Shown here: piece after piece, positions 1 through 64,000 of the stretch
Layout: every line of letters starts with the position of its first letter
Position numbering within the stretch: the stretch's first letter is position 1
Virus record (IMG/VR): IMGVR_UViG_3300032239_001501
Span: 101,510-165,509 of that record
DNA: 64,000 bases
Direction: 5' to 3' (one strand)
Source: a virus
Lineage: Duplodnaviria; Caudoviricetes
Position numbers and translations under genes: made by a program
The notes under the pieces: generated by a model
The model's input: only the letters and a program-made list of their open reading frames with translations
What the model was told of the DNA's origin: nothing
Databases searched by the model: none

Positions 1-606
1 ATCTGAATCATCATCAGATTCTACATCATCCATATCAACTTCTGATGTGTCTCCGTTTTTAGAGAAAATAGCATCAATAACGTCTTGTACTGATTCGTCT
101 GTTTCTTGGTTCATAATTTCATCCATTTCATTCATGTTTATTTCTTCGTCTTCTTCAGACTCACCAAGCTTAACAAGATATTCTGTATCAGCGTCATCAT
201 CTGTTAGGTGAATATTGTTACCATCTTTTTTAACGATGATTCCATCTTCTTCACCCATAGCTTTGAACACTTTCAGAATTTCTTCATCAGATGCGTCAGT
301 TAAATCTATAGGACTTTCTTCTGAATCCATGTCCATGTCTGTATCTACATCCATATCCATTTCATCGTTATCTACATTCATGTCAACATCAGTATCTACG
401 TCAGTATCTACATCTGTGTCGTCCATGTCTGTATCTAGACCAATCTCTTCTTCATCATCTTGTTCTGAGAGAGATTCTTTTACTAATTGATTGATTTCTT
501 CTTTCATTGTAGAATGAAGTATTCCTTTTGCATTTTCGGCAATAGCTTCTTCAACTTGTTTCATTTGAATAAGAGCCTCTTGTACTAAATTTTTATTTTC
601 TTGCAT
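1..606 (-). CDS. Acidic prohead core scaffold-like protein (runs off the window)
   Basis: ATG at 606 reads MQENKNLVQEALIQMKQVEEAIAENAKGIL..., D/E-rich and open to the window edge; lies just downstream of the protease, as T4 gp22 does. Confidence 0.6.
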   Translation of the reverse strand, partial: MQENKNLVQEALIQMKQVEEAIAENAKGILHSTMKEEINQLVKESLSEQDDEEEIGLDTDMDDTDVDTDVDTDVDMNVDNDEMDMDVDTDMDMDSEESPIDLTDASDEEILKVFKAMGEEDGIIVKKDGNNIHLTDDDADTEYLVKLGESEEDEEINMNEMDEIMNQETDESVQDVIDAIFSKNGDTSEVDMDDVESDDDSD

Positions 607-778
607 GAAAAATTATTTATTTAACTTATAAATAGTGTCAACTTGAAAAAAGTTTATGTTATACGATAACAAAGAGACTTATTTTGCAATAAGACACTTA
701 AATTATTTATTTATAATAAATATTTCCATAAAACAAAAAAAGTGGTCATGGACCACTTTATTCATTAATTAATTGATT

Positions 779-988
779 TTACTCAATTACTTCATCAATT
801 TTACTTTCAGACACTGAAGTTATTCTCCAATCATGTGTGAACCCTTCATACTTCTTTGTAACCTTTGCTTCAACATCGGTAACAGAATAACCTCTAACAA
901 GTTTTTCTTCTCTAATTTTTTTAATTTTTCCTGAATTCTCATCAGGTAAGTCATACTGAATTTTTGCTACAAAATATTTTTCTTCCAT
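779..988 (-). CDS. DUF4494-like small protein
   Basis: YFVAKIQY...SGKIKKIREEKLVRGYSVTDVEAKV resembles Bacteroidota DUF4494. Confidence 0.6.
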   Translation of the reverse strand: MEEKYFVAKIQYDLPDENSGKIKKIREEKLVRGYSVTDVEAKVTKKYEGFTHDWRITSVSESKIDEVIE

Positions 989-994
989 TTTTAA

Positions 995-1714
995 TTATTT
1001 TCCTAAAAAATCGTTTAATTTTTTCATTAAGTCAACAGACTTGTCTACAAATTGATTTGAATCTTTACGATTTTTTTCTTCGTCTAAATTTTCTTCATAT
1101 TTATTTCTATCTTCAGGGTTTACAAAAAGATATGCTCCAGGTGTTGATGGTGATGATACTAAGTCAAAACAAATTAATTCAAAATCATCTTGAACCTCAT
1201 TTCTTTCTCCAACTTTTTTTAATGACCCAACTCCTCTTGAGGAAACTCCCATAGTAACTCCTTGTCTCATTAAGTTAGCCGCAATATCTCCTTTAGTTGA
1301 TACCACACCTGTTTCATGAAAACCTGGAGAAGTTAAAAGTTTTATTTTTCCCATCAATATATTTCCTTCCCACCAAATATCTGTGATGAGATGTGATACT
1401 CTATCTAAATCAATTAGTGATGATTCAGGGTGATTTAATTCTGATGTTGATAAACCTTTAGCGATTGCCTTTTTATAATTTTCTGCTTCTCTTTTAAGGA
1501 TTTTTTCAGGATAGAATCTACCATTCCTATTTGGTGTATTATATTTTTGTAATACCGCATAAAATTCAAATGGATTTCTATAATCCAAATTAGCGGCTTC
1601 TTTTAAAATGTCAGCATTAAGTTTATCTTTTGGAGATATGTAACCTGCATCCATTTCAACTAAGATTCCATGCCCAAGTTCGTTTGCTTCTAATATTCTT
1701 AATTTTTTCATCAA
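995..1714 (-). CDS. Prohead core protease (T4 gp21-like)
   Basis: NRNGRFYP, ELNHP, VSHLIT, GVSSRGVGS and FDLVSSPSTPGA motifs. Confidence 0.93.
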   Translation of the reverse strand: MMKKLRILEANELGHGILVEMDAGYISPKDKLNADILKEAANLDYRNPFEFYAVLQKYNTPNRNGRFYPEKILKREAENYKKAIAKGLSTSELNHPESSLIDLDRVSHLITDIWWEGNILMGKIKLLTSPGFHETGVVSTKGDIAANLMRQGVTMGVSSRGVGSLKKVGERNEVQDDFELICFDLVSSPSTPGAYLFVNPEDRNKYEENLDEEKNRKDSNQFVDKSVDLMKKLNDFLGK

Positions 1715-1759
1715 TTGTTTTAAAATAAATATCTAATAATAGATAGTTTATTGATTACT

Positions 1760-2188
1760 TTATTTTTTTGATGTTGAAAAATCAAAATACTTATTTTCAA
1801 TAATATTATTATTAAAGATATTTTTAATAATTTTTTTAATTGAATCTTTAATTTCTTGGGATTTAAAATCCACATCAATTATTGTGTAGAGATTGACTTC
1901 CAAATTAAAAAATGATTTTTTTCCGTGTGATATTCCACTTGTTCGTAGGTCTAAATCAACAATACTTTTTTCTTTAAAGAGTTCTAATGGAATTGAATTA
2001 AAAACTGAATGTTTTATTTCTCTATTTAAATTCCCTACTATTCGGGTCCAATTATCTTGTTCAAATTTTGGTGTAACCCATGATTGTATGTTTATGTATA
2101 CTGATTTTAAATTTTTGGAATCTACAGTTCCATAAGTGGATTTAATAGGATGGTACAAATTTATTTTAACACTTTTCCCTTTTTTCAT
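1760..2188 (-). CDS. Hypothetical protein
   Basis: 142-aa ORF co-oriented with the head module. Confidence 0.6.
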   Translation of the reverse strand: MKKGKSVKINLYHPIKSTYGTVDSKNLKSVYINIQSWVTPKFEQDNWTRIVGNLNREIKHSVFNSIPLELFKEKSIVDLDLRTSGISHGKKSFFNLEVNLYTIIDVDFKSQEIKDSIKKIIKNIFNNNIIENKYFDFSTSKK

Positions 2189-2283
2189 TAATTTTCATAT
2201 TATTATGCGTTTATTTGTTAAAAAAATAACAAATATAAACTCAATAGTCAAAATTTTTATAAAAAATTAGATATTTTTAATAT

Positions 2284-2466
2284 ATGATAATCATTGAAAT
2301 AAAAAATAACGAAAATATTGATAGGGCTCTTAAATTATTAAAATCTAAAGTAATTAAGACAAAACAGAATCAAATTTTATTTGAAAGAAAAGAGTACAAA
2401 AAGAAATCGGTTCTAAGAAGAACCGAACTTTTAAAGGCGAAATATATTCAGAGTAAAAAGAATTAA
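2284..2466 (+). CDS. rpsU: Ribosomal protein bS21
   Basis: 60 aa, basic; ENIDRALK..K.K and RKEYKKKSVLRR pattern of bS21. Confidence 0.85.
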   Translation: MIIIEIKNNENIDRALKLLKSKVIKTKQNQILFERKEYKKKSVLRRTELLKAKYIQSKKN

Positions 2467-3158
2467 ATAGATCCTTCTAAATTTTTTAATTTTAAGAAAT
2501 TTAATTGGTCAAATTTTTCATTTTTAATTCTATCTATTGTTTCTGAAATTTTAGTTTTAACTTCAAACTCTTCTTCTTTTTCTAAAATAACATTTAATTT
2601 AACTATAGTACTTTCTCTAAGTGTTTCAAATTTAGTTTCTAAAGTTTTAGTATCTTCAGAAATTAATTGTAAAAATTCTTTTTTATCATGTTCACTTAAA
2701 TTTTCAATATAACTTCTAAGAGTTTGATTGGCAATACTAACCATTGATTTAATTGGAATATTAATACTTTCTTTTAATGTTTTCTTTTCTGAGATTAAAA
2801 CATTAATAATTTTTTTCTTTGAACTAACTCTTTCGGATAAATTAATTTTATTTATATAAACCAATGTATCAATATCAGAATATTCATTTTTTGATTCGGA
2901 AATTGTTTTAGGTAATTTAATGTCTTTTAATAATTTTTGGATAATATTAATACCTTCTTCTAAGAATTCTTTGGCATCTGATTCAGATAATCCTTGTGGA
3001 GTAGTTAATTGGTCATATAATGAATAGACCTTTGACATAGGTTTATTACTCAATACATTATGTTTGAATTCTCTTAAAGATTTTTTAAAATCCGACTCAT
3101 TCTTGTAGGATTCTATTAAACTTGTTTCAATTATGGATTTTACTTGTCCGAAAGTCAT
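2463..3158 (-). CDS. Hypothetical head-module protein
   Basis: 231-aa helical ORF between portal and protease. Confidence 0.6.
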   Translation of the reverse strand: MTFGQVKSIIETSLIESYKNESDFKKSLREFKHNVLSNKPMSKVYSLYDQLTTPQGLSESDAKEFLEEGINIIQKLLKDIKLPKTISESKNEYSDIDTLVYINKINLSERVSSKKKIINVLISEKKTLKESINIPIKSMVSIANQTLRSYIENLSEHDKKEFLQLISEDTKTLETKFETLRESTIVKLNVILEKEEEFEVKTKISETIDRIKNEKFDQLNFLKLKNLEGSI

Positions 3159-3181
3159 TATTAATAGTTTTCATATAAATA

Positions 3182-5014
3182 TTATGAATTTAGTAACTTA
3201 TCCAATTCTTTTGACATTTCTCCTAAAGAATCTTGACCTTGACCTAAATCCAAGAATTGTGTACCCTCAATTAAATTAGTTTCAACTAAAATATTAAGAT
3301 TATCCAGTCTTGATTCTGGTGTTACAGCACCTTCGGTTGGAGGTGTTTCAGTTCCTTCTGGTGCTGGTGGCGGTGGAGCGCCTCCTCCTAAATCACCTCC
3401 TCCTAAATCTCCACCAGGTGGAGCAGGTTCAGTTGGTGTAGAAGTTGCTGATGTAGTTCCTCCTGAAGATGAGCCATATAATTTATCAATGTTATCAAAT
3501 ATCCCTGTTTTAGTAATAACTGTTGGAGTTGCTTTAAGTTCTTCTCCTACAGCTCTTTCAATTCTTTGTTGTTGTAAATCCAATCTAATCTCTTCATCAG
3601 ACCATCCAAAAATATGTTTTTTAGCCCATGTTGATGAAGTTGCTTGAATACCATTTCCTGGATCCGCAACAAGGTCTTTGTAAAGTAAAACTTTTTCTTT
3701 CCATACATCAATCTTCAATAAGTCTGCTTGTGTTGATGGATTACTAAGTCCTAAAGTAAAGTTTGAAAGTTCATCTTCAAATCCTAATAAAAATAAATGT
3801 ACAATTGCAATTTTGTTTAATTCTTGCAACATACTTTTTTGAATTCTATTAATTGTTCTAGCAAAACGAATGTCCATTAATGCTAAATTCTTACCATCAC
3901 CAACAACTTCTTCAAATCCTAAAAATGCTTTTGGAACACGAAGAGCTGTTAATAATTTCTTTTGAATATATTCAATATCGGCAATTTCAGATAAGTTAGT
4001 CGCACCTGGTAAAGTTGTAATTGGATCAGGTGCTGCAGGGTCTCTAACAGGAATGAAATAATCTTGGTCAACAGCCATTTGATTAAATCTCATATCCACG
4101 TTACCTGTATTCTTATCAACAATTTGTTCTCTTTTAAATTTATTGGCAACACGTTGAACATACGCTTCCACATCATCATCATTCATATTTCCCACAAATA
4201 CTTTGAACATTCTTCTTTCAGGAGCTCTTGATGTACGATAAATTAACATTGCATCTTCAGACAATAATAATTGTTTCCAAATTCTTCTTGCCTTTTCTAA
4301 CATAGAAGTACCATACGGAAGTTTTCTATCATCACCCAATAATCTAAAATGTGCGATTTCCCATGATTGGAAAGTCATGTTCTTATTTTTCCAAGTAAAT
4401 TCTAATGCTTTTGGTTTTTCAGGCTTTTCAATATTAACTGTTATTTTTGCACCTGCACCTGCTTCATGTCTTTCAATTTCAATTGTTGGAAGTTGTTGAA
4501 CTCCAACAATACCTTTTTCAGGGTCAAGTTTTAAATAAACAAAGTTATCACCATACTTACAAGTATTTCTTGTCCACATTGGTAAGTTGGTGTTAATATC
4601 CAAAGAGTTATTGAATAAATCAGCTAATACAGATTTGATACGTTTTGATTCAGAATAAATTTGTAAAATAAATCCGTCTTCATTTGTTGTAGTTGATTCT
4701 TCGGCGTAGATATCTAATGCGGCTGAAATCTCAGGAGTATACTCCATTGATTCATAATCATACTGAGCAGAAAGTCTTGTTGGCTCATAGTACATTGCTT
4801 GAGAATACATATTATTCTCAACTTTTGCCCATTGATTTGATAAATAAAATGTTTGTTGCGCTTGTAATTTTTCCTTTTCGTATTCATCACGATTAGTAGT
4901 ACGTAATAATTCTTTTTTATCAAACTTAAACGTTGGATAATCTTGATTCAACAAAGAATTTGGCCCAAAAGTTTTGGACAAACGTTGCCAAACGGTTAGA
5001 TTTTGATCGCTCAT
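3182..5014 (-). CDS. Portal protein (T4 gp20-like)
   Basis: PEISAALDIYAEE, LLSEDAMLIYRTSRAPERRMF, DYFIP, ITTLPG and DIEYIQKKLLTALRVP motifs. Confidence 0.95.
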   Translation of the reverse strand: MSDQNLTVWQRLSKTFGPNSLLNQDYPTFKFDKKELLRTTNRDEYEKEKLQAQQTFYLSNQWAKVENNMYSQAMYYEPTRLSAQYDYESMEYTPEISAALDIYAEESTTTNEDGFILQIYSESKRIKSVLADLFNNSLDINTNLPMWTRNTCKYGDNFVYLKLDPEKGIVGVQQLPTIEIERHEAGAGAKITVNIEKPEKPKALEFTWKNKNMTFQSWEIAHFRLLGDDRKLPYGTSMLEKARRIWKQLLLSEDAMLIYRTSRAPERRMFKVFVGNMNDDDVEAYVQRVANKFKREQIVDKNTGNVDMRFNQMAVDQDYFIPVRDPAAPDPITTLPGATNLSEIADIEYIQKKLLTALRVPKAFLGFEEVVGDGKNLALMDIRFARTINRIQKSMLQELNKIAIVHLFLLGFEDELSNFTLGLSNPSTQADLLKIDVWKEKVLLYKDLVADPGNGIQATSSTWAKKHIFGWSDEEIRLDLQQQRIERAVGEELKATPTVITKTGIFDNIDKLYGSSSGGTTSATSTPTEPAPPGGDLGGGDLGGGAPPPPAPEGTETPPTEGAVTPESRLDNLNILVETNLIEGTQFLDLGQGQDSLGEMSKELDKLLNS

Positions 5015-5052
5015 ATTGTAATTTTAAGTTGTTACTTTAATAATATAAATAG

Positions 5053-6813
5053 TTATTTAACACCAAATAACCATCCATATGTTTCATAGTCTTTTTTTGT
5101 TGGACCAGAATTATATTGTCTACTATCTCGTCCCATTTGTGGAACCATTGGATTAAAAAATTCTGAAGAATTTTTATTTTCATTAACCACTGTAGACCAA
5201 GAATTTAACATAGCTTTTGTATGATTAACAACTTTTGTGAGAGATTGAAAAGATTTTTCTGCAACATAAATTGCCATAGATATTGCCATAATACAGTCAT
5301 CATGATGACCTTTTTGATGGTCAGGTCTCCCATTTACATAGATAAAAGTATTCATTTCATTATATAATCTATGTGAATAAACTTTAAATTCATGTCTAAC
5401 CGCTTCTTCAAGGGAAGCAATAATTTGAACCCTTTTATTATTGAAATTTATACCAGGAATTTTTTCATTTAATTTTGGATCATATTTCCATTTATTACTT
5501 GTATCAATATTATCAACATACATTCCACCAGCATATTGTAATTCTTGCATTTTTCTTGCTGTCGCAACTCCCATTCCACCAGTTAAATCTACAACACAAT
5601 AAGCATTATACATTGTCCCCCACTTATATGCAATCTCAGCAGTTACATCTGGTGGTACTTTTCCGACATATTCAAGGACTTGTTCTCTTGTATCAAAGTC
5701 AATTATCTCAATACAGCTAAAGTCCTCAGAATCCCCTCTGGATACATCCACACCCATAACGTACTTATGTCCGTTTTCAGGTTCTTTAAATATCCAAAGA
5801 TTTCCTCCCATCATTTTGGCTTGTGGTTCTCTTACTTGATTTTTGGAAATATTTTGCATTAAATCAGAATCAAATACATTATCACCTGAACCTAAAAAGT
5901 TACATTCCAACTCTTGAGCAACTCTTCTTCTATCAAACTTTAATTTTTTAACCATACCTTCAAACCAAGTTGAACATGGTTTGTATCCTTGATCTATATA
6001 GTCTTTAACAACTTGTAGGTCTCTTTCATAAGGATTTTCATTATGTAAACTAACAATAGTATCTTTAGGGTACTCTTCTCTGTTTAATAAAAAATGAACT
6101 AAATCAGGAGTTTTAACCATATACAAATCTTTTGTATATCTTGGGTCTTTATACCAATACATTTCAGAGATTTTGAAATCATTCATTCCTCTTAATGATT
6201 GGTCATAAATTTCATAATAAATTGGATCATATCCATTTGGTGTAGATACAACAATAACCTTACCACCCGTAGATAGTGAGGCCATACAGGCAGACCAGAA
6301 ATCACTATCTGCTTCAATGTATGCTGCTTCATCAAATATCAGTATGGTTGGGGTATAACCACGAAGGGCATCTTTTGATGTCGCAACAGCTTTAACCTCA
6401 CAATCATTATTGAGTTTGAAATGTCTTTGTGAATTTTTTTCTTGTGAGAATCCAATGCCTACCCAAGCAGGCCATTGTTCTGTAAAACCTCTAACTTTAT
6501 TTGCCATTTCAACGGCAGTATCCAATTTATTGGCAATAATTAGAATTTTTTCTGGTTTACTTTTTTTGGCGAATGCAACTTTTTTTGATGCCCATGCTGC
6601 GGTAACAGTAGATACACCTGCTTGTCTATACTTTAATGCTACATTTTCATTGTAAGCATCATAATCTTCAATTAGTTTGATTTGATCTGGAAATAAATCT
6701 AATGGAACGTATTTGGATACGGTATTATCAAATGTCTGTAAATAAGTACGAAGTGCGTAAGGTGTGTTCCTCATGCACTTCGTAACTTCTATAATTAATT
6801 GTTCTTTAGTCAC
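5053..6813 (-). CDS. Terminase large subunit (T4 gp17-like)
   Basis: YRQAGVST Walker A variant, ILIFDEAA Walker B, STPNG, nuclease motifs GVDVSRG and HDD. Confidence 0.95.
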   Translation of the reverse strand: MTKEQLIIEVTKCMRNTPYALRTYLQTFDNTVSKYVPLDLFPDQIKLIEDYDAYNENVALKYRQAGVSTVTAAWASKKVAFAKKSKPEKILIIANKLDTAVEMANKVRGFTEQWPAWVGIGFSQEKNSQRHFKLNNDCEVKAVATSKDALRGYTPTILIFDEAAYIEADSDFWSACMASLSTGGKVIVVSTPNGYDPIYYEIYDQSLRGMNDFKISEMYWYKDPRYTKDLYMVKTPDLVHFLLNREEYPKDTIVSLHNENPYERDLQVVKDYIDQGYKPCSTWFEGMVKKLKFDRRRVAQELECNFLGSGDNVFDSDLMQNISKNQVREPQAKMMGGNLWIFKEPENGHKYVMGVDVSRGDSEDFSCIEIIDFDTREQVLEYVGKVPPDVTAEIAYKWGTMYNAYCVVDLTGGMGVATARKMQELQYAGGMYVDNIDTSNKWKYDPKLNEKIPGINFNNKRVQIIASLEEAVRHEFKVYSHRLYNEMNTFIYVNGRPDHQKGHHDDCIMAISMAIYVAEKSFQSLTKVVNHTKAMLNSWSTVVNENKNSSEFFNPMVPQMGRDSRQYNSGPTKKDYETYGWLFGVK

Positions 6814-6819
6814 AAAATT

Positions 6820-8124
6820 TTATTTGGGTCTTGATATTCCCAAACTACCTAAGAAATCATCTAATCCGTCTTCATCTTCATCATCATTTTCGTCAGAATC
6901 AATATCTTTTTCTTCTTTATATTCCTCAAATTCATCTTTCATATTTTGAGCTTCTTTCATAATTTCTTCAAATTTTGAAGTTGCTTTTCTTACTTTAGAG
7001 TCATCTTCAGATATGGCGTTTCCTATAATTGCCAAAAATTCTTGAGCAGGTATTTGGTATAACAAGATATGGAACCAGTTTATTAGACCTTTGTTTGATT
7101 CGTCAAACATTCTGTCGGGTAATGCAAATCTAAGTTTTTCTACAATTTCAGGTCCTATTCTCAATTGCATTGGTTCGTTAGATAATACATCAACAGCACC
7201 TCTAACTTTTTCACGAATATCGGGATTTTTAGAATGTCCATGTCTTCCTTTCGCTTCTTCTAACCCTTTGATTATTTCATGACATAATATTGGGAAAATC
7301 ATTCCTGTTGCAGTAATTTTTGTGTCAGGACTTTCTTCTCCACCTTCACCACCTTCATCTTCATCATCTGAATCACCTAATTCTACTTTACCAGCAATAC
7401 CTTGTCCTGTTTCACTCATCATCTCAATCATTTGTTCCATAGTAAAATACAGGAAATCATTGATTGCCATAATTCCTAAATAATCTCTATATAATGAAGG
7501 GTCAATAGCGTCTAATCTTGCTTTTACTGATGGCTTTTGAAAAAGATAATGACCTTTTTTTGCAGCTCCTTGAATAATAGCATTTATGATATTTCTCTTA
7601 TGTTTTTCTAATTCTAATTCTTCTTCATCAGTTAAATCTTCAATATCAAATGATGGGATTTGAGGGTTTTCATTTTCCTCTTCATCATCTTCTTCATCTT
7701 CAGGTTCTTCAGGATTAAATCTAAAATTAGAAGTATCTGGCATACCCAATTTAGCATCAATCTGATACCAATCTTCAGGTACTTCACCTTCTTCTAAAGA
7801 TGCGTCAACTGCTAATTGTTCAAGTTCTTCTTTATGAGCACTTTCAATTCTCATGATATTAGGAAGTTTTCTCATCATTTCTTGATAAATCATTCCTTGA
7901 ACTTGTTTAGAATCAATATTTTGATTACCTGTAACTTCTTTAAGTTTGTCGGCAACTTTACCAAATCTTTGGCTTATTAATCTTTGAACATCTTGAGTCC
8001 CTTTTTTCATTGCAGGATTTTTTGCATATAAACTTTCAGGGTCTCCTAATTTTCTTTCCAAATTAGGATCCATTCTTTCACGCCTATTTCCGTAATCTAT
8101 TTGTTCTTTTAATTTCTTTGCCAT
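6820..8124 (-). CDS. Acidic hypothetical protein (probably virion/late)
   Basis: 434-aa D/E-rich ORF directly upstream of the terminase. Confidence 0.6.
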   Translation of the reverse strand: MAKKLKEQIDYGNRRERMDPNLERKLGDPESLYAKNPAMKKGTQDVQRLISQRFGKVADKLKEVTGNQNIDSKQVQGMIYQEMMRKLPNIMRIESAHKEELEQLAVDASLEEGEVPEDWYQIDAKLGMPDTSNFRFNPEEPEDEEDDEEENENPQIPSFDIEDLTDEEELELEKHKRNIINAIIQGAAKKGHYLFQKPSVKARLDAIDPSLYRDYLGIMAINDFLYFTMEQMIEMMSETGQGIAGKVELGDSDDEDEGGEGGEESPDTKITATGMIFPILCHEIIKGLEEAKGRHGHSKNPDIREKVRGAVDVLSNEPMQLRIGPEIVEKLRFALPDRMFDESNKGLINWFHILLYQIPAQEFLAIIGNAISEDDSKVRKATSKFEEIMKEAQNMKDEFEEYKEEKDIDSDENDDEDEDGLDDFLGSLGISRPK

Positions 8125-8128
8125 TTTT

Positions 8129-9013
8129 TTATTTTTCTAACATTTTAATAATAACATCAATTATTTCATTTTTAGCCTTTTCGGGTGAAGTTTTGTTTGC
8201 TTTTGGAGATTCTTTTTCACCAGGGTTTGGATTTTTTCCAGGATGACTTGGTCTTGGTTTTGGTGGCGTTTTAGTTCCAGGTTTAGTTGGAGCTGGTTTT
8301 GTTGTTGGATCCGTAGATGGATTTTGTTCATCAACTTCTTTCTTAACTTTTGTAGATGATTTTTTACCAAATGATTGGATATGTTTTGTTGCAAAATTTT
8401 CTTCTTCATTGAGATGTTTAATTAGATCTCCTTTAGTAATTCTTGGTAAAATATTTCTTTCAACAATTTTCATAATTTCGTTTTCTAAAAACAAAGATAC
8501 AGGATTTTTTCCTTCTCCCAATTGTTTTTTTACTTCTTTAACGCATCTTTCCCACTTTCTTGATTTTTTTGGTCCTACCTGAGAATGGCAAATAGCCCAG
8601 GGATTTGGTTTGTTTTCTTTATTTTTAGCTTCTGCCATACCCATCATTTTTCTATTATTATCTGAGTCATCATCCATTCCATCTTTATTCATATCATTTT
8701 CATCGTGTGGATTGTCTTGCCCTGTAACATTTTGTAATGCATCAGTAGCCAATGCGTCAGAATCAGTTAAATCGTCGGTTTCATCTTCCTCAATTTCAGT
8801 CATTGAAACATTAACACCTTGAGCATTCAAGTTTTTTGCTATTTGAGGTGCTTGTGGATTTTTACTACTTATGGTTGTAACACCTTTTCCTGATACTTGT
8901 TCACCAAGTAATTTTGAATATAAAATATTAATTTGAGATTCAGTTAATTTAGAAACAGTTTTGGCTGTCATTCCTTTTTCAATTAATTCAAGGGCTTTTA
9001 TGTTAGTTTTCAT
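8129..9013 (-). CDS. Hypothetical protein with Pro/Lys-rich tail
   Basis: Probable start MKTNIK; NPWAIC..KWERCV motif; LTESQ..LLGEQ segment. Confidence 0.55.
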   Translation of the reverse strand: MKTNIKALELIEKGMTAKTVSKLTESQINILYSKLLGEQVSGKGVTTISSKNPQAPQIAKNLNAQGVNVSMTEIEEDETDDLTDSDALATDALQNVTGQDNPHDENDMNKDGMDDDSDNNRKMMGMAEAKNKENKPNPWAICHSQVGPKKSRKWERCVKEVKKQLGEGKNPVSLFLENEIMKIVERNILPRITKGDLIKHLNEEENFATKHIQSFGKKSSTKVKKEVDEQNPSTDPTTKPAPTKPGTKTPPKPRPSHPGKNPNPGEKESPKANKTSPEKAKNEIIDVIIKMLEK

Positions 9014-9398
9014 ACACGACTTTCTTTTCAAATTCTAGAATCAAATCTCTTTCATAGAGTTTGTCTTTTATTTTTTGTTCTGTTTCTCCAAATCTAAATA
9101 CCAATCTTTTTTGTCCTTCAGATTCTTCGGTTTCCCAGGCTAATGCAACAACATCATCCATTGCATCTATCATACAAAAAAAATCGGAGTTCTGAATCAA
9201 TTCTAATTTTATATCAGTATTTCTCAGTACTCCTACTTTTTTAATATATTTTAATTCAGGTGGAGTTGGATAACCATTAGATGGTTTACTTTCCCAATAT
9301 TCTCCCCATACATCTAAATCATCAGAAAAAATAAACTCGTAAAGATTGTCTCCCTTATAATTAGGCCCCAAACCGTTTACGTAGATTAAATTACTCAT
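9003..9398 (-). CDS. Hypothetical protein
   Basis: 131-aa ORF overlapping its neighbours in an operon. Confidence 0.6.
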   Translation of the reverse strand: MSNLIYVNGLGPNYKGDNLYEFIFSDDLDVWGEYWESKPSNGYPTPPELKYIKKVGVLRNTDIKLELIQNSDFFCMIDAMDDVVALAWETEESEGQKRLVFRFGETEQKIKDKLYERDLILEFEKKVVYEN

Positions 9399-10636
9399 AT
9401 AATATTTCCTTCTGTTGAAATTTTCTTTTGTCTGCCGTTATTTTCAAAAACTAAATTTTTCTTATTAGTAATTCCAATAAAGTTATAGTTAGAATTTTTT
9501 TCTAAAAATTTCTTAGCTGCCAATTCTTGTTCAATAGTTTCTGTTAATTTAATAACAGAATCCATTTTCTTTTTAATGTCAGATTTAATTTTAATCTGTT
9601 TTTGAGCATTTTTATTTGCAGATTCTCTAATTTCTTTTTTTGTTACTTCAAAATATTTTGAAATTACTTTATCAACTTTAGATTCTTTAAAAATACTATC
9701 CATGATTGCTCCGTTACCATATTCTGCCATTTCAGAACCTGTTTGTTCAACAGGCACATCCATATCTGCTTGAATATCTTCAACTTCAGTATCATCAGTC
9801 ATATCTTCACCTCCCATATCATCTCCACCTTCTTCTCTTTCCTCAGCCTCATCAAATTTTGACATAATATCATCTTTATCTTCTTCACTTAACGATTTTA
9901 AATCTAAAGACGATAAAACCATATTAATAACATATTTGATATTTTCAGAAGTCATTCCTTCTTCATTATCTAATGTTCTAATTTTTTGTGTTAATTTACC
10001 AGTAAGTTTTTGAATTGTTTTAAATGTAACTTGTTCTTCTGCATCTTCTGATCCTGCGTCAACTCCCATATCATCATTCATATCAACATTAACATCTTCT
10101 CCTCCCATATCTGCATTCATATCAACATTAACATCTTCTCCTCCCATATCTGCACCCATATCGGTACTCATATCAGGTGATGGAGGTAATTCTGGTGATG
10201 GAACTGCTGGAGGTTCTGCTGGTGGAGCTGCATCAACTTCAGGTGCCGGAGCAGGTGCCGGTAATTTTAAAGTAAACTTTTTTTGTTCACCAAATAAAGA
10301 AGTTCCTTCTTCATTTTCAGTAAGTCTATTAACTTCTTTAGTTAATAAATTTAATCTTTTTAAAGCTTGTGAATATGAAGAATAATATTTTCTATTTTTC
10401 ATTGGTTCAATATAATCGGCTTCAGATTCATTAATATTTTTCTTAATAATATAACCTTGTCTTTCTTTTACGATTTCATATTTATTACCATCGGCAAGGG
10501 AGATATTATATTCTGAATTTGAAGTTTCATTAATTTTAGATGGAATTACTTCATTAAAACGAGCAATTTCCATTATTCTATTCAATTTATTTTGGCCTGT
10601 AAGCTTTTCACTTCCTATTGCTTTTAAATCTGACAT
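9395..10636 (-). CDS. Acidic hypothetical protein (probable internal head protein)
   Basis: 413 aa; DMGGEDVNVDMN tandem repeat and Pro-rich linker. Confidence 0.6.
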   Translation of the reverse strand: MSDLKAIGSEKLTGQNKLNRIMEIARFNEVIPSKINETSNSEYNISLADGNKYEIVKERQGYIIKKNINESEADYIEPMKNRKYYSSYSQALKRLNLLTKEVNRLTENEEGTSLFGEQKKFTLKLPAPAPAPEVDAAPPAEPPAVPSPELPPSPDMSTDMGADMGGEDVNVDMNADMGGEDVNVDMNDDMGVDAGSEDAEEQVTFKTIQKLTGKLTQKIRTLDNEEGMTSENIKYVINMVLSSLDLKSLSEEDKDDIMSKFDEAEEREEGGDDMGGEDMTDDTEVEDIQADMDVPVEQTGSEMAEYGNGAIMDSIFKESKVDKVISKYFEVTKKEIRESANKNAQKQIKIKSDIKKKMDSVIKLTETIEQELAAKKFLEKNSNYNFIGITNKKNLVFENNGRQKKISTEGNII

Positions 10637-10656
10637 ATTTTGTATTTTTAATTTTT

Positions 10657-11490
10657 TTAATTATTTAATCCGTTAAATCCTCCAAGAGATATTGCGTTTA
10701 ATTGAATTACCTCTTCAGTACCATTACTATTACTATATGCAGCATATGGTACTATACCATAAGATGCTTGCCAAGTTCCTCCAGTAAGAGAACCAAACAT
10801 ATCATTAGTATACTGATATACAGCATTTACTGAAATACCTGTAAAAAATGGTGTATGAGTTGGTGTTGGTGTATGAGTTGGAGTTACCGCAGGTGTTCCT
10901 GTTTGTGTTGGTGTTGGTGTTTTTGTTGGAGTATTAGTCGGAGTCTGTGTTAGTGTTGATGTATTGGTTGGTGTCACCGCAGGTGTCCCTGTTTGTGTTG
11001 TAGTCACACTTGGTGTTGGTGTTTTTGTTGTAGTCACACTTGGTGTATTAGTTGGTGTATTTGTTAATGTATTTGTAGGTGTCTGTGTTTGTGTTAGTGT
11101 ATTTGTTGGAGTTTGTGTTGGTGTTGACGTTTTAGTTGTAGTTACACTTGGCGTTGGTGTATGAGTAGTAGTTACACTTGGCGTTGGTGTATGAGTTGGA
11201 GTAACTGAAGGTGTTGGAGTTACCGTTTGAGTTGTCGTAACAGTCGGTGTTGGTGTAACAACCGCTAAACAAGTTGCACAATCTCCATAATCAACAGATA
11301 ATGTTAAAACTTTATCAATACCAGTTGCTGGTTCTGCGTTATCAATAATATCATAACATCCCGCAGTTGTTCCACCTGTAAATGTTAAATAGTAATTACC
11401 ATTAACCGAAGGCAATGATGAACTATCAAAATCAACTAATATTGCAGGACCACCACCACAATAACCTATGAGATATGTAACTAATGCCAT
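10657..11490 (-). CDS. Thr/Pro-repeat protein (surface/decoration-like)
   Basis: Long TPTPS/TPTNT repeat between a Cys-containing N-terminal domain and a short C-terminal domain. Confidence 0.7.
   Translation of the reverse strand: MALVTYLIGYCGGGPAILVDFDSSSLPSVNGNYYLTFTGGTTAGCYDIIDNAEPATGIDKVLTLSVDYGDCATCLAVVTPTPTVTTTQTVTPTPSVTPTHTPTPSVTTTHTPTPSVTTTKTSTPTQTPTNTLTQTQTPTNTLTNTPTNTPSVTTTKTPTPSVTTTQTGTPAVTPTNTSTLTQTPTNTPTKTPTPTQTGTPAVTPTHTPTPTHTPFFTGISVNAVYQYTNDMFGSLTGGTWQASYGIVPYAAYSNSNGTEEVIQLNAISLGGFNGLNN
10850..11258 (-). repeat. Low-complexity Thr/Pro codon repeats
   Basis: Repeated ggtgttggtgt and gttacacttggcgttggtgt units. Confidence 0.8.
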
Positions 11491-11526
11491 TTAATTTTTT
11501 CTTTATAAATATATGATTTATACTAA

Positions 11527-12279
11527 TTATTTACGGATTTCTTGAATTTGTGTTTCTACAGACAACTCTTTATCCTTAATTTTATTTTTTTCATCAAAAA
11601 GTTTACCAATATGACCAGATCTTCTTAGGTATTTAAAGACTAAATTCTCATAAGAAAACTCACCATCTTTATTTAATCCTGACTGTCTATAATCTTTTAG
11701 TTTATCTTTTAACCCCTTTAAAGTTTCAGCATTTCCTTCAGATTTTGCATCTTCAATTGCGTCATCAATTTTATCTGTCCAATTTTTTATTTTGGTTTTT
11801 AAAACAGACATGTCTAAATTTTTATGTGTTTTTTTAGGCTTATGAATCCATTCGTTATTCATGACAGAATAAACACCATCACTATGAGATTCATCTGAAA
11901 TACCTTGAGCATAAACTTCAACATCATATCCAAAAATTTTAATATCATGTTTGTCGTTAAAAAGTTTCTTTTTTAAATCAAAAAGTTCTTTATAAAGGTC
12001 TTCTTGTTTTCCATATCTTTCAAAATCAACAATAACGTGTAAATCAAAATCAGAATATTCTGACCAATTAAAATTAGCTAATGAACCCATAAGATAAATG
12101 TCTTCAACAAATACATCATCACCTAAATCTTCAATAAATTCTTCTGCGATTCGCATAAGAGATTTTCTAACTTTAGGTTTCATGATTGCTTTTTCAGCAC
12201 TTTCAAAATCTTCCCATACTTTTGGGTTAAGGGTTTCTTTAACTGAAAAACTATTAAGTATTTTTTGGGCATTACTCAT
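11527..12279 (-). CDS. Nucleotidyltransferase (Pol beta superfamily)
   Basis: hGS...SDFDLH motif plus downstream DVEVY acidic residue. Confidence 0.8.
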   Translation of the reverse strand: MSNAQKILNSFSVKETLNPKVWEDFESAEKAIMKPKVRKSLMRIAEEFIEDLGDDVFVEDIYLMGSLANFNWSEYSDFDLHVIVDFERYGKQEDLYKELFDLKKKLFNDKHDIKIFGYDVEVYAQGISDESHSDGVYSVMNNEWIHKPKKTHKNLDMSVLKTKIKNWTDKIDDAIEDAKSEGNAETLKGLKDKLKDYRQSGLNKDGEFSYENLVFKYLRRSGHIGKLFDEKNKIKDKELSVETQIQEIRK

Positions 12280-12300
12280 TACATATAAATACTCAACAAT

Positions 12301-12543
12301 TTATAGTTTTTTATATTTAAATTTTTTTGAAATGTTTGTAATGAAAAATTGCCCTTGAGATTGGGCCTTTCTGAAGGCAGTATATACCTGATGAGGTACA
12401 TTATCGTATTCATATTTAAAACCATTATTGAATTCTGTTATCAATTTTTTGGTTTCTGTGTCGTATTCTGTTTTCTTAATATTAGACGATTTTATTTCGT
12501 TAATAATCTTCGTCCCCTTGATTTCTTCTTTCGTTATTGCCAT
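12301..12543 (-). CDS. KTSC-domain protein
   Basis: SSNI...YD....L..EF.NG..YEY..VP..VY..F..A.SQGQFF pattern. Confidence 0.85.
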   Translation of the reverse strand: MAITKEEIKGTKIINEIKSSNIKKTEYDTETKKLITEFNNGFKYEYDNVPHQVYTAFRKAQSQGQFFITNISKKFKYKKL

Positions 12544-12838
12544 TTTCTTTAAGTGGTGTTAATTCATCAATTTTAGATAATAATTTTGAGGCATAATCAG
12601 TAAAATTATTCCAGTTTATATCAAAACCATAATCTTTTACTTGTTGAAATAAAGCCTTTTGTGTGTCACCAAATTTATGAAATAACGACATCATTTTATT
12701 AGTATATTTTGGTGGGTTTTCTAAATCTTTTTCACTAAACCCAAGTTCTTGAAAATGTTGTCTTAATTCAAGATAAATGTCTAACAATTCTCTTAATGAT
12801 GTACTATGTTCTAAAAATTTTTCAAATGGTTTCATCAA
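12500..12838 (-). CDS. Hypothetical protein
   Basis: 112-aa ORF with TATTTAT motif upstream. Confidence 0.55.
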   Translation of the reverse strand: MMKPFEKFLEHSTSLRELLDIYLELRQHFQELGFSEKDLENPPKYTNKMMSLFHKFGDTQKALFQQVKDYGFDINWNNFTDYASKLLSKIDELTPLKENGNNERRNQGDEDY

Positions 12839-12888
12839 ATATAAATATAAACCCCCATCAAAAATGATGAGGGTTTATTTGTGAATGA

Positions 12889-13284
12889 TTAGAGGATACT
12901 TATTCTTTTCTTTTCTTGTTTTTTGTAATTAGGTACGAATACCGTTAAAAGTCCATCCTCAATAGTTGCTTCAATGGAAGCTGGGTCATATCCTTCTCCA
13001 ACTGTAAATTGTTTTGAAATTGACTTGGATTTTTCTTCACCATTCAATTTATAAACTCTTTTTCCTTCAATGTGAATAACACCATTTTCCATTTCAACTT
13101 TTAAGTTTGATTTGTTAAAGCCAGCGACTTCTAAGAAAAGATAGGCACCATCATTTGTGTTGTTTATTTCATATTTTTCCTCACTGGTATTTTTGGGTGA
13201 TGAACTTGAATAATACCTGTAAGATGGAGTTGAGTTAAAAAAATTCTCCATAATGTTTCCGAAATCTGAATTTAAATAAACCAT
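12889..13284 (-). CDS. Small heat-shock protein (Hsp20)
   Basis: LEVAGF.K..LKVE..NG.IHIEG and IEATIEDGLLTV alpha-crystallin motifs. Confidence 0.9.
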   Translation of the reverse strand: MVYLNSDFGNIMENFFNSTPSYRYYSSSSPKNTSEEKYEINNTNDGAYLFLEVAGFNKSNLKVEMENGVIHIEGKRVYKLNGEEKSKSISKQFTVGEGYDPASIEATIEDGLLTVFVPNYKKQEKKRISIL

Positions 13285-13484
13285 AATTTTGTTTTTTTGT
13301 TTTAAATTTATTATTTATATTTGTAATAATCAAGTTCAATGCCACATGACAATTCCTGTCAATTTGTAAGTTCTTTCTAATTTAATATGTCATAATGACA
13401 TACAATAAAAAAATAAAACGACAATTTGTCAAATAATTTGGCAATGTCCCAAATTTGATACATCTTTGTAAAAATTAATTAACT

Positions 13485-15500
13485 ATGAACGATATTATGG
13501 ATGATGACGACAAAATAATGAGTAAAAAACAAAAACAAAATTCAGACAGTAATACACCTGTCTTGGATAATTTCAGTAGAGATTTAAATAAATTGGCGGA
13601 AGCCGGTAAGTTAGATCCTGTTATTGGACGTGATAGAGAGATTTTAAGAATCGCTCAAATCTTATCTCGCAGAAAGAAAAACAATCCTATTATTATAGGA
13701 GAACCTGGTTGTGGTAAAACCGCAATTGTTGAAGGTTTGGCAATGAAGATTGTAAGTGGTGAATGTCCCAAAAATCTTATTGATAAACGAGTCGTAAATC
13801 TTGATTTAACTTCAGTTGTTGCTGGCACAAAATATCGTGGTCAGTTTGAAGAAAGAATGAAAGTCATTATTGAAGAACTTCAAGCAAACCCAAACATCAT
13901 TATCTTTATTGATGAGATACATACACTTGTTGGGTCTGGTAATTCTGCAGGTTCAATGGATGGTTCCAATATTTTCAAACCCGCATTATCTCGTGGTGAA
14001 TTGCAATGTATCGGAGCAACAACTCTTGATGAATTCCGCAAAAATATTGAAAAGGATGGAGCATTAGAACGTAGATTCCAAAAAGTAATTGTTGAACCAT
14101 CTACAGTTGTGGAAACAATCCAAATTCTTAAAAATGTTCGTGAAAAATACGAAACATTCCATAAGGTAACTTATTCCGATGATGTTATTGAGGCTTGTGT
14201 TAAATTGGCTGATAGGTATATTACCGATCGTGAATTCCCTGATAAAGCGTTTGATATCTTAGATGAAGTTGGAGCTCGTATGCAAACCGACATAAAAATT
14301 CCTGAAGTAATAGAAGAATTAAAAAGGAAGGCATCAGAACTTAGACAATTGAAAATAGATGTTGTTAAAAAACAAAATTATGAACAAGCAGCAGAATTAC
14401 GAGATAAGGAAAAGAAATTGTTAACCAAACTTGAAATTGAAAAAACCAAGTTTGAAGAAAATCAATCAAAAGATAAAAAAATAATTTCACTTGAAAACGT
14501 ATATGATGTTGTATCTAATATGGTAAAAATTCCTGTGAATAAAATGAGTGTTGATGATAAAAAATCATTAATTAATTTGGATAAAGAATTAATAGGTAAA
14601 GTTATCGGTCAAAACGCCGCAGTTATCAAGATTGCAAAATCAATCAAAAGAAATAGACTGGGAATTAAAGACCCAAATCGTCCAATCGGTTCATTTGTAT
14701 TTTTGGGTTCAACGGGTGTCGGTAAAACACACTTGGCAAAACAATTGGCAAAAGAAATGTTTGGTTCCGAAGATTCATTAATCCGTGTGGATATGAGTGA
14801 ATATCAAGAAAAGCATACAATATCTAAATTGGTAGGGGCTCCTCCAGGATATGTTGGATATGAAGAAGGTGGACAATTAACTGAAAAGGTTAAAAACAAA
14901 CCATATTCAGTAATCCTATTTGATGAAGTGGAAAAAGCACATAAAGATGTTTTTACCATCTTACTTCAAATTTTAGATGATGGACACGTAACTGATAGTC
15001 TTGGTAGAAAGATTAATTTTAAAAATACATTAATTATTTTAACCTCAAACTTGGGAGTTAAAAAATTACAAGACTTTGGTACAGGGATTGGATTTTCAAG
15101 TAACGCATACTCAAATGAAGAGGCTAAAAAACAAGTATTGATGAAAGAGATGAAGAATTTCTTTTCACCTGAATTTTTGAACCGTATTGATGATACAATT
15201 GTATTCAATTCATTAAGTCCTGATGATATTAAGAAAATTACTGATATTGAACTTAAAAAATTAGTAGACCGTCTTAAAGAAATGAAATATACAATCACTT
15301 ATGATGATACCTTAATTGATTATCTTGCAAAAGTTGGGTTTGATGAATCTTATGGTGCAAGACCTCTTAAAAGAGCAATTCAAGATAAAATTGAAGACCT
15401 ATTATCTGAAGAAGTATTAACAGGTAAAATGATTGAAAATAAATCCTACCATATTAAAGTGGATGGTGAAGAAATCAAGATACAGAAAAAAGGTAGATAA
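13485..15500 (+). CDS. clpC: ClpC-type AAA+ unfoldase lacking the N-terminal Clp repeat domain
   Basis: Two AAA modules ([16 protein letters not shown]), UVR-like M domain (YEQAAELRD), GIGF ClpP-docking loop. Confidence 0.9.
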
Positions 15501-15649
15501 CCTTAAAACAAAACCCTCACAGAAATGTGGGGGTTTATTATATCTATAATAAATGAAAACTTTAACAAATAAAAAATCGGGTGAGGAATATATTGATATT
15601 TCCAACCACCCGATAATAAAAAGGTATTTATATAAATTAGAAAGTTTTA

Positions 15650-16492
15650 TTAAAAAACACTTCTACTTCTCCAATCATATTGTTTTGCTTCCTTATAATG
15701 TAATTTATATCCAAGATTTTCAATCATTTTACGTCCCATATTAATTCCATTAAACACATCCTCAACAACTACATACTCACTGGGAGTATGATAATTATAA
15801 TATCCTATTGAAAAATTAATACAAGAAAAATTAAACTTACCTCTTAACGCATAAACATCTGTATATGGATGAACCATGTATTGCATATCTTCATTAATCA
15901 TTCCTTCGGTTAATACTTTATCACACGCCTTAAAAAAATCAGAATCTCTATCAAATAATACCTGTCCAAAACATTTTTCAGTAATCATCCAATTTTCAGG
16001 AGCATCAAATTGAATCCCATATCCAACATTTGTGAAAAATTCTTCTTTTGCCTTCATGGAACCATGACAACCTGTTTCTTCAGATACAAAAAATGCAGCC
16101 TTTAAATAAGGTAATTCTTTTAATAGAGTTAAACATGCGAATACACCACATTTATCATCTCCACCAATACCTGTAGGATTATCTTTGTTATTATATGCTT
16201 TATAAGATAATTTAAGTTCTCCTTGAGTATTTGGTAACATCTCTTCGTGAACATTAATTGTATCAATGTTATGAACTGTATCTGTATGAGCTATCACACA
16301 AGGGAAATAGAAATCTTCCGATAATTCAGAACTTTCTTGTTTTGTGGCATAAACATTTTTATGTTCATCAACAAAATGTTCAATATTGTTTTCTGTTAAC
16401 CAATTAACCAAGAACTGAACCATTAGGTCTTCTTGATATGTTTTTGTGGGGACGCTTAAAACTTCTTTAAGCAATTGTAAATCTTGTGTCAT
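15650..16492 (-). CDS. M20/M28-family metallopeptidase
   Basis: AHTD, GGDDKCG, SEETG and YHT metal-binding motifs. Confidence 0.8.
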   Translation of the reverse strand: MTQDLQLLKEVLSVPTKTYQEDLMVQFLVNWLTENNIEHFVDEHKNVYATKQESSELSEDFYFPCVIAHTDTVHNIDTINVHEEMLPNTQGELKLSYKAYNNKDNPTGIGGDDKCGVFACLTLLKELPYLKAAFFVSEETGCHGSMKAKEEFFTNVGYGIQFDAPENWMITEKCFGQVLFDRDSDFFKACDKVLTEGMINEDMQYMVHPYTDVYALRGKFNFSCINFSIGYYNYHTPSEYVVVEDVFNGINMGRKMIENLGYKLHYKEAKQYDWRSRSVF

Positions 16493-16512
16493 AAGACAAA
16501 GATAAGAAAAAA

Positions 16513-17559
16513 TTATATCTCTTCCAAATTAAATAATGTTGGCTGATAAAGTAGATTATAAAAATTCTCTTCAGTTAGTTTTAATGTTGTTTGCTTCATT
16601 CCTTTTGAAAGTTTAACAACAATTTTATTTGGATTCATTTCAAAAGTTTCAATTTTAAATCTGACATCTTTATTTTTAGGTAAATTATACATTTTATCAA
16701 GCTCAAACTTTTTACTAATTCTATCTACCATATCAACATAATCTTGCATTTTAAATTCACCATCAGATAATGAACCGTCTTCAATTTTTTCAATTATTTT
16801 ATCTAAATTACGTTCAACGTAATTATTAAATGACACACTATCAAATTTTTCAGCATCTTGGTATTCGTAAGTATCCTCTTGCCATCCTCCTATATTAATT
16901 TTATTTGCTGCAAAAATTTTAGGTAGTAATTCATAAATTGGAAGTTGTAATGAATTTTCCCTGATATACCACATAACCAAATTTCCAACAGTTGTTTTAA
17001 ATTCGTCATCAGATACATAGGTAAATCCGGCTTTATTAAAATAATTATTTAATTCCTTTTCAATATAATCTTGAGCAACTTGAGTCATTTCTGAATTTTT
17101 TTCGGACATATAATCAGAAAGGATATCATCTATTTCAACTCTAAATGTTTTTATTAGTTTATTCGCAAAATCTGATCTAAATTGCTCGTTTTCCAAATCA
17201 AACTTTTTAGGATAAATTAATCTTGATATTCGTTTTAGTTTTTCAATATTATCTTCGTTTAATTCTCCAAAAATAGTATATCCACTTACAAAATCATCTT
17301 TCACCGAGTACCAATCCATAAACTCATAACCTGAATAGTTTGAATTAATCATTTTCATAAACCAAATATCATCATCATGTAATCCTATTGCTTTCCAAAA
17401 TTTATCATCATTAAATCCTATCATAACAACGCTTAATCCACGATTAGAATTGTCCACACTAACATGATAAATGTCTGGATCAGAATCCTCTAATTCATAT
17501 CTAGAAATTTTACCTTTAACAAAATCCCTCAAAGCCATAAATGTGTCAAATGATGCCAT
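16513..17559 (-). CDS. Hypothetical protein
   Basis: Probable start MASFDTF after a TATTTAT motif; the longer ORF call overlaps the tmRNA. Confidence 0.6.
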   Translation of the reverse strand: MASFDTFMALRDFVKGKISRYELEDSDPDIYHVSVDNSNRGLSVVMIGFNDDKFWKAIGLHDDDIWFMKMINSNYSGYEFMDWYSVKDDFVSGYTIFGELNEDNIEKLKRISRLIYPKKFDLENEQFRSDFANKLIKTFRVEIDDILSDYMSEKNSEMTQVAQDYIEKELNNYFNKAGFTYVSDDEFKTTVGNLVMWYIRENSLQLPIYELLPKIFAANKINIGGWQEDTYEYQDAEKFDSVSFNNYVERNLDKIIEKIEDGSLSDGEFKMQDYVDMVDRISKKFELDKMYNLPKNKDVRFKIETFEMNPNKIVVKLSKGMKQTTLKLTEENFYNLLYQPTLFNLEEI

Positions 17560-17606
17560 ATTGTTTATAAATACTAGTTTTAATTGTAATTTACAATATT
17601 TATACT

Positions 17607-17614
17607 TACCTTTG
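17607..17614 (+). promoter_or_regulatory. Bacteroidota-type -7 promoter box upstream of the tmRNA
   Basis: TACCTTTG fits TAnnTTTG; the same box occurs before clpP (~38257), at 43748 and 49122, and on the minus strand before tRNA genes. Confidence 0.6.
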
Positions 17615-17633
17615 AATAAGTTCTTTAAAATAT

Positions 17634-18041
17634 GGGGGTGACAGGCTTTGATTTCAGGTATCAAGGATAAGTTGCAAGTAGTCGGATATCATCTACGACT
17701 TTAATTATTGGTGGTAAACATAACAGACGCAACTTTTGCGAAAATGGCTACTCTTGGTTTAACTAGAGAAGCTGTTGTTGTTGGTGCTTAATCTCACAGA
17801 ACAACTACGGGGTTTCCCATACGTACCTTGGAACAGAAATGGTCAAGGTGTAATACCACCCGAAGATGTATTAAGAGTCTCGTTCAGGAGTCTACTCTAA
17901 CACAAGTGAATCCGACACAGTTATTGGTTACGATGTCAAAATAGGAACCATTTATTTGTTTGTTATGAATAACAGAATAAACTTGTAGTAACGTATTGTT
18001 GAACCGGAAAGACCCGGTTTCAATTACCGGCACCTCCACCA
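17634..18041 (+). ncRNA. ssrA: tmRNA
   Basis: Acceptor stem GGGGGUG/CACCUCC with G3-U70, then A73 and CCA; T arm CCGGU-UUCAAUU-ACCGG; tag ORF at 17726-17791 after ATAACA. Confidence 0.93.
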
Positions 18042-18082
18042 CAATTCTCATCATATCCATGATGTAATAAAAAAGGTTCTAA

Positions 18083-18631
18083 TTAAGAACCTTTTTTATT
18101 TTTAACTATTAAGTCAATTAATTCATTAACCATATCATCTGACATAGTATTTTTCATCCAATTAATTGACCTTGAAACCCACCTAATATTTCCTTTAATA
18201 TATCCTTTAGAACTATCTATTCTATCTAAAGAAGCGGCATATATTGGGTTTTTATCTATTTTTTTATAAGATGATAGTATAAGATTTATTCCACTAAATT
18301 CACAAATACCATTTTGTTTTTCCCATTGTTCTTTCAAATCATCAATAGTAACATCAATAATATGAATATGATTTCTTTTTTTTATATTTCTAAAATGATA
18401 TCTAAATTTTGTATACTCATCATTATATCTATCATACCCTAAAGTAGTTAAATCAAATCGTTTATCTCCAAAATTTTTAACATTGTTTTTTCCGACGCAA
18501 GTTCTTGTACAAAAATTAGGTCTGTTTAATTTTTCATTTCTTCTTATTTCAGTTAATGGTTTTTCAAATTCTACGCCACAATTTTTACAAACACATTTGC
18601 CCATTTTATATTTTATTTTCTTTTTATCCAT
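18083..18631 (-). CDS. Zn-finger/HNH-like putative endonuclease
   Basis: CKNC...FCTRTC, then QNGICEFSG and SLDRIDSSKGYIKGNIRWV...N.MK. Confidence 0.7.
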   Translation of the reverse strand: MDKKKIKYKMGKCVCKNCGVEFEKPLTEIRRNEKLNRPNFCTRTCVGKNNVKNFGDKRFDLTTLGYDRYNDEYTKFRYHFRNIKKRNHIHIIDVTIDDLKEQWEKQNGICEFSGINLILSSYKKIDKNPIYAASLDRIDSSKGYIKGNIRWVSRSINWMKNTMSDDMVNELIDLIVKNKKGS

Positions 18632-18715
18632 ATAAATAAATATATGGAAATGTGGTAAAAAACTATGGAGATGGTTGTTTTTTTAATTTATTATTTTTAT
18701 TATTATTATTTAATT

Positions 18716-19129
18716 ATGGGAACAGATTGTAATATATGTAGTAATAAATGTTTTGGAATACCAGATCATCACGGTAGTTGTTGTACGATTGATGTAAGAG
18801 ATTACATTATGGGTGCACATCCTGATGCTGATGAATTCATTACTAATTTATCTAAAAAATTTGGTAGAGAAATTAAAAGAGAAGAAGTATTTGTTGAATA
18901 TGAAGAAGGTAAAGATATGTTCTCGTATGAAAAAAATGGAATAACTGGTAAATCTATTTGGAAAAGAGAAGAATCTTATCCTGCATTAAGAGTAGATTTA
19001 AATAATCCATCACTACCTTGTATTTTTTATAATACTCATATGAGAGCTTGTAGTGTTTATGATATTAGACCTAAAATTTGTAGAGAATATGAATGTGATT
19101 ATCTAACTAAAAACACTTCAAAACAATAA
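18716..19129 (+). CDS. YkgJ-like (CxxCxxCC) Zn/Fe-S protein
   Basis: CNICSNKC...CC...PCIFY...CSVYDIRPKICREYEC. Confidence 0.8.
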   Translation: MGTDCNICSNKCFGIPDHHGSCCTIDVRDYIMGAHPDADEFITNLSKKFGREIKREEVFVEYEEGKDMFSYEKNGITGKSIWKREESYPALRVDLNNPSLPCIFYNTHMRACSVYDIRPKICREYECDYLTKNTSKQ

Positions 19130-19281
19130 AAAATAAAATCTATATATTACGCCCTCACCTAAAAATGTTAGGGGTTTTCATATTTAACAATCAGTTAACG
19201 TATTATTAGCATTCACATAATATTAAAATTTTACTATCCAATTTAAATTGTCTAATTATTAGTATCTAAAAACAAGATACC

Positions 19282-22200
19282 ATGATTAAAAAATTAATTC
19301 TATTTTTATTTCTTCCGATTTTTTCGTTTTCACAAATTACGACATCGGAACTTAATGGAAGAGTAAAAGAAAAGACAGGGAATATTGTCCCTCACACATC
19401 AATTCAAATAATTTATGTTCCAACAGGAACCAAGTATTCATCTTCTGCAGATGATAAGGGAATTTATCATTTTTACAATGCTAGTGTTGGTGGTCCATAT
19501 ATTATTAAAGCAACTTCTGTAGGTTTTAAACCATTTCAAAAAGAAGATGTATTTTTAACTCTTGGGCAAAATAATGATTTAAACATTGTTTTGGAAGAGG
19601 AAAATAAACAACTTAAAGAAGTTATTGTTACTACAACAAAATCACTAAAAAATTCTTCAGGGATGTTTATTTCTGAAGATAGGGTTAAAAGTGTCCCTAT
19701 TCTTTCCAGATCAATTACAGATATTACTAAGTTAGTTCCACAATCAGTAAATAATTCATTTGCTGGAACAAACTTTAGATATAATAATGTTACAATTGAC
19801 GGAACAATTAATAATGATGTAATTGGATTTTCTCCGTCTCTAGGAGGACAGGGTAATACTTCAGGTATGCCAGGTTCATCAACAAGGACTTCACCAATTT
19901 CTATTGATGCAATAAAAGATATTCAAGTTTATATTGCACCTTTTGATGTTAAGGTTGGTAATTTCTTGGGTGGTTCAATCAATGCAATTACAAGAAGTGG
20001 TACAAATAAAGTAGAGGGATCAGTTTATACTTTTGGAAAAAATTCATCATTGGCTGGTTTTGATAACACAAAAGGTTTTCAAGATGGACAATATGGTTTT
20101 AGAGTAGGTTTACCTTTAATAAAAAATAAATTGTTTTTCTTTACAAACGAAGAAGTTACAGATAGAACGGAACCAGTTCAATATAATGCAAATGGACGTG
20201 GTTTAATATCAGATTCATTGGCAAATGTTATTTCTACATTTGTAAAAACTAAATATGGTTTTAATGTTGGTAATTATGATGATTATACAATTTATTCTCG
20301 TTCAAAAAAATATTTTAACAGATTAGATTGGAATATTAATAACCATAACCAATTAACTTTAAGAAATAATACAACAACTTCTGAAGCAACAAACTTAGAA
20401 AGAGATTTAACTAATTTTCGTTTCTCTTCTATGGATTTCAAACAAAATAACACTCAGTCATCAACTGTAATGGAATTACGTTCTCATTATGGAAAAAAAT
20501 CTAATTCATTAATTTTGGGTTATACTGATATCCATGATTATAGAACACCATTAAGTGGTAATTTTGCGTTCCCACAAACTGAAATTGCTTATAATGGTGG
20601 AACCATATTTTTAGGTAATGAAAGAGAAGCGACTGTTTTTAATTTAAAACAAAAAACAAAAGAATTAACGGATAATTTTAATTTTACATTGGGTAAACAT
20701 TCTTTATTAATTGGAACTCATAATGAATTCTATGATATTGATTATGGTTTTGTTAATAGTTGGAATGGTAGAGTATCATACAAATCAGTTGCAGATTTCT
20801 TATCATCAAATGTTAATAGAGTTAGAGGTTTCTATTCAACAATTAATAACGATAGAGATTACATATTCAACAATCCATATGCACAATTTAAAGTTAATTT
20901 ATTAAGTGGATATGTTCAGGATGAAATCAACTTTGGTAAATTAAAAATAACTCCGGGTATTAGATATGATTACGCACAATTACCAAATAAACCATCTTTA
21001 TCTTCACAAGCAGCTGCAGGATACACCAATGATTACTTAAATAATGGTGTTATTTCACCAAGATTAGGATTCAATTATGATGTGAATGGAGATAAGAGTT
21101 TAATTGTAAGAGGTGGTAGTGGTGTATTTGTAGGTAGAATTCCTTTCGCTTGGATAGGATACGCTTTCTATAATGATGGTATAGGATTTGGGTCTTTTGA
21201 CGTAAATAATGTTGCAGGTAAAAATGTTGGTGATGTATTAACAACACCAGCAAAACAATTTGCATTTAATAACGGACAATCCAATTTAGTTCAAACAGAT
21301 TTAATTGCAAACGGCTTTAAAATGCCGAAAGTATGGAGAAGTAATTTGGCAATTGATAAAACAATCTCAGGATATAAATTAACATTAGAAGGTTTATATA
21401 CACAAGTTATAACTGATTTGATGTTCCAACAAATTAACTTTAAAACTGATGAAGCAAATTATGGTTTTTTTAGTTACGATACAAAACATCAAATGCCGAT
21501 TTATAACGGTGTAAAAATAAATTCTAAATTATCAAATGCTTACGCATTATCTAATACCGATAAAGGTTATAGATATCAAGGCACAATATCTCTTACTAAG
21601 AAATATAAATTTGGTTTAGATGTATACGGAGCATACACTTATGGTATATCTAAAGATATTACAAATGGTATAAGAAACTCAATGGAAAGTAATTGGCAGT
21701 TAAATCAATCTTTAACACCAAATAATCCCCAATTGGCATATTCTAACTTTGATATCAGACATAGAATAATATCACAAATTACTAAAAAGATTAAATCAAC
21801 ATCAGTTTCATTCGTATTAAATTCTCAAAGTGGGATTCCTTTCACTTGGGGATTAGTGAACTCAACTATTGCAGGAACTCCTCAATCAGCTGGTTTAGCT
21901 TATATCTTCAAAGATTTGACGGAAGCAACAAAATACATTCCAACAGCAGGACAAGCACAATCTTTTATGGATTATGTAAATAGCAATTCTTATTTGTCTT
22001 CAAGAAAAGGAAACTTTACTGAAAGAAATGGTGGTAGAACTCCTTGGAGTACAACTATTGATACAAGATTAACTCAAAATGTTGGAAAACATTTACAATT
22101 AACAGCGGATATTTTTAATTTAACAAACCTAATTAATAATGAATGGGGTAATATCTATTTTGTTTCAAATACATTTAATTCAACTTCATCAGTTGGTTTA

Positions 22201-22344
22201 TCTAAAACATCAGGGTCATTTTCATCGGCAGGTGTTTTAACAGATGCTAAATTTTCATATAGTAAACCTACACAATTACCTTATTCAATTGATGGAATTA
22301 ACTCTAAATGGCAAATTCAATTAGGACTTAGATATAATTTTTAA
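19282..22344 (+). CDS. TonB-dependent receptor (Oar-like, with N-terminal carboxypeptidase-regulatory-like domain)
   Basis: Signal peptide, plug motif GGSINAITRSGTN, ISPRLGFNY, C-terminal beta-signal LGLRYNF. Confidence 0.9.
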   Translation: MIKKLILFLFLPIFSFSQITTSELNGRVKEKTGNIVPHTSIQIIYVPTGTKYSSSADDKGIYHFYNASVGGPYIIKATSVGFKPFQKEDVFLTLGQNNDLNIVLEEENKQLKEVIVTTTKSLKNSSGMFISEDRVKSVPILSRSITDITKLVPQSVNNSFAGTNFRYNNVTIDGTINNDVIGFSPSLGGQGNTSGMPGSSTRTSPISIDAIKDIQVYIAPFDVKVGNFLGGSINAITRSGTNKVEGSVYTFGKNSSLAGFDNTKGFQDGQYGFRVGLPLIKNKLFFFTNEEVTDRTEPVQYNANGRGLISDSLANVISTFVKTKYGFNVGNYDDYTIYSRSKKYFNRLDWNINNHNQLTLRNNTTTSEATNLERDLTNFRFSSMDFKQNNTQSSTVMELRSHYGKKSNSLILGYTDIHDYRTPLSGNFAFPQTEIAYNGGTIFLGNEREATVFNLKQKTKELTDNFNFTLGKHSLLIGTHNEFYDIDYGFVNSWNGRVSYKSVADFLSSNVNRVRGFYSTINNDRDYIFNNPYAQFKVNLLSGYVQDEINFGKLKITPGIRYDYAQLPNKPSLSSQAAAGYTNDYLNNGVISPRLGFNYDVNGDKSLIVRGGSGVFVGRIPFAWIGYAFYNDGIGFGSFDVNNVAGKNVGDVLTTPAKQFAFNNGQSNLVQTDLIANGFKMPKVWRSNLAIDKTISGYKLTLEGLYTQVITDLMFQQINFKTDEANYGFFSYDTKHQMPIYNGVKINSKLSNAYALSNTDKGYRYQGTISLTKKYKFGLDVYGAYTYGISKDITNGIRNSMESNWQLNQSLTPNNPQLAYSNFDIRHRIISQITKKIKSTSVSFVLNSQSGIPFTWGLVNSTIAGTPQSAGLAYIFKDLTEATKYIPTAGQAQSFMDYVNSNSYLSSRKGNFTERNGGRTPWSTTIDTRLTQNVGKHLQLTADIFNLTNLINNEWGNIYFVSNTFNSTSSVGLSKTSGSFSSAGVLTDAKFSYSKPTQLPYSIDGINSKWQIQLGLRYNF

Positions 22345-22366
22345 TTAAAATAATACAATGTATTTT

Positions 22367-22394
22367 TCCCCCCTCCTAAGACGAGGGGTTTTTT
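22367..22394 (+). terminator. Intrinsic terminator
   Basis: cccctc-ctaagac-gagggg hairpin followed by a T tract. Confidence 0.7.
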
Positions 22395-22422
22395 ATTTCA
22401 TTTATTTTATTATCATTACAAA

Positions 22423-22773
22423 ATGAATAAGATATTATCAATATTATTTATCTTATTTGTTTATTTAGTGTCTCAAGTTTTCACATATTACCAATTACAA
22501 GGACATCTCTTTAACAAATGGATAAAAGATCACCCAATGATTATGGTCATATTAGGGATTCCTATAGGGTATTACGTCGTTATTGCAAGTAGAACGATGG
22601 TTGACCTATGGGACGGCCAAACATGGCCAAATCGTCTAATAGGGTTTAGTTTTGGTGTTATAGTTTTTACCATAATGTCTTGGTTATTACTTAAAGAACC
22701 TTTAACATTAAAAACAATGGTTTGTTTATTTTTGTGTTTGATTATTTTATTAATACAATTCCTTTGGAAGTAA
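22423..22773 (+). CDS. Small 4-TM membrane protein (DMT-like)
   Basis: Four hydrophobic segments and LLKEPL motif. Confidence 0.55.
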   Translation: MNKILSILFILFVYLVSQVFTYYQLQGHLFNKWIKDHPMIMVILGIPIGYYVVIASRTMVDLWDGQTWPNRLIGFSFGVIVFTIMSWLLLKEPLTLKTMVCLFLCLIILLIQFLWK

Positions 22774-22794
22774 GTTATTGATATATTTATTTGT

Positions 22795-24279
22795 ATGAAA
22801 TTAATATCAATCCTTGTTAAAGAAGGTAGAAAAGAAGATTTAAGGAAAAAATATTTAGATAAGTTTGGTACTGATATATTAGATTTTGTGTTGGGTATTT
22901 CCGATTTACAAGATTTTAATCACAAATACACTGACTTTATTTTAAAGGCGTTAGACCCAAATTCAGATATTGATATGAATGTTGAGATTGCTGTTGGGTT
23001 AGTAAAAGATTTTGACAAATACCAATCTCAATTAAAAAAGAAAGACATTAATCAATACAATAGTTTTACTGAATTAGAAACCGCATTAAAACCTTTCATA
23101 GAAAAAGAGAAAGAAAAAGAATTAGAAAAACAAGCCAACAAAATTTACGAAGATAATAAGTTTTTAGTTATAAAACCAGAAACTGAAGAAGCTTCCTGTA
23201 AGTATGGTTCCAACACAAAATGGTGTGTCACTTCAAAAGGTTCAGGACATTTTGGAAGATATACTCAAGGTAGACAAGCCCTTTATTTTATCATTAATAA
23301 AGCAAATTCCACAAATCAAAACTATTCCAAAGTTGCCGTCCATTTTGACAATTCTGGTAATAAAAGATATTGGGATACCCAAGATTCTCCTTTAAGTCCA
23401 AGAGAAACTGATATTCTTGAATATGCCTTTCCCGATATTATTGATGCAATTAAAAAAGATTATGAAAAAGTTAGAATAACCGCTGATAAAATATTAGCAG
23501 AAACTTTTAATTCAATGGGAGAATCCTCCGCAACAAATAAAGATTATTTAAATTCAATTTATGATTTAGAAACATTCGTAACAGGATTTGAAAATAATTC
23601 TGATATAGGTTTTGGACATTCTGAAGGGTTTTTAACAATATCATTACACTCAGTTAAAGAAAGTAAATTAATTGATGAATATCAAGTTTTTATCACATAC
23701 AAATCTGTAGATGATAGAACATTTACAGCAAGTATAGGATTTATGGCAAACTATGAATCATCAAGTGATGATTTTGAAGACCTTGGACTTGAGGGGTGGG
23801 GAATTGATTCAACATATGTTTTAAGTAATAGTCCTGCAGAAACTGCTGAAGATGTTAGAGAACACATAGCCCATAGAGTATTAGACCATATTAAAAATAA
23901 TCCAAAACTTCTTCAAAAAGTTGTTGGGTCAAAAACGGTTTGGAAATCAAGATATGGTTATACTTTTGGTAAAAATAAAGGAATGATTAAAAAATTAGTT
24001 GATTATTTAGATGCCGGATATGATAATGGAACAAAATTAGATTTTTTAGAATATATTGGTACTTTTAAATCAAGAGTAGTTGATGGTAAAAAAGAATATG
24101 CTAGATCAGGAACGAATGAATTTTTAAATCCAAATAGGTGGAAAGGTCAATATGCATCATTCTTTTCTGCTGCTGTTTTATCAGGTATTATTCAATATCA
24201 AAAAGATGGAAGACGTTTTATTATAAAACCTGGTCCAAATTTTGAGGCATTTAAAAAAGGTGAATTAAAAGCTCTTTAA
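22795..24279 (+). CDS. Hypothetical protein with ASxKYGxxTKWC domain
   Basis: Paralogous domain in 56601-57569. Confidence 0.65.
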   Translation: MKLISILVKEGRKEDLRKKYLDKFGTDILDFVLGISDLQDFNHKYTDFILKALDPNSDIDMNVEIAVGLVKDFDKYQSQLKKKDINQYNSFTELETALKPFIEKEKEKELEKQANKIYEDNKFLVIKPETEEASCKYGSNTKWCVTSKGSGHFGRYTQGRQALYFIINKANSTNQNYSKVAVHFDNSGNKRYWDTQDSPLSPRETDILEYAFPDIIDAIKKDYEKVRITADKILAETFNSMGESSATNKDYLNSIYDLETFVTGFENNSDIGFGHSEGFLTISLHSVKESKLIDEYQVFITYKSVDDRTFTASIGFMANYESSSDDFEDLGLEGWGIDSTYVLSNSPAETAEDVREHIAHRVLDHIKNNPKLLQKVVGSKTVWKSRYGYTFGKNKGMIKKLVDYLDAGYDNGTKLDFLEYIGTFKSRVVDGKKEYARSGTNEFLNPNRWKGQYASFFSAAVLSGIIQYQKDGRRFIIKPGPNFEAFKKGELKAL

Positions 24280-24503
24280 TTTCTTTTAGATAATCTGCGA
24301 AAGTAGATATACAATCCAAAGAAAACCGCCGCAATACAATACAAGACGAAGTTCGCTTTCCATAAACTTCCTGTCAGTAATATTAGGGAATATTGAACGG
24401 CATCGAACCCAAAAGGATTGAAGAATAGTGCTAACATTAAAAATATTTGTGAAAGATTGTCTTGAAATGAACTTCTCCACGTTTTTCTGTTTATCTCCAT
24501 CAT
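24276..24503 (-). CDS. Small membrane protein
   Basis: Two hydrophobic helices; FFNPFGFD motif. Confidence 0.5.
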   Translation of the reverse strand: MMEINRKTWRSSFQDNLSQIFLMLALFFNPFGFDAVQYSLILLTGSLWKANFVLYCIAAVFFGLYIYFRRLSKRN

Positions 24504-24576
24504 TCATATTCCCTCATTTAAAATTTATGTCAAAAATTGACTTTGTATTTTAATATAAATATCTTATCTTTATATT

Positions 24577-25170
24577 ATGGCAAAATGTGATAGACATATT
24601 TGGGATACACAAGATAAAGAATGGTGTTGGAAATGTGATGAACTTACTGATAAAGAACGTATGCAAAATACAAAAAAAATTAAAGTAATATTTTTAGATA
24701 TAGACGGTGTATTGGCGACTAATAAAGAGTATTCAACAAACAGAACCAAATTTAGAGAAAAATATTCTTGGGCTAAAGAGTTGAGAGTTCCTTATGGGTG
24801 GAATAAAGGTTGTGTTGAAGTCTTTAATGAGATATTAGACGCAACAAATGCTGATATTGTAATTAGTTCAGATTGGAGATTTCATTGGGATTTAGATGAG
24901 TTAGATAAAATATTTAAAGCAAATGGAGTTAAAAAATCACCAATATTTGGTACTATTAAGAATAAAAGAAAAATGAGTTCTGATTTAGAGGATGATAGAG
25001 TTTACCAAATTAGTGAATGGGTTAAGTTTAATAAACCTGAAAAATGGGTGGCAATTGATGATATGAATTTGAATAGTTTGGGTCCTAATTTTTTTAGAAC
25101 AAAAGATTCTGAAGGTTTAAAACAAACAGGATTAAAAAATAAAATCATAAACACATTAAATGATGTCTAA
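24577..25170 (+). CDS. HAD-family phosphatase (Swiss-Army-knife RNA-repair type)
   Basis: FLDIDGVL, ISSDWR and WVAIDD motifs. Confidence 0.8.
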   Translation: MAKCDRHIWDTQDKEWCWKCDELTDKERMQNTKKIKVIFLDIDGVLATNKEYSTNRTKFREKYSWAKELRVPYGWNKGCVEVFNEILDATNADIVISSDWRFHWDLDELDKIFKANGVKKSPIFGTIKNKRKMSSDLEDDRVYQISEWVKFNKPEKWVAIDDMNLNSLGPNFFRTKDSEGLKQTGLKNKIINTLNDV

Positions 25171-25354
25171 CATAAAAATATGTGATATAGTTAAAAATAG
25201 ATACTCAGGAGTTGCTCCTGAAGGATTTGTTTTACTTCTTGATAAAACAATTGAAGATTTACAAGATTTTGAAATTTGGAAAGAATGGAAAAATAAAATT
25301 ATTGAATTAGATTTAAAAAACAGAGTTGAAATGGAAGAAAATAAAAAATCTTAA
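25160..25354 (+). CDS. Hypothetical protein
   Basis: 64-aa ORF overlapping the upstream stop. Confidence 0.5.
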   Translation: MMSNIKICDIVKNRYSGVAPEGFVLLLDKTIEDLQDFEIWKEWKNKIIELDLKNRVEMEENKKS

Positions 25355-25362
25355 GTTTCAAA

Positions 25363-25442
25363 ATGGTCAAACTGGTGGTAATCGCCTGCAGCGGTGAAAG
25401 GAAGTGCACTCCGAGGTATAACATCCCGCCAGTCCCTGACCA
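25363..25442. ncRNA. Unassigned GC-rich structured RNA
   Basis: Nested helices TGGTCA/TGACCA and ACTGGTGG/CCGCCAGT in an AT-rich intergenic gap. Confidence 0.45.
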
Positions 25443-25473
25443 CATAATTCAAATTTTAAGATAATTATTCAAT

Positions 25474-25848
25474 ATGAGTTATAAAGTATTCACCAAAAAA
25501 CCCGTTAAGAGGCATTTAATAAAAACAATAAGTTATAGTATTATTACCATATGTATTGGATTATTTTCAATGTGGTACATTACAGGTAATATAATAATAG
25601 GTATTTCATTTGGTTTTGCAGAAATAATATTAAAACCTATAATATATTATTTTCATGAAAAAATATGGTATAATTGGTTTAAATTTGGATTAATTGAAGA
25701 AAAAATTCATAAAGTAAAAAAAGTTCAATTAAATGAAGTTGAAACTAAAGTAATAAACGAAATTCAATTAGAAACATTTACTAAAAAACCGACAAATTTA
25801 GTTCAACCCACAGGAAAAAAAGTATTGAATTATTCATCAAATAGATAA
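25474..25848 (+). CDS. DUF2061-like membrane protein
   Basis: RHLIKTISY...IYYFHEKIW. Confidence 0.7.
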   Translation: MSYKVFTKKPVKRHLIKTISYSIITICIGLFSMWYITGNIIIGISFGFAEIILKPIIYYFHEKIWYNWFKFGLIEEKIHKVKKVQLNEVETKVINEIQLETFTKKPTNLVQPTGKKVLNYSSNR

Positions 25849-25896
25849 ACCGAGGAAACTCGGTTTTTTTTATTTTAATTTAAGATATTTATTAAC

Positions 25897-27132
25897 ATGA
25901 GTGAAATAAAAAAAATTAATGAAACTTACGATATACTCTCAGATTTAAAAAGAGATTTTATTAAAGATTTTGTATCGGAAGCTGTTTTTTCCAATCCTGT
26001 TCCTATCCCTTCGGGATTTAAAGGTAATTTTGGAGAAAAAAGACAAAATGAAGTTCATCCTGGAACTGATATACCTGTTCCAAGTGGAACAGAGATTAAA
26101 GCTCCTGCGGACGGTGTTATTGTTGGTGCAATTGCAAATCAACACCCATGTGGAGGAACATTAGATATTGATTACGGAAATGGATTTTGGAGTAGATTTT
26201 GTCACGTAAAAAGAATTGATGTGAAAAATGGGGATAAAGTATCTCAAGGTCAAGTGGTTGGATTAACAGGGGGTGGATTAAATGATTTTGGTAGAGGTAA
26301 TTCACAAGGTCCCCATTTACATTTTACTTTAAAAAAAGATGGTCAAACAGTAGACCCTATCCAATATATGGGTAAGTTTGATTTAGGAAATCAAAAACTA
26401 TCAGATATTAAACCATCAACTGATAATGCGACTGATGATACAACAACTAGTGGTACAACAACTAGTTCCCCTGAAGATGATATTGAATTTAAATTTTTAA
26501 CTCAAATGGCATCTAAAATGGGATTAAAAGAAGAAAAAATATACTCAAAATTAGGTAATAAAACTTCAAGTAGATTTGGATCTATTATAATCCCAAATAC
26601 AGATAACCCAACAATAAAATCTCCTGTTAATGGAGTAATCAATAATTATCATTTTGAAAGTTCTTGTCCAAATCAAATAACCGTTCAACATTATATTAAT
26701 GATAAAATACATTATTTACAATTTTGTGGTATATCTGATACTATAATTAAAGATGGTAGAAGAGTATCTAAAGGTGATGTTTTAGGAAAAACGTCTTCTG
26801 ATGTAACAGTTTCATTATATGATAAATCATGGAGTAGATTGAATTTACCAACAATGTTAGATAAAGAAATTAATAAAAAAGAAAATTATACGAATATTAT
26901 TCCAAATAAAAAGAAAGAAAACGAAAAATATAAAAAAGAAACTGAATATTACGATCCAATTTATCCATGGCTAGGTAAAAAAATACTTGCGATAGGTAAA
27001 AAAATACAAGATAAAATACCATCAATGACTAAAGGGGAAGAACCTAAAGTTAAAAACTTTTTTAAAAAAAATGGTATGACTAATGAAAAAGTGAATGAAA
27101 ACATAGATAGAATTAAAAAATTATTAAAATAA
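25897..27132 (+). CDS. M23 peptidase (peptidoglycan hydrolase) with a second degenerate M23-like domain
   Basis: HPGTD and GPHLHF motifs; the second repeat IKSPVNG...VSKGDVLG lacks the metal ligands. Confidence 0.85.
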   Translation: MSEIKKINETYDILSDLKRDFIKDFVSEAVFSNPVPIPSGFKGNFGEKRQNEVHPGTDIPVPSGTEIKAPADGVIVGAIANQHPCGGTLDIDYGNGFWSRFCHVKRIDVKNGDKVSQGQVVGLTGGGLNDFGRGNSQGPHLHFTLKKDGQTVDPIQYMGKFDLGNQKLSDIKPSTDNATDDTTTSGTTTSSPEDDIEFKFLTQMASKMGLKEEKIYSKLGNKTSSRFGSIIIPNTDNPTIKSPVNGVINNYHFESSCPNQITVQHYINDKIHYLQFCGISDTIIKDGRRVSKGDVLGKTSSDVTVSLYDKSWSRLNLPTMLDKEINKKENYTNIIPNKKKENEKYKKETEYYDPIYPWLGKKILAIGKKIQDKIPSMTKGEEPKVKNFFKKNGMTNEKVNENIDRIKKLLK

Positions 27133-27180
27133 AAAAAACCCATCGTAAGATGGGTTTTCTTCATTAAAGAAAAAGTTATA

Positions 27181-27354
27181 TTATTTAACTTCTACTGCTT
27201 TTTCAGCTTTTGCGGAATCTACTTTAACTACAGCAGAATCCTTTTTAGTTGAATCTACTACTACAGCAGAAGAATCAGATTTTACTTCAGTTGATACTCC
27301 GCCTCCGCAAGACGCTAATGCTACGATTGCAAATAATGCTACGATTTTTTTCAT
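27181..27354 (-). CDS. Small lipoprotein (57 aa, not in the ORF track)
   Basis: MKKIVALFAIVALASCGGG lipobox followed by DSSAVVDS repeats typical of Bacteroidota. Confidence 0.75.
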   Translation of the reverse strand: MKKIVALFAIVALASCGGGVSTEVKSDSSAVVVDSTKKDSAVVKVDSAKAEKAVEVK

Positions 27355-27443
27355 GTTTTTTTGTTTTTTTAATTTAATGTTTTTAAACTTAATTTACTAT
27401 AAATGTATTAAATAAGATTTAAATAGTCAAATTTTATTCTAAA

Positions 27444-27905
27444 TTATTTTAAGAATCTTAATTTGTATAATGTTGAAAAAATTAACTCTTGAACTCCGTC
27501 AATTTGGTTTTGAATATAAGATTCTTTAATTCCCTTTCTATTTTTTTCTACATTATTATCTAAATCTCTAAAGTAACTTATCAATTGTTCCGTTGATTTA
27601 TAATCAACCATTTGAACTGTTTTGTATCCTGTTATTATTTCATATTTTCCTTGATAACTTTCAACTATACCATCAATTAATTCAACTATTTCATCATAAT
27701 AAGTTCCTAATGCCATATGTTCTGCAAATGATGATTGTGATTTTGTTTGCCAATGAAAAATATGAGCCTGACTTCTTGAGTGAAGTAATGTTGCAATCAT
27801 ATCAACAACATCTCCTGTTTCATTTTTTTCTCTTTTAGTTTCTACCTCATTCAAGTTCATTGCTCTGAATAATTGCTCTTTAGTTAGTGTTAGTTTTTTT
27901 TCCAT
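27444..27905 (-). CDS. Ferritin/Dps-like protein (DUF5856-like)
   Basis: HIFHWQT...FAEHMALGTYYD...DGIVESYQG. Confidence 0.7.
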   Translation of the reverse strand: MEKKLTLTKEQLFRAMNLNEVETKREKNETGDVVDMIATLLHSRSQAHIFHWQTKSQSSFAEHMALGTYYDEIVELIDGIVESYQGKYEIITGYKTVQMVDYKSTEQLISYFRDLDNNVEKNRKGIKESYIQNQIDGVQELIFSTLYKLRFLK

Positions 27906-28001
27906 ACATATAAATATCAAAGAAACCAATAAAATAATATAATAAAATTGTCCACCACAACTATGTTATGATGGCCAATTTAAAATTATTATTATTATTA
28001 T

Positions 28002-28961
28002 TTATAAAATTCCTAAAAATTTCTTATTTTTTAAAGATATATTACTTTCTCCGATTTTAAATCCGTTTTCGTATATTTTTATCTTATAAACACCATCAAC
28101 ATATTTTTCATTTAAATTAATATCAAATGAGAAATTTTGGATTAACCCTTGTCTATAATCAAGATCAGTTTTTATAGTATATTCTTTTTCTCCATCTTCT
28201 CTACTAACAAATAATCCTGATATAGATTTATCAAAAATAACACTATTTGAAGGATTAACCACAATAATATAAATTTCTTTTTTACCACTATTAGATATTT
28301 TATTCTCATTAACATTAAATGATAATTTTAATTTATCTATTTTTTGAGATTTATCTGTATTTTTTTCTTTTTTATTGTGTTTAATATTAATTCCATTAAG
28401 AATTATATCTGAAACTGAAAGAGTACTTCCAATATCAACTTTATGTTCTGCAATTTTCTTTTCTTCTTCTGTTTTTAATAAAACTTTTTCAATTTCATTT
28501 TTTTGAATAATAAGAATTTCTTTTTCTTTTGATAATTTACTATTTTCAAGTTTTAATTGCTCGTTTTCTTTAATGTAATCACTTATCATTTCATTAAGTT
28601 TCTTTATTAATTTACGAGCTTTAGATAATTCCGTATTTGTTAATTTTTGTTTATGTATTATTTTTTTAATACGGTTCTTCAAAGAATTTAATTCCTTTGT
28701 TTTTGTTTTAACAATACTATCTAAACCAGAATTTTGACTAGTTAGATAATTTAACTTTAAAATAGATTCATCGTATTGCAATTGCAACACATCTTTAGAA
28801 GAATCTAATTGGAGATACTGTATCTCTTTTTCGTGAATTATATTGGTACTTTTATTATTAGAATAATAAATGTATCCAAAAGATAATAACAATAATACTA
28901 CTAAAATACCATAAACAACTTTATGGTTTAAATTTGACACTTTTTCCGAAAATTTTGACAT
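28002..28961 (-). CDS. Membrane-anchored coiled-coil protein
   Basis: N-terminal TM helix, long coiled coil, C-terminal beta-rich domain. Confidence 0.65.
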   Translation of the reverse strand: MSKFSEKVSNLNHKVVYGILVVLLLLSFGYIYYSNNKSTNIIHEKEIQYLQLDSSKDVLQLQYDESILKLNYLTSQNSGLDSIVKTKTKELNSLKNRIKKIIHKQKLTNTELSKARKLIKKLNEMISDYIKENEQLKLENSKLSKEKEILIIQKNEIEKVLLKTEEEKKIAEHKVDIGSTLSVSDIILNGINIKHNKKEKNTDKSQKIDKLKLSFNVNENKISNSGKKEIYIIVVNPSNSVIFDKSISGLFVSREDGEKEYTIKTDLDYRQGLIQNFSFDINLNEKYVDGVYKIKIYENGFKIGESNISLKNKKFLGIL

Positions 28962-29060
28962 AATTGGTTTTTTTAATTTTTATGTTTTTGTATTAAACAA
29001 AAACTAATATAATAAATACTATTAAATTATTTATAATCAATTTTGTCGTTTTCATAAACT

Positions 29061-29705
29061 TTATTTATTCAATCTATTATTAATAATCTCACAATACTTT
29101 TCATCAATTTCATAACTAATTGAATCAAATCCCAAATCACTTGCAACTTTACTTGTTGTTCCACTACCACCAAAGACATCAATTATTATTTGATTTTCTT
29201 TAGCTGTAGTCAATATTATTTTTTTAATTAATTCCTCAGGTATTTGACAAGGATGTTCAGTTTTTTCTTTACTAACATTCTTAACCTGATTTACCTCCCA
29301 CCAATCATATAGTTTTGCCCCTGTCTTACCTTCAGCAATTCTGGCTTGAATTCTTTTATCTTTTAAGTTCTTATATTCTTGTCTAACCTTTCTAAAATCA
29401 GGTTTACATCCCCACCAACTAATCAATCTACTTTGTTTTCCGGTATTTGAATTGTATACCCAACAAACCACTTGTTCACATTTTACTTTTAATGCTTTTG
29501 GTAGCAAATTAATTGTTTCTTCGGGATAATGAATTATTACACAGGGTGTTGGGATTTTTGAGAGTAGTTCAATATAATCTTCTTCACTCATTGTATCTTT
29601 ATATTCATTATATGAATATCCTTGATTGTATGGTGGATCGGTGATAACCAATCCATCAGGTATTTCACATTCTCTAAAATCTTTATTTATAATTTCTTTC
29701 TTCAT
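29061..29705 (-). CDS. N4/N6 DNA methyltransferase (beta class)
   Basis: TDPPY, HPCQIP and DVFGGSGTT motifs. Confidence 0.9.
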   Translation of the reverse strand: MKKEIINKDFRECEIPDGLVITDPPYNQGYSYNEYKDTMSEEDYIELLSKIPTPCVIIHYPEETINLLPKALKVKCEQVVCWVYNSNTGKQSRLISWWGCKPDFRKVRQEYKNLKDKRIQARIAEGKTGAKLYDWWEVNQVKNVSKEKTEHPCQIPEELIKKIILTTAKENQIIIDVFGGSGTTSKVASDLGFDSISYEIDEKYCEIINNRLNK

Positions 29706-29722
29706 TATTAATATTTAAAAAA

Positions 29723-29846
29723 GCGGAAAGGGGAAGATGGTTGAGTGGACATCCCCTTTTACGATTGGCATTACTAAAGTGGTTTCAACTCCAATATGTT
29801 CGGCCATACCACCACCAGGTTAACACATATTATTCCCCAATCAACC
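29723..29846 (-). ncRNA. Unassigned pseudoknot-capable RNA after tRNA-Trp
   Basis: Pairings GGUUGA/UCAACC, GAUUGG/CCAAUC, AAUAUGU/ACAUAUU and AAAGGGGA/UCCCCUUU. Confidence 0.45.
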
Positions 29847-29851
29847 TTTTG

Positions 29852-29922
29852 CACGCATATCCCGATTTGAACAGGAACGAAATCTTTTGGAGAGATTCAT
29901 GCTACCGTTACATCATACACGC
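29852..29922 (-). tRNA. tRNA-Trp(CCA)
   Basis: Cloverleaf; anticodon arm AAUCU-CUCCAAA-AGAUU; no encoded CCA end. Confidence 0.85.
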
Positions 29923-29935
29923 ATTTATTTTTTTG

Positions 29936-30007
29936 CGTCCCCTCAAGGATTTGAACCTTGGACCCTCTCGTTAACAGCGAGACACTCTACCACTGAGCTA
30001 AGGAGAC
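29936..30007 (-). tRNA. tRNA-Asn(GUU)
   Basis: Anticodon arm UCUCG-CUGUUAA-CGAGA; T loop UUCAAAU. Confidence 0.9.
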
Positions 30008-30019
30008 GTTCTGTTCTCA

Positions 30020-30139
30020 TTATTTTTTTATAATCCCCGCCTTAATAAGAAACTTACGAGCAGATTTTTTATTTTTGCAAACCCTTTTAGTTAATATTCT
30101 AATTGCTTTAACTTGTTCGTCAATTTCTTTTTTTCTCAT
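30020..30139 (-). CDS. Small basic hypothetical protein
   Basis: MRKKEIDEQVKAIR...; the longer ORF call overlaps tRNA-Cys. Confidence 0.4.
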   Translation of the reverse strand: MRKKEIDEQVKAIRILTKRVCKNKKSARKFLIKAGIIKK

Positions 30140-30140
30140 G

Positions 30141-30211
30141 AGGTCAGTACAGGATTCGAACCTGTGTGAAATCTTTTGCAGAGATTCATATAACCACTCT
30201 AACAACTGACC
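30141..30211 (-). tRNA. tRNA-Cys(GCA)
   Basis: Anticodon arm AAUCU-CUGCAAA-AGAUU; U73 discriminator. Confidence 0.9.
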
Positions 30212-30216
30212 ATACC

Positions 30217-30435
30217 TTAATGGGTTCCATTTGTTAATGAAATCCCATGTCTTATTCCCGTGATAAAATCTTCAATTTCATTCTCAGTCATATCTTTATA
30301 TTTATGTCCAACAGTATATCCGATCTCATTTCCACAATCACTTAAATCACCTTCATATATTGTTACATTTGCTTTCTTGGTCAAAGATAATCCAATCCAA
30401 GATAAATCCTCACTATTAAATGTTCTTTCCATCAT
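30217..30435 (-). CDS. Hypothetical protein
   Basis: 72-aa ORF inside the tRNA array. Confidence 0.5.
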   Translation of the reverse strand: MMERTFNSEDLSWIGLSLTKKANVTIYEGDLSDCGNEIGYTVGHKYKDMTENEIEDFITGIRHGISLTNGTH

Positions 30436-30443
30436 AATTTGTT

Positions 30444-30677
30444 TTATTCAACCATATCAAAATTAAGATTATTGTCCGACATTAACTCACGAAGTTCCTC
30501 TCTAATTTCTTGATATGCGTCGTACTTATCCTGAGGTAAACCATCAGGAGCATATTTGGTCTTAGACCTTAAAGACTGGTCCAATTCCCACAATACAGAC
30601 CAAAATTTGGTTCCACTTGTTGCCAATAAAAATTCCTGATTATCATCAGGCAAATTAAATTCCAAAATTGCTTTCAT
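30444..30677 (-). CDS. Small phage hypothetical protein
   Basis: MKAILEFNLPDD...LWELDQSLRSKTKY; 77 aa. Confidence 0.65.
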   Translation of the reverse strand: MKAILEFNLPDDNQEFLLATSGTKFWSVLWELDQSLRSKTKYAPDGLPQDKYDAYQEIREELRELMSDNNLNFDMVE

Positions 30678-30692
30678 AATACATACTTTTTG

Positions 30693-30862
30693 TAGTCAGG
30701 ACAGGAATCGAACCTGTATGCCATTTGTGGTTTTCTCTTCAATTTACTGTTGCAACAGTACCACAAGCGTTTTGCCACTCCTGTATGATGTCCGCTTACG
30801 TCTATCATACAATATCAACCTTGCGAGTTAATGTGCGCGTCTACCAATTCCGCCACCTGACT
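30693..30862 (-). ncRNA. tRNA-Leu-like shell with a multi-hairpin insert replacing the anticodon/variable arms
   Basis: AGUCAGG/CCUGACU+A acceptor, GCGGAAUUGGUAGACGC D arm, ACAGG-UUCGAUU-CCUGU T arm; 170 nt total. Confidence 0.8.
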
Positions 30863-30937
30863 ATTTACCCCACTTCACCAGCTTAACGGACTGGCTGCCA
30901 TATGGGAGTGGGGGTTTCCCGTTATTTCGGGACTCCG

Positions 30938-39780: not shown

Positions 39781-40761
39781 TTATCTTGTTGATCTTGGAG
39801 GAGTTAATCCCCATCCTGTTGTTCTTGATGGAATTGAAACTCTTTCATATGTTTGTTTACGACCTGTTAAAACGTCTATAATATCATCTAAATGATTTTG
39901 ACCTGACCCAACCCCTAAAACTCCACCTGATAATCCTGGCCATTTAGGATACCATTTATTTGCACATGCTTGAACTTTATTTTTCAAGTCAGCAAATTCG
40001 GTATCTTGTAAATTACCTTCACCACCACCTTTATAATCATCCCAATATGTTTGAATAAAATCTTTACAAGTATCTACATCAATTGTCATGTTCGCCGATC
40101 TTTCTTTATATCCTTGAATATTACCGCCTTTTTGTTTTGTCGGATCATACCATACATTTAAACCACTAGGGAATAAAACTTCAAGACCTGGTATTTTTTC
40201 AATATCAGCTTTTTTAAGTCTCTTAGATGTAATATCCCATGGCGATGGATCAATAACATATCCTTGAGCAACTAGTCCGTCAGTGAATTGTTTTTGTTTT
40301 TCCGACATTCCTTCTTGTTCTTTAGCCTTTTTTTCTTCTTCGGCTTTTTTATCGGCAGCAGTTTTAGCGTCGTCTTCCTCGTATAATTTACTACATTTCC
40401 ACGACATTGGTCCTTTTAAAATTTTATTTTCATCTGTATTAAGAATATAAAAATTATATCCACCAAAATTAGTATTAGGTTCGTTTGTATAAATTTTAAC
40501 ATTATCAGGACCGGCATTTACTTTAATTGCAGGCTTATTTCTAAATGTAGTGGTAACCGCAGCAACGCTAGGATTTTTAACGCATTTAGATATTACTTGA
40601 CTCATCGTAAATTTATCTAAAAATATTGGTTCTTGAGCTCGTTGTTCAATCATAAGTCCTTTATTAAGACTTATTTTTTTTTCTTCCAATATTTTTTTGA
40701 AATCTTTATGTTGATTTAAGATTTCATTTTTTTCATTTTCATTAATTAATGTACGTTTCAT
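39781..40761 (-). CDS. Hypothetical (probably virion) protein
   Basis: N-terminal INENEKNEILNQHK motif shared with 47508-48701. Confidence 0.6.
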   Translation of the reverse strand: MKRTLINENEKNEILNQHKDFKKILEEKKISLNKGLMIEQRAQEPIFLDKFTMSQVISKCVKNPSVAAVTTTFRNKPAIKVNAGPDNVKIYTNEPNTNFGGYNFYILNTDENKILKGPMSWKCSKLYEEDDAKTAADKKAEEEKKAKEQEGMSEKQKQFTDGLVAQGYVIDPSPWDITSKRLKKADIEKIPGLEVLFPSGLNVWYDPTKQKGGNIQGYKERSANMTIDVDTCKDFIQTYWDDYKGGGEGNLQDTEFADLKNKVQACANKWYPKWPGLSGGVLGVGSGQNHLDDIIDVLTGRKQTYERVSIPSRTTGWGLTPPRSTR

Positions 40762-40776
40762 ATTTCTTTTTTTTTT

Positions 40777-42054
40777 CTATCCCATTCCTTCTTCAGAATT
40801 AGATTTATCAGATGATTTAACACCAACATAATCTGTTAGGTTACCATTTAAATCTGTAACATCAACATCATTTGTTAATTTTTCAGGTTTTACTGCACCA
40901 CCACATACTTTATCAATAGATGTTTGAGTAATAGATTGTCCATCAACACCTTTAGCGACTAACGCTTGAGATGTTAAAGGTCCAAATGCACCATCTTGTT
41001 TAATATTTAAACATCCTTGTACTCTACTAACTGTTGAGTTCTTACAATACATTGCAATTGGGAATGTTTCAGGACAAAATTTGTATTTGCTAGTTCCTCC
41101 ACCATTATTTGTATTACCAGTACCTTTATCGGTAGAAGAACCTCCACCAATTGTAAATACAGCTCCAGCAATTTCAACTTTAATATTATTTCCATCACAA
41201 GAATATGTACCTTTATATTTTCCATTACCTGTAGTCACTCCATTATGATCTAGTTGAAAAACAAGTCCTCCATTAATATCAGCAATTCTATTACCAACTT
41301 GAGTTCTTGTAATAGTTCCTGATGTTCCACCATTTAATTGTCCCACTTCTTCTTCAGTTAAACTATCTAATAAACATGGACTAACATTAACAACATCTCT
41401 TAAAAAGACATACCAAACAACAGCACTAAAACCACCAATTCCAAGAGCCCATTTTAAAGCACTTTTCCAATTAGCTCGTGAAAAAGATTTTTTAAGTTTT
41501 GTAATCATTCCTGTTTCTTTTGGTGTTGCCTCTTGTTTGATACGTGTTTTACGTGTTACCACCTCCATTCCAGGTTCATGTGTAACAGTTGTTGTTACTT
41601 GACTACCAGGTTTTCCATCTAATTTAGCTTTAATTTCTGCGCTTTTTGTCTTGGCAAAAGCGTCTATTTCGGATTCATTTGGTAAAGTTCCATCAGCCTT
41701 TTTCTTACCTGCAAAAGATTTTGTTTCAGCATCTAATAATCTACCACCAATATCTTGTCTTTGACCTTTTGTTAATTTCCCTGCGGCTACCGCTGAAGAC
41801 AATTCATTTTCAATTGACTTTATTTCTTGTTGAACTGCTTTTGCACTTCTACCACCTCTAGCAAGATTTCCAGCTTCTCTTTCGGCGTTAGCAGCACTTC
41901 TTTCGGCAGAAGTTAAAGAAATAGGAGCTTCCGTTATGTAAGATTTGTACTTATCATTAACACTTTCTTTATTTTCAGATAAAGTTTTTGCGGGTGTATA
42001 ATTCATCATTAATAACACTCTTTCTAAACTTTCTTTTGGATTTAATTTTTCCAT
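40777..42054 (-). CDS. Hypothetical protein with a TM segment and a C-terminal peptidoglycan-binding-like motif
   Basis: VSRVQGCLNIKQDGAFGPLTSQAL resembles PG_binding_1. Confidence 0.6.
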   Translation of the reverse strand: MEKLNPKESLERVLLMMNYTPAKTLSENKESVNDKYKSYITEAPISLTSAERSAANAEREAGNLARGGRSAKAVQQEIKSIENELSSAVAAGKLTKGQRQDIGGRLLDAETKSFAGKKKADGTLPNESEIDAFAKTKSAEIKAKLDGKPGSQVTTTVTHEPGMEVVTRKTRIKQEATPKETGMITKLKKSFSRANWKSALKWALGIGGFSAVVWYVFLRDVVNVSPCLLDSLTEEEVGQLNGGTSGTITRTQVGNRIADINGGLVFQLDHNGVTTGNGKYKGTYSCDGNNIKVEIAGAVFTIGGGSSTDKGTGNTNNGGGTSKYKFCPETFPIAMYCKNSTVSRVQGCLNIKQDGAFGPLTSQALVAKGVDGQSITQTSIDKVCGGAVKPEKLTNDVDVTDLNGNLTDYVGVKSSDKSNSEEGMG

Positions 42055-42071
42055 ATATTTTAATTCTATTT

Positions 42072-43367
42072 TTAAAAATTACCTTTATATTTTGAAGTAA
42101 CACTTGCTGCTAAATTATCTTGAGCGGTTGCCAATTGCGGAGCACCCCCTTTAAGATAATTATAGGCCTTAACACCTCCTTCAATTGCTGGATTAAAAAT
42201 TGCATTTTTTTCAGTTTCATAACGAGCTCCACCAGCAATACCTTGTCTTGCCGCTTGACCTACAGTTTTAACTTCCCCCGTCGTAGCACCTTTTAATGCC
42301 TTACTACCAATACTTTTTAACCCAATACCATTTCCAAATGGTTTTAAAATATTTTCAGCCAACCATGTTTCAGCTTTTCCTAATATTTCCACACCCCATT
42401 TAATACCTAACTTTTCATATAAAAATGTAGCACCGCTTTTTATCCATCCCAAAATAGTTTTAACTCCCTTAACAATAAGATTGCCCATTTGTTTAAATAG
42501 TCCAACAGTTTTTGGGTTTTCAAATCCGGCTTCAATAATTTGTTTTGCGCCTTTACCTTCAACTGCAGTTAAAAATCCTACAGATTCAAGTCCTGCTCTT
42601 GCAGTTTTTAAAAATCCTCCTGAAATAATACCTAAAACATCAAAAATTATATTCATAATACCCCACTCTCCTTTAAAAAATCCTTTATATAAATCCCATA
42701 AAAGCATAATTGCCCATATAATTCCTACTGCAACATTTCCGACTCCTGTAAACTGTAAAAATATTTGAACAGCCACGCCTACTCCACTATAAAGTCCATC
42801 TCTAACTTTTTCCATTACACCACCAATACCATTTTTTTTCACCCATTCAATTCCTTTATTTAAGGTATCTACAGGATGTAAAACAGCATTACCAATACTT
42901 TTTGCAGTACTTGTTGCACCAGTTAAAATATTTTGTCCTGCTTGTTTCCAATTTGATGACGTGTAAAAGTCTTTATTAAAAGGATTATAAGTTTGTTCTA
43001 AAAGTTGTGTTTTTTCTTTAATCCAATCCCATGTTTCTTTTATAACTTGATTTGGATTTAATAATGATTCGTTCAATAATGATGTTCCAAATTTAACTTC
43101 ATATTCCATCATTAATGATAATTTTGTATCAGATTCAAAATACTCAAAAACGTTATATGCTGTTTTTCTTGTAAAAGATGATATTTCACTTAAATCAGAT
43201 TTTAAATTTTGAATCATAAACCCAACATTTTCTCCGATAATGTTAATCAAATCGGAAAAACTTAATTCATTAATGTCAGCATATTGATTGTTAGATCTAT
43301 CAAGGATAGAATTTTCAAGCATCATATACCTTCCATTTTTTGAAACGTAAAAATCTAAATCTTGCAT
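42072..43367 (-). CDS. Hypothetical protein with a hydrophobic Gly-rich helical hairpin
   Basis: GVGVAVQIFLQFTGVGNVAVGIIWAIMLLWD segment. Confidence 0.6.
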   Translation of the reverse strand: MQDLDFYVSKNGRYMMLENSILDRSNNQYADINELSFSDLINIIGENVGFMIQNLKSDLSEISSFTRKTAYNVFEYFESDTKLSLMMEYEVKFGTSLLNESLLNPNQVIKETWDWIKEKTQLLEQTYNPFNKDFYTSSNWKQAGQNILTGATSTAKSIGNAVLHPVDTLNKGIEWVKKNGIGGVMEKVRDGLYSGVGVAVQIFLQFTGVGNVAVGIIWAIMLLWDLYKGFFKGEWGIMNIIFDVLGIISGGFLKTARAGLESVGFLTAVEGKGAKQIIEAGFENPKTVGLFKQMGNLIVKGVKTILGWIKSGATFLYEKLGIKWGVEILGKAETWLAENILKPFGNGIGLKSIGSKALKGATTGEVKTVGQAARQGIAGGARYETEKNAIFNPAIEGGVKAYNYLKGGAPQLATAQDNLAASVTSKYKGNF

Positions 43368-43395
43368 AATAGTTTATTTTATAAATATATCGTTT

Positions 43396-43713
43396 TTAGT
43401 AATCGGAACCACCTGTTTTACCCATTTGTCTTCCTGATGTCCATTGATAATGAGGATCATTCATATATGTCTTTCCAAAAGTTCTTCCGCTCTCCCATTT
43501 ATATCCTGGTCCACCATATGTTTTTCCCATAGTTCTTCCACTTTCCCACTTTTTAGGTGTTTTACCTGTGCTAGCAGCCCCACCTGCTGCCGGAGCATCT
43601 GAAGGAGATGCAGGGGCTGCAGCAGGAGCATCTTGTTCTCCTATTTCACCAACATTTTTTTTGCCGGTATATTTTTTAAAAAAATCAATCAAAAAATCCA
43701 CATCTAAAGTCAT
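43396..43713 (-). CDS. Small protein with W(E/T)SGRxxGKT repeats
   Basis: Three tandem 17-18-aa repeats. Confidence 0.6.
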   Translation of the reverse strand: MTLDVDFLIDFFKKYTGKKNVGEIGEQDAPAAAPASPSDAPAAGGAASTGKTPKKWESGRTMGKTYGGPGYKWESGRTFGKTYMNDPHYQWTSGRQMGKTGGSDY

Positions 43714-43759
43714 ACAAATAAATATTTTTTATTTCAGTAAAAACCCATACCTTTGTGAT

Positions 43760-44311
43760 ATGAATAAACTTACTTCTTTTTTAATAATTATATTACTTTT
43801 TACTTCTTGTGAAAAGTATACTACAAATGTTAGTGATTTAACTTTAAGTGGAAAATATGTTGTCAGTAAAATGACAATCATAACTACATCACATGCGGTT
43901 ATGAAAGATAGTACCTATCTATCTAATGCTGTTTTTCGTGATTCAATGTTACCACATCCATTTAATAACATAAAAGTTAATGACTTTTATTTACATTTTG
44001 ACTACGCATCAATTAGAATGAATTGGATAAAGAGAACAACTACAGGTTCATTAAGAGATATGTGGGAATATGGTGAATCACCAAATGAGATATTCTACAA
44101 TAGAATTCCTTATAGTTATAACGCGTATGACTTAGGTAAAATTCAATTTGACTATAAACCAATTAATGAAAAATCATACAGAAGGATAACCCTACACGTT
44201 GATAGTGATTTGCCTGAAAGTTTACAATTATCTGGACTTGATTTTGCGCCATACGGAAAAAATGGTCCTGAATATAAAATCATATTCAGCCTAACCCGTA
44301 CTGGGCCTTAA
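43760..44311 (+). CDS. Lipoprotein
   Basis: MNKLTSFLIIILLFTSCEK lipobox; TACCTTTG promoter box just upstream. Confidence 0.7.
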   Translation: MNKLTSFLIIILLFTSCEKYTTNVSDLTLSGKYVVSKMTIITTSHAVMKDSTYLSNAVFRDSMLPHPFNNIKVNDFYLHFDYASIRMNWIKRTTTGSLRDMWEYGESPNEIFYNRIPYSYNAYDLGKIQFDYKPINEKSYRRITLHVDSDLPESLQLSGLDFAPYGKNGPEYKIIFSLTRTGP

Positions 44312-44610
44312 TAAAATTCTGATTTAGGTAAAGATTTTTCATTAATTGTGTAATATTCATTAAGAAAAGAAATAAGTTCATCTTCATCAAGTTCTATCTT
44401 ATCTTCTTCAATAATTAAATCATCTTCAATGTCTTCACTAAAAAAATTAAAAGATTCTGTCTCTAATTCAAAACCATATTCCGAAACAACAGAATAATCA
44501 ATACTATCAGTTCTTAAAACATCTTCTTCATCATCAATAGTTCTAAATGACACTTCTAAAATATTTGAATCGTTATTTAAAAAATAACTTACAATTTCTT
44601 TAATTTCCAT
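44308..44610 (-). CDS. Acidic hypothetical protein
   Basis: 100-aa ORF. Confidence 0.55.
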   Translation of the reverse strand: MEIKEIVSYFLNNDSNILEVSFRTIDDEEDVLRTDSIDYSVVSEYGFELETESFNFFSEDIEDDLIIEEDKIELDEDELISFLNEYYTINEKSLPKSEFY

Positions 44611-44726
44611 AATTAAACAATTTATAAAGAAATAGTTTAAAACGAAGCAAAATCCATAAAAATATTTAATTTAATCATTTTTTTTTATTATTTTGTGTTT
44701 TATACTTATGAATATAAAGAAAATAT

Positions 44727-45308
44727 ATGAGATTTAATTCACTTATCATTGATGATTTTTATTCTAATCCTATGGATGTTAGAGAATTTGCACTAAAACA
44801 AGATTATGCTGTTAGAGGAAATTATCCAGGGCAAAGAACTGTGTCATTTTTAACTGATGATATTAAATCAAAATTAAGAGATATTTTATATCCTTTCGCA
44901 GGAGAAGTTACTGATTGGGGTGGTGAATATACGGGGTCTTTTCAATATACGACAGCAAATGATAGGTCTTGGATTCATTCAGATTCAACAACTGATTGGG
45001 CGGCAGTTTGTTATCTAACACCTAATGCTCCTGTAAGTGCTGGAACAGGGATTTTTCGTCATAAAGAAACAGGATGGATGACTTATGATTATAAAAGACA
45101 ACATGATGAAATTTATAATAAACTAGCTCCTCCAGGTCATGATATGCAAGATTATACTAAATGGGAAATGGTAGATAGAGTTGGAAACATATTTAACCGA
45201 TTAATTATGTATAGAGCAGATAACTATCACGTTTCTTTAGATTACTTTGGTAAGGATATTAATGACGGAAGATTATTTCAAGTATTCTTTTTTAATACAG
45301 AAAATTAA
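44727..45308 (+). CDS. 2OG-Fe(II) oxygenase-like protein (DUF6445-like)
   Basis: IIDDFY, HSD, AAVCYL, NRLIMY....H and RLFQVFF motifs. Confidence 0.75.
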   Translation: MRFNSLIIDDFYSNPMDVREFALKQDYAVRGNYPGQRTVSFLTDDIKSKLRDILYPFAGEVTDWGGEYTGSFQYTTANDRSWIHSDSTTDWAAVCYLTPNAPVSAGTGIFRHKETGWMTYDYKRQHDEIYNKLAPPGHDMQDYTKWEMVDRVGNIFNRLIMYRADNYHVSLDYFGKDINDGRLFQVFFFNTEN

Positions 45309-45727
45309 TCCAATTTAACATTTAAAATGAATTTAGGATCTAATTGAAATATTAAATCAATTAACCCTTCTTTACAATAACAAGAATTTTTATCGTAGCT
45401 AGAATTGATTTTTATTCTTTTCTTAAATCCAACAAAAAGTGGATAAAATATTGATTTTCCATCGGAATCTTTTCTCCATAACTGATATGGAGAAATATCT
45501 AAATTCATTAAAAAATCAACCGAATCTTTATCGTTATACGACTCAAAATAAGGAATATCAATATATGATAACACATCTCTTAATGTGTGCACATCATCAT
45601 GGTCTTCAAAAAATGAAAATATTTCAAAAGGGTAATCTTCTTCTCTACTAATAAAATTCCATATGAAATATTCATTTTCATTTGCAATTCTTTCGTAATC
45701 TTGTATTGTAACTTTTTCTCTTATCAT
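45305..45727 (-). CDS. Hypothetical protein
   Basis: Coupled to the upstream oxygenase. Confidence 0.5.
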   Translation of the reverse strand: MIREKVTIQDYERIANENEYFIWNFISREEDYPFEIFSFFEDHDDVHTLRDVLSYIDIPYFESYNDKDSVDFLMNLDISPYQLWRKDSDGKSIFYPLFVGFKKRIKINSSYDKNSCYCKEGLIDLIFQLDPKFILNVKLD

Positions 45728-46323
45728 TATCTTAAATTTGCTCCACAAAGCCATGTAACCAAAGAAGTTCTAACTCCTGAAGTTATGGGTGTAACTCTAT
45801 GTAATACAAAAGAAGGAAAAAAACAAATTAATCCAACTTCTTTTTTTACTGAAATTATTGATCCACCCGGATTTAATTGTAATTCACCACCCTCATATTC
45901 ACCAGGATCTGAAAGTTGTAAGACACATGATAATTTTCTATTTGAAATTCCAGGTCCTAAATCCGCATGCCAGTCATAATGACCTCCATCTCCATAATAT
46001 GTTGTATATTGCAAATCATCATGATATCCCCAAATATCAAAATTCCACATTTCTTTATTTGCTGTTTTTGCCAAACCAGAAATTTTTTCATATAACCAAG
46101 AGGTATCATCATTATCTGGAATCCACCCAACTTCACTTTTTCTAATATCTGTTATTACACCACCAGATACTCCATCTCCAACTGATGCGTTTTGTTTTGG
46201 TAGTTTACTTGCAATTTCAGTAATTTTACCTAATTCGTTAAATGTGAATGCTGAGGTAAAATAATAATAATTAAAATGATTTATATTATTTCTTTGGTCT
46301 TGAATAAAATATTTTGATGACAT
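45727..46323 (-). CDS. 2OG-Fe(II) oxygenase (PKHD/prolyl-hydroxylase type)
   Basis: YDWHAD, RKLS, YEGGEL, FPSFVLHRVTPITSGVR. Confidence 0.9.
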   Translation of the reverse strand: MSSKYFIQDQRNNINHFNYYYFTSAFTFNELGKITEIASKLPKQNASVGDGVSGGVITDIRKSEVGWIPDNDDTSWLYEKISGLAKTANKEMWNFDIWGYHDDLQYTTYYGDGGHYDWHADLGPGISNRKLSCVLQLSDPGEYEGGELQLNPGGSIISVKKEVGLICFFPSFVLHRVTPITSGVRTSLVTWLCGANLR

Positions 46324-46379
46324 AATTTAATTTTTAGTTATATTAATAATAAATAAATTTATTATAGTTATCAATATAA

Positions 46380-47495
46380 ATGGATAAAAACTTTAAGATA
46401 TTTGATTCGGTAATTTTTGAATATGATTTGGAAATGATAATGTTCCGATTTGAAGAAGTTGGTTCTTTGGTGGATTACATGATTATTTTAGAATCTAAAT
46501 CAGATTTAGATGGTAATGAAAAAAAATTATTATTTAAAGAAAATTTAAATCTTTTCAAAAAATGGGAAGATAAAATAATATTACTTGAGTGGTTTCCAAA
46601 AGATACTGACACAAATAATCAAGAACGTATGGTTTCTTGTTGTGAGTATTTTACAAAAACTTTATTATCCACATGTGAAAATTTTGAAGATGTTATTTTT
46701 TTATCTAACACTAACGAATTACCAAATTATAGAGATATAGATGAAATTATTGATAATCTTAGTTATAATTCACTTTATTTATCTCACGATAATTTTGTTT
46801 GGAATATTGACCACCTATCCAAAAAAAAATCTTTCGGATCTTTTTGTTTAAAGTTCACAAATTTAATACGAAATAAAAAAATATTAACTAATTTCTACAC
46901 CAATTCTACAATTGATACCATTTTACCTGAAGAATCAATTAAAAATGGGTGGAAATTTACAAAATTCACACATACTAATAATGTAGACAATTCTCATCTT
47001 AAAGAAAATTTACTTCCAGATGAAAAAATATCTCCAGTAACAACATACATGTTAAAATTAAAAGATAATACAATTGAATTACCTATAAATTATAATTTAT
47101 TACCTTATAATAAAATTGGAAGAGGCTACGCTAAAAAACATTTATTTCTCATTGATAATACCAGTGATAAATTAATTGAATTTTGGGAAAAAGAATATGA
47201 TACAACATCTATTATAGATTTTGGCAATAATTTAAATGAAATTTTTGCAACTCCCATTACTTGTAAAACAACAATTAGTAATTTATTCATCCCAAATAAA
47301 GTATTATATGGGAACAAATCTTTGGAAGAATTTCAAGAAAATTATAAAAAAAATGAAATTAAAAAAATAATACACACAGTATTTCCTCAAGACCAAGATA
47401 TTATTAAAATTATTTATAATAATATTAGTTATGTTGACTTATGGTCAAATTTAAAAAATGAACAATTATCCGAAATAATAAACCCCTCGTCTTAG
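46380..47495 (+). CDS. GT17-like glycosyltransferase-related protein (possibly degenerate)
   Basis: KIFDSVIF..DLEM..RFEE..LVDYMIILES N-terminus; SNTNELP where SDxDEIP is typical. Confidence 0.5.
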   Translation: MDKNFKIFDSVIFEYDLEMIMFRFEEVGSLVDYMIILESKSDLDGNEKKLLFKENLNLFKKWEDKIILLEWFPKDTDTNNQERMVSCCEYFTKTLLSTCENFEDVIFLSNTNELPNYRDIDEIIDNLSYNSLYLSHDNFVWNIDHLSKKKSFGSFCLKFTNLIRNKKILTNFYTNSTIDTILPEESIKNGWKFTKFTHTNNVDNSHLKENLLPDEKISPVTTYMLKLKDNTIELPINYNLLPYNKIGRGYAKKHLFLIDNTSDKLIEFWEKEYDTTSIIDFGNNLNEIFATPITCKTTISNLFIPNKVLYGNKSLEEFQENYKKNEIKKIIHTVFPQDQDIIKIIYNNISYVDLWSNLKNEQLSEIINPSS

Positions 47496-47507
47496 GAGGG
47501 GTTTTTG

Positions 47508-48701
47508 TTATTTTATAATTTTCATTCTATTCATCATTTCCATAATTCTATTTTTTTGGGTGATTAAAGATTCTTTTATGTCTTCATCAACTCCTCCAAA
47601 TTCATCATCTCCTGTATAATCTGTAATTTCTTCCCATGATTTTTCTCTTGGGTCAAATTCATCAAAATCAATATCTAATTCACCATCTTCCAAATCTTTA
47701 TCTGCCATTTTCTTTTTAAATTTTTCAAAAGATTTTCCTAAATCAACATTTGGTCTAAATTCATGTTTATTTCTTCTTTGATAAGGCCCTGCTGGCCCTG
47801 CACCACCACTATCAAAATCATATGCTGGTTCCATATCCGCATATATTCCTTGAGACCCTGATACATCAACTTCATCTAATTCTTTATCTTCCAAAGCGGA
47901 TTCCATTTGTTCAAGATTATCACTTTTTAATTCAATATCTGAATCCATATTAATCAAATCGTCAAAACTTTCTTCTTCATCCATCCAAGCAGATTCCATT
48001 GTGTCGTAAGTAATTTCAGGGTCATCCATATTTCCTTCTTCAGTTACAGGATAAACATCTCCGCCAGAATTAAACTTAAAAGCAGTATTAACATCATCTA
48101 CATCCATATCTGCAGCATTACCACCTTGTTCATCCATTTCACCATCTTCATATAACTTTTTATGCATTCCTTCAAAAGTATCAACATCATTTGATGGTCC
48201 TTCAATATAATCAAACCCTGCTGTTGGGTCAAAATCTTCTACATTATAAATGTCATCTAAATGACCAGTTTCTTCTTCCATATAACTTGAACCACATTCA
48301 TTACAAACGCCTTCATCCATCATTCCACCACATTCACAATGTTCTCCTTCTTCCAATCTTGTATATTGTGGATCACCATCTTGCCAATGTTCATCCATAT
48401 TCCCTTTCCATCCACATTCATTACAAACACCTTCTTCCATATAACCTGAACCACATTCATTACAAACTTTAGATTTCTTTACCTGTTCATTAATTCCAAA
48501 GTTTGTATAATGTTTAACTTCACCTTTATTGTTAACAGTAATGCCATTTTTATCATTGGCATAATCTTGAACATATAATGGTTGTGTATTTGAAACTTGT
48601 GGTAACATTGATTTATATCCGTTATAAACTTGTTTGTGTTGGTCTAAAATATCAGATTTTTCTGATGGTGATAATTGACCTAATCCAAAATATCCTCTCA
48701 T
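47508..48701 (-). CDS. Acidic protein with CxxC (CNECG) repeats
   Basis: Four CxECG repeats; EKSDILDQHK N-terminal motif. Confidence 0.65.
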   Translation of the reverse strand: MRGYFGLGQLSPSEKSDILDQHKQVYNGYKSMLPQVSNTQPLYVQDYANDKNGITVNNKGEVKHYTNFGINEQVKKSKVCNECGSGYMEEGVCNECGWKGNMDEHWQDGDPQYTRLEEGEHCECGGMMDEGVCNECGSSYMEEETGHLDDIYNVEDFDPTAGFDYIEGPSNDVDTFEGMHKKLYEDGEMDEQGGNAADMDVDDVNTAFKFNSGGDVYPVTEEGNMDDPEITYDTMESAWMDEEESFDDLINMDSDIELKSDNLEQMESALEDKELDEVDVSGSQGIYADMEPAYDFDSGGAGPAGPYQRRNKHEFRPNVDLGKSFEKFKKKMADKDLEDGELDIDFDEFDPREKSWEEITDYTGDDEFGGVDEDIKESLITQKNRIMEMMNRMKIIK

Positions 48702-48862
48702 AATTATTATTTTATATAAATACTTCTAATTTTACGTTTTTATTATTTTACATTTTTATAAATTAAATCTATATTTTAAAAACAAGTGAGGTTCATATTC
48801 ATTTGATAGTATCTTGGTAATTTACTTTCGCCATGAACATGAATCCACTTGTCTTTTATTTT

Positions 48863-49117
48863 ATGACTATAAGTAATGACGATATTAATGAATTTGCGGA
48901 AGGTGCCGTTATTTTAGACGGTCTTGATGACGCAATTATTGGAATTGTTGAAGAATTTGGAAACGGACCTCGTATTTTATATTCCAAAGACAAAATACTC
49001 ACAATTTTATGTGAGAGAGATGGTATGTCCATTGAAGAAGCTGAAGAATTTTATGGATATAATATTGTCGGTCTTTATGCTGGTGAACAAAATGCCGTTT
49101 TTTTAGTTTCAGAATAA
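48863..49117 (+). CDS. Small phage hypothetical protein
   Basis: LDGLDDAIIG...GMSIEEAEEFYGYNIVGLYAGEQ. Confidence 0.65.
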   Translation: MTISNDDINEFAEGAVILDGLDDAIIGIVEEFGNGPRILYSKDKILTILCERDGMSIEEAEEFYGYNIVGLYAGEQNAVFLVSE

Positions 49118-49133
49118 TTCTTATCTTTGCTTT

Positions 49134-49793
49134 ATGATAAAGATAGACCAAGATAACCTCACAAACGTGTGGATAACTTCCGACACACATTTTTCCCACA
49201 AGAACATATGTAGGGGAGTTACTGCTTGGAGAACCCAAGAAGGTGAAATACCTATGTCTCAAACTCGTGACTTTTCAACCATAGAAAAAATGAACGCAGC
49301 AATTGTTAACAACATTAACGAAAGTGTTGGACAAGATGATATATTAATTCACCTTGGCGATTGGTCTTTTGGCGGATATGAACAAATACGTGAATTTTGG
49401 GATAGACTTATATGTAAAAATATATATTTAATACTTGGAAATCATGATCATCATATTGAAAACAATAGAGATGGGTCTCAAGGGTTATTTAAATCTGTGT
49501 CTCATTACAATACACTTGAAATAGGTCAATTTAAGTTTCGTTTGATGCATTACCCAATAAGTTCTTGGGATGGTCTTAATAAAGGTGTAATGCACTTACA
49601 CGGTCACTGTCATCTTCCAACTCATATGAGGTTTGGTAGAGGTCAAAGAATGGATGTAGGTATGGATGGTCACCCTGAATTTAGACCATACAATGTATAC
49701 AGAGAAGTTGTACCTTTGTTAAGACATAGAGAAAAACTATCTGAAATGCCAAATGACCATCACGTAGAAAGATTAATAAATTCGGATAAATAA
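49134..49793 (+). CDS. Calcineurin-like metallophosphoesterase
   Basis: SDTH, LGD, GNHD, HYP and HGHCH motifs. Confidence 0.9.
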   Translation: MIKIDQDNLTNVWITSDTHFSHKNICRGVTAWRTQEGEIPMSQTRDFSTIEKMNAAIVNNINESVGQDDILIHLGDWSFGGYEQIREFWDRLICKNIYLILGNHDHHIENNRDGSQGLFKSVSHYNTLEIGQFKFRLMHYPISSWDGLNKGVMHLHGHCHLPTHMRFGRGQRMDVGMDGHPEFRPYNVYREVVPLLRHREKLSEMPNDHHVERLINSDK

Positions 49794-50203
49794 TGAAAAA
49801 TTTGTATATTATTAGGGGATTACCAGGAGCTGGTAAATCTACAGTTGCCAAATCTTTAGGAAAATCTTGGCAAATATTTGAGGCTGACCAATTCTTTATG
49901 AAAAATGGTAAGTATGAATTTGATGAATCAAAATTAAAAGATGCTCATAATTGGTGTAAAAGAAAAGTTCATAATGCAATGCATCCAGGTTTGGTAAATT
50001 CATTATTTTTCACTAATATTGTAATATCTAACACATTTACTCAGGAATGGGAGATGAAATTTTATCAAATAATTGCAAAAAAATACGGATACAGAGTTCA
50101 CACAATTATTGTAGAAAATAGACGTGGTGGAGTTAATACTCATGGAGTTCCTGAAGAAAAAGTAGAACAAATGAAAGAAAGATTTCAAATAAAATTAAAA
50201 TAA
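49793..50203 (+). CDS. P-loop kinase (AAA_33 / polynucleotide-kinase-like)
   Basis: RGLPGAGKST, EAD, SNTF and HGVP motifs. Confidence 0.8.
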   Translation: MKNLYIIRGLPGAGKSTVAKSLGKSWQIFEADQFFMKNGKYEFDESKLKDAHNWCKRKVHNAMHPGLVNSLFFTNIVISNTFTQEWEMKFYQIIAKKYGYRVHTIIVENRRGGVNTHGVPEEKVEQMKERFQIKLK

Positions 50204-50211
50204 AAACAAAC

Positions 50212-50418
50212 ATGCAAACATTAGTATTCAACACAACAACAAAATCAGTTAAAGTAACTGAAGGCGATAATTTAACAATATTATTTCAATATGAAAATGT
50301 TCCAACAGTAAAAGTATTGGACGCATTTTATGAAGTAATGCAAAAAGATGAATTTGGTAAATCAACTCCTGTATTACGTCTCCCAATTGCAAACACAAAT
50401 ATGGTTATTAAACAATAA
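50212..50418 (+). CDS. Hypothetical protein
   Basis: 68-aa ORF between kinase and ligase. Confidence 0.55.
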   Translation: MQTLVFNTTTKSVKVTEGDNLTILFQYENVPTVKVLDAFYEVMQKDEFGKSTPVLRLPIANTNMVIKQ

Positions 50419-51500
50419 TGAAATTTGATATAAACATATTAAATGATTATTTGGTAAAGGGTTTGGTGGTTAAAAATAACCATCCGACCCTTCCCATTTC
50501 TATTTGGAATTATAGCAGAATATGCCAATATGAAAATAAATGGGATGAAATTACCAAACAATGTCGTGGTCTTATTTTAGACCAAGAAGGGAATGTTATT
50601 GCCAAAGGGTTTGATAAGTTTTTTAATATTGAAGAACACAAGCCAGAAGAAATACCAAATGAACCTTTTGAAGTATTTGAAAAATTGGATGGTTCATTAG
50701 GTATTTTATTTTGGTATGAAGGAAAATGGATATTATCAAGCAAAGGATCTTTTACTTCTGAACAAGCAATTAAAGGAAAAGAGATTTTAGATTCAAAATA
50801 CAATGTTCATCCAATACCAAAAGGATATACCACATTAGTTGAAATTATATACCCTCAAAATAGAATCGTATGCAATTACGGAGATGATGTATCATTAGTT
50901 GTGTTATCAATGATTAGTAATGCATCAGGGAAAGAATTAGATTACAATTCTTTAAAGTTAATTGGAGAAGAAACCAAGATGCCTCTTGTTAAAGTATATG
51001 ACGGAATTAGTGATTATAAGACCCTTAAATCAATGATTAATAAAGACCGTGAGGGTTATGTAGTTAAGTTCATAAATGGATTCAGAATTAAGATAAAAGG
51101 TGAAGAATATGTTCGTCTACATAAAATCTTAACAGAGTTTTCAAATGTGGACATATGGGAATATTTGAAAGATGGAAGGGATGTCAATGAATTGTTAGAT
51201 AGAGTTCCTGATGAATTTGATATGTGGGTTAAATCAACTATTAGTGATATAAAATATGGTTATTTCCAAGTTAGCGAAACATCCGGCAAATTATTTGACC
51301 ACAAAATGTATGGAAAATACAATGATTTAGAACCTGAAACTGATAAGAAAAAATATGCAGAATGGGTTATGAATCAAGATGAAATACTAAGACCAATTCT
51401 ATTCAGAATGTTTGATAAAAAAGATTATTCTGACTATATTTGGAAGATAATTAAACCACAATATGTTCGACCATTTTGGAAAAAGGAGATTGAACCATGA
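50418..51500 (+). CDS. RNA ligase (T4 Rnl1-like)
   Basis: CRGLI, FDKFFN, EKLDGSLG, EGYVV and KIKGEEY motifs. Confidence 0.88.
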   Translation: MKFDINILNDYLVKGLVVKNNHPTLPISIWNYSRICQYENKWDEITKQCRGLILDQEGNVIAKGFDKFFNIEEHKPEEIPNEPFEVFEKLDGSLGILFWYEGKWILSSKGSFTSEQAIKGKEILDSKYNVHPIPKGYTTLVEIIYPQNRIVCNYGDDVSLVVLSMISNASGKELDYNSLKLIGEETKMPLVKVYDGISDYKTLKSMINKDREGYVVKFINGFRIKIKGEEYVRLHKILTEFSNVDIWEYLKDGRDVNELLDRVPDEFDMWVKSTISDIKYGYFQVSETSGKLFDHKMYGKYNDLEPETDKKKYAEWVMNQDEILRPILFRMFDKKDYSDYIWKIIKPQYVRPFWKKEIEP

Positions 51501-51721
51501 ATGATAAATTAGAAGAAATTTTTGAAAATACCATTCCACATAGTACATTTTTGGATAAAAAATCCATAATTAGTTGCATGTATCAATCTCACCAATTAGG
51601 TCAAATAGAATCAGAAGAAAAATACAATAAATTATCATCTGCATTCAAATCTTTACTAAAAACGTTGGATTTTGATGAACAAACTAAAGAAGACTGGAAA
51701 AAAAAGGGGGGATTATTATGA
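51497..51721 (+). CDS. Hypothetical protein
   Basis: ATGA overlap with the ligase. Confidence 0.5.
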   Translation: MNDKLEEIFENTIPHSTFLDKKSIISCMYQSHQLGQIESEEKYNKLSSAFKSLLKTLDFDEQTKEDWKKKGGLL

Positions 51722-51906
51722 GAAAATGGTTTATAGATACAAATAGATTTGCAAAAGTTAAAGGTAAAATTTGGATTATACCTTGCATTAGTTTATGGTA
51801 TGATAAAGATTATTTTTTAGAGACAGGTGTTACGTCACCAGCATTTGGACTACAAATTAGTTGGTTAAGGTGGGCGTATGGTTTAACAATACAACAGGGA
51901 TATTAA
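51718..51906 (+). CDS. Hypothetical protein
   Basis: ATGA overlap with the upstream ORF. Confidence 0.5.
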   Translation: MRKWFIDTNRFAKVKGKIWIIPCISLWYDKDYFLETGVTSPAFGLQISWLRWAYGLTIQQGY

Positions 51907-51907
51907 T

Positions 51908-52087
51908 ATGATTAAAAATTTTAAAGATAAAAGAATTAGTACAATCATTAAACTTGAATTAGAATTAACTGAAGCTTTAATCAATGGTCATAAAGCTGCA
52001 GATAATGATAAGTTTGCCAAAACCAGAATTAAATTAAAGAAACTTAGAGAAGAGTTGGGTATTAAAGAAAATAGACAAATAAGATAA
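51908..52087 (+). CDS. Hypothetical protein (59 aa, not in the ORF track)
   Basis: MIKNFKDKRISTIIKLELEL... fills the gap before thyA. Confidence 0.45.
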   Translation: MIKNFKDKRISTIIKLELELTEALINGHKAADNDKFAKTRIKLKKLREELGIKENRQIR

Positions 52088-52090
52088 GTT

Positions 52091-53236
52091 ATGAAAGACA
52101 ATTATTTAGACGAATGGTATCAAGCACTACTATCATTATTGGTAAGTGAAGACCAAAGTTTTAACAAATCAGATAGAACAGGAACAGGAACCAAATCATT
52201 GTTTGGTATTCAATTCAGACATAATATGTCTGATGGATTTCCATTACTTACAACTAAGAAAATGGCGTGGAAGTCAATATGCACGGAATTACTATGGTTT
52301 TTAAGAGGTGATACTAACATCAAATTCCTGTTGGATTATGATTGTCATATTTGGGATGGTGATGCTTATAAGAATTATTGTAACTCGTATCCTGATGCTG
52401 AAAAAACATTTCAATATGAAGGAAGCACTATTGATGTAAGAAAAATGACACAAGAAGAATTCATCAACCAAATAAAAACAGATGATGAGTTCGCTAAGAA
52501 GTGGGGTGAATTGGGACCAATCTACGGTAAACAATGGAGAAAATGGCAAGGTTGGATGGAATATGGAGATGATAAGAAAATGGGATCTTTATGGTATGAC
52601 CAAATTCTAAGACTTATTCATCAATTAAAAACTGATCCCGATTCAAGAAGATTAATGGTCAGTGCTTGGAATGTGAGTGAATTAGACCAAATGATATTAC
52701 CACCTTGTCATTATGGATTTCAAGTTTATACAAGAGAATTAAATAATGAAGAGAAATGGAAACAATATTTGAAATTAGGGTTGAATATTGAGATAAATGG
52801 AATCCCGTTGGAACTTAAACATATGGGAACTCCATTTTATCCAAAATCATTACCGAAACGAGCAATCTCGCTAATGTGGAATCAACGTTCGGTAGATGTT
52901 CCATTGGGTCTTCCATTCAATATTGCCTCATATGGATTATTGTTAGAAATTATTGCAAAAGAAGTTAATATGGTTCCTAACCAACTTATAGGTAATTTGG
53001 GTGATTGTCATATCTACTTAAATCAAATTGATGGTGTAAAAGAACAAATTAGTAGAACATCATTTGAATTACCATCAATAAAAATTACCGAAAGAAATTG
53101 GTATCAACATGAAAAAGTAAAGGAATATTTAGGTGAAAAAACATTTAGGGAAAAAATACTATCATATAGACCAGATTGTTTTGAATTGATTGGCTATCAA
53201 TCTCATGGTAAAATAAAAATACCACTTTCTAACTAA
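52091..53236 (+). CDS. thyA: Thymidylate synthase
   Basis: DRTGTGT, ELLWFLRG, LPPCH, QRSVDVPLGLPFN and GDCHIY motifs. Confidence 0.95.
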   Translation: MKDNYLDEWYQALLSLLVSEDQSFNKSDRTGTGTKSLFGIQFRHNMSDGFPLLTTKKMAWKSICTELLWFLRGDTNIKFLLDYDCHIWDGDAYKNYCNSYPDAEKTFQYEGSTIDVRKMTQEEFINQIKTDDEFAKKWGELGPIYGKQWRKWQGWMEYGDDKKMGSLWYDQILRLIHQLKTDPDSRRLMVSAWNVSELDQMILPPCHYGFQVYTRELNNEEKWKQYLKLGLNIEINGIPLELKHMGTPFYPKSLPKRAISLMWNQRSVDVPLGLPFNIASYGLLLEIIAKEVNMVPNQLIGNLGDCHIYLNQIDGVKEQISRTSFELPSIKITERNWYQHEKVKEYLGEKTFREKILSYRPDCFELIGYQSHGKIKIPLSN

Positions 53237-53457
53237 TGGAATATCAAATAATACTACCAGAAATTATTGGTGATGAATGGCAAAATATAGGAATTGATTT
53301 TGAACCTCAATCAATTACAGGAGTTATAAATGGAGAAAATATTGATAGACCAATTATCAATTTAAAGAAATATGCAATATTTTTAGATAATCGTTATCTT
53401 AAAAATTATAATATTATTAAAGAAAAAAATCAGACAATAATTAATATATTTGTCTAA
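53236..53457 (+). CDS. Hypothetical protein
   Basis: TAATG overlap with thyA. Confidence 0.5.
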   Translation: MEYQIILPEIIGDEWQNIGIDFEPQSITGVINGENIDRPIINLKKYAIFLDNRYLKNYNIIKEKNQTIINIFV

Positions 53458-54057
53458 TTACGCAAAAGTCATATATAATTGAGTAATTTTCATTGCAAGT
53501 TTACTCAATAAATGATTAACTCTACCCATATCATCCATTTCCATATTTTTTGATTCCATATATTTTACAAGACCTTGAACCATTTTGTCTTTAGCCTCAT
53601 CAGCCATTTCCAAAAGTTCTTGAAATGACTCATTATCTTCTTGGTCTTCACCATAATATCTATCTATCCACTTTTTACCGGAATATAAAAAAGGTGCGGC
53701 TTGAAACATATTAATAACACCAGATTCTCTAAGTTTAAATAAATAATTTCTTAAAAATCTCCAATCAAAATGTTCAAATAATTCAGGATTTGCACTAAAG
53801 AAATCATATTCAGGAGATAATGTTTGCTCTTGAATTTTTTCACCAACTTTTTTCCAAGCATCCGTAACAGATATTAACGATAACTTACTACCATTATCCC
53901 ACTCAACAGAGATTATATTTCCATCTTTCTCAAATGGATCTCTACCAACATTAATAACAGTTCCAACTGTTCCTGGTGGAACTCCCGTTTCACCTTCCAT
54001 GTGATAACAAACTATCTTATCGCCACTTTTTAATTCTGGATTTAATACACCTTTCAT
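53458..54057 (-). CDS. DUF4314-like protein
   Basis: GDKI...PPGTVGTV...VEWDNGSKLSL; C-terminal RESGVINMF. Confidence 0.6.
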   Translation of the reverse strand: MKGVLNPELKSGDKIVCYHMEGETGVPPGTVGTVINVGRDPFEKDGNIISVEWDNGSKLSLISVTDAWKKVGEKIQEQTLSPEYDFFSANPELFEHFDWRFLRNYLFKLRESGVINMFQAAPFLYSGKKWIDRYYGEDQEDNESFQELLEMADEAKDKMVQGLVKYMESKNMEMDDMGRVNHLLSKLAMKITQLYMTFA

Positions 54058-54091
54058 AACAATAAATATATCGCATATATTTATAATTTAT

Positions 54092-54712
54092 ATGGAGTTT
54101 TTAATTAGCGAATCTCAACTGAGAAAAATTTTAATGGAACAAGATGAGTCAAAAATGACTAATTATATGAAACGGTTACACTCTTTCACTAATAATCTTG
54201 TTGGTAGAGTATTCAAGAAATATGGTATTAATTTAAAAATGCTGTTAACTTGGGGAACTTCTGTTGGCGGATTTTTATTACCATTAGACCATTTTATTAA
54301 AACAGGAGATTTTAAAGTTAGTGATGATCAAAGAAATTTAATATTAGCCGGAATTGCGTTTATAATATTTTTTGAAAATAAAAGAGGTGTTGGTACAATT
54401 TTAAAAAAAATTAAAGAAGAAGGACTTGAAGATACTTTCAAAATTATTCTTAATAAAGCTTCAGATTTAAAAGGGGCATTTATTGATTTTTTATCATCCG
54501 CAAATATAAAGGTTGGAACTCTTATGGACACTATTTCATATAGTTTTTTAATTCCAATAATTACAGATATTCAATCAACTATATCAGGAAGTTCAAATTT
54601 AAAAGAGGCATCAATTATTATTGCTGAAAGATTGGTGGCTTCTGGTGTTGTTTTACTAAGTGCTGAAATATTATCAAAAATTATTAAAAAAATTATAACT
54701 AAATTTAAGTAG
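54092..54712 (+). CDS. Hypothetical hydrophobic protein
   Basis: ISESQLRKILMEQ N-terminus; TATTTAT upstream. Confidence 0.6.
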   Translation: MEFLISESQLRKILMEQDESKMTNYMKRLHSFTNNLVGRVFKKYGINLKMLLTWGTSVGGFLLPLDHFIKTGDFKVSDDQRNLILAGIAFIIFFENKRGVGTILKKIKEEGLEDTFKIILNKASDLKGAFIDFLSSANIKVGTLMDTISYSFLIPIITDIQSTISGSSNLKEASIIIAERLVASGVVLLSAEILSKIIKKIITKFK

Positions 54713-55685
54713 ACATTTCAAGTAATTTCTTTATAAGAATTTCAACTTGTTTTGGTTTTAGTCTATGTTTTTTTTCATTTCTACGAAACCATCCTCTAAT
54801 CACTTCTTCTAAATTTCTATTTTCTTTTCTTGCCCTTCTTTTAAATCCTGCCAATTGAGCTTCAAGTTCATGTTGTTGTGTATAATATTTTAATGGGTTT
54901 TTTGGTTCTTTTGGAAAATCATATCCTTTTTGATGTTGCGAAACATGTTCTAATTCATGTCTTATTGTTTCATTAAGTTCACCAATTAATTCTTGAATAT
55001 TATGAAGTCCAACCTCAGGGTTTGAAATAATGGTGACTTCAATAACATCTTCATCTCTATAATATGCAGCATCAATTTCAACCGTGTCAACATCATCATC
55101 CGTGGCAAGATTTAATTCTATTGAAAATTCATTTTTAAATTCAGGAAAATTATAAGTCATATCATCTTCACCTTTAATATCTTCAGGTAATGAAAATTCT
55201 CCTTCCCTTTGAAATTTATAAAGAGATATAATATCTTTAACTAATGTTCTAACAACATTATCATAACGAGCTTCTGTTATTAATGATTCGTTCATTTTTT
55301 TTGGTTCCACCTCATTTACCACTTTAGTACATATTACATCGTTGTTCACACCAAAATATTTCAAAAAATCCTCTAATTTTTTATTCATTACCCATCTAAG
55401 ATTTGCATATTCACGACTGGAAGTATTGATTAAGGTATTTCTACCATGAATGTCTGCATATAAATTATTCCATGTGTCTGAGGTTTCATCTGTCGGAAGA
55501 ATGTAGATAGTATATTCAATATGTGGTTTTTTATCTCCCATACTAATATAATCCTTAACTCCTGTTAGTTTTACTTTAACATTTGTCCGTATACTATAGT
55601 CCTCATCATGTGTTGGTTGTAAATACAACTCAAAGATGTGGCTGTCAAAAAATCGGTTAATTCTTTCTATAGGAAAATCAATCAT
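54705..55685 (-). CDS. Hypothetical protein with a zincin-like HExxH domain
   Basis: IRHELEH...ELEA. Confidence 0.55.
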   Translation of the reverse strand: MIDFPIERINRFFDSHIFELYLQPTHDEDYSIRTNVKVKLTGVKDYISMGDKKPHIEYTIYILPTDETSDTWNNLYADIHGRNTLINTSSREYANLRWVMNKKLEDFLKYFGVNNDVICTKVVNEVEPKKMNESLITEARYDNVVRTLVKDIISLYKFQREGEFSLPEDIKGEDDMTYNFPEFKNEFSIELNLATDDDVDTVEIDAAYYRDEDVIEVTIISNPEVGLHNIQELIGELNETIRHELEHVSQHQKGYDFPKEPKNPLKYYTQQHELEAQLAGFKRRARKENRNLEEVIRGWFRRNEKKHRLKPKQVEILIKKLLEMST

Positions 55686-55698
55686 ATGATTATAAATA

Positions 55699-56124
55699 CT
55701 ACCGAATCGGGATTGATACTCCAACACCATAACGGATTCCATCCATATAATTCACTCCTAATGTAAAATCAAATCCTTTTGTTGTGTTGGTGATGATTCT
55801 AAGTGGGTAAATTTTAACCCAAACATCAGGAGTTAAGGAAAGACTATCAACATAATTTTTAATGAATGCTCCACCCATAACACTGATTTTATGATTGGTT
55901 AGACTTATCCCAACTCGGTTAATTATTGACGCTGGTGTTGTATAGATAAATGGTTGTGGGAAAGTTGTTACATAATATCCTCCAAGATAAAATCCTATGG
56001 GTGAGTAATTATTGTTATATGTTACAACCAAAGTTTTTTGACCTGTCACATACATGATGTCTGAAGTCTGACTTTTTCCAAAAAGACAGATAAATAATAA
56101 TATTGTGGTTATACTTGTTTTCAT
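55699..56124 (-). CDS. Secreted/outer-membrane beta-strand protein
   Basis: Signal peptide and amphipathic beta strands. Confidence 0.55.
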   Translation of the reverse strand: MKTSITTILLFICLFGKSQTSDIMYVTGQKTLVVTYNNNYSPIGFYLGGYYVTTFPQPFIYTTPASIINRVGISLTNHKISVMGGAFIKNYVDSLSLTPDVWVKIYPLRIITNTTKGFDFTLGVNYMDGIRYGVGVSIPIR

Positions 56125-56167
56125 AAAACAAATATACTACTTTTGTTGAAGATTACAAAATATAATT

Positions 56168-56258
56168 GGAGAGATGGTAGAGTTGGTCTATTGCACCTGA
56201 CTTGAAATCAGGAGGCCTCGTGAGGGGCCCGTGGGTTCGAATCCTACTCTCTCCGCCA
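56168..56258 (+). tRNA. tRNA-Ser(UGA)
   Basis: CCUGA-CUUGAAA-UCAGG anticodon arm, long variable arm, G73 and encoded CCA. Confidence 0.93.
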
Positions 56259-56350
56259 ACTTGGAGTACGAGGAACTAACATAAACGGAGTACTTAACCC
56301 ATAAGTTTATTAAATTAAATTATAAGGTTTCCAGTGAGTTAGTTCAAAAT

Positions 56351-56524
56351 TGCTAGGTGGTGAAATTAGTCATCTCAGTTATGACTTTGGCAAACACCCC
56401 GTCCAGTCCCGACGGCGCGGATAAAGAAATAGATGAGTAATACTGGGGTAGACCACCAGCTTGCAAGCACTTATGTTACTTATTGAATCTCCGTTTATAG
56501 GTTCGACTCCTATTCTAGCAGCCA
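56351..56524 (+). ncRNA. Expanded tRNA-Asp(GUC)-like RNA with D-loop and variable-arm inserts
   Basis: UGCUAGG/UCUAGCA+GCCA acceptor; CCGUC-CAGUCCC-GACGG; AUAGG-UUCGACU-CCUAU; 174 nt. Confidence 0.75.
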
Positions 56525-56528
56525 ATTA

Positions 56529-56558
56529 AACCCCACCCTCATAAGGTGGGTTTTTTTT
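56529..56558 (+). terminator. Intrinsic terminator
   Basis: cccacc...ggtggg hairpin plus T tract. Confidence 0.75.
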
Positions 56559-56600
56559 GACTAATATTAATATTTTACCTATACTTAAAAAAAAGAAAAT

Positions 56601-57569
56601 ATGTCACGATTAACTGAGATTAAAAAACAATATCCTGAATTAAACATTACGATTATTGATTTATTTAATAAAATTGATGGGACAAAATCATACAAATATC
56701 TACCATTATTATGTAAAATATTTGGTCAAAGATTTTCACCAAAAATATATTCTAAAGAGGAGCGTTTAATTGTGGAATCAGAGCATAAGTCTACTCTGAT
56801 GACATATGGTATTCCAACAGATGGGATATCTTTTAATGAGATGTATGCAATTAGAGATATATTAGAGTTATTTAATAGAAGTGATATACAAACTTTTATT
56901 CAATTTAAAGATTTAATGGAAAAAGGTGTTATTGAGAATAAGGATATTACATCTTATAAGGACATTGAGGAATTGGGTGGAGCGATAACATTATCCATGA
57001 TTAAAGAAAATGAAAAAGAGTTGGAGGGTCAGGCAATTAAAGTATTTGAAGATGAAAAATGGTTGGCGGTTAGACCATTAACATTTCAAGCATCATCAAA
57101 ATATGGTTCTGGAACAAAGTGGTGTACAACTTATAAGAGAGAAAAAAATTATTTTGAAAAATATTGGAGAACAGGTATTTTGGTGTATTTCATCAATAAA
57201 AAAACTGGATATAAGTTTGGAGGATTTAAGGAATTGGATAAAGGAGGAGAATTAAGTTTTTGGAATTCTGCCGATAGCCGTGTTGATTATTTGGAACTTG
57301 AAACTGATGATTATTTGTTTCCAATTGTTAGAAAAATTTTTAAATCTGAAGACACAAACAAAAATTTGTGTTCTAATGAAATACAAGAACAAGTTCATGC
57401 GGAATGTATTAACAAATATGATAATATGTATTTGGTAGACCAAATAGACCAACCTACAGCATTAGATAATGAAGCCATGAGAATTGCTAATCAAATAGCT
57501 CAAGAAGTTGATAGAGAAGTTGTTAATAGATTAATTGATGTTGTCAATACTCCAACTATGAGAGCATAA
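56601..57569 (+). CDS. Hypothetical protein with ASxKYGxxTKWC domain
   Basis: Paralogous to 22795-24279. Confidence 0.65.
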   Translation: MSRLTEIKKQYPELNITIIDLFNKIDGTKSYKYLPLLCKIFGQRFSPKIYSKEERLIVESEHKSTLMTYGIPTDGISFNEMYAIRDILELFNRSDIQTFIQFKDLMEKGVIENKDITSYKDIEELGGAITLSMIKENEKELEGQAIKVFEDEKWLAVRPLTFQASSKYGSGTKWCTTYKREKNYFEKYWRTGILVYFINKKTGYKFGGFKELDKGGELSFWNSADSRVDYLELETDDYLFPIVRKIFKSEDTNKNLCSNEIQEQVHAECINKYDNMYLVDQIDQPTALDNEAMRIANQIAQEVDREVVNRLIDVVNTPTMRA

Positions 57570-57600
57570 AATATAACCCACCTTAATGGTGGGTTTTTTG

Positions 57601-58728
57601 TTATCTTAATTTGTCAAATTTTTTAAATTCAGTTTGGAATGGTTCTTCGTAATATATTGGAGGATCGCTAAATTCCCAAGCTCTGTCACCAGTAATAACA
57701 TGAGAATTTTTAAAAATAGGGCCATCAGGAATAAGAATATAATCTGACTTTCTGTTTATGATAGGAGAACCTCCTCTTCTACCAAATAATATATAATATT
57801 TGTTATTTTGTTTTATTACCTTTTTACTTTTAGCGTTAACTGGTTGAAAAATTATATTTTCACCATTATTTGAAACAATAATCAATTCGTTATAATTCTT
57901 TCTGGTTGAAGGACAAAATTTTTCACCAATTTCTGCGGTAGGAAATATTTTTCTAATTTGTCCTAAGTTAGAATTGTTTAACGTTAAATTTTGTTTTGGA
58001 ATATGGATATTTCTAATCATAAGGTCCAAAAATTGTCCTTTAAATAGTCTTTCTTTTTCTTCACTTATCCATGTTATAAAATCACCATGTTCAAATGTTC
58101 CATATTTTTTTAAATATGCCATTAATAAACTTGATATCGCATTTTCTTTATAGATAATATAATTTAGTTTTGACCAATTGTTCCCATTATTATCTTTAGT
58201 ATTTTCTAAAGGAAAAATATTTAAAAAACCATCAGTTGGTTCACAATAAGAAGATGAATAGGTACCGTAGTTATCACCATAAAGTTCTTTAAGAGAACTT
58301 TCAATTGTATTTCTTACTTCAGAACATTTTTCATTTTTACATCTACTTTCAGAAACGTAAATTGCGATAAGATTTCTTAATTTGTGGAGATATTCTTTTT
58401 GAGTTAATTTTGCTTTGTGTCTAACAAATTCGTCTTTAAATCTTATGTCATAATTTCTTCTAAGAACATTTAAATTGATATAAAATGGTGAATTACCCGA
58501 TTTTTGTATATCGTTGGAATCAAAGACATATTCTTTTCCTGTTTCTTTATCTTTGAATAGTATTTTTTCGCTGTCTGAAATCTTTTCTAATTTACTTGTT
58601 CCGTTAAATTTAACTAAATACTTATTGAATTGAGGAATCAATATAGGATCAGAAAAACCATTAAATTCAACTTCTTGAATTGAATTATCTGAATGCTCAC
58701 GTAATAGTTTTTTAATTAATTCTTTCAC
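57601..58728 (-). CDS. Hypothetical protein
   Basis: GTG start; KELIKKLLREH N-terminus; TATTTAT upstream. Confidence 0.6.
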   Translation of the reverse strand: MKELIKKLLREHSDNSIQEVEFNGFSDPILIPQFNKYLVKFNGTSKLEKISDSEKILFKDKETGKEYVFDSNDIQKSGNSPFYINLNVLRRNYDIRFKDEFVRHKAKLTQKEYLHKLRNLIAIYVSESRCKNEKCSEVRNTIESSLKELYGDNYGTYSSSYCEPTDGFLNIFPLENTKDNNGNNWSKLNYIIYKENAISSLLMAYLKKYGTFEHGDFITWISEEKERLFKGQFLDLMIRNIHIPKQNLTLNNSNLGQIRKIFPTAEIGEKFCPSTRKNYNELIIVSNNGENIIFQPVNAKSKKVIKQNNKYYILFGRRGGSPIINRKSDYILIPDGPIFKNSHVITGDRAWEFSDPPIYYEEPFQTEFKKFDKLR

Positions 58729-58837
58729 TATTATAAATACAAAAAAATTTCATAATTTTTTATATTAAATAAGTTTATTGTCTTTGTGTTTATAATAGGG
58801 TGGGTTTTTATTATGATTTATAGAGTATTTATATTGA

Positions 58838-59608
58838 ATGGATAATAGATTACAAGAAATATTTGACAAGTATAATGTTACCGAGAAAAACAATTCTACT
58901 GGTAATTTGAAGAAACTTGAAAAAACAATATCTGAACTTCAAAAGTTGGATAAGGTATTGTTATTGACATGCTCAAACCGATATAATTGGGATCCAAAAG
59001 ATGTGGATATACCCAAATCAACAATTCTTGGAATGGTTATCAACGAATATCTAAATGACAAATCAGTTTTGATTGATGTCCCAGAACTTAATATTGTTCC
59101 ATGTGAAGGTAATGTTTCAAGGAAAGATGGTAACTCTTGTGGATTAATGAAAGCCAAACTTAAAGACAAAGATAAGAATCCAACAGGATATCACAGATGT
59201 TGGGCTAGTATAAATGAAAAAGATGATGAACTTTGGAAAATATCCAAAGAATTATTTGAATCAAATGCCGTTATATTTTTTACTTCTGTAAGGTGGGGTC
59301 AAGCCAATATGTTCTACCAAAAATTAATTGAAAGATTAACTTGGATTGAGAACAGACATGAAACTTTGGGTGAATCAAATATTGTTGAGGGTATCCAAAG
59401 TGGATTTATTTGTTCAGGACAAAACTGGAAAGGTATGGATGTTGTTGATACTCAAAAAAGAGTTCATACATTTTATGGTTTTAAACCAAATGATACTTTT
59501 TATTGGAATTGGCAATTTACAAATAAGATTACTGATGAAACTGAAAAATCTTATGAAGAAGCATTTCCTGCATTTGTAAAGAAATTTGACTTAACTAAGT
59601 TATACTAA
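58838..59608 (+). CDS. Flavodoxin-fold (FMN reductase-like) protein
   Basis: LTCSNR...KST, LNIVPCEG, SNAVIFFTSVRWG...LIERL. Confidence 0.7.
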   Translation: MDNRLQEIFDKYNVTEKNNSTGNLKKLEKTISELQKLDKVLLLTCSNRYNWDPKDVDIPKSTILGMVINEYLNDKSVLIDVPELNIVPCEGNVSRKDGNSCGLMKAKLKDKDKNPTGYHRCWASINEKDDELWKISKELFESNAVIFFTSVRWGQANMFYQKLIERLTWIENRHETLGESNIVEGIQSGFICSGQNWKGMDVVDTQKRVHTFYGFKPNDTFYWNWQFTNKITDETEKSYEEAFPAFVKKFDLTKLY

Positions 59609-59871
59609 AATTCTTCTATTTCTACAATTAAATTTCCTTCTCCTTTAATAACTCTATGCCAAGCAAATTTTGGAATTGAAAGTTGTTTGGCATTTGACAA
59701 TTTGACTGGCAATTCATTTTCAATTTGAAATGACCATCCTCCATCTTCAATTACCGTAACTTTTCTGTCTTTGAGGTCTTGATGCCATTTTAATTCATCT
59801 ACTGGTACATCAGGGGTAAATACCCTAACCATTTTTCCTTCTTTAATGTATTGTTGAAATGGAAAATCCAT
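59605..59871 (-). CDS. Small cupin-like protein
   Basis: Probable start MDFPF; ELKWHQD...IPKFAWHRVIKG. Confidence 0.6.
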   Translation of the reverse strand: MDFPFQQYIKEGKMVRVFTPDVPVDELKWHQDLKDRKVTVIEDGGWSFQIENELPVKLSNAKQLSIPKFAWHRVIKGEGNLIVEIEEF

Positions 59872-59872
59872 A

Positions 59873-64000: not shown

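What the first reader, a model, noticed from the sequence alone, without database searches (positions are those of the whole stretch)
17634..18041. tmRNA with a long non-canonical degradation tag, alongside phage-encoded ClpC and ClpP
Seen: the likely tag (17726-17791) is (A)DATFAKMATLGLTREAVVVGA*, 21 codons ending in VVVGA. Established: typical ssrA tags are about 10 residues ending in (Y)ALAA and are read by ClpXP/ClpAP. The window also has ClpC with an IGF loop, catalytically intact ClpP and Hsp20. Inference: an orthogonal phage ribosome-rescue and degradation circuit, or a tag that evades host ClpXP. The resume codon is inferred from the ATAACA context; no smpB is seen in this window.
Basis: partly seen in the sequence, partly recalled or inferred. 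Interest (0 to 1): 0.72.

Follow-up and report, generated by a model that had tools for sequence, protein, structure and literature searches.

The report
Giant-phage tmRNA with long conserved tag
A roughly 300-kb freshwater phage, probably of Bacteroidota, carries its own ribosome-rescue RNA (tmRNA) that writes a tag twice the usual length, kept in every related phage examined and always a few kb from a ClpC unfoldase lacking its regulatory head; whether that unfoldase reads the tag is plausible but untested.

Summary
Rfam finds a full-length tmRNA at exactly 17634-18041 (+) (77.1 bits, E 3e-28); ARAGORN misses it. The tag frame 17726-17791 is correct: (A)DATFAKMATLGLTREAVVVGA.

In related IMG/VR jumbo-phage contigs the same frame is open, 21-23 codons long, follows the invariant A at -4, and shows a coding pattern of substitution along its whole length. 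The RNA helices show many compensatory changes.

The tmRNA lies 2-5.6 kb downstream of an N-domain-less ClpC-like ATPase in 64 of 64 testable loci. In 19 of 19 loci found through the tmRNA with at least 4.2 kb upstream, ClpC is present. The ATPase keeps its ClpP-docking G-I/V/L-G-F loop everywhere.

Phage ClpP (intact triad here) is absent from one subclade, and SmpB occurs in only 2 of 3 complete relatives. The tag's end does not track ClpP presence, so a fully orthogonal circuit is not supported. Nearest relatives end in ...VVVAA; the window's ...VGA is a one-base variant, so evasion of host ClpXP is not indicated.

Sampled Bacteroidota tags are 8-10 residues. Phage tmRNAs are already known. 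This scan has noted the same block in related phage genomes.

The parts
17634..18041 (+). one-piece tmRNA (ssrA) gene
   Evidence: Rfam RF00023, 77.1 bits, E 3.3e-28, model positions 1-374. Homologous tmRNAs occur in 64 related loci. RNAalifold gives 43 pairs, 32 of them with compensatory changes.
17634..17640 (+). 5' strand of the acceptor stem (GGGGGUG), carrying G3 of the G3:U70 alanine identity pair
   Evidence: Pairs with 18031-18037. Positions 5-7 co-vary across relatives while G3:U stays invariant.
17686..17722 (+). pseudoknot 1: stems AGUCG/CGACU and UAUCAUC/GGUGGUA
   Evidence: Read from the sequence. The second stem is in the Rfam alignment. It ends 9 nt before the resume codon, against 12 nt in E. 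coli (PMC2481249).
17726..17791 (+). tag reading frame: resume codon GAC, 21 codons, stop TAA at 17789-17791
   Evidence: The frame is conserved at 21-23 codons in 61 parsed relatives, 47 distinct tags. Codon-position entropy is 0.78/0.61/1.19, and the other frames are closed in 30 of 32. A lies at -4.
18014..18030 (+). T-arm of the tRNA-like domain (CCGGU / UUCAAUU / ACCGG)
   Evidence: All five stem pairs show compensatory changes among the 25 aligned sequences.
18031..18041 (+). 3' strand of the acceptor stem, discriminator A and encoded CCA
17607..17614 (+). TAccTTTG motif 19 nt upstream of the mature 5' end; candidate Bacteroidota-type -7 promoter element
   Evidence: The motif is seen in the sequence, and TAnnTTTG or TTTG lies at a similar distance in relatives. 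The promoter consensus is recalled from memory, so this is an inference and was not tested.
18066..18100 (+). intrinsic terminator hairpin followed by a U-run
   Evidence: Fold of 18042-18105: -19.8 kcal/mol, z -7.1.
13485..15500 (+). ClpC-like double-ring AAA+ unfoldase without the N-domain
   Evidence: Pfam domains. Aligns to S. aureus ClpC residues 147-803, E 5e-226, with the M-domain tip aromatic (Tyr for F436) and the R443/D444 equivalents kept and the loop ...TGIGFSS.... The PHROG profile match starts at position 157.
12889..13284 (-). Hsp20 small heat-shock protein, divergent from clpC
   Evidence: Pfam PF00011, E 2.5e-14.
15650..16492 (-). peptidase (M20/M42-like) between clpC and the tmRNA
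   Evidence: phrog_4191 'peptidase', E 3e-35. The Pfam M20 match is weak, 24.0 bits, just under the cut-off.
38280..38960 (+). ClpP proteolytic subunit with an intact Ser-His-Asp triad
   Evidence: Pfam CLP_protease, 186 bits. The alignment to 1y7o shows the Ser, His and Asp.

Best explanation
This is a working one-piece tmRNA gene of an uncultured T4-like jumbo phage of about 300 kb, probably a 'moraphage'-type phage of Bacteroidota.

Shown:
- It is a stand-alone unit with its own terminator.
- It has the tRNA-like domain with the alanine identity pair G3:U70.
- The long H2 helix and the T-arm are kept by compensatory changes.
- A 21-codon tag frame starts 4 nt after the conserved A, and its peptide is under purifying selection along its whole length.

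Inferred:
- In the infected cell the RNA is charged by host AlaRS and delivered by SmpB. SmpB is phage-encoded in some relatives and otherwise the host's.
- It enters ribosomes stalled on broken mRNAs and appends Ala plus the 21-residue tag, freeing the ribosome.
- The tag ends in small non-polar residues, like a degron. It also has a conserved basic-flanked hydrophobic core, K-[M/L]-x-x-[L/I/V]-G-L, which implies a binding partner beyond a C-terminal reader.
- The best candidate partner is the ClpC-like unfoldase that always lies 2-5.6 kb upstream. It lacks the adaptor-binding N-domain, keeps the regulatory M-domain tip and keeps the ClpP-docking loop. It would feed tagged chains to phage ClpP where present, as here, or to host ClpP.

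My odds: functional tmRNA writing this tag, about 0.9. Tag acts as a degradation signal, about 0.65. Phage ClpC is its main reader, about 0.35.
For: - tmRNA call: Rfam 77.1 bits.
- tRNA-like domain: acceptor covariation with invariant G3:U.
- RNA structure: 32 of 43 consensus pairs have compensatory changes.
- Tag frame: conserved in 61 relatives with 47 distinct sequences.
- Coding signal: third-position variability is highest, also in the N-terminal half (0.76/0.36/1.15). Leu12 and Arg14 are kept through changes of codon family, and the other frames are closed.
- Frame rule: A at -4 and U/C at -5 fit the E. coli A86 rule.
- Independent support: where ARAGORN detects a relative, it calls the same 21-22-codon tag in 8 of 13 hits.
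- Synteny: 64 of 64 from the ClpC side and 19 of 19 from the tmRNA side.
- ClpP docking: the G-[I/V/L]-G-F loop is kept in 79 of the 80 ClpC homologues; the remaining match (L058) is cut off before the loop.
- ClpP: catalytic triad intact.
- SmpB: full-length, with a C-terminal tail, in relative G002.
- Precedent: in S. aureus ClpC, removing the N-domain raises GFP-SsrA degradation by M-domain mutants (PMC5699869).
- Host contrast: sampled Bacteroidota tags are 8-10 residues.
Against: - There is no experimental or transcript evidence for this locus.
- SmpB was not found in the available 55% of this genome and is absent from complete relative G001.
- Phage ClpP is absent from a subclade, and the tag C-terminus does not co-vary with it.
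- Synteny may only reflect the conserved gene order of one phage lineage. In the distant huge phage LR756508.1 the tmRNA and ClpC lie about 360 kb apart.
- The M-domain tip is retained, so the ATPase may still need an unknown activator.
- No SspB, ClpS or MecA homologue was found.
Confidence: 0.8

Rival explanations
1. The tmRNA only boosts ribosome rescue, and its products are cleared by host proteases (ClpXP, Lon, Tsp-like). On this reading the phage ClpC, Hsp20 and ClpP form a general protein-quality or host-takeover chaperone set, and they sit near the tmRNA only because gene order is conserved in this lineage.
For: - Tags end in small non-polar residues with a terminal Ala in 57 of 61, and nearest relatives end in ...VVVAA, the class read by ClpX and ClpA.
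- Phage ClpP and SmpB are dispensable in some relatives.
- There is no tag/ClpP covariation.
- In LR756508.1 the tmRNA and ClpC are far apart.
- The Clp ATPase is a core gene of the probable lineage, discussed without any reference to tmRNA (PMC12619734).
Against: - It does not explain why 21 residues, including an internal core, are kept under peptide-level selection when the host phylum manages with 8-10.
- Two-way synteny held in every testable locus.
Confidence: 0.4
2. The tag is not mainly a degron. Its conserved basic-flanked hydrophobic core would be a chaperone-binding or sequestration signal, for example for Hsp70-type or Hsp20 chaperones, or would serve another peptide function, with ribosome release as the selected activity.
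For: - The whole length is under peptide-level selection, with K6, G11 and L12 nearly invariant.
- An Hsp20 gene lies beside clpC.
- DnaK and DnaJ genes are reported in the probable lineage (PMC12619734).
- The resemblance of the core to Hsp70-binding motifs is recalled from memory only.
Against: - The conserved non-polar, Ala-terminated end is typical of degradation tags.
Confidence: 0.12
3. Translation resumes at an internal codon of the same frame and gives a short tag of canonical length, as ARAGORN proposes for four hits (three phages; L009 and L090 are one genome) (an 8-residue tag).
For: ARAGORN calls an 8-residue internal tag in L008, L009, L029 and L090.
Against: - Coding periodicity is as strong in codons 1-11 as in the rest.
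- The invariant A at -4 and U/C at -5 precede the upstream GGC/GAC.
- The upstream codon lies 9-11 nt after pseudoknot 1, as in E. coli.
- ARAGORN itself gives the long tag in 8 other relatives.
Confidence: 0.04
4. The element is a passenger: a recently captured host ssrA, or an attachment-site remnant without function for the phage.
For: Many temperate phages carry ssrA fragments from integration sites (discussed in PMC9004378).
Against: - The gene is full length and is kept in all testable relatives across 69-97% ClpC identity, with compensatory changes.
- The tag is unrelated to the sampled Bacteroidota tags.
- The nearest cultured relatives by portal protein have no tmRNA.
Confidence: 0.02

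Closest known systems
Bacterial one-piece tmRNA (SsrA, Rfam RF00023), as in Bacteroidota
   Same: Overall architecture is the same: alanine-type tRNA-like domain, long H2 helix, pseudoknot 1, a resume codon 4 nt after a conserved A, a stop codon, and a 3' T-arm with CCA.
   Different: - The tag has 21 codons, against 8-10 in 32 of 32 sampled genomes of the host phylum, and the sequence is unrelated.
- The Rfam score is much lower: 77 bits here and 50-90 in the phage family, against 105-198 in the bacteria.
- The gene sits in a lytic-type jumbo phage.
Known phage-encoded tmRNAs: mycobacteriophage Bxz1 group, Bacillus phage G, huge phages, and the two-piece tmRNA of OM43 phage Melnitz
   Same: These are complete ssrA genes in large phages (PMC4131195; PMC7162821; PMC9004378). 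Phage G also pairs a tmRNA with Clp genes, ClpXP in that case (PMC12484599).
   Different: - This is a different lineage with a different tag.
- Here the tag is shown to be conserved at the peptide level across dozens of distinct relatives.
- Here it is strictly syntenic with an N-domain-less ClpC.
- No tmRNA is mentioned in the paper on the probable lineage (PMC12619734).
ClpC-ClpP of S. aureus and B. subtilis with MecA, and the engineered delta-N ClpC
   Same: Two AAA+ rings, a short coiled-coil M-domain with the tip aromatic and the R/D residues kept, and a ClpP-docking loop. Engineered removal of the N-domain raises SsrA-reporter degradation once M-domain repression is lifted (PMC5699869).
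   Different: - The N-domain is naturally missing.
- No MecA, ClpS or SspB homologue is found in the phage genomes searched.
- The substrate is unknown.
SspB-ssrA (E. coli, Caulobacter) and the long Mycoplasma tag read by Lon
   Same: These are precedents for tag residues upstream of the C-terminus being conserved because a second factor binds them. Natural tags range from 8 to 35 residues (PMC8012679).
   Different: - No SspB homologue was found.
- The Lon/Mycoplasma comparison is recalled from memory and was not tested here.

Membership tests
tmRNA (SsrA, RF00023) | Covariance-model score above the curated threshold over the full model | tested here: met
   77.1 bits against 47, model positions 1-374.
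tmRNA (SsrA, RF00023) | tRNA-like domain: 7-bp acceptor stem with G3:U70, discriminator A, CCA, and a T-arm | tested here: met
   Read from the sequence. G3:U is invariant while positions 5-7 co-vary. All five T-stem pairs show compensatory changes.
tmRNA (SsrA, RF00023) | Tag reading frame with the resume codon 4 nt after a conserved A, ended by a stop codon | tested here: met
   17726-17791, with A at -4 and U at -5. The frame is conserved with coding periodicity. The rule comes from PMC2481249.
tmRNA (SsrA, RF00023) | Pseudoknots PK1-PK4 | tested here: inconclusive
   PK1 can be drawn in the window and in both sequence groups of relatives by eye. RNAalifold recovers only parts of PK2 and PK4. 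The Rfam alignment is poor in the middle, accuracy 0.57.
tmRNA (SsrA, RF00023) | SmpB partner available | tested here: inconclusive
   None in the 165.5-kb contig, which is 55% complete. SmpB is present in complete relatives G002 and G003 and absent in G001. Host SmpB is presumably available.
tmRNA (SsrA, RF00023) | Alanylation and tagging activity | not testable with these tools
   Needs biochemistry or mass spectrometry.
ClpC (class I Hsp100 with ClpP docking) | Two AAA+ modules plus a short coiled-coil M-domain | tested here: met
   AAA, AAA_lid_9, UVR, AAA_2 and ClpB_D2-small domains. E 5e-226 to S. aureus ClpC.
ClpC (class I Hsp100 with ClpP docking) | ClpP-binding loop (I/V/L-G-F) | tested here: met
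   IGF at residues 535-537. The loop is kept in 79 of the 80 homologues; the remaining match is cut off before it.
ClpC (class I Hsp100 with ClpP docking) | N-terminal Clp_N repeat domain (adaptor and phospho-arginine binding) | tested here: not met
   The protein aligns from ClpC residue 147 and from PHROG profile position 157. There is no Clp_N hit. It is therefore filed as ClpC-like, N-domain-less.
ClpP (peptidase S14) | CLP_protease fold with the Ser-His-Asp triad | tested here: met
   186 bits over profile positions 5-181 of 182. The triad aligns with 1y7o. A separate T4-type prohead protease at 995-1714 argues against a capsid-maturation role.
ClpX-type ssrA degron (C-terminal L/V-A-A) | The last three residues are non-polar and end in Ala-Ala | tested here: inconclusive
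   The window ends in V-G-A and the nearest relatives in V-A-A. Across the family the commonest ends are TVA, VAA, VVA, AVA and VTA. Recognition cannot be computed.

The most novel reading that the evidence does not exclude
The tag may be a phage-private degron. On this reading its conserved internal core, K-[M/L]-x-x-[L/I/V]-G-L, docks on the N-domain-less phage ClpC. That docking may also relieve the ClpC's M-domain repression, so the tag would act as both substrate signal and activator. Products of rescued ribosomes would then be channelled to a phage-controlled unfoldase working with phage or host ClpP, separately from the host's short-tag ClpXP route.
Probability: 0.3. Interest if true: 0.8.

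Novelty: new member of a known kind. Interest (0 to 1): 0.5.

Why it matters
Phage tmRNAs are rare. Buchholz et al. found them in 2.3% of sequenced phages (PMC9004378), and their role is unknown.

Here a whole, widespread lineage of uncultured freshwater jumbo phages keeps one. Its double-length tag is under peptide-level selection, and it is always beside a ClpP-docking unfoldase that has lost its adaptor domain. This gives a concrete test of whether phages run their own 'tag and destroy' route: reporter-tag fusions against phage ClpC-ClpP and against host ClpXP.

The case also shows that ARAGORN-based annotation misses most of these genes. It detected a tmRNA in 13 of the 99 phage loci scanned, of which at least 64 hold one.

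Tried and rejected
- **Nucleotide search.** blastn of the tmRNA against INPHARED phages found no match.
- **ARAGORN.** It missed the tmRNA on the window.
- **Resume codon.** Rfam's own placement one codon downstream was rejected in favour of the column shared with relatives.
- **Promoter and terminator scan.** The sigma-70 scan found nothing convincing upstream, and it missed the terminator, which folding then showed.
- **Adaptors and other rescue factors.** SspB, ClpS, MecA, peptidyl-tRNA hydrolase and RF-1/ArfB domains were not found in G000-G003 and G005.
- **Tag/ClpP covariation.** None was found.
- **Nearest cultured relatives by portal protein.** Microcystis phage Mel-JY01 and Flavobacterium phage immuto have no tmRNA.
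- **Column-wise covariation for pseudoknot 1.** This was abandoned because MAFFT does not align the two sequence groups consistently with the structure.
- **Resemblance to cyanobacterial tags.** A resemblance between the tag pattern and cyanobacterial tags, recalled from memory, could not be tested. The literature search for it failed and no cyanobacterial genome handle was available.
- **14-mer scan of IMG/VR.** It gave many chance hits, and only 48 of 80 loci held the tmRNA.

Full report
**What the window is.** The window is the last 64 kb of a 165.5-kb IMG/VR virus contig that CheckV rates 55% complete. Complete relatives are 309-321 kb.

It encodes a T4-type portal, large terminase and prohead protease. 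It also holds seven tRNA genes, an RNA-repair set and a TonB-dependent-receptor-like gene. The best matches of that receptor gene are contigs in Arcicella and Flavobacterium MAGs, at 57% and 54% identity.

The nearest cultured phages by portal protein are only about 38% identical: Microcystis phage Mel-JY01 and Flavobacterium phage immuto.

Genome size, freshwater origin, T4-like core, a core Clp ATPase, Hsp20 and predicted Flavobacteriia hosts all fit the recently named 'moraphages' (PMC12619734). I did not compare sequences with that set, so this assignment is an inference. That paper does not mention tmRNA.

**The observation.**
- Rfam places a complete tmRNA at exactly 17634-18041 (+), 77.1 bits, E 3.3e-28. 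ARAGORN reports nothing there.
- The sequence shows a 7-bp acceptor stem with G3:U70, discriminator A and CCA.
- A pseudoknot 1 can be drawn from AGUCG/CGACU and UAUCAUC/GGUGGUA.
- The T-arm is at 18014-18030.
- A strong hairpin with a U-run follows at 18066-18100 (z -7.1).
- A TAccTTTG motif lies 19 nt upstream of the mature 5' end. It resembles the Bacteroidota -7 promoter element as I recall it. This is an inference.

**Relatives and the reading frame.** More than 596 IMG/VR stretches encode relatives of the neighbouring Clp ATPase, and 80 were fetched.

A profile built from 25 aligned tmRNAs finds a tmRNA on the same strand, 2.0-5.6 kb downstream of the ATPase gene, in 64 of the 80. All 16 misses have at most 3.3 kb of contig left beyond the ATPase gene.

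The alignment shows that the window's GAC at 17726 occupies the column of GGC in nearly all relatives. It is preceded by an invariant A at -4 and U/C at -5. This is the E. coli U85/A86 rule for frame setting (PMC2481249). Rfam's alignment would start one codon later in the same frame.

The window's tag is (A)DATFAKMATLGLTREAVVVGA.

Evidence that the whole frame is translated:
- In 61 parsed relatives there are 47 distinct tags of 21 codons (49), 22 codons (10) or 23 codons (2). Gly starts 55 and Asp starts 6. Ala ends 57.
- Entropy by codon position is 0.78/0.61/1.19 overall and 0.76/0.36/1.15 in codons 1-11.
- Leu12 is invariant although its first and third codon positions vary, that is, it is kept across both leucine codon families, and Arg14 likewise switches between AGA and CGU.
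- The two other frames contain stops in 30 of 32.
- An internal short tag, which ARAGORN proposes for four hits (three phages), is therefore unlikely. ARAGORN itself gives the long tag in 8 other relatives.

**RNA structure.** RNAalifold on 25 sequences gives 43 pairs, 32 of them with compensatory changes. These cover the long H2 helix and all five T-stem pairs. The acceptor stem co-varies at positions 5-7 while G3:U stays fixed. This is a selected, functional-looking RNA. It is not a captured fragment.

**Comparison with the likely hosts.** In 32 sampled genomes of the phylum of the Flavobacterium MAG, every tmRNA has an 8-10-residue tag. All but one end in [L/M]-A-A, for example GEGNYALAA in that MAG. 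The phage tag is about twice as long and unrelated in sequence. It still lies within the known natural range of 8-35 residues (PMC8012679).

**The Clp genes.** The 671-aa ATPase aligns with S. aureus ClpC from residue 147 to 803 (E 5e-226), so the N-domain is missing.
- The M-domain tip is kept: Tyr in place of F436, with the R443 and D444 equivalents present.
- The ClpP-docking loop reads ...TGIGFSS....
- 79 of the 80 homologues keep G-[I/V/L]-G-F; the remaining match (L058) ends before the loop.
- In S. aureus the M-domain tip holds ClpC in a resting state. Removing the N-domain raises SsrA-reporter degradation once that repression is lifted (PMC5699869).

A natural N-less ClpC is thus well suited to engage a C-terminal tag directly, but it may still need an activator. 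No SspB, ClpS or MecA homologue was found.

ClpP at 38280-38960 has the Ser-His-Asp triad and is about as similar to bacterial ClpPs as they are to each other. The phage has a separate T4-type prohead protease, so a capsid role for this ClpP is unlikely.

**Is it an orthogonal circuit?** The ClpC-tmRNA link is strict in both directions. From the ClpC side it holds in 64 of 64 loci. In loci fetched through a tmRNA 14-mer, all 19 with at least 4.2 kb upstream have ClpC.

The other parts vary:

| Part | Present | Absent |
|---|---|---|
| ClpP | G000, G001, G002, G004, G005 and 11 further fragments (12 of the 25, which include G005) | Complete G003, and fragments with more than 29 kb downstream of the tmRNA (L048, L069, L074, L078, L080) |
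| SmpB | Complete relatives G002 and G003; full length with a C-terminal tail in G002 | Complete relative G001; not found in this half-genome |

- The ClpP-lacking genomes form the subclade with about 70% ClpC identity to the window.
- The C-terminal pentapeptide EVTVA occurs in both ClpP-positive and ClpP-negative phages.
- In the distant huge phage LR756508.1, a tmRNA with a putative 36-codon tag lies about 360 kb from its ClpC homologue.

The evidence therefore supports a conserved tmRNA plus N-less-ClpC pair that can use host SmpB and host ClpP. It does not support a sealed phage-only system. It does not indicate evasion of ClpXP either. The tags end like ordinary degrons, and the window's ...VGA differs by one base from the ...VAA of its nearest relatives.

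**What is known already.** Phage tmRNAs have been catalogued since the Bxz1 group and phage G (PMC4131195). Huge phages carry tmRNA and SmpB (PMC7162821). Phage G has a tmRNA and ClpXP (PMC12484599). A survey found tmRNAs in 2.3% of phage genomes and proposed roles in maintaining translation or recycling host proteins (PMC9004378).

I found no paper that describes this lineage's tag or its linkage to ClpC. Earlier notes of this scan describe the same block in related phage genomes with the same open question.

**Verdict.** This is a new member of a known kind, phage-encoded tmRNA. Its tag is well conserved and lineage-specific, and the hypothesis about its reader can be tested.

Noticed in passing
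L024:12871-13087 (relative IMGVR_UViG_3300019093_000008); probably also L039: The tmRNA gene of this relative is interrupted in its T-loop by a group I intron (Rfam RF00028, 72.5 bits, E 3.7e-18). The exon halves read ...GACGCGGGTT / CGATTCCCGCC.... L039 shows the same break point.
   Followed up: partly
window 18083-18631 (-): An HNH/endonuclease VII-like gene lies directly downstream of the tmRNA terminator (phrog_3322, E 3.7e-22). It may be a homing endonuclease, in keeping with the intron seen in relatives.
   Followed up: no
window 19282-22344 (+): A 1020-aa TonB-dependent-receptor-like outer-membrane protein (CarboxypepD_reg plus OMP beta-barrel). Its best matches are in Arcicella and Flavobacterium MAG contigs, at 57% and 54%. 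It is a host clue, but those MAG contigs could themselves be phage.
   Followed up: partly
window 49134-51500 (+) and 24577-25170 (+): An RNA-repair set: Metallophos phosphoesterase, a P-loop kinase-like protein (AAA_33), T4-type RNA ligase 1, and a HAD domain of 'Swiss Army Knife' RNA-repair proteins. This fits a theme of keeping translation running under RNA damage.
   Followed up: no
window 31562-31662 (-): Rfam calls a 101-nt tRNA (43.3 bits) that ARAGORN does not report. It may carry an insert.
   Followed up: no
window 52091-53236 (+): The thymidylate synthase is 381 aa, but the Pfam match spans residues 12-379 for a 266-position profile. That implies about 100 extra residues inside the domain.
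   Followed up: no
L145 (LR756508.1:92434-92880): A 484-kb huge phage has a tmRNA (72 bits) whose frame after ...UAACU GGC stays open for 36 codons and ends ...PAAV. ARAGORN proposes a different short tag.
   Followed up: partly
L083 (IMGVR_UViG_3300047195_000238), minus strand around 6945-7400: This contig shares the exact 31-nt T-arm/acceptor 3' end of the window's tmRNA but has an otherwise different tmRNA body. Its tag is of canonical length, 10 codons ending ...MAA.
   Followed up: partly
L002, L003, L016 tmRNA 3' ends: Some relatives have a variant T-loop (GGCAGAG or GGCGGWA instead of UUCGAAU-type) with matching changes elsewhere in the tRNA-like domain.
   Followed up: no
window 34370-37614 (+): Two tandem carbamoyltransferase genes (Carbam_trans_N plus Carbam_trans_C), followed by ClpP about 700 bp further on.
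   Followed up: no

Follow-up and report, generated by a model that had tools for sequence, protein, structure and literature searches.

What is an oversized tRNA-Asp-like RNA, interrupted by two separate insertions, doing in a phage genome? Such an RNA had been predicted in the window analyzed here, a 64-kb stretch of DNA at the end of an IMG/VR virus record of 165.5 kb, whose completeness is put at about 55%. Direct reading of the sequence, together with comparison across a family of related RNAs, bears this prediction out (Table 1). The RNA has G73 at 56521, an encoded CCA at 56522-56524, and the GUC triplet at 56406-56408, as originally noted, and the perfect AGUCAU/AUGACU hairpin is indeed present in its D loop, where it immediately precedes the conserved GG. 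U8 and G9 sit between the acceptor and D stems, and the anticodon loop reads CAGUCCC, with A33 and C37. The terminator expected after the RNA is likewise in place.

Table 1. Features of the window relevant to the tRNA-Asp-like RNA (positions within the window)
Feature	Position	Strand	Remarks
Phage-encoded tmRNA	17634-18041	+	Rfam RF00023, 77.1 bits, full length
Leu-like tRNA-shaped gene, 170 nt, large interior	30693-30862	-	
tRNA, 101 nt	31562-31662	-	Rfam 43.3 bits; ARAGORN with introns: tRNA-Arg(UCU)
tRNA-Ser(UGA), upstream neighbor	56168-56258	+	ARAGORN; Rfam tRNA 54.6 bits
Conserved upstream motif in 92-nt spacer	56326-56350	+	candidate promoter or processed leader
tRNA-Asp-like RNA gene	56351-56524	+	full cloverleaf, read directly from sequence
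Acceptor stem, 7 bp	56351-56357 with 56514-56520	+	5' strand U1, G2 ...
D arm, 3-bp stem	56360-56362 with 56395-56397	+	whole arm 56360-56397
Enlarged D loop	within 56360-56397	+	holds A14, A15, and conserved GG at 56389-56390
D-loop hairpin insert	56368-56386	+	perfect 6 bp AGUCAU/AUGACU, 56368-56373 with 56381-56386
Anticodon-like arm	56399-56415	+	5-bp stem 56399-56403 with 56411-56415, loop 56404-56410
Variable arm, 78 nt, branched	56417-56494	+	
Invariant arm hairpin motif UGGGGUAGACCACCA	56444-56458	+	core invariant in phage copies
Invariant 10-nt palindrome GCUUGCAAGC	56459-56468	+	83/83 phage copies
T arm	56497-56513	+	UUCGAnU-type loop
Acceptor 3' strand, G73, encoded CCA	56514-56524	+	
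Intrinsic terminator	56532-56558	+	G+C-rich stem 56532-56550, then eight T

ARAGORN makes no call at this element, the Rfam tRNA model does not match it even at E <= 10, and Rfam 15 returned no relevant match at the gathering threshold or at E <= 10. BLAST searches of 50,697 GenBank phage records, with the element and its flanks and with a typical member of the family as queries, recovered no homolog and only a match to tRNA-Ser. A full-text literature search found no description of the family. A 2023 catalogue of viral candidate RNAs lists an entry, DNAVirus_1850, as overlapping one tRNA-Asp call (PMC10690425). We regard the family as uncatalogued, with the proviso that DNAVirus_1850 may be the same family.

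The fold of the window element as a single sequence is unexceptional (z = -0.99), and the proof of structure comes from the family comparison instead. With the 322-aa protein encoded downstream as a query, 40 related viral loci were retrieved, 12 of which carry the element. Searches with an 18-nt arm motif returned at least 120 stretches from viral contigs and at least 120 from metagenome contigs, with 117 and 87, respectively, of the 120 listed in each case being genuine. Viral and metagenome contigs together yielded at least 135 distinct homologs, all of those listed carrying GUC. From these, 83 distinct members were aligned (alignment A1), and a structure of 49 base pairs was tested on the alignment. 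Across the 49 pairs, 97.2% of cells pair, and compensatory changes occur in 31 of them; slid-alignment controls pair at just 41 to 58%, and none of 500 shuffles matches the family's pairing and compensation. The search for homologs and covariation that had been proposed along with the original prediction thus comes out in its favor, and the objection that the helices show no compensatory changes fails.

The covarying pairs span all four tRNA arms, acceptor, D, anticodon, and T, in the 83-member alignment. All cells of the acceptor stem pair (100%), with compensatory changes in five of its seven pairs and with U1-A72 and G2-C71 invariant (83/83). The D stem covaries among GC, AU, and UA types, four of the five anticodon-stem pairs are compensatory, and the T stem covaries as well, its pair 51-63 being UA in 40 and AU in 36 of the 83 members and never G-C. 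U8, G9, A14, A15-U48, G18, T54, U55, C56, and A58 are invariant in the aligned members, and G19 is retained in 82 of 83. The window sequence has every feature of the family as described by R1, the covariance model derived from the alignment of phage copies: U1-A72, G2-C71, G73-C74, a 3-bp D stem, and a YNGUCYC loop, together with an arm in which a 4-bp base leads to two isolated pairs and then to a long helix. Covariation across the family shows that the window RNA is structured and conserved, its tRNA core being complete and its large arm conserved as well.

Once the two insertions have been removed in silico, 81 of the 83 members are recognized by ARAGORN as tRNA-Asp(GUC). The insertions could be taken, on this ground, for introns or mobile inserts whose removal leaves an ordinary 76-nt tRNA-Asp, the more so as inserts occur in other tRNA genes of these phages. 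However, the arm is far below the size of a group I intron and has no Rfam intron match, no bulge-helix-bulge junction could be recognized by eye, and strong purifying and compensatory selection acts on the arm as a helix that runs on from the tRNA core. Moreover, U1-A72 and pyrimidine 37 would persist in the product, which would be redundant with the tRNA-Asp already there. We consider excision of the two inserts extremely improbable.

The variable arm had been described as closed by CGGA/UCCG. After refinement of the arm base by an all-against-all column scan of the alignment, the family-wide closing stem is not CGGA/UCCG but a 4-bp stem (56417-56420 with 56491-56494), beyond which lie two isolated pairs, 56425:56490 and 56432:56489, both covarying and split by conserved A-rich bulges. 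A 10-bp helix (56433-56442 with 56474-56483), in which 8 of 10 pairs are compensatory, then opens into a junction comprising the invariant hairpin and the invariant palindrome. We infer the pairing of this hairpin, since its invariance leaves no room for covariation. The D-loop hairpin behaves differently: among the 135 members listed it is long in 64, short in 29, and absent in 38, its stem covaries where present, and it is confined to phage copies, bacterial copies being without it. The two insertions are hence not equivalent; the variable arm defines the family, and the D-loop hairpin is an optional phage-only add-on. Through the window copy, the family gains a clade characterized by A33, an encoded CCA, and the long form of the D-loop hairpin. 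Two further ideas about the arm were rejected. Folding of its GAC back onto the GUC loop is unsupported and was dropped; both elements are invariant and thus beyond a covariation test, and bacterial copies without that hairpin keep GUC. A hammerhead or standard kink-turn did not fit the arm by eye.

The RNA had also been assigned to an expanded-tRNA class of this phage, as its second member. This grouping is not supported by comparison, as the tRNA-shaped genes at 30693-30862 and 31562-31662 share only tRNA ends with their relatives, differ in their interiors, and do not match the family. It is the ends of the Leu-like gene, not its interior, that match elements of about 115 to 155 nt in other phages (G001 7860-8015 and G003 147578-147692), and its interior palindrome has only the UUGCAA center in common with the Asp-like RNA, with no homology seen. 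The tRNA-Arg(UCU) called by ARAGORN has a 26-nt insert in its anticodon loop. Related jumbo-phage genomes hold further tRNA genes with inserts (G001:C1:246714-246815 and G003:C1:147578-148151), one of which reads amber codons by its CUA anticodon and has an insert of 23 nt, while another is called with a 490-nt intron.

The genomic surroundings place the phage RNAs among tRNA genes. Among the matches listed, a same-strand tRNA lies within 400 nt upstream in 45 of 97 distinct contexts and only 3 to 13 nt upstream in 21 of them; tRNA-Ser(UGA) is the most frequent upstream neighbor (22 of the 97, often 3 to 5 nt off), and seven contexts have a tRNA 5 to 6 nt downstream. C74 is encoded in all 125 members listed and the full CCA in four of the 125, including the window copy; in the ordinary tRNAs of these phages and their hosts, C74 is likewise encoded and a full CCA is rare. 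Residence in tRNA arrays and a C74 encoded like that of other tRNAs in these genomes suggest that the family RNA is handled as a tRNA. In the window, tRNA-Ser(UGA) and the Asp-like RNA are separated by 92 nt, and their cotranscription, which had been assumed at the outset, is plausible and not firmer, because this spacer holds a motif that is conserved across clades and is itself a candidate promoter. The motif also precedes the RNA in phage clades with differing RNA sequences (L070, L085, L121, L140, L152, and L157) and could be the RNA's own phage promoter or a processed leader. Examination of the neighbor genes of viral loci revealed no universal partner gene beside the RNA. In the clade of the window, a 322-aa protein of unassigned function is encoded downstream (34 listed loci), and in another phage clade, represented by 39 listed viral loci (L073, L087, L046, and 36 more), the RNA is followed directly by the gene for a protein of 111 aa and by those for the large terminase (phrog_6681) and portal (phrog_6547). 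Five phage genomes were searched for an AspRS-type enzyme, GatB, and an AsnC-like regulator, and none of these was found.

A family restricted to phages had been hinted at by an exact-motif scan of 185,579 genomes, in which just 2 of 83 matches were genuine, each of them probably a phage contig that had been binned into a MAG. This candidate reading was overturned with covariance model R1, in the building of which bacterial copies were not used. R1 matched over its full length in Paraflavitalea sp. CAU 1676, an isolate genome (L419:1501-1661, 82 bits), as well as in a Chitinophagaceae MAG (78 bits); it further gave strong matches in about 14 of 151 sampled Bacteroidota genomes (68 to 107 bits, 109 to 212 nt), and matches in 23 of 61 sampled genomes (38%) in the order of Paraflavitalea. 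The bacterial copies retain U1-A72, G2-C71, G73-C74, the YNGUCYC loop, A-U at 51-63, and the arm-base motif, and their arms range from about 35 to 135 nt. Most of them also retain the arm hairpin motif at 56444-56458, and the GGGGUUGACCAC hairpin is present in most; they are without the 10-nt palindrome GCUUGCAAGC, whose place is occupied by other hairpins. Genome G143 carries two tandem copies of 109 to 110 nt (L436:1279-1388 and L436:1501-1609) with a simple hairpin arm and with UUC (Glu-type) replacing GUC; to judge from these UUC copies, the family is not strictly Asp-type.

At 10 of 15 bacterial loci, a gene for an AsnC/Lrp-type regulator of 155 aa (PF01037 and PF13404) lies divergently about 150 nt upstream, and within 8 kb on either side of the bacterial loci no other conserved neighbor was found. 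A framing of this RNA as a phage invention is thus not supported, as the family also resides in Bacteroidota chromosomes, adjoining the AsnC/Lrp-type regulator. With the family in bacterial chromosomes, usually beside this divergent gene, the phage copy is most likely a captured host RNA. Separately, a TrmB-family methyltransferase gene (PF02390) was observed just downstream of the RNA at 3 of 13 bacterial loci (L419:2183-2893 on the plus strand, L426/L456, and L463), which may be a coincidence.

Is this RNA, then, a tRNA-Asp at work in translation? G73, G34, U35, C36, and C38 are strong determinants for AspRS (PMC9976931). G34, U35, and C36 are found in 83 of 83 members and C38 and G73 in 82 of 83, and the window copy has all five. 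The adjoining loop positions are in a different state. Across the aligned members, position 32 is C or U; 51 of the 83 have U33, with C33 in 20 and A33 in 12; and only pyrimidines occur at position 37 (69 U and 14 C). The decoding type of loop, with U33 and a purine 37, is replaced by A33 and C37 in the window, and U33 is lost in 32 of the 83. The A33 to which the original prediction drew attention is thus real in the window copy but limited to one clade (12 of 83), and it is pyrimidine 37 that is the family-wide oddity. A second departure lies at the end of the acceptor stem. G1-C72 is strictly conserved and important in bacterial tRNA-Asp (PMC9976931), whereas U1-A72 is found in 83 of 83 family members, so that the RNA might be charged poorly; the phages and hosts concerned have G1-C72 in their canonical tRNA-Asp. 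The third concerns EF-Tu. Binding energies of the T stem, predicted from Table 2 of PMC3239215, are -9.6 to -8.0 kcal/mol for the family (mean, -9.0; n = 103), compared with an average of -11.0 kcal/mol (SD, 0.33) for bacterial tRNA-Asp (PMC3239215) and with predicted values of -10.1 to -10.8 kcal/mol for the canonical tRNA-Asp of the same phages. The T stem of the family is thus predicted to bind EF-Tu weakly.

The genomes in question are also provided with a conventional tRNA-Asp. Three large phage genomes (G001 to G003), with one copy of the element each, carry a normal 75-nt tRNA-Asp with G1-C72, A37, and G51-C63, and a canonical tRNA-Asp accompanies the RNA in host genomes G006, G015, and G071, that of Paraflavitalea reading G1-C72 and A37. 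We take this as evidence that the family RNA is not the working tRNA-Asp of its genomes. The suggestion of a nondecoding or modified role, made when the RNA was first noticed, fits with pyrimidine 37 in 83 of 83 members, a variable position 33, the weak predicted EF-Tu T stem, and the presence of canonical tRNA-Asp.

The opposite view would be that the RNA is a true decoding tRNA-Asp isoacceptor, whose odd loop and arm shield it from a host anticodon nuclease or another tRNA-directed defense or else change the way it decodes, such as through frameshifting at GAY codons. The full tRNA core, the Asp anticodon, and the placement in phage tRNA arrays speak for this, and phage tRNAs with altered anticodon loops that evade tRNA-targeting defenses have been reported. 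Nevertheless, all members have a pyrimidine 37 and 32 of 83 have lost U33, EF-Tu binding is predicted to be 1.4 to 3 kcal/mol weaker than that of tRNA-Asp, the arm is branched and 78 nt long, and a normal tRNA-Asp is already present in the same genomes. Besides, an antidefense tRNA would have no need to be chromosomal in bacteria with a regulator of its own. A decoding function appears quite improbable to us.

Conservation in the arm leads to another view, namely, that the RNA is a tRNA-shaped scaffold in which the arm does the work, as a protein- or RNA-binding element or a small regulator, while the tRNA body provides processing and stability; the RNA would never be aminoacylated, and GUC would be read by a different factor. 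The arm motifs are in fact the most sequence-conserved part, the block 56444-56468 being invariant, and the arm-base motif and a GGGGU(U/A)GACCAC motif are common to phage and host copies. U1-A72 is unlike tRNA-Asp, and CCA is seldom encoded, both in keeping with a scaffold. However, a scaffold would not need exactly the five AspRS determinants to be kept while positions 32, 33, and 37 drift, nor would it need the whole tertiary core and C74. Furthermore, bacterial copies with a short simple arm (109 to 142 nt), which are without the conserved hairpin, still keep the tRNA core and the loop, and the core therefore matters by itself. In our view, a role as a mere scaffold is unlikely, though not negligibly so.

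The invariant U1-A72 and the regulator gene open up a further possibility, in which AspRS loads Asp onto the RNA and GatCAB, selecting U1-A72 and rejecting G1-C72, converts it to Asn on the RNA; the nondecoding features would bar this Asn from Asp codons, and the AsnC-type neighbor would tie the RNA to asparagine supply. Amidotransferases rely on U1-A72 (PMC9976931), which counts for this possibility, as do the invariance of that pair where the ordinary tRNA-Asp of these phages and hosts has G1-C72, the presence of GatB in every RNA-positive genome checked, and the AsnC/Lrp-type regulator adjoining the RNA. Yet, GatB is found in 126 of 151 Bacteroidota regardless, so it is not enriched, and a phage-encoded GatB is lacking in the genomes searched. 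Regulators of the AsnC/Lrp family sense many amino acids, and enlarged D loops are reported antideterminants for GatCAB. Asparagine synthases of the asnB type are found above the curated cutoff in 13 of 15 RNA-positive genomes, and no dependence on the amidation route is evident from this; with asnB-type genes in most RNA-positive genomes and GatB not enriched, the RNA as a sole route to asparagine was rejected. Overall, amidation on this RNA has little probability.

The best explanation of the window element, as far as comparative analysis reaches, is that it is a phage copy of a family of tRNA-shaped noncoding RNAs of Bacteroidota, derived from tRNA-Asp. Because the AspRS determinants and the core are frozen, the decoding and EF-Tu features are lost or degraded, and the RNA has gained an arm bearing invariant motifs, we favor a nonribosomal mimic that is charged by, or otherwise engages, AspRS. 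In this mimic of tRNA-Asp, to which we give about an even chance, the RNA would be processed, probably charged, and kept off the ribosome, with the arm binding a putative partner. We envisage that tRNA processing enzymes would excise the RNA and that its CCA end would be supplied. Host AspRS would then recognize the RNA through G73, GUC, and C38 and probably aspartylate it. Pyrimidine 37, the nonconserved position 33, the T stem with weak predicted affinity for EF-Tu, U1-A72, and the bulky arm would together exclude it from translation. Finally, the invariant arm would dock a putative partner, and the RNA would have its function off the ribosome, where it would either carry an aspartyl group (an asparaginyl group following amidation) or titrate or sense the Asp-charging system. 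In the host, the AsnC/Lrp-type regulator next to the RNA would make its expression responsive to amino acids; in the phage, it would be expressed without this regulator, so that control would be overridden.

Several points weigh against parts of this mimic. AspRS is a class II enzyme and approaches the tRNA from the variable-loop side, and the 78-nt arm might clash with it, which would argue against charging. GUC and C38 could be conserved for a different reader, and, against docking, no partner protein is encoded beside the RNA among the neighbor genes examined in phages. Nor was an enzyme that uses aminoacyl-tRNA identified, in an analysis whose searches did not extend to the Fem, MprF, and L/F-transferase families. 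It is tempting to speculate further that the RNA is a dedicated nondecoding aminoacyl-carrier or sensor RNA, charged by AspRS, excluded from the ribosome, recruiting a partner through its arm, controlled by AsnC/Lrp in Bacteroidota, and captured by many lake phages that thereby override the host circuit; in this complete form, the proposal is tentative, and we think it possible rather than probable.

Charged nondecoding tRNA-shaped RNAs are rare and informative, with cell wall tRNA-Gly and tmRNA as examples. The family described here is large, with at least 135 distinct phage and metagenome sequences and with copies in 38% of the sampled genomes of one bacterial order, and its signature is the retention of Asp identity together with the loss of decoding features and the gain of an invariant structured arm. 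Its pairing with a host regulator and its repeated capture by phages suggest that the aminoacylation machinery and cell physiology are linked in an unrecognized way that is worth hijacking by viruses. Standard tRNA finders and Rfam miss the family entirely, which points to an annotation gap.

Comparison with known systems sets this family apart from each of them. Like canonical bacterial and phage tRNA-Asp(GUC), the family RNAs have the cloverleaf, the tertiary nucleotides, G73, G2-C71, GUC, C38, and a place in tRNA arrays, and most members also have a C32/U33-type loop. They differ from it in U1-A72 instead of G1-C72, a pyrimidine instead of a purine at position 37, the 3-bp D stem, A-U or U-A instead of G-C at 51-63, and an arm of 35 to 135 nt (78 nt here) instead of 4 to 5 nt. 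With class II tRNAs (Leu, Ser, Tyr, and Sec) and allo-tRNAs (PMC5389517) they share a D stem of 3 bp and an extra arm that is helical and leaves the core between positions 44 and 48. However, the extra arms of those tRNAs are simple hairpins of about 10 to 25 nt, whereas that of the family is branched, several times longer, endowed with invariant motifs, and placed on an Asp-type body with a nondecoding loop; in the window, the 78-nt arm forms two hairpins and a complex basal loop on such a body.

In terms of action, the nonproteinogenic cell wall tRNA-Gly of Staphylococcus (PMC7826273) is alike in being charged by the normal synthetase and in coexisting with decoding isoacceptors. It has been flagged as anomalous for a T stem whose predicted affinity for EF-Tu is weak, at -9.5 compared with a class mean of -10.8 (PMC3239215). 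Unlike the family RNA with its giant arm, it is of normal size, and its partners are the Fem transferases. tmRNA, which also occurs in phages, resembles the family in joining a tRNA-like chargeable module to a large extra RNA domain; however, it has no anticodon arm, carries Ala identity (G3-U70), and contains a tag open reading frame and pseudoknots, whereas in the family RNA the anticodon arm is complete and the extra domain stands in for the variable loop. Rfam and ARAGORN both place the tmRNA of the window at 17634-18041 and not at the element. YrlA Y RNA-like mimics (PMC4201824) and viral tRNA-like structures are, like the family, noncoding and tRNA-shaped to engage tRNA enzymes, but YrlA ends in a Ro-binding stem rather than an acceptor stem and has no anticodon loop.
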